A DNA stretch of 64,000 bases from Eledone cirrhosa (taxonomy: Eukaryota): positions 39,742,001 to 39,806,000 of the forward strand of contig OZ024743.1 of NCBI GenBank assembly GCA_964016885.1. Direction: 5' to 3'. This document shows, one piece after another, positions 1 through 64,000 of the stretch (position 1 is its first letter; every line of letters begins with the position of its first letter). Both the position numbers and the translations under genes were made by a program. The notes beneath the pieces were generated by a model that searched no databases, had not been told where the DNA came from, and saw only the letters and a program-made list of their open reading frames with translations.

Positions 1-158
<158 letters not shown>

Positions 159-602
159 CATGTGTAAGTGAATGATTATATCGTTGAATACGCGTATCAG
201 TTATAATTTCGGTTTTGAATAATAATTAGATTTAATGAAATGTGTGATGTATTAAATGCATGAAAAATTAATTAACTAATCTTAAATTAATTTCCGGATA
301 CGAACTACCAACATTTTAATTAAGTAATTCCAACTTAAATTATGAAGTTGTCTATGAAAGACACGGCTTTTATACTTGAAATTCTTCGATGTCAATTTGA
401 TTATCAGAAATCTGATAAGTAGATATTTTACATTAGTGGTAAACATCTTGATTGGAAGACAACGGTGTATTAGGTGTATGACAAAGAAAAGTGAAAAAAG
501 CCAGCCACCAGAATACAAGAAGCGAACAGTATATCTTTGTTGGTCTCTCCATCACTGATGCTCTCTGTCAAATCATCGCAGATGTTAGTAGAACCATTAT
601 CA

Positions 603-702
<100 letters not shown>

Positions 703-705
703 ATA

Positions 706-760
706 GCAGGAAGAGGGTTTTAACATTTTGGACGCTAGTCCTTCATCAGAAGAAAGAATG
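706..760 (-). ncRNA. Degenerate minimal hammerhead-like motif adjacent to (TA)n
   Basis: Minus strand reads CTGATGA-AGGAC TAGC GTCC-AAAA-TGTTA. GAAA is changed to AAAA and stem I is weak. Confidence 0.4.
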
Positions 761-1172
761 TGAAATAAAATAGATTGAGGGGACGTGCAGGATGGAATTG
801 GAAAATATGTATTTAGATAAAAATAACAGGTCCATTCATGTTGACATCTCTTGCAAAACTGTTGGTGCTGGCGTTTTGTATATGATTTAATTTCTTAGAA
901 GGGTGGATGATGGAGCGCGTCTATAATATATATATAATTAGAAAGTGAACAATACAAAATATAACAACTCCATTACCAAAGGTTTCTGGATGTTATTTCA
1001 TATTTTCTATCCATAACATCAGTGTCTGCTGACCGATCCAGACATATATTAATATCGTCTGGGATCCAGAAACATTTGGTAATGGAGTAGTTATATTTTG
1101 TGCTGTTCACTTTCTTATTAAATAGCTCTGTTCTATACATAGGGCACTTTACTTTTTCTTCGGAATTACCTA

Positions 1173-1208
<36 letters not shown>

Positions 1209-1210
<2 letters not shown>

Positions 1211-2491
1211 AAAGAATAGAGGTGTAACACACGAGTTAAGTTATATTGGTAAACGGAAAAGAAAATGCTGACAAATTGTTCACAGTGAAAAATAGTTTAA
1301 TTAGGAATAAGTGAGAATTAGTAATAGTATTGGTTAGTATTCAGTTTTGGTTTTAAGTTTTACCGGTTGCGCATTTCTAATGCTTTTCAAAAATAATTTT
1401 GAGATAGAGCGCCCGTGATGTTTGATCTAATCTGATTAGTTTTGGAAATTCTACCTGTTTTATGTTAAAAAAGTGGCTCCAGCGGTATTAAAATAAGTTT
1501 TGCGCCAACTCGTGTTGCAAAAATTCTTGTGGTCAAAACGATTTTGATTGGTCGGTAGAGGTCATGTGAATGTTAACAATTGATTTTGCTGAAAATATCG
1601 AATAATGTACACCATTTCACCAGTACCACAAAAATAATTACTGGTCCACCCACACACACACACACACACATTCTCACACACACACACACACGTGTATGCG
1701 CACACACGCACATGTATACACACACACATACACACGCGTACATTAACATACAAAGATATACATATATATACACACACACACACACACAGACACACACACA
1801 CATACACACACGCACACACACACACTCCTCCGTATAAGACAAGAGCTGAAAAATATATTTTAACATGTTAAAATATCCCCCACACACTTACAGACACATT
1901 CCTACTGACCATCCCTCTACCACGAATGACTCTGCTACACACACACACACACACTTATCTTAATAGGCAATTGAACTGTCAACAGGCTGCGGTTCGCACA
2001 CACATCCCTGCTGATCATTATCACAACAACGAACCTCTTTACTACTACTACTACTACTACACACACACACACACACACATATTTGTTTTGAAAGACTTAT
2101 TAATCAGTGACTTCTCAATCAGCCGACACAAATCTACATTTGGCGCAAAATCAATTTCTATCATTCACATGACTTCTACCGACCAATGAAAATCGTTTTG
2201 ACCACAAGAATTTTTGCAACACGAATTGACGCAAAACTTATTTTAATACCGCTTGAGCCACTTTTTTAACATAAAAACAGGTAGAATTTCCAAAACTAAT
2301 TAGATTAGAGCAAACATCACGGACGCTCTATCTCAAAATTATTTTTGAAAAGCATTAGAAATGCGCAACAGGTATAACTTAAAACCAAAACTGAATACTA
2401 ACCAATACTATTACTAATTCTCACTTATTCCTAATTAAACTATTTTTCACTGTGAACAATTTGTCAGCATTTTCTTTTCCGTTTACCAATA
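1209..2491. mobile_element. Long inverted repeat element (arms about 1243-1572 / 2162-2491) with (CA)n-rich spacer and ~30-bp left tail
   Basis: The ~330-bp arms are reverse complements. The same family recurs at 51355-51755. Both copies abut (TA)n. Confidence 0.8.
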
Positions 2492-2501
2492 TATATATAT
2501 A

Positions 2502-2808
2502 CATTTAGGTTTGTCGGTTCACCACAGGATGGTACTGGTCATTCCGTAAGGTCACCCTCGATGTAATATTAGGGAGAACACTCGACGTAATGCAACTCAC
2601 CAATCTTCGTTGGTGTTGTTGGTGTTGCGAGTACGGAGTTAATTATTATAAAATAACAGGACGCTGGACTGGTGTAATTCCTTAAAGGTTTATTATATTA
2701 TGAACATTTCAACGAGCGAGTTCAGTATGAATCCGGTCATTGAAATGTTCATAGTATAATAAAGCTTTAAGGAAATACACCAGTCCAGCCTCCTGTTATT
2801 TTGTAATA
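2502..2808. mobile_element. Short fold-back element (arms 2644-2808, centre 2726) with left tail, between TA tracts
   Basis: Imperfect ~80-bp arms. The centre is a hairpin bracketed by TTTC...GAAA-TGTTCA-TA, which matches the 3' half of a hammerhead. The tail on the minus strand reads ACTCC...GAGTGTT. Confidence 0.7.
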
Positions 2809-3106
2809 TATATATATATATTGTTATACTTGGGGAGGGTCATGTTTGTGTAATAATATTGCCAGCATTAATAACAGAACACAGTCACTGTTTGGTTGGT
2901 TTTCGGTTCTGTGTCTTTTATATCGGTTAATTTAATTTATTCGGTCCTCAATGTTGCCATTGACTGACCAACACATATATATATATAGTCTATCAAAGTT
3001 CTTTCGTTGCACATCTGCAACATCGTCAGTGGTGCTATTGTTTCCTCCCGTTGCATCGTATGTCTACCCACCTTATATATATATATATATATATATAATA
3101 TATTTG

Positions 3107-3802
3107 TTTATGCCACGAAACTACGTAGTCGAGGAAGCTAGGGGCAGTTTAGGTATGATACATTTTATTACTAATTATATCTAAATGTTTCTTCTCTCTT
3201 CATAATGTATTTTTAACTCTGATACTAGTTCAGTCTAATTCAACCGGATTGGTCTGTCCCAGTCATTCATTGAGCAACATCGGTAAGGTTGGCACCATTA
3301 ACTCACGGTTGGGTGTGGATGCATTCATGTATATGTGTGTGTCCGCATGTATCTGTGTGTTTCTAAATATATTGTTCATAACTACCACTGGTCGAATAAT
3401 CTTTGAAGTGTGGTGACTGCTGGAAAGCTGCCATTACTCATACTTCTCGCCCCCTTCACCACCTCTTCTACGGCTTCGATATAAATACCCCCTCCGCCTC
3501 CGTGGTATTTTCTTCGGGGTTATAAGAGGCTTAGCTCTGTTTCTCGACCGTTATATCGCGTGACTATCTCCCCCTCCGCCTTTTGGGATTCTTTCTCACG
3601 TCGTGTAGACGCGTTCTTGAAGCTAGTAAAATGAGGTATCCTCTTGATAAGTCGGCAGACCTCGCAAGGACTCTATATCTTTATGATGTATTGTTCTTGT
3701 TTATGCCATGAAACTACGTAGTCGAGGAATCTAGGAGCAGTTTAGGTGTGATACATTTTATTACTAATTATATCTAAATGTTTCTTCTCTCTTCATAATG
3801 TA
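3107..3802. repeat. ~100-bp direct repeats (3107-3210 and 3700-3802) bounding a ~700-bp unit between TA tracts
   Basis: TTTATGCCA(C/T)GAAACTACGTAGTCGAGGAA...CTTCTCTCTTCATAATGTAT occurs twice. Confidence 0.75.
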
Positions 3803-3814
3803 TATATATATATA

Positions 3815-4498
<684 letters not shown>

Positions 4499-4546
4499 TG
4501 TATATATGTATACATACATATATATGTATATATATATATATATATA

Positions 4547-6075
4547 AGAGGGTGTTAAAGTTTGCTTGAAGCATTGTGAAATGTGTAAAATACGTAGTTT
4601 AGAAAGCCACAACTATGCAGAGGGAAATCTCGAGGTAGGAAGTGAATGATAGATAAGAGAAATAGGAGAACGTGAAAATAGAGAGAGATAAAGATGAAAA
4701 CAAAACAAAGGTAGAAGGGTTACCGTAGTGGAGATTTAATCCCAATATTTCGGGCTCACGCCCATCAACGGGGGAAAGTTCCAAAGGGGGGAACAGGCTA
4801 AGCGGAGAAAGTTGTGATGTCGTTAAAACAGGAATGCCGTTATGGGGAGAAAAATTATTTAAAATTTAAATGAGGGAAAGAATGCGCGTGCGCGTAATAG
4901 GCTGTGGCAAAAGCTACTGACCAAATGGGTTAAATCAAGAGGGTGCGCTTGCGTGTGAAAGCCGTAAAATATGTGTGTGTAACTATATATGTGTGTGTAA
5001 CTGTGTGTGTATATGTGTAAGTGTGTATATGTGTGAGTGTGTGTGTGTGTGAAAGATAGTGGGCTGTAGAAGCTGGAAATCATAGGGTGTGAAAGGTGGT
5101 AGGTTGTAAAACATGTGTGCGTGTATAAACATTAGTATGTGTAAGTGTATGGGTATACATGTGTGTGTAACTGTGTGTGTGTATGTGTGAGTGCGTGTGT
5201 GTGTGAAAGATAGTGGGCTGTAGAAGCTGGAAATCAAAGGGTGTGAAAGGTGGTAGGTTGTAAAAACATGTGTGCGTGTATAAATATAGATGTGTGTGTA
5301 TGCGTATGGGTATGCATATACGTGCGTGTGTGTGAAAAAAGCAGGCCGTAAGGGCTGTGAATGGTCACTATGGTTAAGTTAGCCATGTCAGCTCATTTCT
5401 CTCAGCCCGGTTGTTAAGTGGGGGTCTGAGGTTCTTAATAACAAGTGCTTCCTTTCTCCTTAAGGATCCGATGCTGCGTTCAGTCGCTAGGACTGTGACC
5501 AAGGGTCTACCCTGTGGGTTTCCGCATTTAAGGATGTGTTTACGGAAGGAAGATGCGTTGGTGTTGATATGTTCCTTGATACGAACATGTAGGGGTCGGA
5601 TGGTGCTACCTATGTAAAACTTGTTACATTTATCGCATTGAATCTTATATACGACATAGGTGCGTAGGCAAACTGCCCCCCGTATCGGGCAGTTGCTGAG
5701 GGAACACGTCCCATCTGACTCGTCGGGTTTGTTGGAGAGGCATCTTCGCAGCGAAGGTCCTGTGTGGGCCAAATGTATGTCAAGTCCCTCCGTCCGTATG
5801 GCCCTGCGGATGGCGTTCGTGGTATATTCACTCAGGTGGGAGATTTTAAAGAAGCACCTGCTTTTATTTGAGTTTCTAGTGGGTGTCTGTCTATTGGGTC
5901 TGGGGTCTCTAATTCCGTTAATCAGTCGCTTGGGATATCCATTAGACCTGAGTAGATTACGGAATTGCGTGGTATGGGTGAGACCACCCATCGGGTCGCT
6001 GCATCTGTTAGTGATACGTGTCAGTTCATTTAGGACATAGCCTCTCTTAGCGTTGTTGGGGAGGGCTGAGTTGTA
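4547..6075 (-). mobile_element. 5'-truncated Penelope-like retroelement (Neptune-like) with 3' UTR, bounded by (TA)n on both sides
   Basis: The GIY-YIG ORF is followed by ~830 bp of UTR containing a ~154-bp internal duplication (about 4970-5290). (TA)n tracts lie at 4378-4546 and from 6076. Confidence 0.75.
5374..6075 (-). CDS. Penelope-like element ORF, 5'-truncated: C-terminal RT/thumb region, Cys-rich linker and GIY-YIG endonuclease
   Basis: Open frame reads ...[12 protein letters not shown]...[13 protein letters not shown]...[29 protein letters not shown]...[16 protein letters not shown]. It contains GIY-YIG motifs VVY/YIG, the conserved R and E residues and the NGYP motif. The track's upstream extension to 6300 is only (TA)n read-through. 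Confidence 0.92.
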
Positions 6076-6188
6076 ATGCATATATACATATATACATATA
6101 TATATATACATATATATGTATACATATATACATATATGTATATATATATATATAAATATATATATATTTATATAAATATATATATATT

Positions 6189-6237
<49 letters not shown>

Positions 6238-6265
6238 ATATATTTTTATATATATATATATATTT

Positions 6266-6466
6266 ATAGGAACCAGTAAGACCCCGACAGCTGAGCTCAA
6301 GCCGTTTCGACGGCTAATTCTGGAATTAGTCCAGAATTAGCCGTCGAAACGGCTTGAGCTCAGCTGTCGGGGTCTTACTGGTTCCTATTACCCACTCTAC
6401 TACCTCAAGTATTGAGTACTTTGGTGCGTTATGGTCCACCTGGTTCCTTACCACATTTCCTTCGTT
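6266..6466. mobile_element. Perfect 59-bp-arm palindrome (6266-6388, 5-nt loop) plus 78-bp tail, between (TA)n tracts
   Basis: The arms are exact reverse complements. The tail reads ACTCT...GAGTACTT. Related copies are at 59702-59880, 63168-63327 and about 29452-29506. Confidence 0.85.
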
Positions 6467-6487
6467 ATATATATTTATATATATATA

Positions 6488-6560
<73 letters not shown>

Positions 6561-6563
<3 letters not shown>

Positions 6564-7580
6564 GGAAAACATGAAACGAAATATCATTTCTCACTCTTAG
6601 TGCGGCTGTTACTTAAATATAAATATATATACGTACATACATATATGTATACAGACGTACAGTAGTATGCATATATATACATACATGCACACATATATAT
6701 ATGTACGTATGGATTTACCGAACATTTATTATAATGCTTGGTTTGTTTGTAAGAGTGAGAAATTAAATTTCGTTTCATTTTTTCCATTTATCGTTTTGGG
6801 TGCGCACGGCCGATTAATATGCATAAGGAAAGTATATACTTTAAGACGTTCAATCATCTGGCAGGAAGGTATACGGTGCTGACGATAGCTAATAAGCTTG
6901 AAACTAATACATCGTTCCTTTTTCAGTGTTAAACAAAAGGGCAACGATGGTTGCTAAACACTGTACGGCTTAATTCGGGATGCTTGTTTACAAACAAACC
7001 GAGCATTATAATAAATGTTCGGAAAATACATACGTACATATATATATATATATGTGTGTGCATGTATGTATATATATACATACTACTGTACGGATGTATA
7101 GATATATGTATGTACGTATATATACTTATATTTAAGTAACAGACGTACTAAGAGTGAGAAATGAAATTTTGTTTCATTTTTTCCATTTATCCTTTTCGGT
7201 GCGCCCGATTAACTCACTCGATATGAACATTAGGCCGCTCAGCCGTTAATATGCATAAGGAAAGTATATACTTTCAGACGTTCAATCATCTGGCAGGAAG
7301 GTATACGGTCCTGACTATAGCTAATAAGCTTGAAACTAGTACATCGTTCCTATGTCAGTGTTGAACAAAAGGGCAACGATGGTTGCTAAACACTGTACGG
7401 CTTAATTCGGGATGCTTGTTTACAAATAAACCGAGCATTATAATAAATATTCGCTAAATCCATACGTACATATATATATATATATATATATACATATATA
7501 TGTGCATGTAAGTATATATATACATGCTAATGTATGTCTGTATACATATATGTATGTCTGTATACATACTTATATACATT
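6561..7580 (+). mobile_element. Tandem ~430-bp hammerhead-containing repeat (retrozyme-like or PLE pLTR array) with inverted 5' segment
   Basis: An inverted segment (6561-6750) is followed by head-to-tail units. Hammerhead cores are at 6879-6909 (CTGACGA...GAAA) and about 7311-7341 (degenerate CTGACTA), 432 nt apart. Confidence 0.8.
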
Positions 7581-7677
7581 TCAAAGAAGTCAGTCTCCAT
7601 GATTCCGTCGATGCCATTATCAATCATTTTGTTCATACATCCTAAGAATAAGTAATGCCTCTGGAAGAAGAATATAC

Positions 7678-7708
<31 letters not shown>

Positions 7709-9718
7709 CAGTGATAGTGTTATATTGTTATAGAAGGTTAAATTATGCGTATATCAGTGAACATTATTTAACCCGCGACGGTTATCTTCCTCAAAGTACG
7801 CGGTATCATGAGTTTCGTAATTATGTTTTAGCACACGACACTTTCATTGCGATGATAAATATCAACTAGAATATCATATTGATATGTGCAATGTATTAAC
7901 TATTAACAAATGTATGTCATCTCCTCTGACTACGTATAGCTGCCATTGAGGAATATATCATTTACACAGTCAAATCTAGTATATATGTCAGCTAATTATT
8001 CCTAGGTGATGTTGGTATGCTATCTCTTCAGGAATAGTAAATATCGAGATTTGAAACAATGTAAATCCTAGCCTGTCATATCAATATTTTCTAATCCTAT
8101 CTAAGAGAAAATTGATTGCTTTTCATTGAAGTTTAGTGAGTTGCACTGAAGAGACATTCTCTAAGTCACGGGTTGTCACTATTGCAAATGACATTCGGCA
8201 TCCTGATACAACTGAATAGGTAGGGGGTTCGGGGTTCCACCAAGCTTAACCGATTTATTCACCGCTTAAATGATTTGACATTTTAGAAAAATCTAAGGAA
8301 ATAATATATCAATCCTGATTAAAACAGAGGGACTTCGTACATATACACGAGTTGTCTTATGTAGTTTAAGCCTGGTGGAGTGCATTCCTAACCAAGTCTT
8401 CCAGACGATTTCTTCCATAGAAGCACAGTGGACGAGAGAAAGAATCGACCCCAGTACTAGGCATATATTTTATTCATCAAGCTCAAAAATTTGAATACAT
8501 AGGGCTGTGAAAGGGAACAACCGCCAATGTATATAATCCGATGCACTAACAACTGTAAAATGGAAAATTGAAATAACATACATCCCAAGGCTGTTTGAAT
8601 TTAGAACTCGATAATGATTTATAATTGAAATAGAAGATCGATGCTACTACTTTGTTTCACTGAGAACATAATGATGAATACCGAAGGCCACCTTGGGGAA
8701 ATGTGAACTCAAAACATATACTGCTGTCTTTGAGTGCCACATATTATTTCATCCGGTGCTCTATAGATTCTGCCCCGCCACCACCTTAAGTTATGAAAGT
8801 AATTTTGAAATATAATTTATATACTTCTGTCAGTCAGAATATAATAAGGTTTTAACAGTAGTAAATATATAATTCGATTTATATGAAATGACGTGTTTAG
8901 CTTTGCAAATATACACCATTCTCTCCAAATATAGCTCTAAACATATTATATCACGATTTTATGTAATAAGAATAGGAATTAAAATTTAATCAAAATCGGA
9001 TAAATCACTGTCAAACATTGCAATGCCAGATTCCGTGCAATATTCCAACAATGCCGTTTTAAGGAGAATCTCTTTCATGAAAATATAGTTGGCTGTTGCT
9101 CATATTGTTGTTCTTATTTAGTCCCAATTTGACGCATTCTACTGACAATAGACATTACAGGTATTATCATCAAATTCGTGTAGAAGAAAGTTAATCATGT
9201 ATCCTCTTATCCTGTTTGTCCTTACTTTTGAAATTTAAATGTGATATACTTGCTATTTCTCACAGGTTTGTTGTTTGTCTGCAATGTTCTAGGAGCATAA
9301 TTTGCATTCAATGACAGGTATAAACTAACAACTATAATAACTAGCTCATTTAGTCACATAGACTTCTGATTCATTGAAGCGCACCTTATATGTTTAACTC
9401 AAAATATTCCCAAATAACACTTTGTAGTTTGATAATTATGATGTGTGGAATCAGAGGAAATTAACATCGGCTAACTTGATCAATAGAAAAATCGATGTCC
9501 ATGTCTGGAAGCAAAAACAATGATATTAAATATATAAAACAGGTGAAGTAGTATATATTGGGATATTCATCCAGTCTGACATCATCTTTGTGTATAGAAT
9601 ATTTGAATATATAAAATATCAAGTCCCGTAACATGAGTGCAAATATCCTCATATGAATATATATGTATATATATATATATATAGTATATGATCAAAAGAT
9701 GGTTAAAAGAGTTCCAAG

Positions 9719-9789
9719 TATTTTATTATGCGCATTTCAAAAACAAATATCATCATGGGATGATATCTGCGTTTTCATCAGATAAAATA
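9719..9789 (-). ncRNA. Type I hammerhead ribozyme
   Basis: Minus strand reads TATTTTAT-CTGATGA-[AAACGCAGATATCATC CCAT GATGATATTTGTTTTT]-GAAA-TGCGCA-TA-ATAAAATA. Stem I is a perfect 8 bp, stem II is long, stem III is palindromic and the cleavage triplet is AUA. Confidence 0.85.
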
Positions 9790-9905
9790 GGGATACATGA
9801 TATGAAGCTTAAAAAACACTTGTGAATAGTGAAGTTTTAAATCAACATGTTGATTTAAAACTTCACTATTCACAAGTGTTTTTTAAGCTTCATATCATGT
9901 ATCCA

Positions 9906-9976
9906 TATGTTATCTGATGAAAACGCAGATATCATCCCATGATGATATTTGTTTTTGAAATGCGCATAATAAAATA
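9906..9976 (+). ncRNA. Type I hammerhead ribozyme (mirror copy)
   Basis: CTGATGA at 9914-9920, GAAA at 9957-9960, then TGCGCA-TA, with predicted cleavage after 9968. Stem I has one mismatch. Confidence 0.8.
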
Positions 9977-10097
9977 CTTGGAACTCTTTTGACCATCTTT
10001 TGATCTTATATTATTTATACTCCAGTCCTACAAACTGTAGAGTGCTACTTATCCGATGTGTGCACTGCTTTATTGTGCTACAATAAATCTCACCTCC

Positions 10098-10175
<78 letters not shown>

Positions 10176-10178
<3 letters not shown>

Positions 10179-10570
10179 GGTGTGGAATGCTTAAAGCGTC
10201 CGTATGCGGTAGGCCGTTTAAGCACTTGATGCTCTCATAGAGCCGAGTATGATATCACAGAAATAAAGAGATCAGTGTTGCGACGAATAGAATTTATTGG
10301 ACATATTACTATCGTTTCTGTGGCGACCAGCTCGATGCACGATCGATGTGATGATCCTGACTCTGAAAATCGCAAGGTCCTCATGTACGTCTTGATTCTA
10401 CGAAGCAGATTTTCCTATGTAGGATCAAGACGTATCTGAGGACCTTGCGACACTCAGAGTCAGGTTCGATCATCACGTCGATCGTGCCTCGATCTGGTCA
10501 CCAGAGAAACGATTGTAATATGTCCAATAAATCCATTCCTCGCAACACTGATTCTCTTTTATTGTGATAT
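10176..10570. mobile_element. Fold-back hammerhead element, second family (tail 10176-10251; arms about 10252-10401 / 10419-10570)
   Basis: Imperfect inverted arms of ~150 bp lie between (TA)n tracts, with a hammerhead core in the right arm. Confidence 0.8.
10429..10524 (+). ncRNA. Type I hammerhead ribozyme with ~63-nt stem II domain
   Basis: GACGTAT-CTGAGGA(10436-10442)...GAAA(10506-10509)-CGATTG-TA-ATATGTC, followed by AATAAA. Stem I pairs GACGTAT with ATATGTC. Confidence 0.65.
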
Positions 10571-12882
10571 ATATATATATATATATAATACGTATATTGT
10601 TTTAGCTACTGAATTTATCTTCGTTAAAACCTGCATCATAGAATACCGATGTCAATATTCAACCAACAGCAGTCGTAGTAATATTTTATTTATTCTAAAG
10701 AATATATTTCTAATTTTGTTTCCTGCTACATATTTTAAAAAGAGTTAATGTTGTTCCTTGAATTATAACACTAATATTTCAAGCTTATATAATGTTCATG
10801 CATTGTATGAATAGAAATCACGGGCAAACAGGTGATGTGAAAACAGCAGACGAGATATAAGGCGATGGATATACGAAAACTTCAATAGAAGAATATTCAT
10901 GAGCACAAGCTAACCCATTGTTAGAAGACAAATGACAACAGAATAAATGAATCTAAACCTTGGAATGAAAATGATGGTCATGAATCTTCTGTTGTGCCTG
11001 ATTAAAAGTGCCTGTCTTTGTGGTGTAAGTGTTTTGTTCAAGATCGTAATGTGAGTCCCAGCGGTGCGTTTTGCACTTGAATGGTTGCTCCAGTTCACTC
11101 ATGTGAAAAAAAGATGCATTTTGTTGGTCACATATAATATGTCAACCTTATTCCATACACAAACCGAATCTCTTTTAGAGCAACGTCAAGTATAAACTTA
11201 TTCTGGGAAATGTTCAACCTCTTTCACCTTATTTTCACGAGCAGTCTTTTCAATTTATCACATCTTCTGTAACAATCCTTGTCTGGACTGACGCTGTTTG
11301 AACATATATTGCCCATAACAACACACCGGGAAGTGATCAACATTCTCTAAAAGAAACACCTTAATGACACACGGGACAGTTTCAATATTGGAAAAGTTTT
11401 ACAAATAAATACGTAAATTATTTATATTTTTAAATATTGTAAAACGCGTGTTTCCTAGTGGTAGAGGGCATCAATATATTTTATTCATCAACTTTACACA
11501 AAGAAATCCCATTGGTGAAATATCTGGAAGAGATTGGCTTTTGTTGAATGTCAAAAATCAATCTAGATTTTGTTTACGCTGTTGATATTTTAGAACAAAG
11601 AACATAGTTAATCAATCAGCTTTGACAACAGAGAATGGAATGTCTGCCACTGAGTAAAACGAAACGAAGAGAATTACATGATGGAATTGTTGAGTATAAA
11701 CGCAGCAGCGAGCACGAATCCTATTATGTGTTATAGAAAGAGCTGGAACATATAATCCCTTACATTAATCCATGGAATATTTTACAGCCCAGGAGAATAC
11801 TTGAACTAATAATTTACTACTAATTGATATTATTGTATTTTCCGACTGAGAGTGGATACTTGTTTGAGGATGTTCACTTGCTCGGGATCTTTAAACATTT
11901 TTTTTCATAGGGAAAAATTATTTTATTACCATGGCACAAAAGACAAAGAAATCCAACAAAGCTGGTTGTAATCACACTATTTGTCAACTGAGTCACAAAA
12001 TAAATTTATTTGTTTTTGATCCAATATTCTTCTAAAAAAGGCTTTGCAAGATCAAAAGCCAAACGCATTTCCACAATAGTTGATGCAACATTTCATACCA
12101 AAATAAATCGAATAGATATGTCTCATACGTTACATTCAATGATATAGAGACACTTGGTGAACATATTGTAGTGTCCATAGATATGACATAGGTGCCAATA
12201 CAGAAGACAAATAAGAATTATTATGATCGAAACGCCCCTTATTAATTCCTTACCACGTGAGTGGCAAGAATTTAGCAGAGAGCTGTACGGAAACAGATAC
12301 CGTTTTCAGGTGTTAATGAAAACTCCAATGGTATCTTTATTTATACTAAAACCATATGGAAATTATCATTGATACCCACAGATTGGAAATAATTGGATCA
12401 TCTGTTAACTACCCTATGGTCAACCAGTATTGATAATGTTAAATTATTTGTATGAATTCTCATTTGTATATTTTTGCTTCGTGGGATATTGTAATAGATA
12501 ATCTGACTCCAGAAATCCGACATGAAATTTTGTGACATAAAATACGTATGCTTATACAGATGCATAGGTAGACCATTAGTTTAGGTCAGTACGATTCTCT
12601 CTGATTAACGTCAGATAAGTGATGCCACTGATGATAATAAAGTGGACAACATTGAAATACTTCTAGAACTATCGCAGATCAACTCAGCGTGATCAATTTT
12701 TCACTCCACTTACAGGAACAAAAGTCTTTAAATTTCTGGAAATTGAAATTAAACTGCAAGTAAATGAAAGAGAAAAGGAAAGGAGTGTGTTCCTTTTTTT
12801 TGGGGGGGGGGGGGTCGAGAGAACCAGTCAAGTGATGACAGACCGATAAACGTTACTGATGCATATGTAAAATCATTATTTC

Positions 12883-13179
12883 GGGTTCAAATCCCGCCGA
12901 GGTTGACTTTGCCTTTCATCCTTACGGGGTCGATAAAATAAAGTACCAGTAATGCACTGGATAATTGCTGGCCTTGTGCCTAATGTAGAAACAATTATTT
13001 CGGGCAGTATCGGTAGAGGGTCGGACATGCTTCCCAGCATAGTTACATCCCTTTACGATTTGAGTTCAAATCCGGCCGAGGTTGACTTTGCCTTTCATCC
13101 TTACGTGATCGATAAAATAAAGTACCAGTAATGAACAGGGTAATAGCTGGACTTGTGCCTAAAGTAGAAACAATTATTT
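12883..13179 (+). mobile_element. Two tandem SINE copies (same family)
   Basis: Core and tail match 33890-34080. The first copy is 5'-truncated. Confidence 0.88.
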
Positions 13180-14068
13180 CGAACATTTTTACACACATCA
13201 TTGTCAATTCTGTCAATGGTGTTCTAACAAATAGGTTTGAAGCTGCAAGGAAAATGTCCGATATTTTATCATACAACTAACAATACCTGTCTATAACGGA
13301 AACTCTTATATTTACGAAGTTTAAAGCATTTATAGATATCTCATATGTGGACTTAATTAACGACAAATTTGAAAATAAATTCATATGAATGAATTCTATA
13401 ATAAACGATGGTATCTTTGAACTACGGCTTGAACCGGAGATTTTCTGATTAAAATATACAACCAAACTTTGGAAAACATCTATTCAAATCGTTTTATAAT
13501 ATTTTCCTCATACGTTCAATGGTTACCTTCGAAAAATGATCGCTCATAGAAAATACACCCCAGAAGTGATTCTTATGGACGTACATCATCACAGCTTGAA
13601 TAATAATTCGAGTTATTAATTTAAAGCCTATCATATAAAACGATTTAGGAGTTACGGCGTGCAAGGAGGAAAAACCGAGTCAGTTATGCTATGTTTATTT
13701 GTAATAAATTAATAATCATAGTTATGTAATTTTTAATAAATGGTCAGTGAGGTTGTTCACCCAATCATTCTTTTGACAGTTCTATGTGGAATGATGTATT
13801 GCTGAAAAAGATGGACACAAATACCAACATATTTGTCATGAATGACAGATAGAATCTACGTTGAGGTAGTATTGCCTGAAGAGAGTAAATGCATAACTGT
13901 AGATAAAAATATGAGTGAATAATGTAGAAAATAAATGTATGTTTAAACATGTAGGGGGTTCATATTATTTACGTCAAATATGCATTATTCAACCATTTCA
14001 AATTAAGATGCCAATACCTATCTTTGCTGCACATTGGAGAAGTAATTTATATATATATATATATACAT

Positions 14069-14116
<48 letters not shown>

Positions 14117-15253
14117 ATGTGTGTGTGAATGCACATACATACATATATATATATAAATATATATCTATATATATATACATATGTATGTATATATGTGTGT
14201 GTGTGAATGCATATATATATATAAAGAAAATAGGAAAACAACAAAACAGAGGATGCATTAATATGAAGTCGTATTATTTTCACGCTCAACAGAAAGAGAG
14301 TAAATTTCAGTCACTATATCAGGCATTTGCCTTTTATCAGGAAAAACAGCGGTCAGAGTGTAGAAAAGGCAAAAAACAAAAGAAAAGAGGCAAACTACTT
14401 TTTTTTAAATGAAATAAGAAAGAAGAGAAAAGGGAAAGGGAGGAGGAAGAGTAGTGATGGGTGGGCAAGTGACCAAGCATGCTGGTTTTAGATTGAGGGG
14501 AGAGGTGCAGATGTGTAGTCGTGGGCATTGTGTAGGAGGGGTGCATTTTATGTTCAGTGTGGGCGTATAAGGGTGTTAAGTGATTTTTTATTGTGGAAAT
14601 ATGTGTGTGAATGTGTGAAAACATGCGTCCGCGTGCTCGCGCACGTATAAATATACTCACAAATCCATGCATGTATATGTGTACACAAACATAGACACGT
14701 GTTTGTGTGTACGCACTTGTGCATGCGTGTACGCGTGTGTATGTTTGAATGTACCTTTAGCAGGGATCTGTGATTATTGGTGTGTATTATGTGGTTGCAT
14801 GCATTGGTGTATGTGTGTGTATACTGCTGAAATGGAGTGGGTTCGTATGTAGTGTGGTCCGAGGTGGGTTTTCGAATTCAGGTTGTTCCGACGTGTATAG
14901 TGGTATTATGTAGAGGGGAAGAGAAAGGAATTGTGGGTTACTGGTAGACACAGGAAGTGTGTGGGTTGTATGTGTGTGTGTTTGTGTGTGCTCGTGCGTG
15001 TGGGTGAAGGTGGTTTTCAGATATATGGATGTGACTGTGTGTTATGGTCAGCAGTGAAATAGAGTATAAAAGACGGATGTTTAAGGAGTGTTTGTATAAC
15101 CCATTTGTGATGATGGTTGAAATATTGGTGATATTCGCGCGCGCAGTTGTACACACACACACATACACATATATATGATAATATATATATATATATATGT
15201 ATGTATATATATATATTTTTTTTTATGTATATATATATATACGTATTTTTATG

Positions 15254-15291
<38 letters not shown>

Positions 15292-15439
15292 GTGTGTAGG
15301 TTTGTTGGTGTGATTGTTTATTTATAAATATATATTTTATTCATCACATTGGAGTATTAGTTTCTAATGTTGCAAGCTTCACTAAATATGCCCCTCTGTT
15401 CTACCTACATACGGGAAGCAGTGTATGGAAAAAAAAAAA

Positions 15440-15529
<90 letters not shown>

Positions 15530-15984
15530 AAGGAAGAAAACGTACAATCACTAAAATTGCAGAAACCAGCCCAAGAGCTACGGTCATGGGTTTAAATCAT
15601 TATTGATAGATCGGGCGTTAAACGGTCTGTTCACAAATAACCATAAAATAATATAAAATTGTGTATGCTAATACATTATTACAAAAGTATTTTTTTAAAT
15701 GTGTATAGCCTAGCCAACGATTGTGGATTATCAGAAAATAACAGACGTGGGTGTGTAAATTAAAAGATTTATTGTCCATTACGATTGTATACATGAATTA
15801 ATCTATCTTTGCTTCTATTGTTTTATTATGAGATATCTCGTATTTGCATTGTATAAAGAAAAAAGGAAATGCAGGGAGGAATACAAACATATATATATTA
15901 GCACTCGATTATTTAAACATTCAGGAACATTAGCAATTTTACAATAGAAGTAATAAAGACAAATGAAATGATTATTATTAATGG

Positions 15985-16020
<36 letters not shown>

Positions 16021-16097
16021 TTGTGTGTATATTTATATAATTATATATATATATATATACATATACAGCCCCCCACACACACACACATAAACACGCC

Positions 16098-16128
<31 letters not shown>

Positions 16129-16194
16129 TTCGACAGTCGATCGAATTTCGTCAAATCGGACCAGGATACTATGTTTCCATTGGTCTTTCCAATT

Positions 16195-16280
16195 GCTAAT
16201 ACCATCTATCGAAGTATAAAAGTGAAATAAAGTGTCTTGCTCAAGGTCATAACGCATCACCCGGAGACCGGTAATCGACA
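16195..16280 (-). mobile_element. Fragment of a different tRNA-derived SINE
   Basis: Minus strand reads GCGTTATGACCTTGAGCAAGACACTTTATTTCAC. Similar decayed relics probably lie at about 38215-38395 and 40790-40965. Confidence 0.45.
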
Positions 16281-19200
16281 ACAAAAGCAAATGCAAACTG
16301 AAGATATATGTAGGTAAGTATGTATGTATTTGAACTGCTAAGGTTATCACTGCATAGATTATAGTAAGCCTGGTAATATACTCTCTACTATAATGTTCCA
16401 AACGACTTACGTCTCATAACGCATTTCGCAAGAGGACGCAATTGCCATGTATATATGTAGCTTGAATTCGAATTTCTTCCGTCTTTAGCATATTTCTATT
16501 AATATAAAATGACATAGGGCGGTATCAACCTAAATTCTTTTATCAATTAGCCTTCCTGCCTTGCTGTTAAATATGTATATTCATCATAAGGAGCAGAAGC
16601 AAGTACAACTGTAGAATGGGAATGGATGTAATTATTGATTTATCCATCCAATTTATCTAATGGTGTGTATTATAATCTCTGTTAAAGGTCGCAGAACAGT
16701 GCTGCCTAACACATTGTACATAATACATATTTATTTTTAAACTGTTCTAATTTATTAAAGTGAACGAACCCGTTTTCAAAGCCTTGTAGTGAAGTCGTAT
16801 TCAACGCACACTAGTATTTTATAAAAGATGTATGAATCATGTTTTTAATAATGGTACATGATCATTCTAAATAGCATTGCTGTTTAACGTGTTATACAAA
16901 ATGCCTTATTTTCTCTTAAGTTACTATGATGCATTAACAATATTCGAAGACCATGTGGGTGTAAGCATGATCAACTAAATATAACAGCAAGACATCTCCA
17001 TATTACAGTCTACGCATTCGTAAACGTCCTATGTTTTTTTTTCATAAACTGTCTACAAAACATTGCCGTCCAAAAAGAAGTAGAGCATGTTTCGGGTTGC
17101 TATCAAAATGGGAGGAACTGTGTCGCTACCACATTTCTATTGATTTTTTTTCATTATTATTTTTCATTATTACTATTTCATATAATCTAAACATATGAAC
17201 TCGATTTTAGAAAAATCCTTTTTTATTGAGAATATTAGGGATCGTCTATGCTGACACTAGATATTCTAATCATAACAGAGAAATCTTCAAATGTCAATAT
17301 ATTGCCCGATAAAATATATTTAGATGATATTGTTCTGTTCTATAGACTCTGAAAATAGAAGGGAAATGTCCAGAGTTCAATTTTCTTTTTTTCTGAGGTA
17401 TGACATACCTTTTACAACAACAGCTATAGTAGTAAATTCGTCTATGCATGTTGTATAACTAGATGTGGTATTATTATACATGCTATAAAGTTAATTTAAG
17501 ACACGTGTTTGTAGGTGTTACTTGTTACCAATAGTAAATGCGTTGGAGGAAACCCCGAACATATCGATTTCATGACCGTTACGTGACTGAAAATAATATA
17601 AAGCCCTCTGAAAATGAAGCTAGCTTCATGAAAGCTTAACCCATTCTTACTGCTGTCACATATTTTCAGATGGATCAAACGGAGTAACATGAAATCAACT
17701 GCTTTGCTCATGGACGCAACAAGTCACTTCATCTAAAAAGTGAACCTACCAACTCATGGCCCAATAACCTACACACTATCTGAGGCTATAATTGAAAACA
17801 CACTCCCGAAATAATGTGTGTTACTGAAACCAAAACTACTTGGTGTCGAAGTAAACTAATTAACTAAACGGCAATGCGTCTGTCACTGATTCGACCAATG
17901 GTACTCCTAAACATATGCAGTAGAATATGCATGTGTACATATACAATCATTCCTTAATTAACCAGCTGCTTCGTTCCGTAGACCTCATTGGAAATATAAT
18001 GCGTCGGTAAATGCATTGTTCACTAAACAATTGAGTACGTTTTCAATGGAATAGGGATAACATATATTTAAGTATTTTTCTATCTCTCTCTCGGAAAATA
18101 TTGAATCTATGTGGGGAACGTTGTCAAGTATACGGTTTATATTAAATAAATTATCTGAATAAAGAATGTCTCAAAGGTCTAATGTAAAAATAAAACTCTA
18201 TTAACAGTAAAAACAGAATTTTTAAGATATATAAATAGGAAAGTAGGATAATTAACAGAGATAAATATATAATATAAAATAAAAGAATTACATGAAATCA
18301 ATTCAAAATGTACCACCTACTTCTTCTTCTTCTTCTACATTCATGTTTCAACTATCTTTACTACAGTCTCAATTAGCCATATTATAAACCCAATAAAAAT
18401 TTAACTCTGTGAATGCCAAATGCAACTACTCGAGCTCAGCCCCAAAGTCTAGAAAAGAGTATGTCGCTAAGAGAATATCAACATTGTAAGCTAATCTCAA
18501 AATATATAACAAGTAACTCGGAATTCTTTAAGTATGCCCAGTCAATGCAGGCCTTAGTATATAGATAGTGTACACACTAGTCTATGAAATGGCAAGTAAT
18601 GGTAACTGCAATAATAAGAGTAACAGCCACCCGAGAATTAAACATAACCATGAATGTAATGCGACACAATCGAGTGTAAACTATATGAATAGAAATGGGA
18701 ACTATGAAAATATGAATGATAACCAGAGGAATGGAAACAGAGATATCAACTGTCATTAAGGGTCTGGATCTGTTAGGAGAATCAAATATAAAATCAGCAT
18801 TTATTATAGAAAATAATAGGATCATACGAACTGACAAATAGCCTATCTCATACCGAAGAAAGCTCAATGCAAACAGTCAAACAAACGTATGGAATAAATA
18901 AGATTAAAGGCATTATACGTATCACTACTAGTTATATAAGGTACAGTAAGAATGAGCTGAAACTACAGCAACACTATAACTATAATGAGCATCGTAAACG
19001 CTTAATGGAAGCATAACCAAACGGAACTGCAAATGAAAGAACCATCTGACCTCACTGCGCAGTTAAATATGTATCCGGAATATCATAATAATTATGAACA
19101 ATCAAGCGAAATTTCACGTAACTGAATAACAAACAGCACAGACAATGACAGAACAAAATCACAAACAGGAATAATAAAAAAAAATCGATTGTGTAATATA

Positions 19201-19477
19201 TTATGGTATAATACGGTGTTGGACTGGAAATAAACATAGCAAAGCTGTTCTTTAAAGCACTAGATATGTGTTTCCAGAAACACATAAATACAATATAATC
19301 TGTAATAGACATAACGTTATAGTATCGCATTTCCCTGCGCAGAACATCGCCAAAAACTTAGCCAGAATTAATTAGAGTAGTTTAAGATTACACATTAGAA
19401 TGGAAAATATAATCGATAGATTGAATGTATTGAATAAGGAGGATATCCGGATTAAAATGCCTTTTAATAATAACTTC

Positions 19478-19907
19478 TCCTTTAGTGACAAAGCCGACAC
19501 TTTTTGGGGAGGGGAACGTCGAAGTCAGCCTAGTTCGTTACTGGTGCTTTATTATGTCGAACCTGCAAGAATGAAAGGCAAAGTTAACCTCGATGGGATT
19601 TGAACTCATAATCTAAAGGGCTGTAAATGTATGGAAATCATACTGGCCAAAGCTCTACTAGTACTACCAATCTACTGCCTTAGTACGCATTCTAATAATG
19701 GTTTCTTATATAGGCACAAACCCAGTAATTTGGGGGGAGGGAAAAGTCGATTAAATCGACCCCAGTGCATGACTGGTACTTTATTTTATTAACCCCATAA
19801 GGATGAAAGGCAAAGTTAGCCTCGGCGGGATTTGAGCTCAGGCATAAAGAGCCGTAACGCAAAGCACGGCGTCCGACCCTCTACTGATACTGCCAATCCA
19901 CCGCCCT
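19478..19907 (-). mobile_element. Two tandem diverged SINE copies
   Basis: GATGAAAGGCAAAGTTA(A/G)CCTCG...ATTTGA(A/G)CTCA occurs twice (first copy AATGAAAGGC...). Confidence 0.8.
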
Positions 19908-20829
19908 CAGTACGCATTCTAATAATAACACATCCCACGTAACATTCCCACATGTAGAAAGAATTGTACATTCTGAGTATAGAAATAATCACCCTGCTAA
20001 TAGGAATCGGAATAAGACTGTAACCGAATGTTCAACTGCAAAAACCCTGCAGTAACCGCCCTTTTAAACAATTGCCTAGAATCGAATACTGTATATGAAT
20101 ATGCGGTTGTTAAAGGGAGTAAATTATATAGATAAATAGGAGCGACTAAAACTAGATTCAAAGATAGAGAATAAACATCGCCACACTTTCACTAGGATAA
20201 TCAAACATAATAGTATTTGATTACATGAATTAATATAGCAATTAAAAACTAATACAGCTCATTATGTGCCGTGTTCAAAATTTAGATGAGTGCACCCATA
20301 TGTAGGATAATCTAATACTTATAATTTATTTATATGAAGACTAGGGACATTCTTATGGGTGTCCCACCCCATATAATAACCCAGAAGCAGTTACTTGTTT
20401 TACACTTGCCTCTGGAATCTATCTAAAATACTTTTTTTAAATGGACAACTATTAGTTAACAACATACATCTCAAGGTTACTAGATGCAATTTTAACATAT
20501 TGTAACACTATACGGAGATCCCAAATTACGTTAGCAGAATAACACCCCCCACCCCCCAAAAAATGCAGGGCGTAAACGTAATGACGCATTGAAATATAAA
20601 ATTAACTCTCACGGTTCGAACTACAATAAGAACATACAATCTCCCAAACATGAACATAGAAGTGCAGACATACTCTATCCCACAACAACCAATGTTCCAT
20701 AAACAAACTTATGTAGAGTGAAAATAGAGACATTCTTTTCAGTGCCCCACCCCATATAATCCCCAGAAGAAATTACTTATTTAACACTTGCCTCTACAAA
20801 CAATGTATGTGCAGCAGCATCAGGTCGTT

Positions 20830-21635
20830 TCATTAACAATGCATTTGGGTCACACACCAGGTCTGAGCGCAAAGCCAGCGACTCATTCGCAGGCTTCCAT
20901 TCTGGTGATTAAGCCTTAAAAGTTGATCTTCCAAGACATTCATCCGACTTCAATGACGAGTACATGTCTAAGATGGTGGATGCGTACCGAAGCCAGACAT
21001 TACACGAATTCTCTGACGTGCGTGGGGCATCGAAAACAACCATCCCAAACTGACTGAGCATAAGCGTGAATGTTGGGCAACTGTTGTGATTGTGATTGCC
21101 CTGTTACCATCGCATCATCAACTAGCTACACTCCATTGTCATTTGTGATGAAATAAGATATCTTTAAATTAATGTCAAGTGAATGCGATCGTGGATTAAT
21201 ACAGATGGCAAGGCCCTATTGAGTGTCAGGGGGCCTCAGAAGGTGTCATCCACTACGAGCTTCCCCCACAGAATACCAGCTTCATTTTTGACGTCTATTG
21301 TACAATCGTAAATAGCACATACACCCACACACGAGGCTCCTGTTCGATTCCTCCATGATAACGCTCGCTGGCATACATCACGGATGTCTCGTGAGAAGCT
21401 ACAGGAACTAGGCTGGAAGGTTCTGTCCCACCCACCGTATTGGAATGACCAGGCGCCTATGGACTACGACCTTTTTCACTGAATGATCAATGCGACACAC
21501 TCATAGACCGGAGCGAATGAATGCCAGTGAAATCAGTGGCTGCTGGTATCATTTGCATCGAAACCAGAAGAATTCTACTGGGATAAAATCAACTGCCTTC
21601 ATAAAGTATAGTAGACGATAACGGTAAATTATGGG
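20830..21635 (+). pseudogene. Decayed mariner (Tc1/mariner DD34D) transposase
   Basis: Peptide fragments ICDE (about 21140) and FLHDNARWHTSRMSREKLQELGWKVLSHPPYWNDQAPMDYDLF (about 21348-21476) correspond to the HDNARPH and YSPDLAPSDY motifs. There are multiple stops, and no TIRs were identified. Confidence 0.85.
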
Positions 21636-21795
21636 GATTGTTTAGACTTGCAAAATTTACCTGGGGTTAAAAAATGCCGAAATCAATAAACATGTAAAAA
21701 AACAGCGAGAAATAACACACACACACACACACGTATACCCCCCCCCCCCAGCACGCACACACATACACACACACACACAAACTCACACATAGATA

Positions 21796-23269
21796 TCATT
21801 ATCTATAAAAGGCAGTTGTTGTTGTTGTGTGTGTGTGCAGGTTCCATGTTTATACATTTGCACAATTTTAAACCGATTCAACTCAAAGTCTGTAAGATTG
21901 TTGTAAATAGTCTAACTTAGTTCAACGACTATTTATTTCATTCACACTCACCCACAATTACGGAAATAATCGATAAAACTAAATACATGACGCTTTACCC
22001 CTCTAATACAATCATATTACCTCTCTCTATTCCCTTCAACTTTAAGAGAGAGAACGTTTGTTTTTTGATTGTGGAAGGGTGAAACATTTATTTACTTCAA
22101 TGTCAAAGAGAACTTATTACATTTCATACGAAACAACAATTATTCCAAGGCAACAGCTAAATTTATTCAACACCAAAAATATAGCGATAAATCTTTTTTA
22201 AAACATCTATCAACGAACGTGGAAGAAAGAAGTATCAGTTAATTTACTATAAACAATAATATCCTCTATGAGGTCACTAAACCTGCTAGAAACATCAGCT
22301 AACTCTCCCCCATATCACACCACTCCCTACTGTCTTAAATTTAGAAAACATATCCTCTCTGAGGTCAATAAACCTAGTAGAAACAGCAGCTAACTCTCCC
22401 CCATATTCAAAAGCAACAGATATATTTATTCAACAACAAAGAAAATAGCGATAAATCTGTTTTAAAACATTTATCAACGAATGTGGATGAAAGAAGTATC
22501 AGTTCATTTACTATACACGATAATTGTTTCTACTTTAGGAACAAGGCCAGGAATTACCCAGTGCATTACTGGTACTTTATTTTATCGACCTCGTAAGGAT
22601 GAAAGGCAAAGTCAACCTCGGCTGGATTTGAACTCAGATCATAAAGGGACGTAACTATGCTGGACCTCGGCGGGATTTGAACTCAGATCGTAAAGAGACG
22701 TAACTATGCTGGAAAGCATAGTTACGTCCCTTTACGATCTGAGTTCAAATCCCGCCGAGGTTGACTTTGCCTTTCATACATAATAATATCCTCTATGGGG
22801 TCACTAAACCTGCTAGAAACAGCAGCTAACTCTCCCTTATATCACATCACTCCCTACTGTCTTAAATTTAGAAAACATATCTTCTATGAGGTCACTAAAC
22901 CTGCTAGAAACAGCAGCTATATCTCCCCCATATCACATCCCCTCACTACTGTCTTAAATTTAGAAAACACACATTAGACAACCATTCAGAACAACTCCAT
23001 CGCAGCTCTGTTGTTCGGCTGGTATCGTCTACGCGCGTGTTTGCGCAAGTACTGTGAAACAATAAATTTCAACACTTCTTTGGACAGAGATAATATCCAT
23101 AGGCGAAACTACAATTGTCACTGCTGGCGCAGCTCCTGCTTCAGCAGTCCAGGTCTGCAATACATTCACCCAGTGCCTGGCAGACAAAAAAAGTGCAGCC
23201 ATAAAATGGGTGGTGCAACCTAACTTTGTGAACTTACTGACCCCGAGCAAGGCCGGGTTTTAATGCTAG
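21796..23269 (+). mobile_element. Probable non-autonomous Helitron carrying internal duplications and SINE fragments
   Basis: The 5' end is A|TC...TCTATAAAAGGCAG followed by a (GTT/GT) microsatellite. The 3' end has a hairpin CCCG-AGCAAGGC-CGGG (23242-23257) followed by CTAG|T (23266-23269). Confidence 0.55.
22521..22777. mobile_element. Rearranged SINE: minus copy, partial duplication and fold-back into a plus-strand partial copy
   Basis: The inversion is centred on ATGCT-GGAA-AGCAT (about 22706-22719). Confidence 0.85.
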
Positions 23270-24075
23270 TATATATATATATATATCAATATATACACAC
23301 ACTCACACAAACACAGTCTCTGTCTCACAAACATTGTTTTAGGGTATTTCTATAATTACATTTTTTCACAGGGAGCCATCGATCGAGTTCCAGGTTATAA
23401 GAATTGTCTCCAATCCCTTCGTTGTCCATTTTCATTGAATTTTAGGAGCATATCTATCCTTAATTCGGTAAATTACTCTGGGGTTCATGAGAACAACAAG
23501 CAACGTATATTTTTCCATTTTCTTTTTTTAGATTTTACATTTCAGTTTCCACCTCTTTATCACGGATTAGATAAATAAATACATATATATGTCCCTACCA
23601 CAATATCTCGCTAATTAAATAAATAATGTAAAATATTTAAGTTGTAAAATATAACTTTTAATGTATGCTCGTGGAAACAAAGCAGGGAAGATTTAAGGGA
23701 GATATCAGAAAATAAAAACAAAGAAATACATGAAACGATATTAATACAACAATATTTCGGGAAATAAATAAACATGAAAAATATATGAGATCAATATATA
23801 TGTGCGTGTGTTAGCTTAGACTTTTCACTGAATCATGGATTGAAGTAATCAGAAACTTTAATAATCAAAATTATTTTCATGATGATAATTATAAAGATGA
23901 TGATTATGATGTTGATAATGACAGTGGGGGCGCTTGTTATTGTGGCCTTCGTGGCAGTCGCAGGTGTTGTTGTGGGTTTGCGATTCTTCCGGCTTACTCC
24001 GTGGAAATATGTGTATACACATGCAAGCACAAACACATAGACAAACATATATATATATATATATATGCATGTATG

Positions 24076-24156
<81 letters not shown>

Positions 24157-24353
24157 GTATATATATATATATGTATATATATAACATCTCATACAAAATC
24201 ACTGAGCTGTAAATTACAGTTAAATAAGGTAAATTAAGAATACTCAACAAGCTTCCTTCTCTAGACATAGAATGTTAGTTACTAATTTCCTTTGCGGGCG
24301 TTTCCAAGATCTAAAAAACGCTTGACCATCCCACAGTTTCTGTAAGGTGTAGG

Positions 24354-24412
<59 letters not shown>

Positions 24413-24936
24413 TAAAAGATGAAATCGAAAATGCAACTGGAGTCTTATTTTTTAAAAATATATATATATATTTATTTGGTTCCTTTACCGGTTTCACAGT
24501 TCTTCTGCTTTTCAAAAGTAGAGTTGAAATGGCGGGTCTGTGGTTTTTCTCACAACTTTCTATACCTTACAGAATCTGTCTGATGAAAAGGTTTTCTGGT
24601 AGGATACACTGTCTCAATGTTTTGGGGATGGTTCTTTGATCTCGAATAACGGAACTTAGTGAAGCCTTATTGTTTTAAATTGCTTAACTAAGACTCTCGA
24701 TCTGGAAATATACTTGTGAAGTATTTATATTTCAGATCACTTTCTTTGGGTCTCTCTCTCACTGATATTTTATGAAATAATCTATATGTTTTTGCTTCTC
24801 TGAATTACATTTATTTTATCGATAGTTTTCCACTGAGTCACAAATTATATTGGTGACAAATATACCTTTGCATGATATAATTAAATAAATAAATAAATAC
24901 ATAAATACATAAATAGATAAATATATATATATATAT

Positions 24937-25008
<72 letters not shown>

Positions 25009-25728
25009 ACGATAAGGTGCGTTGATAACACCATGTATAAGGCAGATATTTATGAGCAGATATTCAATACTCGAATGAAGATGATTAAGATTCTTATGTT
25101 GCTAGTTATTGTGATTGTTACAGTAATGATAACAACGCTGCCAAGCGTAACGGTTTTTGTTTTGAGCTCGATGCTAATGGCGGAGAGGCGCGATTATGAC
25201 CTCTGTATTTGAAATCTGTAAAAGAAATATGAGACAGAGTTAGTCTTTTCAGTACATAAATGAAATATAAACAACCAGCAAGTAAGAATAGAAATAACAA
25301 TATCTACTAGTTTGTTACAATCGAAATATACAGGGACATAGTATATATTACGGTAATATTGAGAGATTTATCATCGAAGCAAGAAGTGATACAGATGATG
25401 ATAATAATGATGACGATAATGATAATGATAATATTTGTGCTGTTACTGATGACATTGAGAGCAATGCTGAAGCTGATCATAATAACTGTAATGAGGATGA
25501 TATTCATGAGTTTGTTGGTGAGGATAATGATTAAGATGATGATGTAGGAATCTGGTGGTGATGATGGTGGTGCTGGTGGAGCTGATGCTAATGCTGGTGG
25601 TCCTGGTGGTGTTAACAGTATCGTATGTTACGTAGTGGCCACGAAAGAAAAGGAAGAAAGGAATTCAATGATATATTGCGGCGTTGATGTTCATGTATGA
25701 GTGGATGACAACAATATATTGAACGCAG

Positions 25729-26453
25729 ATGTTCTGATGTTCTTGTAGAAAAAAACAAAACATTGTTATTCTGTGTATATAGATATAAATTCCTTATGTT
25801 TTAAATAAGATTGATATTTTTCACTAACACGTTTATCGTAAAATGTTATTCTCCTTAGATTTTAACATTAGCATTATTCTTTTATAACATCAAATGTTCG
25901 TGTAACTTTCACTGGCTTGACTTATTTTCATCCCCAAAGTAATCTTTTCATTCTAAATACTCTTTCCATTCAAAACTGAGGTCTGCTTTCCTCTACGCCT
26001 AAATTAAATTTCTATTACTACTATTCTATCATCTTGTCCATTTACTACGTTTCTATGGGTCAATTCAAAACCTGTTCCCAAACAGACCTTTTATATTAAA
26101 TATTTATTGTTTTTTTCAATAAACAAATATCATTATTTCTGAGGACAGCATATATATGTGTATGTATGTATATTCCCTCTGATAGTTTGTAAACATTTTA
26201 CATAGATCTATATGATATACATACCAACACACACATATATATCCTAGAAACGATCGTAAAATGATGAATTTTTTTAATATAAGGAACTGTTTCTTTGTTT
26301 TTATTCATTATTTTTATTAATTTATCTTGACTCTGTTTTCCTGTGTTTTTCATCGAAAAAATGTTGAATACATCTTCTCTTTTCATGATATTTGGATTAC
26401 ATTGAGTTCTTCATACGGATTGGACACTACCGTATATTTTGGTAGATTTATCT

Positions 26454-26508
<55 letters not shown>

Positions 26509-26553
26509 CACAGAATAACTATGTTTTATTTTTTTTACAAGAACATCAGAACA
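25729..26553. repeat. ~55-bp inverted repeat pair (25729-25787 / 26497-26553)
   Basis: ATGTTCTGATGTTCTTGTAGAAAAAAACAAAACATTGTTATTCTGTGTATA versus TATACACAGAATAACTATGTTTTATTTTTTTTACAAGAACATCAGAACAT. Confidence 0.65.
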
Positions 26554-26578
26554 TATATATGTGTGTGCGTGTGTGTCA

Positions 26579-27030
26579 GGCCACCAATTGGTGCTACTGG
26601 TAACATGTATCCCAGTACAACCTGTCTCATGGTCGGGTTGTTGGCGACTAAACTGGCAACCCCACCGAGGTTTTTTGGTTAGGAGGGTGACTTTGGACAT
26701 CCTGCAGGACTAAAACCAAAACCTGTCAAAGGGCAAAGGAGCTCTTAAGAGTCAACGGTCATCCAAAATCACCGGGAGAGATGACCTCTTAGCCTTTGTC
26801 AAAGCAGAATTCTAGGAGAAGGAAAACTCTGATATAACACCTGCAACCCTCATGGTATCCAATGATGTTGACTTGTTCTTCTTTTTGGTAAATATCATCT
26901 TGGTTAAGAGAGTGAGACTGGCTTTGTGCAGTGCCTTTTCTCAGTATAAAAGCTTCACAGCACAGGCATTGCTTTATATCTGGAGATCTCTCTGAACTTG
27001 TCGTCACATGGTACCATGGGCCCAGCACTA
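26579..27030 (+). mobile_element. RTE-like 5' leader fragment
   Basis: It starts right after (GT)n. It contains a GGGTTG...CTAA...CAACCC motif and CTAGGAGAAGGAAAACTCTGA, which I recognise from RTE-type 5' regions. There is no ORF. Confidence 0.45.
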
Positions 27031-27179
27031 TGTTTCAATAATTGTCACAAGTGTAGTGTTTGTACGAGAGTTTTCAAGTCGCTGGCTGGACTAAAAAGTC
27101 ACACTCGTTCAGCGCACGGTAGGAGTTCTCCTACATGGATATAAAGTAGTGGCCGTACTCGAAAACGAGTTGGCAGCCA

Positions 27180-27291
<112 letters not shown>

Positions 27292-28357
27292 GTGTGTGCG
27301 TGTGCGTGTGTGGGTGGGTGTGCGTGTGGGTTTGTGTGTGTGCGTGTGTGTGCGTGTGTGCGTGTATGGCTGTGCTTGTATGCTTTTCTTTGTGTGGGTG
27401 TATTTGTCTGCATCATTGTGATATTTACGCACGATCTTGTGTATTTGTGTATAGTATAAACAATATTCAATATGTTTGGACGAATAAAATTCATCATTTT
27501 TTTCCGAAATTAATCCTGCCCTTATTTTTTATCACCTTGCTTGATTTAATCATATTTATTCTTTTAAAATCATTAATCTCCATTATTATTCCAACCAGAA
27601 CTATACATAGCTGTGAACATCTACAGTTTATACAAGTTTGAAAATGATCTTTTCTTGAGAAGCTCTTTATTATGGTAATTAAATACATATTTAATTCTAA
27701 TCTCAAATAAATTATCCCTTTTGTTACTATATTTCTACGGAAATAGTCGATTGTTTTCAATCCCACGATATTCTAAAACCTTCGGTTAACCTGTTTCAAC
27801 CGAACAAAATCGTTGTTTGTTTCAGTAAATAGTAAAAAAATATATTTATATTAACTATTTAGAAAATGATTTACAAAACTATATTTTGAATGATATAATT
27901 ATTTCAAAACTATCAGCTCTGTATCAACTGTGTTAATTTGTAAATTGAACAAATGTCAGCTCTACTATCATATCCTTAATATTTTATAATCTGCAGTCCA
28001 ACTTTAAAAGAAAAAAAAATAATGGATACTCACCGGTTTTAATACTTACTTAGACAAAATATGGCATTGTCAATGATTTTACAATTAAGTAGCTAAGCAG
28101 TCAAAATAAACCAGAATCCTTTACGTAAATATCACGATGATTAAATGTAACAATCAGTAATAATGTTGTACTTATTGGTAGGTTATTTCACTCATTTGAA
28201 TAATTAGATACTCTTTGATTCATGTTTCAAATATGCTTCGCTTTCACATGGTAAACCTAAACACTCACCAGACCATCAATCCACAGACACACACATACAT
28301 GCACACACGCAAAAATACGCTCACAAACACACAAAAACACACACATATATGTGTGTG

Positions 28358-28455
<98 letters not shown>

Positions 28456-28782
28456 TGTGCCTGTAGATCGACGTAGTTCAATGTTTTCATGATAATGTCT
28501 TAAATGTCTCTTTAGTTAATCTGCCGATTTACACATCATTCCGCACTTGATGCAGGATTTTGAGCGGAGTAGAATGATATATTTGATCGGATCTTGGTGT
28601 TAGCTGAGCAAAGGGACAGATGATACGATACTTTTCATAGTTCTTTATACCATTATGGCAGACAGTTATTTATATACCTGTTTCGCATTATATCTTAGTA
28701 TTTGTCTGCCTACCTCAGGCACAAATACATACATACATACATACACACGCGCGCAAACACACACACACACACGCGCACACAG

Positions 28783-28868
<86 letters not shown>

Positions 28869-28912
28869 CTACATACATAGGCATTTTTATATTGTATTAT
28901 GTATGTACGTAT

Positions 28913-29073
28913 AGGGCGGTGGATTGGCATCCAGCATAGTTACGTCCCTTTACGATCTGAGTTCAAATCCGCTGAGGTTGACTTTGCCTTTCATCCTTTC
29001 GGGGTCGATAAAATAAAGTACCAGTAATGCACTGGATAATTGCTGGCCTTGTGCCTAAAGTAGAAACAATTAT
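28913..29073 (+). mobile_element. SINE copy with internal deletion in head
   Basis: Matches 33890-34080. Confidence 0.88.
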
Positions 29074-29756
29074 GTATGGACGTATATATGTATGACTATG
29101 TACGGTTCTTTCATCGGCATTTCCCCGTCTATATATCATTTGATTAAGCTTTACGCTGCAAGATATGTTTGATGAATTGTTTCTAAAGTAAACAACATTC
29201 CTATTTACAACTGGAGAAAATGCCATGATTCAAAGTTAATCATGGTATAAACATTGTAACTATTTAAATTCTTTCGTATATGTTCATTCCAAAACATTAT
29301 AATGCAATTCATTTGATACATATTCTCCTCCATGCATTTAGTTGGAGTAAATATGCTAATAAGTAAAATAAATAGTTTCGATAAAGCTATTTCTGAGAAG
29401 ATGAATACATATATTTCTTACTGAACAATTGGATACAAGCAAATATACCAAAACATCCGTTTCGAAACGGCCGGAGCTCTGCCGTCGCATTCCTGACTCT
29501 TTTCATATATATATATATATATTATACACGTGTTTCATCATAATTATTACATACAAGTGTTGAATGAATTTTCATAGTGGAACGCGAAGGCAAATATAAA
29601 TGGATAGATTATACGAAAAGGGGAGAAAGAAGAACGTTGAAAAAGACGATAAAACAGAAGATAAGAGGGGGTAAAAAAAGGAAGATAAAATACGAAAAGG
29701 AGGTAGTAAATGTGATACATGAAGGAAAAATATTAGTAGTAGTCATTATTGTTAAA

Positions 29757-29937
29757 TTGGCACTATCGGTAGAGGGTCGGGTGCCATGTTTTCCAGCATA
29801 GTTACGTCTCTTTACGGTCGGAGTTCAAATCCCGTCGAGGTTAACTTTGCCTTTGATCCTTACGGGATCGATAAAGTAAAGAACCGATAATGCACTGGGT
29901 AATTGGTGGCCTTGTGTCAATATTAGAAACAATTATT
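29757..29937 (+). mobile_element. SINE copy
   Basis: Matches 33890-34080. Confidence 0.85.
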
Positions 29938-30051
29938 ATATATATGTTATATATATGAACGAGTATATATGTGTTTTATATGATAGGCAAACATATATCC
30001 ACTCGCTATATACACAGATAAAAGTGCATCGTAATCGGCGACTCATAAGCA

Positions 30052-30093
<42 letters not shown>

Positions 30094-30203
30094 TATATAT
30101 TACTGGCCATAGTCAAATCCCTACCAGGAATAAAATGCCACATCCGTGATGCTCATCTATAAGTAATATAACCGATGGCATTACTAAAAATCTAGTTGCA
30201 GCC

Positions 30204-30235
<32 letters not shown>

Positions 30236-30611
30236 GTGGTCGGTGTGTTGGCCTTGGAAAAGGAATTGGCTAGCTATCTATTCTAGAAGGGCATGCACCT
30301 ACTGTGATGTTTCCTTCATCAACTCATCGAAATAATATTTGTCTGTCTGTTAGATATGTCTAAAAGAAAAGAAAGATGACTGCCTATACCAAATATTTCC
30401 CCACGGTGTTACTGTCGCCATTTTATTCTATCGCTTCTCAACATAGTCGATTCTTAAAATGTCAATATAGTCGTGATACTGTTTATCAATTGAAGTTGTC
30501 TTTTGTTTTGCTTTACCTTTTGTATTTCATACTACATCTATCAACTCTAAGACTTGTTTCTAGAGTGCGACTATATATCTATCGCGTTTTTATCTTATGC
30601 CATATGTTTGG

Positions 30612-30642
<31 letters not shown>

Positions 30643-31390
30643 TTGGTTAGGTTTTACTTTAAATGTTCAGGCACTCAGTCAATAAACATGTCAATGATGT
30701 TTGGTTTATTCTGTTAGAGATATTTTTTATTTCTTTTTTATCTCATGCAAGGAGGAATGATAATGTTAAAAAAAAATGTTTGTGAGCACACACTTTCACA
30801 CACACGCCCTTTTGTATATACACATATCTGTGTTTGTATGTGAATTGTGTGCGTGTGTATTTATGCATATTTATATATATATATATATATATTTATACAT
30901 ATGTATGATGTATGTGAGAGAGATGGTATGAGTGTACTTATGTAATCTTTGTGTAATATACACCTTTTTTTTCAGACTGACAATACAACGGATAACAACT
31001 ATCACGCCTAACAACAAATAACAATGCTAGAATCTCAAAAAGTAATATATATAATAGATATAGATCGCTTGGAAAAATCAAAGGATATGAAATAAAATAA
31101 AATAAAATGTGTGAGCATGAATACCATGATGTTGCCTTGTTATATTCGCTTTAACTATCTATGTGAGAACTCAAAATGCATGGTGAAAATATAGAAAATA
31201 ACAACATAACAACAAACATATAGAAAATAACACCAGATATAGCACGTAATTAACATCACGTTCAGGATCGTTGCTACTGCATGGTCCTATCGGATAAGTT
31301 GTTGAAGGTATTCAAAGAAATGGGTTGAATGCACCCCGACAACCTCGTAGGTATCCTTCATGTAGATGGCCTTCTTCGTTCCGATTGCAA

Positions 31391-32111
31391 AATGAAGATA
31401 GCAAACAGAGAAAATAATGATTACTTTTGGAAAAGTGTAACCTCGAACATATAGCGCTAAAAATATGAGACGTCCTGGGTCTCCAAAAAATATCCTTAAA
31501 TATTGCAACCGTGATAGTGAATGCCATCCAATCGAACGAATCCTGTCAGGTTGAATGTGTCCTTCAAATCTTTCCACCTATTACTCACCTATTTATTCAT
31601 GGCAATGCTGATGGAGAAAACCATAGGGAAGAAAGCACCATTCGAGCTGGATATCGGCACTCATATCTCAATATTTCTTTCTCTATTTACTAGAATATTG
31701 GTAGAGATGAGCTCCGCTGGCAGATAGCGACGGAAATGCGCTGAAAGTACCACGCCATCACTCAGGGTACAGACCAGCGGAAGCTCATCTCTACCAATAT
31801 TCTAGTAAATAGAGAAATAATTATTGATATATGAGCGCCGATATGTCTACTCCAGCTCGAATAGTGTTTTCTTCCCTATGGTTTTCTCCATCAGCATTGC
31901 CATGAATAAAGAGGTGATTAACAGGTGGAAAGATTTGAAGGACACAGTCAACCTGACATGTTTCGTTCGAGTGGATGGCATTCACTATCACGGTTGCATT
32001 ATTTAAGGATATTTTTTAGAGACCCAGGACGTTTCATAATTTCACCGCTATATGTTCGAGGATACACTTTTCCGAAAATAATCATTATTTTCTCTGTTTG
32101 CTAACTTCATT
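31391..32111. mobile_element. Fold-back/MITE-like element with ~330-bp imperfect inverted arms and ~50-bp spacer
   Basis: 31391-31720 is the reverse complement of 31774-32111. It is not flanked by TA tracts and no TSD was resolved. Confidence 0.75.
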
Positions 32112-32626
32112 CTGTTGAACGACGGAGCCAGGTTTGATGGGTTTTCTGCGTAATATTTGAGTGTAATTCTCCTAGAATTAACTGTTGTATTTTATTTGTA
32201 TTACACATTGCAGTTTCATTAAATAAAATAGATTTAACAATATTTACCTGATATTATGAAGCAAGCGGTGCGTGGTTGTCACTCCTGGAAATATTTCATT
32301 AATTGTCTCCAGCAAGAAAGATCTAAAGATGATAAAAACAACAGCAGCAGATTGTAGTTGTGTCATAACATCATTTTCGATCAAGCTTGTTGACTTGACC
32401 ATCTGTTTTATAGTCGTTAACCATCATCATCTGGAAACGAATCACTATTCTCATTAACAATGCCACAATATTCCACATTGGTTACTCCCTGATTTCAAAT
32501 GCAAACGAATTCAACATTATTTTTCATCATTAAGAATGGATAGAAACAAAATAACGTTTTTCTTGCGACCACCAAATTTGCTGCTCTTGAACAAATATTT
32601 GAAACCATTATTTCTCAAAGTTAACC

Positions 32627-32932
32627 TCCCGCCGAGGTTAACTTTGCCTTTCATCCTTACGGGGTCGATAAAATAAAGTACCAGTAATGTACTGGGTAAT
32701 TGATGGCCTTGTGCCAAAAGTAGAAACAATTATTTCTCTCACTAGATTGTGGCGGATTGGTAGATTGTCGGACACCATGCTTTGCAGCATAGAGTTATGA
32801 CCCTTTACGTTATGAATTCAAATCCCGCCGAAGTTAGCGTTGCCCTTCATTCTTACTGGGTCGATAAAATAAAGCACTTTTAATGCACGGGGATAATTGC
32901 TGGCCTTCTGCTGAAAGTAGAAACAATTATTT
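32627..32932 (+). mobile_element. Two tandem SINE copies
   Basis: Core and tail match the family. There is a small inverted junction AAAGTTAACCTC-CCGCC-GAGGTTAACTTT at about 32617-32645. Confidence 0.85.
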
Positions 32933-33348
32933 CTATCATTCATCGTATGCATTTACAAAGAAATCACTATATATATATACACATACGTGCGTGTATGTGT
33001 GTGTGAGTATACGCGCGCGTGTGTGTGTGTGCGTGCGTGCGTGTGTGTGTGTACGTGTGTCTGTCGGCTCATAAATGTCTGAGCATCTTCTAGTGTGTGT
33101 ATAACTATTAAAAAAATAGTTCAATATTTACCAATGCATTGCAGCCCGTATATGTAAAGTTTTACGATAGTTTACCAGTGAAAGGAGTCAACCCATCTCG
33201 CATAACTTCATATCAATTAAACTTATTTGGAGTGTATAATGTTAAGTGTTTGCTAACCTAACATACATTTTCGAAAATATATGGAGAGATTATTGCATCG
33301 ATGTAAACAGGCAAACTTATTATCCTTATATGCTTTATCTCTAATTCT

Positions 33349-33425
<77 letters not shown>

Positions 33426-33889
33426 CATACACACACACACACATACCCCCCCCCCCCACACACACACATGTATATATATATAAATTCGTATATATATATA
33501 CAGATACAAACAAACATCGTAGGCGGAAAATACAAATAGCGGATGAATGCAAAACATTTTATAAAATACTTAATGAACGGACAGTTGTACGGACACAAGT
33601 CACACACAGCTGTACAAGACACTCGGTGCAGACACGCAATTACAATAATGTAATTGGAATAACAATAACGACTACAGCATTAACTGATTTGCTAGATTTT
33701 TTTTTATATATTAACATATAGAAAAATATTCTGGATAACTGTGTCTATGATATACTATGCAATACACGTTAGTTAAAGTTGGATACTGGTTGCCTGAAAA
33801 AATCTTGGTTTCACACACATATATAGTAATTTCACGTAATATAAACGAATAATATGGGAAGTGCATTTGGCCTGCTTTTTACAGTATTT

Positions 33890-34080
33890 AGGCGGTGGAT
33901 TGGCAGTATCGGTGGAGGGTCGGACGCCATGCTTTCCAGCATAGTTACGTCCCTTTACGATCTGAGTTCAAATCCCGCCGAGGTTGACTTTGCCTTTCAT
34001 CCTTACGGGGTCGATAAAATAAAGTACCAGTAATACACTGGGTAATTGCTGGCCTTGTGCCTAAAGTAGAAACAATTATT
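33890..34080 (+). mobile_element. Full-length tRNA-derived SINE with Meta-type central domain
   Basis: A box TGGCAGTATCGG, B box GTTCAAATCC, core GGTTGACTTTGCCTTTCATCCTTACGGGGTCGATAAAATAAAGTACCAG and tail GCTGGCCTTGTGCCTAAAGTAGAAACAATTATT. Confidence 0.9.
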
Positions 34081-37000
34081 TTATCCGATTCGTGATATCA
34101 CCGCTGTGTTATGACCTTGATAAAGTATCTTCCATTCTATTTGTTCTAGTAGATCGATCAGAATAAAGTTGATACCAGCATCGTTAGGCAGTTAGATCTG
34201 AGATGGAGTGATATCCCCTCCAGGTGGTGTCCTTTTATTCTTAGTCGTTCAATACATCTGACACGGGCATAGGCCTCAGGTTTGTGTCAGACATTCGTTT
34301 TTAACTGAACCAATAATATATTTGGAAGAAAATGTTCCCAATTTGATATACCAGTATCATACTTGTTACTGACTGAAACATTTACCTTCCTGCTGACAAG
34401 TGTTATCTAGTATATTGCTATCCCATTGGACATGAGTTATTGTTAATGACATCATCAAAAGTGCGCTTGTTTCGCAAACTGATTCAAGGTTGCGCATTGA
34501 TATAGATTATTCATAAAGAGAATGAATGGCCCCAGTGACACTTTATCAGATCCCTACATGTGTTGTGATGCATTCATGATTACACGTTGACCTATGGATC
34601 GATGCAGTTGGATTAAAGCATCAAGATACTTAGTAAAATATTATATTGGAAACGTTTCAATAGTAATTTTGATTTGATGGAGATGAAACATATGCATCGA
34701 GGTTTTAACTAAGGTATCTTCTATGCAACTACTTATTTGAGACGCAGGGAGGCTAATGACCACTTTATTCTTCTTCACATACATTTGAAGAACGCGAGTT
34801 CAAAATAATTGATATTCCACTCCCCACAGGAATCTTACGTATTGGCATGCTTTTTTCATGGTAGTACACTTCACCAGTCTCCTCAGATTTAAAATCAAAG
34901 CTAGCATGACATACCTTTCATTTACCGCTCTCAGTGGGTAAGGAAATTTGTGAGATTCTCATTGTTAGACAATTGGACAAATTGTCTTTAGGTTCTGTTT
35001 TTGATCGAGGAAGGGACGTCAAGGAGCTGTTGGTTGATTGACTCAAGATTGAAGGGGCATGATTTCGTTTCTTGCAACGGGCAGTGCTTTGTGTGTTTGA
35101 CCAAGAGACATCATTTACGACACTCTTGTCAATGTAGGTGAGAAACATGGGCATCACTCTTAGCTGATTGTTAATCTCCTAACGACCATCTGATGGAGAT
35201 CTCGCGTATTTTATGGCGGTTAAAGCCTCACAAAACCACCGTATGAGCCTCTAGACTCAATACAGATCCTAATATTTAAAAAGTCCTCTGCTGAGATATT
35301 ATGATGGGAAATAAAAGTCATATCATTCAAGAAATAATAAACAGTAAGCAAAGTATGAAATTAGTTTTATGGTTCTGTAAATATGAATAGACTGACAAAA
35401 CTGTAATATATAATGAATACATGTGCTGACGTTCATCTGATTGTTAACTGAATGATCTAAAGTACAAAAATAACTTGATATATTCACAGCTGACAATACG
35501 TTCAGTTTGATTTATGCAATATCAATGTATTTTCTTTGCATTCCTTTTCACTTTCTTTTGTTGTCTATTTTTTCTCTCTCCATTTATCCATTGTAAAGAT
35601 AAATAATCTATAAATTCGCTGCCAGTTGCAAGATTTGTAGATAATAAGAAATTTCGCGTATATCCTTCTGTTATTATAGGTATCATATTATTGTGAACGA
35701 ATTGTTCTAGGTGGAAATAATTACATTTCATTTGTATACCTTGGGTTGTATGTTTAGCTTTAATTACTTTAGCTGCGTTGTGTGTTTTTCATCATTTATC
35801 GTGATGTTTTAGTTGCTTTTGCTCTTGTCGGTATTATGAGGGCTTGCACAACTTTAAACACTTAATATGTTTGAAAAAACAGTGTGGTATATGTATGCTG
35901 CCAGCATATCTACAAACGGTTTAGCAGCTGCTACTATTCCAGGCATAGGAAAGTACCCTAACAGCATTGTAGAAACGCTCAAAGAACGCAGGAATTGTTA
36001 CAATTGTTTGAATTGAGATGCAGGGCCTGAAATGAGGTGTATGGGAATATCGAATGTATTGACCAAATAAAGCACAGGTACCTTCTTTTATCGAATGTAT
36101 CAGAATTAAATGCAAAGGTGATTTCGGCAGGCTTTGAAGGTAGAGATTCGGCATAACTGATACTATACATATAGCCGGTCACTAACAATTCTGCCATTCA
36201 ACTGCAGTAGTAAGTTTCTTAATAACGAAACATTGACATACGCAGAGTACAATAAATATATATATATATAGAAAACAACTCTAATATTTCTTCTAATTAG
36301 ATTTCCATAATTATTTAAGTACAGTATACATTTTTATTACGATGCATCCATAAATATAACCATTGACCCATGATGGAATCGGATAAACGCCGTCTTATAT
36401 TTCGGCATTTCCTGGTCCCATTGTTATCCAGGTCTGCTGAACTCATACCTTGACGCATTCTAGCAAGTTATCTAATGCGTCTGCCCATTCGACACTTAAG
36501 ATAAATACATATATTCATATATATATAAGCATAGTTAGGAATAGTTCAATTTTTTCTGAAAGTTAATGCTACTTACCAGCGTTAACACTATTCAGAATAC
36601 TTCGCAGACGCTAACATATAATTTTCACCTGAATATAATTGTCAACCTACATGAATAGACTGAACCTCAGATCTGAAACCTATGCATACACACGTCTAAA
36701 AAGTAGATAGTCTCTCTCACACTTTCACAGACTTTGATTCATATAATCGATTTTTCTGATTCTTCCATACAAACATTTTATTCAGTGTTACTAGCTGAAA
36801 TTGCAAAGAAAGTATTGTTGATTTCAATAAACATGCTTTAATATATTCTTAGAAACCATAAAAAACCTGCATGTTTGTAAAATACTAAATATTGAATATA
36901 AAATATAGAATAGCATATTTTCAGTCGAGTCTTTAAAATAGGAAAATCGCTTGCTATTGGTTGTATATAATCACTAAAGGGAAATTCATTTCTACTTCAT

Positions 37001-37265
37001 TCGCTTGAATAATTCACTGAAAACTCTAATCATAATTCCACTTAAAATCTAATGGATTTTATTTATTCCGCATTAGAAAAATAGAAATATCTAAAAGTAA
37101 GCAAATGTCCATGGTATTAAAAATCAAAACAATATATATATGCAGAAGAAAATTTAAAGCAAACAGACATTTGTATAAAGAATATAAATATCTCGGATGT
37201 TACTACATATTCTTTTGGAGGAGAAAAAACTGTTTTATTTCGTTCTCGAATGACAATATTAATGT

Positions 37266-37421
37266 TGGCAGTATCGGTAGAGGGTCGGACGCCATGCTTT
37301 ACGATCTGAGTTCAAATCCCGCCGAGGTTGACTTTGCCTTTAATCCTTACGGGGTCGATAAAATAAAGTACCAGTAATGCACTGGGTAATTGCTGGCCTT
37401 GTGCCAAAAGTAGAAACAATT
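37266..37421 (+). mobile_element. SINE copy
   Basis: Matches 33890-34080 with a short deletion. Confidence 0.88.
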
Positions 37422-37865
37422 AATGATAAGCCCAAAGAAATGTATGTTTAATTATGCTGAAGCCAGATTTCTTTATTTTTCTTTGCAGGTTTAATACAAA
37501 CATGTATCAATAGGCATAGATCAATCTACCTTCAGATTTCTGTACATATGCCAATGGAGGAAACCATTATTAGATTCATTTTTAATGGACCAGAATCTAT
37601 TTTGCGAAATGAGTGTTCCAAATGTTCGAACGATGACTGAAAATTCGAGAAATATATGTTCAGAAGTGCTCAGTCCGCTACCCCTTTGAATTAAAAGTAC
37701 AGTCCCTCTTTCTAAGCTTATTTCTGTTGGTATATACATTTGTGAGGCAATATATGGTCAGAGATTTTAGAATGTCGGATAGAATGCATCAACATATTTG
37801 TTCAGAGAGATAACTAGAATAGAATTTAAGTAGTTGGGAGGAATCTCCCTCTGCATTTCTGTCTC

Positions 37866-37948
<83 letters not shown>

Positions 37949-39059
37949 CGCTCTATCTCTCTATCTTTCTCTCTTCTTTCCTTCTTTCTTTCTCCCTGAT
38001 ACAAATCAGCTACACACAAACATGATGAGAACAATATACCACCTTTAACTGTCCAAGTAACATATTTCAATACGTCATCAGAAAAACTGTATCAACAGTT
38101 ATTCGCTCATGTTATAAAATAGCATGACTTCATCTCTCCGGAGATTATATACTGCCTGTGAAATTTAGGTTCACTATTCCCGTGTACGTTTAATATAGTT
38201 CTCAAGGAGATTCAGTGTAATACAGCCTGCGACAAGGCTCGCCTTTTGAATCACAAATTCAACCTATTTTACCAGATGGATGGAATGGGGAACTATGCAA
38301 TAAAGTAGGTTAATAAAGCCACAACAAACTACCAGGAAACGAACACGTGACCTTAGGAACATGAGCCAAATAACCTAAGACCTAAACCACATGCCTGCCT
38401 CGGACCACAGGCAGCACTACGACAAACTGAAAATAGACATGATTAAGTTCAAAGTCCAGCAGCAAATATGAAGGATTTCGCCAGCAGTTCACTATTTATC
38501 TTTAACATATTGCTGTGGGAACAAGTTATATTATTGTGCACATCGTATGAAGACTGATACATAACTAATATTCCAAGCTATTTGATTCAACATATAACCT
38601 TCCCTTAAGTTGACTCAATTCACTAAATTACTTCAAAAATCATCTTATTATGACAGGGTTAGAATTGTAACAATTGTCTCTTGTTCGAAGTAGCAAAATT
38701 GTGGCTCTAGTTAGATAATTATGTAAAGTCGGTCGTAGTGGCTACAAAACCACGTTAATTCATCCTTAGATTGCCTTCACTCTCTAGAATACTCCGGCTA
38801 TCATCTAATAGCTATTTGAGCACGATTGTTTAAAAATTCGGCTAATGATAAAAACAACCACAATGTTGTTGCTGAATGAAATAAGGATGCAGATGAAGTT
38901 ATGTTTGGTGATGATAATAATGATAATGAGATTATGTTGGAGATGATTTTGATGAAAATTTCCAATGCCATTTTAATTACCATGCACTGAAACAAACATG
39001 AGCTCTTAAAGCTCAAATGTGGCAAGCCGGCTAGTGAATATAAATTGTTATGAGCCTTA

Positions 39060-40339
39060 AATACAGAAGAGATTCTCTGGCTGATTCGTATGTGCCGGGT
39101 GGCCTGCATTTCTGGTAAGACAGCTAAGCATAGTCAATCCCGATCCTCAAAAAGGAAGACAAGAAAGAGTGTTCCAATTGCAGAGAGACATCCTTCTTAT
39201 GTGTCCCAGTAAAATCTATGCTAAGTATCAAAGAGATGTAGTGTAGAGAAAATGTCAAGTCCAAACTAACTGATGAACAGTGCGCTGTTCGATCTAGATG
39301 CAGCACATCCGATCTAATATTCACACTACGGCAGGTTTTCGAGATATCATGGGAGTATTGCCAAGAGGTTTTGTAGACCTTGGAAGAGCATATGGGCGCC
39401 TTCCTCGGGACTTGCTGATGGCGGTTCTGCAGGAGTATGGGATCGATGGTCAGCTTCTTGTTGACCTGATGTCACTATAGGAATGCCCAAGAATTTGTGT
39501 TCGGTTACATGGTGCTAAATCGAAATAATTTAATGTGGAGTCATTAGAATGTGATCCCCGATTAGCACTTGATAGGTTTGATACCGCATGCTGCATGGGT
39601 GGAATGAAAATATGTGCTGAAAAGACTGAGACATTCGTCGAACAAGGAAACCAGCTCAGGACACTCTAGATGTGAATGAAGTTCCACTGAAGCAGGTAGG
39701 GAAGTTTAGTATCTCAGTACAGAGGGATGGAAATTAGGGGGCTGAATTATATGAAAACGAATAAGAGGAATTGTGGCAGTAATGTGCCACCTTCAGCATT
39801 CGTTAATCTTCAAATCGGTATTTGTGCGAACCATTAAATATGGTCATGAATCTTGGGTAATAACCGAACGAAGACAATCTCGAATACAAGTGGCCGCAGT
39901 GGTGTTCCTCCGAAGGGTATTTATAGTAACGTTACTCAATAGAGTGAGTAGTCCAGAGATCAGATAACATCACAGGTTAGAGTCACTTTTTCTAAGAAAT
40001 GAGAAATCACAGCTCCGATACTAACAGAATGGATTTAGAATGTCGCCGGAAAGAATCGCTGTACAGATTTTACGGGTAAAAACCCATTTCCAAGAGACCC
40101 AGGGGAAGGCCTGGAGCAAGATGGTTTGATAACATCCATAAGTTGAGCTAGTCTAGCTTGGGGATCCAGCCGGATCAGTTGGAGACGGTTGCTTGTGACA
40201 GGACCTGCTGGAGGAGTATTTGTGGACACCTTCCCCACTACACACTCTGAGATACTTGGAAGAAGAAGAAGAAGAAGAAGAAGAAGAAGAAGAAGAAGAA
40301 GAAGAAGAAGAAGAAGAAGAAGAAGAAGAAGAAGAAGAA
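39060..40339 (+). mobile_element. Decayed RTE-clade LINE (RT fragments with internal deletions) with (GAA)n tail
   Basis: Peptide fragments FVDLGRAYGRLPRDLLMAVLQEYGIDG and FKSVFVRTIKYGHESWVITERRQSRIQ...FLRRV. The (GAA)n tail spans about 40259-40339. Confidence 0.8.
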
Positions 40340-40481
40340 TTATGTTATTTTGTACAGTAAGAGGTATATCTGAAAACAATCGTACTGAAGATTAGATCTG
40401 TCTTTGATGATTTACCAACACCGATAGTTGGTAATGGATAATCATTTACGCTTTTCATTAATAAATACAACTTATTATCAA

Positions 40482-40666
40482 ACGGTGAATTGGCAGTATC
40501 GGTAGAGGGTCGGACATGCTTTCCAGCATAGTTACGTCTCCTTACGATCTGAGTTCAAATCCTGCCGAGGTTAACTTTTCCTTTCATTCTTACGTGGTCG
40601 ATAAAATAAAGTACCAGTAACGTACTGCGTAATTGCTGGTCTTGTGCCAAATGTAGAAACAATTAT
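40482..40666 (+). mobile_element. SINE copy
   Basis: Matches 33890-34080. Confidence 0.85.
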
Positions 40667-40973
40667 CTTATATACGGGCAAGGAGAGTGTCAGCAGAAAA
40701 TAGGAAATTGTGTGTGTATATGTGCAGGTGTCGTTGAGTGTTTTTATGTATTTTCGACATCCGTCAGTTCCAATGACGAGCATTCCTTTTGTTCAAACAA
40801 CGGAACGCTTTGCACAGAAGTTAACATGCAAGTTGTTAAGCATCCCACTGACATCTAGGTATTTAACGTAGTTCGTAGGGAGTTAAAACCTGACACAATA
40901 TGTGAAAAGACTGAAAATTTGAAGAACAGGTACAACTTATTTTTGCCTGCTGAGTGAACTGTATTAAGCTAAA

Positions 40974-41362
40974 ATAATTGTTTCTAGTTTTGGCACAAGG
41001 CCAGCAATTATCCAGTGTATTACTAGTACTTTATTTTTTCGGCGCCTTAAGGATGAAAGGCAAAGTTAACCTCGGCGGATTTGAACTCAGCTTGACAAGG
41101 GCCGTAACTCTATGCGTCAAACCATGGCGTCCGACCTTCTACCGATACTGGTAATGCACCACCCTAGTGAAATAATGTTTCTGCTTTAGGCACAAGGCCA
41201 GCAATTACCCAGTGCATTACTGGTACTTTATTTTATCGACCCCGTAAGGATGAAAGGCAAAGTCAACCTCGGCTGGATATGAACTCAGATCGTAAAGGGA
41301 CGTAACTATTTCTGGAAAGCATGGCGTCCGACCCTCTACCGATACTGCCAATTCACCGCCCT
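40974..41362 (-). mobile_element. Two tandem SINE copies
   Basis: The reverse complement of the family consensus occurs twice. Confidence 0.88.
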
Positions 41363-41884
41363 TTGAAATAATGTTACTCAATCCACCACCGGTATTCGAA
41401 TTCAACCACATGGATATATACCTAACACATTAAAAAGTAAGCCACCCGCCTTTTCAGTCAGACGTTACATTCATTTGAAACAGACGTTCTTCCACATCCT
41501 CAAAGTATATCGTCCATCCTATTTCTATCACTCCACACCGCTATATTTCTACTTTACCTTTCACTTTAAATATTCCAAAAGGAACGCTCAATTAGCTACC
41601 TTTATGTTTAAATAATGTTTGGAATATTTTGGCATCAATTTATGGACATGTATTTTTAATTCTCAATAAAATTCCAATTAGTTCTCCACTTATAATGAAA
41701 CAGCAATTATTAATGAGATATTTATTATAATGTTCAGTGTTGCGTTTGTTTTCCTGCTTTCACCCTAGTTGTTTTTTCCACGTCGTTCTTGCTTTGACCT
41801 CCTTATTTCGGGTGAATCATATTCATAATTGGATCATATCTCTGCCAAAAATGCCACACTAATGCTTAATATTTTCTTAATTTT

Positions 41885-42820
<936 letters not shown>

Positions 42821-42837
42821 TATATATATATATATAT

Positions 42838-42882
<45 letters not shown>

Positions 42883-42917
42883 ATATATATATACATACAT
42901 ATATATATATACATATA

Positions 42918-42966
<49 letters not shown>

Positions 42967-42986
42967 GTATATGTGTATGTGTGTGT

Positions 42987-43073
<87 letters not shown>

Positions 43074-43399
43074 GTACTAATTATATCAATTTTGCTTTTA
43101 TTAATTCGATTTTGCCGATGCATAAATATGCAGTAATTTGCCATGGGATGGGTTTCGTAATATTCAGCGGATTTGCAAGAACATTAACAGCCAAAGATTT
43201 GTGAAGCATTGTCAAACGGAAATAGAAGATAGCCGCCATCACAGTTTCAGACTAAGCTAAATTATTTCGTAGGTTAAACTAGAATATCAACTCATTTGTT
43301 TATTCTTAATGAGGGAAGTGCTCATTTTCCTCCTGATTTTAATGATGTATATATGGTGTAATGTATATTATATTGTGTTTTAAGTATTCTTATGATATT

Positions 43400-43680
43400 G
43401 ACTATGTTGATGATCACGATGAAGTCTATGATGATTACTACGATAAAGAAGACTGTAGTGGTGGGGTAATGATGAGGGTGATGATGGTGATGATGATGGT
43501 CTTGGTTGTGCTGCAAGTGGCGATGATGATGAGGGTGATGATGGTGATGATGATCGATGACCAAGAATAAGATGATGATTGTGAAGATATTGGTGATGAT
43601 GACTGTGACGATAATGACGAATATAATAATGAGGGACAAGTGGATGATGATGATGAGGGTGATGGTAATGATGATGATGA
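43400..43680. repeat. Degenerate (GAT)n low-complexity tract; similar tract at about 25380-25615
   Basis: Directly visible. Confidence 0.9.
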
Positions 43681-44686
43681 TTTAATGGATTGAAATAATT
43701 ACGTTTACCATGAAATCACACAGCGCTGAACGTGGTCTCACGTTTTGAGTCAAAACAAAAATACAACGTTATAATGGAAAACAAATACATTGTTGTAGAT
43801 GTAGCATTTATTTGCAGTTGCTTTTGACCTTACTGTTTTTCATAATGCTGCTGTTTTTGTTGGTTTTTTTGTACAGCATCTGTTCTTCTTTAGTAATAGG
43901 TGAAACCCATCGTTGCAGACTATTTCTGTTCCACCTTTCCCTACCCGGCATTAACATTTCTAGAGTATATTACACGTATTAACAATGATACATGTGAAGG
44001 GTAATATAATATTACTGATAGATCTAGCACCGGGATAGATTATTTAGAATAAACTAAATAAATACGCTGTATGTGCCACGTTTGATTCCATTGAAATCTC
44101 CAATCGCAATATGTAGGTTTGTTGTAAAATCAACTTTTCCTGCAGCAGGGGAAACTTCTTCTCCTTTCTGTCCGCCGGGGCTGTGTGGAGGCCACCAAGA
44201 TGATTCACTCACTTGTCATCTTATCAGTCAGATGTTTTTAGACATACACTTCGTAGACTGAAGTATAAGGATACTTGACTTCTGGTTGTCAGCTAGCTTG
44301 CTGATTTTACGTTAACTAATCCATTGTTTTACACTATAACACTCGTTCTGCGACAAATAGCAGCCAATACCTTCGAATCAACACGACCATGTATTTACGC
44401 TTCAACATTATCTCAGTTGTTAACCGTAATATAACGGGTGATTTGTTGAGTATTATTTTACCGATGTAGGTTAGACCATATACATATTTGAATATAATAT
44501 ATAAATCTATTAAAATGACATAAAAGTAAAAGAAAAGCTGCGACTTCAAATAGAAAAACATTGAAAACCGGAATAAATGAATTGTTTCGTGTTTCGCTGC
44601 TGTTTCGCGCGCGAACACACATACTCACACACGCACACACATACACACGCGTGCACATAAACACACACATGTGCGCACACACATAA

Positions 44687-44747
<61 letters not shown>

Positions 44748-45156
44748 TAGATATGTATATATATACACGATGGAAGTAGCATCGACTACACTGTTACAGT
44801 ATGTATATACATTGTATTGGTATAGAATCATTATATATTATCTTTATATAACACTACGTTGCCGATAAACTTATGCATTAATCTACGTACCTACATAAAA
44901 TCTTCAAATAATGTTAAGATTGACATTTTCAGTGAAGATTAATAATTGTTTGAAATTATTGAATAATCACACAAGTCATCGTTTGTGGACGGACTTCACG
45001 GGGTTAACTCTTGCTGCAGAATCTTTTTACCTATATATATATATATATAAGATTTAATATAGAATCGGCTACCACAGGACTGGAACTGTTGCACTACTCT
45101 GAGATTCCCCATCGAGTGCTTGGCAGCACATCAAACTTTTATTTATATGATTATAG

Positions 45157-45203
<47 letters not shown>

Positions 45204-45204
<1 letters not shown>

Positions 45205-45965
45205 CTTGAAATAAAATGAAAACGAAATTTCATTTCTCACTCTTAGTACGGCACTTACTTAAATGTAAGTATGTATGTATACGTACATACATATATGTAT
45301 ACAGACGTACAGTAGCATGCACATATATATATATATATATACATATATATATACATATATACACACAGGTACACATACATATATGCACGCATCAGTTTAG
45401 CGGACGCTTATTATAACGCTGCTTTGTTCGTTTGTAAACAAACTGAACAGCCTTAATTTATGCCGTACGGTGTTAAGGCAACCACGTCACCTTTTTGTTC
45501 AACACTGACACACGAACGATGTACTAGTTTCAAGCTTGTTAGCTATCACCAGCAGCGTATACCCTTCTGCCAGATAGTTGAACGTTCGAAAGTATATACT
45601 TTCCTTATGAAAATTAACGGCTGAGCAGCCTAATTTGTATATCGAGTGAGTTAAGTCATCAGGCATACCGCAACCGATAAGTTGAAATAAAAATTAGGCT
45701 GCTCAGCCGTTAATTTTCATAAATAAAGTATATACTTTCGAACGTTCAACTATCTGGCAGAAGGGTATACAGTGCTGATGATAGCTAACAAGCTTGAAAC
45801 TAGTACATCGTTCCTGTGTCAGTGTTGAACAAAAAGGTGACGTGGCTGCCTTAACACCGTACGGCGTAAATTCAGGCTGTTCAGTTTGTTTACAAACGAA
45901 CAAAGCGGCGTAATAATAAGCGTCCGCTAAACAGATACGTGCATATATGTATGTGTACCTGTATG

Positions 45966-46040
<75 letters not shown>

Positions 46041-46424
46041 GCTACTGTACGTCTGTATACATATATGTATGTACGTATACATACATACTTACATTTAAGT
46101 AAGTGCCGTACTTATCGTGTTCGGTATGCCTGACCGACTTAACTCACTCGATATGCAAATTAGGCTGCTCAGCCGTTAATTTTCATAAGGAAAGTATATA
46201 CTTTGGAACGTTCAACTATCTGGCAGAAGGGTATACGGTGCTGATAATAGCTAGCAAGCTTGAAACTAGTACATCGTTCCTGTGTCAGTGTTGAACAAAA
46301 AGGTGACGTGGTTGCCTTAACACCGTACCGTATAAATTCAGGCTGTTCTGTTTGTTTACAAAAGAACAAAGCGACGTTATAATAAGCGTCCGCTAAACTG
46401 ATACGTGCATATATGTATGTGTAC

Positions 46425-46516
<92 letters not shown>

Positions 46517-46570
46517 GCTACTCTACGTATGTATACATATATGTATGTACGTATACATACATACTTACAT
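45204..46570. mobile_element. Same repeat family: one minus-strand monomer followed by two plus-strand monomers
   Basis: The minus unit spans 45204-45692 and its start TTGAAATAAAA recurs at its end. The inversion is at about 45693. The plus units have predicted cleavage sites at 45805 and 46271, 466 nt apart. Confidence 0.82.
45769..45811 (+). ncRNA. Minimal type I hammerhead ribozyme
   Basis: ACAGTG-CTGATGA-TAGCT AACA AGCTT-GAAA-CTAG-TA-CATCGT, with a palindromic stem III and a GUA triplet. Confidence 0.75.
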
Positions 46571-47419
46571 ATATATATATATATAAGGGTTGACAGACCC
46601 ACCATATTTATCAATGCCAGTAGCGGTTGTATCTCAGCTCACTCCATGGGCAACGTAAGGTTCATTTCCAGAGTATACACAAAGTTATTTACTTCAACAC
46701 AACACACGTAAAACGGGTGCCTAGTTGAAATGTTGCCTCGAGAACAGACTTTATGACTCTATTTTACACATACAGCTGACTGTGCTAATTTTCTATTTCT
46801 CTTCTCTTTATCTTTCCATCCATTTTTCTTCTCCATCCTCTCTTCTCTTCTCCTGTTCTGTGCGTGTGGGTTATTGTGTTTGACTGCGCGATAAACAACT
46901 TGGTTCCTTCAGCCTCTAAACTCCTCCCTATGCTATGAAGTTAGAGCCACTGTTTGAACTGTTACCTATTAAGCAGTGATCTGCCATGTAACCCTACTTT
47001 ACACCCCACAGTGCCTCCCTCATGTAGACTTATTTCTATCATCTTATCTTATTTACCTTTTATCTTTTCTTTATTTTTTCTCTTTTTTCTCCTTCATTAT
47101 CCCGCCTATATATTTGCTTCCCTTTCATTCTTCCTCTTTCCCCCTCCATTGCTGTCCCACCCCCACCCCCATATCATCATTTCCCACAAATCCGATAACA
47201 TTTCCGGGTGGAGTTGAGAAGAGGTAATTAGCCGCACCCTCAGTGCCTTCGTAGGAGTTCTACTTTCACTAATATATCCACTCAGCAACTTACCATGTAG
47301 TATCGTGTACGTCTTTAATGTGTGGTCTTCCTGGGCCCATGACCACAGGCCCTCTCTCTCTCTCACTCTCTCTCTGTCTCTCGTTCTCTCTCCATCCCTC
47401 TCTCTATCTATCTCTCTAT

Positions 47420-47509
<90 letters not shown>

Positions 47510-50075
47510 CAGGTATAATGGAAGTGTGTGTTTCGCTAGAGAGAATGCATACAGTTTGAGCGCCAAGCAAAAGCTTTAGCTTTGTTTCCAAACAATGTTC
47601 ACCATTTTTTTAATATCCTTGCAAGCTAGCTGATCGAAACTTTAGCTCCTAGACATAAATAACCAAATATAGATAGAAATGAATAGACTACGAAGGTATA
47701 TCAAAGAGAATTTATGTCAGATAATGTATATACGTTCCATTATCTTAATGTAGTGATTTTGTACATATTCTAACTACCCATTATGGAAAAATATATCACA
47801 CACAAATCTCATTATTGAAGAGATATTTCAATTTATTTACATTAGTATTATCATTATTAATGTTAATATTATATTGCTGTTGTTCTTCTTTAATGTCTTC
47901 CATTTTCATCATCTTCCCTACCCGTTACGGCTTTGCTTCATATTTCTTTCATCTGTGATCTTTCCTTCTTTATTGACTCAATGAAAAATAGTGGTTTATA
48001 ATATTTATAACATTTTGGTTTCACACTTCAATATGAGAATGAGTACGAAGTCCCTAGAAAATTCATAATGATAATAGAGTATGCACCATACCAGATATTG
48101 CTTACGAAATTCATGTATGTGGAATCAGTTCCCTCCCAAAGCCCAGCTATTATTGCTCTTTTTATGGTAATTTTCAGGACTCACATTTGAGCAACATTTA
48201 CCAGCCTACACCCAGGTTCCAGCTGATATGATGCTTCTAAAGCAATTCAATAATGGGAGAGTCATTCTTTTCATGTCCACACTTTGAGGTAAGAATCTAC
48301 GGCATTTTATGTCTAACAATACCGCCCTCATTCTACTCGGGTCAAGTAATTTATTTATCGTTCCTTATATGTATATATATGGTGGGGGGTACGTAGGTGT
48401 GTTTGTGTGTGTGTGGCTGCTTGAGAGTGAAAGGCAACGTAGTTGTGGCAGATTTGAAATCAAATGTCCGAGAGCCTGTAGAAATAACCACACATAAATT
48501 AGTTCACATGTTTTAAAGTCTATATAACTTTACTGCATAAGCTACACGTGAAAGCGATATATAGGTAGAGTTTAATTATAACAAAATGGAAAGGAACCGA
48601 TCGTCAAATTAACCTAGGTAACACAATATACTATCGGACGTTATTTATTACTGGGGGCAGCGATGGGGGACAGGGAATTCTGGGACATGAGAGTGAGATC
48701 CATCATCTCGACAGTAGTTGACGAATGATGATGATGATGATTTATTACTGCTGTACAAAACTCCTGGGAGAAGGAGTAATATTAAATAAAGTATTTTTCT
48801 CATTAAACACTACGAGCGGATCCCCCCAGGAATTGAACCAACCACCCTATGCTTATAAGTCCAACACACTTACTTATCGGTTACCCACTTTCACTATAGC
48901 AAAGCGTCTTACATTACACCTATTGTTAAAGCTATTTCAGTGTCTGGAACAGTGTTCCATTACGGTTGTGATTCGTGACATCTACTTACTCACTGCATGG
49001 AAATATATTGTTAGAAGGGTATTACAACTTTATTTATGAGACAGATTTATAATAGGATTTTCAGCCAATGGCTGTGGAATTATAATACATATTTAAAATG
49101 AAGGGAATATGGTCTACAAAAGAAAATATACCACATTTCAGCTGGAGGAATTTTCTCTGTTTGCTTGACATACAGGTAATATCAGCAAATTCTATTACAA
49201 ATGACTTCTACCGTCTTAAAAAAGCACATAAGAAAATGCAGTACTACATAACAAAACAAAACAAATAAAGTTTCAAATTGACAGACGCATCGGAGCATTA
49301 GATTAAATGCCATGTTAATTCTACATACGCTGTGAGTTCAGCTCCTGCCGACGAAATCTTTATATTTCGTTGACTAAAAATGAAATACGTGCCCAGGCAT
49401 CGGTGGATTGACAGAATTATTAAAGGCTCGAACAGGAAGTCGTCAACTTTTTCCTAACAGATCGTAGTAAGTATAGAAACATTGGCTATAGTAATAATCA
49501 TTATTTCCTTATTCAGATACGACGAATGTTTCCATATCTTTCGCTTTATTGTTATTTATCTTTCTTTTTTTACTTTTAGAGCTGTAATGTTTTTATTGTA
49601 CGTCTAATGCCTCAGAGCTGAGTGAGTGTTAGATAACAGCAACATCTACAACATTCTAAAAATGCCTGTGCACTTGTAGTTGTTTGTAATTTGCATGCAG
49701 GTGGATGTTGAATGCGGTATGCCTTACCAGTTATGTTCTTGACACATGGAAAGGAAATCTGAATATATTAGATTTGATATTTACAGAATCAATTGAAACT
49801 GTTAAATAATCCCATGTGCTCTCTTATTCTCACTGACCTAGATCATCACCAGTTTCTGAGAATAATGGAGTTTATCTTATATTAATTGTAAATTAACTGA
49901 AGAAATGCCCTTTGTTACTTCAGTTACTCAATCACAGATTGAGTGGTTGGCAGAGTGTGTATATAACAGGGTGTCTCAATGAAATTTATACACACTCCAA
50001 CAGCAGATAACTTCAAGCGTGTATATATTTTGTACTTTATTTATATTTATACTTATATATACATACACACATACG

Positions 50076-50130
<55 letters not shown>

Positions 50131-50164
50131 ATATTTATATTTATATATGTTTGATATAACTATA

Positions 50165-51312
50165 AATATGTAGGGTAGTACTAAGTACTAGTTGGTTACC
50201 GGTATGACAAAAGTCTCAATGCAAATTTTCAAGTGTTTTACTGAGCCGAGATTCAAAGTGTTAAAACGATCAAATTTCAGTTTAGAACATTTATTAGCTG
50301 AGAATTGTTTCTTCCAGGGGGAAATCTGGATTCATCGGAGCATAAGGAATGTCGAAAACGTGTAACTAGAATCCTAGTCATTTATAACATTTAGGGTACA
50401 TAGGTGTTATTAGTGTCAAAGGCATCATGTGGAGATTCAGGAGTTAAAAAGATGTTCCGCTTGAAATAACACAATTACAGGCAGCACTGGTTGAAAGTGT
50501 TATAGTAAGTATAAAAGTAAAAAGCACAAGCAAAAAAAGAAATCACCATGTTGTTATTGTAGGTATATTATCTTATGCATTATTTATCTGTAATTTATCT
50601 TTTCTAAGGTTTGTATTAACCGTTATTAAACTGTAATTCGCAGGAATATACATTTAACAAACAAACACCTATTGACTATAAACGACTTAAAATAACCCCA
50701 GTGAGTAACAAACAACATATGCACATAAATACGAACTACAACACAAAAACACTTAAATGAAAAGCGCATACCTAACTATATCTAGTGTTTTACATTACAC
50801 CTTGCATAACAAATAGCTACATTATCACCACATTCCTCTCTAACAAATTGCACACTATCTTAAATGTTTATAACAACTATAAGATGCTTTAACACTCCAC
50901 ACAAAATATGTTTATTTCAACTGAATTATAACTCTTCCTCATACATGCATTATTGACTGTATTAACTCCTGCATTTTACACCCATTGTCCTTGCTTATAA
51001 CTTCTTTCCCTGTGTTTTTTGCTTGTGATTTTTTTTGCTTCTGCCGTTTACTTTTACTTATACCTATTACACTTCCAACCAGTACTGCCTGTAATAGTGT
51101 TATTTCAAGCGGAACATCTTTTTAACTCATGAATCTCCACATGATGCCTTTGACACTAATAACAACTATGTACCCTAAATGTTCAAAATGACTAGGATTC
51201 TAGTTACACGTTTTCGAAATACCTTATGCTCCGATGAAACCAGACTTCCCACTGGAAGAAACAATTGTCAGTTAATAAATGGTCTAAACTAAAATTTGAT
51301 CGTTTTAACACT

Positions 51313-51314
<2 letters not shown>
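50165..51314. mobile_element. Inverted repeat element (arms about 50255-50546 / 51025-51314) with variant hammerhead
   Basis: The arms are ~290 bp. The plus arm reads GCT-CCGATGA-AACCAG...CTGGAA-GAAA-CAATTG-TC-AGTTAATAAA (core 51231-51269), and the right end abuts (TA)n. Confidence 0.75.
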
Positions 51315-51354
<40 letters not shown>

Positions 51355-51357
<3 letters not shown>

Positions 51358-51748
51358 AAAGAATAGAGGTGTAACACACAAGTTATTATATATTGGTAAA
51401 CGGAATAGAGAATGCTGACAAATTGTTCACAGTTGAAAAATGGTTTAATTAGGAATAACAGAGTATTAGTGATTGTATGGGTTAGTATTCAGTTGTGGTT
51501 TTAAGTTTTTAAGTTTTTACCGGTTGCGCATTTCTAAATGCTTTTCAAAAATAATTTTGCGATAGAGTGTCCGTGCTGTTTGCTCTGATCTGATTAGTTT
51601 AAAGCATTTAGAAATGCGCAACCGGTAAAAGCTTAAAAACTTAAAACCACAACTGAATACTAACCCATACAATCACTAATACTCTTTTATTCCTAATTAA
51701 ACCATTTTTCAACTGTGAACAATTTGTCAGCATTTTCTATTCCGTTTA

Positions 51749-51755
<7 letters not shown>
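51355..51755. mobile_element. Fold-back copy of the 1209-2491 family
   Basis: It has the same tail (AAAGAATAGAGGTGTAACACAC) and arm (TATTGGTAAACGGAA...). The inverted arm at 51601-51755 ends in (TA)n. Confidence 0.8.
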
Positions 51756-51791
<36 letters not shown>

Positions 51792-51799
<8 letters not shown>

Positions 51800-52221
51800 C
51801 GACATTAAATAAATGGAAACTATATTTTTAAAACCATATTTATTCTATTATATATATTTCAAGGGTGCCACAACTTTGGTGCGGCCTCATCAGATAATAT
51901 ACAAAGTTTGTTTTATAAATATTGACATAACCAGGAAGAAGAACTTAACGGTACAGTTTTTCCTGGATAGAAACGTTAAGTTCTTCTTCCAGGTTATGCC
52001 AATATTTGTAAAACAAACTTTGTATTGTATCTGATGAGAGCGCACAAATGTTTTGGTACCCTTGAATTATATATAATAGAATAAATCTGGTTTTAAAAAT
52101 ATAGTTTCCATTTATTTAATATCATTGAATATTATACTCCAGACAAATTGTTGAGTGCTTTGAATCAGTTATAAACATTTATATTTGTTGAATTACCAAC
52201 GAATTGAAATATCCCTTTTGG

Positions 52222-52222
<1 letters not shown>
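51792..52222. mobile_element. Fold-back hammerhead element (arms within 51792-52132, tail to about 52222), flanked by (TA)n
   Basis: The minus-strand core CTGATGA...GAAA-TATATA-TA (51841-51901) is intact. The plus-strand core has CTGATGA at 52031 but GAAA changed to GAAT. The tail reads ACTCCAGACAAATTGTTGAGTGCTT. Confidence 0.82.
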
Positions 52223-52282
<60 letters not shown>

Positions 52283-52283
<1 letters not shown>

Positions 52284-52640
52284 GCAGACACACACCTATA
52301 TATAAACAGTCTTGACCGGCATGGGCTGGAGTTTGGATTATGTCGATCGATTGGTTATTGGTTATTGATTAGGCGATACCCGCTGATGAAGCCGCATAAG
52401 CCGAGTGTGTATTGTTGCATAATATATGCAGAGTGATGGTGCAGTGCACATTACTGCTGCATTAAATGCGGCCGAAACGCCAGTCCCGGAACTATTATAG
52501 GCACCCGTTTTACATGTGCTGTATTGAAGCGAATAACTATGTGTATACTCTGGCAATGTATCTTACATTGCCAATGGAGTACGCTGAGATACAACCGGCC
52601 CTGTCATTAATAAATATGGTCTGTCCGTCAACTCCTTCTT

Positions 52641-52645
<5 letters not shown>
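52283..52645 (+). mobile_element. PLE-terminus-like element between (TA)n tracts; homologous piece at 46587-46725 (minus)
   Basis: Both loci share TAGGCACCCGTTTTAC...TATACTCTGG...GGAGT...GCTGAGATACAACC...ATAAATATGG. Confidence 0.7.
52377..52491 (+). ncRNA. Hammerhead-like motif with very long stem II insert
   Basis: CTGATGA (52383-52389), GCCGCAT...ATGCGGC closing a ~70-nt insert, GAAA (52474-52477), then CGCCAGTC. Stem I pairs only partly. Confidence 0.55.
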
Positions 52646-52739
<94 letters not shown>

Positions 52740-52784
52740 CTATGTATGTGTGTGAGTGTGTGTGTGCGTATGTATATATTTTTC

Positions 52785-53740
52785 CTAGGGCGAGTAAAAT
52801 TCCCGAGATCCATGGACGGGTTCTCTCCAGCGGTCTGTGTCCCACATTATCGATGCCATGTCCTGCGTCTCCAACAGACCAGTGTCTGTCCTTAGGGCAT
52901 CAACATACGTTAACCTTGGTCTTCCTCTTCCAGTGTATCCATGTAGGGGATCCCACAGGAGCATTGAGTGCAATGTCAACTCTGGATGTCGGTGAGCATG
53001 TCCAGCTAACCTGTCTCCTCTGTGTCACTTTTGCGCTGACATTTGGGAGGCTCCCATACAGCTCTGAGTGTTTCTTCCTCAGTGTATACTGATTAATGTT
53101 CAGAGCCATCCTCAGCATTCTCGTGTAGCACCCATCCACCATCTGGTGAGTGTCTTGGTCAGTGTCCATGTCTCAGACCCGTAGGGCAGCAATGAAGAGG
53201 CGGATTTTCAGGTCTTCACGAAGGTCCGACTTCCACACCGATCTCAAGCTGTGGCACGCCGCCCAGGCTTTGCTCTTCCTCTCAACCACATCATCTTCCG
53301 TATTCCCAATCTTTGCTTCCAAATACAGGAAGTCCTCAACCAACTCTAGCGGCTTCCCGCCTACATTAGTGAACCCCTCTGGCTTTTCTACATTTCTACC
53401 AGATATTTTGTTTTAGTCTCATTCATTCTCAGCACCACACTAATCTACAGAGTCTCAACCTCCTGCATCAAATCCTCTGCCGCCTTCACTGTATTTGTCA
53501 CCAAAACTATGTCTCTCGGCAAATTCAGCATCTGATATCTTTTTCGCCTTAACTCTCCTGCTCGGAGCCGGTGCTACAGTAAAGCCAGAGTCCTGGTGTT
53601 TCTCCAGAGTTAGGCGCATAAAATAGTCCACTATGATGGTAAAAAGGTAGGGAGCCAATGCATCTCCCTGGATCACTCCAGCCAGTATCTCAAAGAACTC
53701 TGTCATCCGATCAGGTGTAATGACTTGGGTGATGGTGTAT
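52785..53740 (-). mobile_element. 5'-truncated, frameshifted non-LTR retrotransposon RT (RTE/RTE-X-like)
   Basis: Peptide fragments EFFEILAGVIQGDALAPYLFTIIVDY, DGCYTRMLRMALNI...ELYGSLP and LWDPLHGYTGRGRPRLTYVDAL...DRW. Confidence 0.85.
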
Positions 53741-54419
53741 GTATATATATAAGTATAATTAAAGTACTCAAATCAGAAATGCTATAAAGATAGCTAATAA
53801 AAAATGGTGAAGACTTTGAAAAAGGAAAGAAATAAGGTGTTAGAGGGCGCTGTGAGGAATTGAACAACATAACGTCCAGCTACACACAAGACCATCTAAC
53901 CATGTAGCTACGGAGCGATGACATATCACATGCGAACTTGTGTACCTAGATAACTCTACAATAGCTTTTAGATGTCAATAGCCAGGCAGATAGACTGACA
54001 TAGAGATATCCGAATGTAAACAATGTACGAAGCTATATTTTATTGTTCTAGGAATATATGTGTATATACAAGTTTAAAGAAAGTTTTCAAGCGCTTCAAA
54101 AGCTGAAAATACGGCATCGTACATTGTTTGTCTACATACGGATATATGTATAAAAGTCTGCCTTGTGTCCAACTATTTATTTAAAAAGACGGAAAGTGAA
54201 TTGTCATATTTTCTTATTGTCATGACTTAATGTTTAAATCGCCTAACCGGTATCTGGGTTATACGAAGTCCAATTCCTGAAAGCGACCGATATCAACTTT
54301 TTTTCCCTCATTTAAGGTTTATCACCCTATTTTATAAAATATATGTCTGACATTTCTGTGCTTGAGCGCTTTATTTATACTTATATATATATACATATTT
54401 ATTCTCAGTGCTTCAAAAG

Positions 54420-57632
<3,213 letters not shown>

Positions 57633-57855
57633 AATTAGCGAGAATCGTATTTCGGCTATTGGAAATTAGCGAAAATTAACTTCCGAGATGTGTGGCAAGC
57701 GCTCAATATATTCTAAGGAACCAGAGCTACAACATACGTTAAAAGGCCAAACACACTGGGACGAGGGTTAAACCATTATCCGCACAGCCATAGTAACGAC
57801 CAAGTAATTCGGGTCAAACGTAATAAAAAGAAATATGATTGAAAAATGTGATTGA

Positions 57856-57886
<31 letters not shown>

Positions 57887-58094
57887 TAAATTCGCTAACA
57901 ATGTTTCATCCATACCGTGGGGCAGGAATCCTGAGAGCGTAATGAATAACACTATAGTGCTGAATATAAGCTCTACCGAGCTTAGTCACTAGAAGAGTAG
58001 AGAAACCGTACAGGATAGCATGAGGGATTGGGTATGAGGAGGATGGAGAGAATGCGTACTGGGTTTATGAGCCAACATTATAACAAAATATAAT

Positions 58095-59098
58095 TGAGTT
58101 TACAACTCAAAATAGTCTTTTACAATGAAATAGCTCAAAGAAGGGAATCTTTCCGAGCCGTGTAATATAAAGGGATATATGAGAGGGATGAACACAGATA
58201 TAAGTATACATGTGTTCCAATAGCAAAGGACCAAGTTAGCTAGGTTGAAAAAATACTAATTTAAAACAATATAGTTTGCCTGATTCGATTTAAAGTAATA
58301 AATCAATAAAAATAACAAACCTATATCGGGCAATAGCCTTTGATACCCGGACAGACTAAAATCTGTTCGAAAGGATTATTAAGTGAAAGCCAGAATTCTT
58401 GTGCTCATCTACGGGTATCCAGGAAAATTCGTACCTTTCACCTCAAAGGATCTAAGCAGACTGAAAGATATGCTGCTACAAACGCACATGTGGCAGTGCC
58501 TAGCGCGTCTCATACTCATGCCGCTAAAAATAGCAGATGAGTTTATGAAACTAAGGTTAGCTCTACATACGGAGCCCAGAATATCATAGATTGAGTTGTA
58601 AACTCAAAATAGTATTTTACAATGAAATAGCTCAAAGAAGGGAATCTTACCGAGCCATGTAATATAATTGGATATATGAGAGGAATGAACAGAGATATAA
58701 GTATCCATGTGTTCCAATTGCAAATGATCAAGTTAGCCAGGTTGAAAACATACTAATTTAAAACAATATGGTTTGGCTGACTCGATTTAAACTAATAAAT
58801 CAATAAAAATAACAAACCTATATCGATCAATAGAGAAAGGTACGAATTGTCCTGGATACCCGCAGATGAACACAGGAATTCTTGCTTTCACTTAATAATT
58901 CTTGCGGAACAGATTTTAGTCTGTCCGGGTATCAAAGACTATTACCCGATATAGGTTTGTTATGTTTATTGATTTATTACTTTAAATCGAGTCAGGCAAA
59001 ACATTGTTTTAAATTAATATTTTTTCAACCTAGCTCACTTGGACATTTGCAATTGGAACACATATATCTGTGTTCATCCCACTGATATATCCAATTAT
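58095..59098. mobile_element. Partial tandem (~495-bp period) plus inverted copy, ending at a TA tract
   Basis: 58097-58330 is repeated at 58592-58825. 58835-59098 is the reverse complement of about 58165-58440. Confidence 0.75.
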
Positions 59099-59701
59099 AT
59101 ATATATATATATATATTTAATAATTAACTAATTAATTTAATTAGACACTTCTGTAGATTGGTTAATTATTTTCGTTTGTTTAATAACATCTGGTTGAGAG
59201 CTTTTATTCGGAATGTTTGAGCGGAAAATTATAATATTTCCCTTGTTAACACTATGAATTTACCCTTGTAAATAACTCGGGGGAACTAAGTATTCGTAGG
59301 TTGCCTTCTGTAGCGGTCGCATTTAGTTTGTTCACACCAGTTTGAGGCAGACCGGAATCCCTGTTGATTAAATGAATCCTCTGTTCGATTATGGAATACC
59401 ACAAGCTTGCGTGTTACGTAAGTTGGATAAATGATTTCGGATTTCATAGAAACACTTCAGACGTATATCGTTTGATTTGTCCAGGTCTGTATTGTAACCT
59501 GTTAGTTATTTCGTCACTTTGCTATTGTATGGTTGGGTTTGCCTACCGCAAAGTTCAATTTGTCAAGCTATTTAAACGTATGTTATTAATCTAAGGACGT
59601 ACCCTTATTGAGTGATTTGCTAACTCATCCCTACTGTAGGCCGGTTTTGCGTGGCCACAGACAAAGCTTCGATTTTACTAAGCTTCCACTTATATATATA
59701 T

Positions 59702-59876
59702 AACGAAGGAAGTGTGGTAAGGAACCAGATGGACCATCACCCACCAGAGTACTCAATACTTAGGGTAATAGGAAAATGTTTAACCCCGACGGCAGAGATC
59801 AATCCGTTTCGACTGCTATTTCTGAGTCCAGAAATAGCCGTCGAAACGGCTTGAGCTCTGCCGTCGGGTTAAACAT

Positions 59877-59880
<4 letters not shown>
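59702..59880. mobile_element. Second copy of the 6266 palindrome family, opposite orientation
   Basis: It shares CCGTCGAAACGGCTTGAGCTC and the tail AACGAAGGAAGTGTGGTAAGGAACCAG...GAGTACTCAATACTT, and is flanked by TA tracts. Confidence 0.8.
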
Positions 59881-59937
<57 letters not shown>

Positions 59938-60066
59938 AATCGAGCCCTATTCCGATTTAGTCTTCACATTTATTAATATTACTATATATATATATATATA
60001 TCAAAAGCGTGAACCTAATAAACTCATATTTGTACTGCCTCTTTGTGTTTGTTCCTGTCTATGATT

Positions 60067-60137
<71 letters not shown>

Positions 60138-60141
<4 letters not shown>

Positions 60142-60490
60142 GGGAAAAATGTAACGAAATTTCATTTCCCACTTTTAGTACGGCTGTTACTTAAATATAA
60201 GTATGTACACGTACATAGATATACAGACGTACAGTAGTATGTATATATATATATACATACATGCACACATATATATATGTACGTATGGATTCACCGAACA
60301 TTTATTATAACGTTCGGTGTGTTTGTAAACAAACATCCCGTATAAAGCCGTAGTGTCCAGCAACCATCGATGGTCGTTTGTTCAACACTGACAAAGGATC
60401 GCTGTACTAGTTTCAAGCTTATTAGCTATCGTCAGCAACGTATACCTTCCGGCCAGATTGTTGAACGTATATACTTACCTTATGCATACG
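60138..60490 (-). mobile_element. Single partial copy of the same repeat family
   Basis: It matches 6561-6750 and the reverse complement of 6820-7020, and is flanked by TA tracts. Confidence 0.75.
60400..60440 (-). ncRNA. Minimal type I hammerhead ribozyme
   Basis: Minus strand reads CGTTG-CTGACGA-TAGCT AATA AGCTT-GAAA-CTAG-TA-CAGCG. Stem I is fully paired, including one G-U. Confidence 0.78.
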
Positions 60491-60526
60491 TGTACATACT
60501 TATATTTATATAAATATACTAATATA

Positions 60527-60648
<122 letters not shown>

Positions 60649-61006
60649 CAAAACATGAGACAGATGATTATATTTGTGTGATATGCCACTCATACACTTA
60701 TCTGTACCTATACAATTACACGTATGGAGCTACAAATCGTATATATATCACGATGAATTTAACGAATAAACTACACGGATTTATGAAGGACTTAATTAAT
60801 TGTAGCTAGTAGTGATTGGAAATACAAAGATTTAGATACTGTTGTTGATATGGAAAATTGTAACGTAGCTTCTAGTGTAATAAGCTAATTTAGTAGAATG
60901 GCATTGCAAAATCAATTTTATGATATAAAGCTACGATTACGTTGGAGTAAACAATGTGTTTGATATTATAAACAAATATACATAAGTGTGTGCGTATATA
61001 TATATA

Positions 61007-61079
<73 letters not shown>

Positions 61080-61213
61080 GCACAAATACATATGCATATA
61101 CATACACATATACCAATACCTATTTATATATATATATGTATATATATATAAGTATATATATATATCTATATATATATATGTATATATATATAAAATATAT
61201 ACATATATAAATG

Positions 61214-61269
<56 letters not shown>

Positions 61270-61313
61270 TATATACATATATATATACATATATATATAA
61301 GCATATATTTATA

Positions 61314-61459
<146 letters not shown>

Positions 61460-61527
61460 ATATATATATAAATATATAATATATATATATATATGCACAC
61501 ATACATATGCATATACTTACACATATA

Positions 61528-61564
<37 letters not shown>

Positions 61565-61568
<4 letters not shown>

Positions 61569-62263
61569 GATATTAACAAATGGAAACTATATTTATAAAA
61601 CCATATTTATTTTATTATACACATTTCAAGGATACCACGTTAAATTATGGTATGCTTTCATCAGACAAAATACAATATATATCAGTTTTATAAATAAATA
61701 TTGACATACCCTTAAAAAATGCAACCATTACAGTTGGAAGCTCCAGGATAGTGGAGTTGTTTAGTTATATTAGTATTGGATAAGTCGTTGGGTTACAGAG
61801 AAGGAAAAAGTCGGAGAGGGAGAAAAAGATAGAAAGAAGGAAAAAAGAAAAAAGAGAGACACGTTAGAGAGATACCAAAATAACAGATAGAGAGAAAAAA
61901 CAGAGAGAAAAAAACATCTCCCTCTCCGTCTTTTTCCTTCTCTGTAACCCAACGACTTATCCAATACTAATATAACTAAACAACTCCACTATCCTGGAGC
62001 TTCCAACTGTAATGGTTGCATTTTTTAAGGGTATGTCAATATTTATTTATAAAACTGATATATATTGTATTTTGTCTGATGAAAGCATACCATAATTTAA
62101 CGTGTTATCCTTGAAATATGTATAATGAAATAAATATGGTTTTATAAATATAGTTTCCATTTGTTAATATCGTATGTTTACTCCAAATACTTGTTGAGTG
62201 CTTTATATCAGATATAAAAATATTTGCTTATTGTATCCCAACAATTTAAATAGAACTTTTGCA
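61565..62263. mobile_element. Fold-back hammerhead element related to 51792 (arms about 61565-61823 / 61917-62175, purine-rich spacer, tail to about 62263)
   Basis: The ~260-bp arms are nearly identical. Both carry TATTTTGT-CTGATGA-AAGCATACCA...TATCCTT-GAAA...TA-AT(A/G)AAATA (plus-strand core 62076-62124, minus-strand span about 61608-61672). The tail reads ACTCCAAATACTTGTTGAGTGCTT. Confidence 0.85.
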
Positions 62264-62270
62264 TATATAT

Positions 62271-62502
62271 ATATTGTTATACTCTGGGAGGGTCATGTTG
62301 CCAATAAGAAAGACATGCACTAGCTGCTTTCACTCCAATTTATATTAAATTAAATTTATAAATTTTATTTATAACAAATTGGAGTGAAGCACTGGTGCGT
62401 GTGTTTCTTATTGGCAACATGACCCTCCCAAAGTATAACAATATCGGTTTCAACACACGTTTTCAGATAAAGAATCTTGCTAAACAAATTGAGAAACAGA
62501 AT
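62271..62502. mobile_element. Fold-back palindrome (62271-62444) of the Penelope 3' terminus plus tail
   Basis: The right arm CTGGTGCGTGTGTTT...TTGGCAACATGACCCTCCCAAAGTATAACAATA matches 57450-57502. A further related end lies at about 2820-2850 on the minus strand. Confidence 0.85.
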
Positions 62503-62521
62503 ATATATATATATATATATA

Positions 62522-62617
62522 TAAACATTTACATATACCCCAATTAAACAAAATCATAGAAATATATGCGTTTATATCTCTGACTTTGTTCAATTGGGGC
62601 ATATGTAAATATTTATA
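62522..62617. repeat. Short fold-back (~45-bp arms) starting at a TA tract
   Basis: TAAACATTTACATATACCCCAATTAAACAAA pairs with TTTGTTCAATTGGGGCATATGTAAATATTTA. It is followed by ATCTC...GAGATGC. Confidence 0.65.
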
Positions 62618-63167
62618 TTTAATAATCTCCCATAGGTTGAGATGCAATTTGTGCAATATTGGTCTGCGCTTTCTCGCAACCAACCCACTCGCCGTAAGCA
62701 ACCAATCAAATGCTTTCTGACTTGTCCACTGCCACGTCACAGTTCTCAGCCATATTGAATTCGTGTTTGGCGGGGGCTACTTCAGAAAATAATCTGTCCT
62801 AGCGAGTTTGTCCCCTGACGAGTTCGAAACTCGAAATTTATCCTTAATAGGTTATCTCAAAATGAGAATGAATCCCAGGGGTAGGGATGTATTCCTGGTA
62901 TGTATATAAACATTTCTAACTTTAATGTTTTACCTAATTCCAGGTGCTGTTGAAATGTTAGGTAAATATTCTGTAGCGGTTGGCGGCGAATAGGCTGCTA
63001 TGGTTTATTTATTTACAGTTTCTTCATATGTGTCTTTTAATCTTATAGCCTGGTCTAATTGATTTTTTATGTAGTTAATTATGCTAATTGGGAGAGGAAA
63101 TGATGTATATATATATTATCAAATGGTTCTATGGACATACTTTACTTTATAGTATATATATATATAA

Positions 63168-63424
<257 letters not shown>

Positions 63425-63688
63425 GTAGAAAACCAGTCATAGAAGTAAATGAGAAGAGAAATGAGAACTTAATATAAATCTATATTACTAGATTGATATT
63501 TAGTGTGTGTTGTGCAACTTTTGTATCTAGTCTGGTAATCAGATAATTGCGACCATCGAAACAAAATGTCTTATTTAGTAGTCGAATATATATCAAGCTA
63601 AATAGCAGGCATATATGAAATTAAATCAATATATGTGATAGTGGAACACTGTCTATAATTTAAAACCTTTGATGTAACAACAGGCAGA

Positions 63689-63767
<79 letters not shown>

Positions 63768-64000
63768 AATGTGTGTATGTATGAGAGAATGTGTGAGAAC
63801 GTGTGTGTGTGTGTGTGGCAGAGAATGCGTGTGTGTGTGCGTATGTATGTGTGTGTATTTGGTTTAATGTGCGTAGATATATAAACAATGGTAAAACGTG
63901 TAGAGTATGGGTTGCTTAATTAGATGTCTATATTTGATCATTACCAACACCATACAGTGTCTGGCTAATATTGACACGCTTAAATATATAATTATTTATT

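Follow-up and report, generated by a model that had tools for sequence, protein, structure and literature searches.

The window analysed here is a 64,000-nucleotide stretch of the Eledone cirrhosa genome (assembly GCA_964016885.1, contig OZ024743.1, positions 39,742,001 to 39,806,000, forward strand). It comes from an AT-rich, 3-Gb animal genome and is crowded with elements built on one plan, in which an inverted arm, followed by a sense arm and then by an unpaired tail, stands between two (TA)n tracts. A first-pass annotation of this DNA had pointed to a small ACTC..GAGT hairpin in the unpaired tail of several elements, just beyond the point where the inverted arm stops. Which elements carry this hairpin, and what does it have to do with the end of the arm?

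A (TA)n tract is the insertion site of the element at 9684-10100, which corresponds to the 3' end, with its ribozyme, of a Penelope-like retrotransposon (PLE) of the Hydra clade. Its two arms pair with 5 mismatches over 164 nt. At locus L155, an intact 800-aa ORF is preceded by a pLTR and tail to which region 9848-10100 has 89% identity over 253 nt. The predicted hammerhead ribozyme of the sense arm comprises CTGATGA at 9914, a long stem II, GAAA at 9957 and a palindromic stem III; its minus-strand mirror is inside the inverted arm, at 9720-9788. The motif is absent from the 150 Rfam matches listed. Because the core motifs at 9914 and 9957 are on the sense arm, the RNA strand reads arm, then tail; the strand of the hairpin is fixed by the orientation of both the ORF and the ribozyme. 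The tail is bounded by two sites. At site 1, the junction falls either 7 nt before the hairpin, following 10011, or 4 nt before it, following 10014. The hairpin itself consists of ACTC, a 4-bp upper stem, a 7-nt loop, a TA bulge and GAGT, then GCT. The copy at 10012-10100 carries no second hairpin, which is found 4-6 nt past the tail end in read-through copies of the same family, F1.

Table 1. Coordinates of the F1 element and of the hairpins located in the window.
Feature	Position	Strand	Remark
(TA)n target tract, left	9657..9683	.	
Inverted arm	9684..9847	-	5'-truncated F1 pLTR copy ending at site 1
Sense arm	9848..10011	+	pLTR of Hydra-type PLE family F1
Type I hammerhead ribozyme motif (predicted)	9907..9975	+	core motifs by pattern and eye
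Site 1	10006..10018	+	TAT microhomology to (TA)n target
Hairpin 1 of F1	10019..10046	+	MFE structure; covariation across families
89-nt tail between site 1 and site 2	10012..10100	+	
(TA)n target tract, right	10101..10175	.	
Hairpin 1, family F2	52136..52156	+	Hydra ORF; hairpin 2 seen in L165-L174
Hairpin 1, F2 variant	62180..62199	+	
Hairpin 1, family F3	6394..6417	+	Hydra ORF; hairpin 2 in genome matches
Hairpin 1, family F6	2580..2639	-	long upper stem
Hairpin 1, family F14	10224..10248	-	decayed copy (GAGT -> AAGT); Hydra ORF
Hairpin 1, family F15	52547..52580	+	sense-only copy; second F15 copy at 46641-46674 (-)
Hairpin 1, family F16	45096..45117	+	lone rearranged copy without inverted arm
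Hairpin 2, family F10	62626..62642	+	676-nt family, likely non-autonomous
Additional hairpin 1, F3 relative	63228..63251	-	not cited in the first-pass annotation
Additional hairpin 1, family F5	1125..1145	+	GCTC type, behind an inverted arm; not cited in the first-pass annotation

All nine motifs cited in the first-pass annotation are present at their places. Six of them (10019, 52136, 62180, 6394 and, on the minus strand, 2639 and 10248) do lie in the tail, just past an inverted arm. This description does not fit 45096 and 52547, both devoid of an inverted arm in the window, which are the sense-only tail ends of families seen elsewhere. It does not fit 62626 either: a short inverted arm (about 62523-62611) precedes and stops at site 2 of F10, but the hairpin is of a second type and not the tail hairpin. 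The host families had also been called unrelated. As DNA this is correct, since among the cited sites only 52136 and 62180 are alike and six leaders match over at most 15 nt; it is wrong for those two sites, which form one family group, and for the proteins of the families with an ORF, which show 33-60% identity to F1. DNA similarity is also found in two pairs involving uncited sites. What the annotation had missed is the bulge with its variable upper stem, the membership in Hydra-clade PLEs and the second copy past the tail end. Three more likely copies of hairpin 1, also uncited, are found on the minus strand at 57701-57727, 24242-24273 and 50210-50250, 90-120 nt before a (TA)n tract.

The position of the motif was examined outside the window in 80 stretches of 10 kb fetched at fixed places (800 kb; six of them adjoin the window). 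Foldbacks were called without use of the motif, giving 136 ends in 864 kb. The test set comprised 38 tails of 25-170 nt from 20 families, all outside the window and with low-complexity tails left out. In 8 of the 38 tails (3 of the 20 families), the pattern ACTC-N4-30-GAGT of the first-pass annotation has its start no more than 16 nt from the arm end, compared with a mean of 0.16 and a maximum of 2 matching tails over 1000 dinucleotide shuffles. The offset from the arm end is 6-8 nt in each of the eight tails, and none of 342 arm-interior windows is matched. The motif thus exceeds chance and is positional. The remaining tails correspond to variants (GCTC/GAGC, GTTC/GAAC, long upper stems), to mis-set arm ends or to other PLE families; the initial segmentation by (TA)n split elements having internal TA runs, and mis-set arm ends were scored as misses. 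A refined structural descriptor matched 22 of the 38 tails (11 of the 20 families) but was discarded as a test because it had been written after inspecting these very tails. It is also loose, with matches in 28 of the 342 arm windows and 5 tail matches in two motif-free families, and was kept for descriptive use only.

Across families, the consensus is NCTC, a variable upper stem-loop (8 to >100 nt), a 2-nt bulge on the 3' side, GAGN and often RCT. The bulge is mostly TT, TC or TA, the pairing-partner rule itself imposing a pyrimidine in it. Covariation was analysed with 27 hand-picked hairpins, one per family and type, the 3' partner of which was picked by a sequence rule only. The five pairs outside this selection rule are formed in 107 cells versus a permuted mean of 65 and a maximum of 86, a figure that is not a clean probability since the 27 hairpins were chosen by hand and share ancestry, one row with a wrong partner being kept. 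The outer pair and the four upper pairs are formed in 24, 23, 23, 22 and 15 of the 27 hairpins (permuted means 15.9, 16.4, 12.8, 9.7 and 10.3). The outer pair alternates between A-T (11) and G-C (10). With the 2-nt register, 68 of 81 cells are paired, as compared to 20-29 with other registers. This covariation shows the structure to be a bulged hairpin. Folding energy does not single out the hairpins of the window: seven of nine are no more stable than shuffled sequences (z +0.4 to -0.7), so that most single hairpins would need a protein to hold them. Irregular examples include hairpin 2 of F15, with a poor upper stem, and F146, of which the first pair is mismatched. In one F7 leader (L185), hairpin 2 holds a 108-nt TA-rich insert, yet the conserved bulge and stem close. 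A miRNA identity was considered and rejected; among the 150 Rfam matches listed, those with miRNA models involve only microsatellites or foldbacks and fall below thresholds.

A second copy of the hairpin stands a few nt past the tail end in all ten families with read-through (F1, F2, F146, F7, F9, F10, F3, F14, F15 and F6; for F9 at one locus). After its observation in other families, it was predicted beforehand for F3, F14, F15 and F6. The F3 pattern gave 293 genome matches (control 0), and the 100 matches listed share one continuation, then a Hydra ORF. In F14, a continuation with hairpin 2 is common to 4 of 12 places, and most of the F15 matches listed share one as well. Since the motif was part of these three patterns, they document a fixed continuation bearing it and not the proportion of copies that have it. 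The F6 pattern specified the 5' half alone; it gave 276 matches (control 0), and 9 of 10 fetched loci also contain the 3' half. The hairpin-to-hairpin spacing, 72-138 nt, tracks the length of the tail, about 65-145 nt in these families. Linking families to ORFs by proximity was abandoned because nested insertions created false links, and read-through was used instead.

Both copies belong to the 5' leader, hairpin 2 being 36-147 nt before the ATG. A promoter, a transcription-start signal or a translation signal of the leader, with incidental closeness to the ends, could explain such a location. We consider this explanation highly improbable: the distance to the ATG varies widely while that to the insertion ends stays at 3-7 nt, non-coding families retain both hairpins, and base pairing is conserved beyond sequence alone.

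The insertion ends are closely tied to the hairpins. F1 queries were used to fetch loci in which 70 F1 ends were mapped; all of these ends group into two clusters, each preceding one of the hairpins and located at a TA/TAT microhomology. At site 1 (n=36), 22 ends lie 4 nt and 9 lie 7 nt before hairpin 1; at site 2, most are 6 or 4 nt before hairpin 2. The same tendency is seen in F2, where site 2 is 4 nt before the hairpin in 10 of 11 cases and site 1 is more spread, and in F7, where site 1 is 4 nt before the hairpin in 5 of 6. Contigs from sequencing runs at the F1 junction display TA-ended loose ends at the two sites and nothing further. Hairpin families have 30 divergent end pairs in the unbiased 864 kb, and 29 of these associate one site 1 end with one site 2 end. 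The lone exception involves two copies separated by 6 kb; a further pairing is doubtful, and for F2 the reference is over-long. The hairpin pair thus appears to fix both tail ends; the proposal of the first-pass annotation that the motif fixes where the inverted arm ends has to be widened accordingly, its causal side being deduced from position. PLE families without the motif also have asymmetric ends, in 9 of 9 pairs. Asymmetry is therefore a general PLE trait and the hairpin is not the sole tail maker.

A fixed spacing to both ends would also be expected of an RNA-processing signal, with the transcript cut few nt before each hairpin and LINE-like priming at the new 3' ends. In line with this idea, RNA-seq read ends coincide with the start sites in the green anole element PAc, a Poseidon PLE (PMC11167929). 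However, one cut RNA has one 3' end, so that two independently cut RNAs would give about half symmetric pairs, and 29 of 30 are asymmetric. In addition, PAc starts internally on uncut RNA in vitro (PMC11167929). RNA processing is thus an improbable explanation.

Several features identify the hosts as EN+ PLEs. A single ORF encodes the RT and a GIY-YIG-type endonuclease (EN); pLTRs arise from partial tandems, and an inverted 5'-truncated copy and a one-sided tail are present. Full-length F1 copies contain an intact 800-aa ORF starting 72 nt after hairpin 2, longer F1 copies hold ORF pieces, and the intact ORFs are near-identical among copies. In the available part of Craig 2021 (PMC8557442), the Hydra clade is characterised by RWK, DKT, CxCx5C, CxxC and CxH motifs, no CCHH, (TA)n targets and a size generally <3 kb. 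In the four aligned ORF families here, the RW-x motif reads RWT, RWR, RWK and RWR, and DKG is replaced by DKT in 4/4. F1 has the CxCx5C linker, also found in F146, as well as CxxC and CxH near the end of the EN, and CCHH is absent from it. The RW-K/T/R motif, the hammerhead in the pLTR (predicted here) and the inverted 5'-truncated copy with its one-sided tail all agree with the published part of the clade description, as does insertion into (TA)n. Two points differ. Tails are about 65-145 nt here and not 30-40 as in that part of PMC8557442, and tandem periods are about 3.5 kb (F3) and 3.9 kb (F1), units exceeding 3 kb because of a long 3' UTR.

Six hairpin families are tied to Hydra ORFs (F1, F2, F3, F7, F14 and F146). 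The four aligned ORF families show 44-47% identity to F1, and a protein search gave 15 relatives. By their protein sequences, families unrelated as DNA belong to one clade, similarity to the published Hydra ORFs being judged by eye. In F6, F10 and F15, no Hydra ORF was found after hairpin 2, and these three families are likely non-autonomous. F5, F9 and F16 were not linked to an ORF in the loci examined. One F10 locus (L060, 6480-8560) is a tandem of a 676-nt ORF-less unit with a hammerhead core and both hairpins, resembling a retrozyme-like passenger. It recalls the non-LTR retrozymes or non-autonomous PLE derivatives of a recent preprint (bioRxiv 10.64898/2026.07.22.740005), in the accessible text of which a term search retrieved no mention of hairpin, tail, initiation or bulge. 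Compared with that text, what is identified here in addition is a cis-signal shared with the helper clade.

The hairpin is not confined to this genome. Among the six Hydra consensi of PMC8557442 (File S7, inspected by eye in the part available), three have the canonical hairpin, two have variants and one has none. The canonical form is at the 3' end in Hydra-2_Amil and Hydra-2_Ajap and occurs twice before the ATG in Hydra-1_Ajap; these consensi derive from coral and sea cucumber. Hydra-1_Crog and Hydra-1_Obim carry the variants, and the sixth consensus stops soon after the ribozyme. In metagenome loci, the hairpin is found in 3 of 7: L235 with both copies, L241 with one in a (TA)n-ended tail and L236 with one having an imperfect upper stem. 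The other four lack a canonical copy, L237 despite an intact junction, and L238-L240 being fragments. Before the ATG of L236 (950-1133) and L237 (1270-1300), TT-GTGY-RCT/GCC replaces TT-GAGC-ACT, as in Hydra-1_Crog; this form is possibly a sub-lineage variant. With its fixed offset, its compensatory pairing and its conservation in other phyla, the motif qualifies as the conserved cis-element tied to the arm end suggested by the first-pass annotation. One might instead see in it a neutral remnant of shared descent, or a pattern arising by chance in AT-rich repeats, since ORF-bearing families share ancestry and loose descriptors match unrelated DNA (many times in L239-L240). Such an origin is most improbable in view of flanks without DNA similarity next to two covarying copies per element, and of the recurrence of the hairpin in other phyla.

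What then is recognised, and by which partner? Our preferred reading, to which we give a probability of roughly 0.7, is that the twin bulged hairpin near the pLTR-ORF junction of Hydra-clade PLEs is an RNA docking site that positions the starts of reverse transcription. Among the three roles put forward in the first-pass annotation, recognition by the RT agrees best with the data, recognition by an endonuclease is a rival and a transcription-start signal fits poorly. One of the closest known systems is PAc (PMC11167929), in which both target strands are cut and extended, and the tail is, in vitro, the stretch between two internal RT starts. By analogy, sites 1 and 2 can be read as RT starts, each with its own hairpin downstream. 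PAc resembles the present elements in having an RNA stem-loop at the start region and a hammerhead upstream, but it starts inside an AC-rich stem-loop within the ORF, not 5' of a stem-loop, and the CTC...GAG hairpin is absent from the PAc RNA letters of Fig S1 in that paper. Here, each start has its own copy of the motif, downstream of the start and in the non-coding leader.

In this proposal, the hairpin would dock the protein on the RNA, and the RT would start at a UA/AUA stretch 3-7 nt on the 5' side of the hairpin. The GIY-YIG domain would nick both strands of (TA)n, and each 3'-OH would pair with the UA stretch before one hairpin. The two cDNAs would then extend in the direction leading away from the hairpins, terminate after variable lengths and be joined head to head, producing the inverted arms. 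The site 2 cDNA would copy the tail with hairpin 1, and the site 1 cDNA neither hairpin; the length of the tail would thus equal the hairpin-to-hairpin distance. Two starts would also account for hairpin 1 being only in the tail, for hairpin 2 never being at a 3' end and for a family-specific tail length. As every 3' end stops short of hairpin 2, the template should have a 5' leader downstream of a pLTR and would therefore be an RNA in tandem or circular form. Families that are non-coding but keep both hairpins would be mobilised in trans. Docking and the setting of the starts are here predicted functions of the hairpin, drawn from its position and from the PAc analogy. A more specific version, programmed twin priming, in which one RNP with two RT active sites holds the two hairpins of a tandem or circular RNA and primes both nicked (TA)n strands, has in our view about even odds. 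Twin priming is known from L1, where two primers on one RNA give an inversion, the first start being at the RNA 3' end and the second opportunistic. Unlike in L1, both starts of Hydra PLEs would be internal, each marked by a dedicated hairpin. Recruitment of an RT by a structured RNA is also known, from recognition of the 3'-UTR in R2.

The main rival places recognition on DNA. The hairpin, extruded or single-stranded, would be a GIY-YIG site used to resolve a long cDNA/donor intermediate, with cuts few nt before each hairpin. EN-mediated resolution is the explanation given for the PLE tail in Craig 2021 (PMC8557442), and the D. virilis tail is reported to be needed for EN recognition of plasmids (PMC11167929). 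The covariation data are uninformative here, as the counts of G-U and A-C cells (6 versus 4) do not separate RNA from single-stranded DNA. Nevertheless, the PAc tail ends match RT start sites on RNA (PMC11167929), the TA microhomology between the present ends and the target is what pairing of primer and template predicts, and a cDNA begun at these ends would lack hairpin 2. We therefore regard DNA recognition as unlikely, but as the rival to be taken most seriously, and retain RNA docking.

The clade, the tail and internal initiation were already known, and the twin hairpins are new relative to the literature searched. They are not described in the available part of PMC8557442, though three of its six consensi carry them, nor in the other freely accessible texts searched, which include passages of PMC4209133. 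The PLE tail and inverted ends were so far without a cis-acting explanation; the one in vitro study, as far as its available part goes, tied the tail to two RT starts and not to a conserved signal (PMC11167929). A twice-used hairpin with fixed spacing offers a rule by which ends can be predicted and non-autonomous passengers recognised in animal genomes. If programmed twin priming is true, the insertion as inverted arm plus tail is dictated by two uses of an RNA motif of 25 nt, and the same motif gives non-coding passengers their licence to move. No RNA recognition code would have been defined earlier for a retrotransposon RT related to telomerase. The hairpin-protein interface could be compared with telomerase, the sister RT group, and the intact near-identical F1 ORFs are a source of protein for an assay.

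Other repeats of the window have different designs. The Neptune/Poseidon-type tail (30-45 nt, overlapping the ORF start, without the motif) is not that of the hairpin families. Region 4546-6079 (minus strand) is the 3' part of a Neptune-like PLE with a GIY-YIG domain (Pfam PF01541, E 2e-5). This family is very abundant and young, with intact ORFs and inverted pairs; its 45-nt tail overlaps the ORF start, without the hairpin motif at the ends (5374-6079), and a similar CATT-x-CAC word comes after each of the two end sites. At 55162-57500 and 62275-62500 there is a different RT of PLE type, in which a long insert separates motifs A and B; its family has a 60-nt tail without canonical hairpin. 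Foldbacks at 1203-2495 and 51354-51758 have a 39-40 nt tail, some copies showing ACTC after the arm end without a GAGT partner. A further foldback family (6561-7560, 45200-46560 and 60140-60500) has a compact hammerhead core (6879, 45775 and 60435) and a TA-rich tail. Finally, a short interspersed repeat, which we take to be SINE-like, recurs at 22599-22777 and 40472-41375, also in inverted and tandem arrangements.
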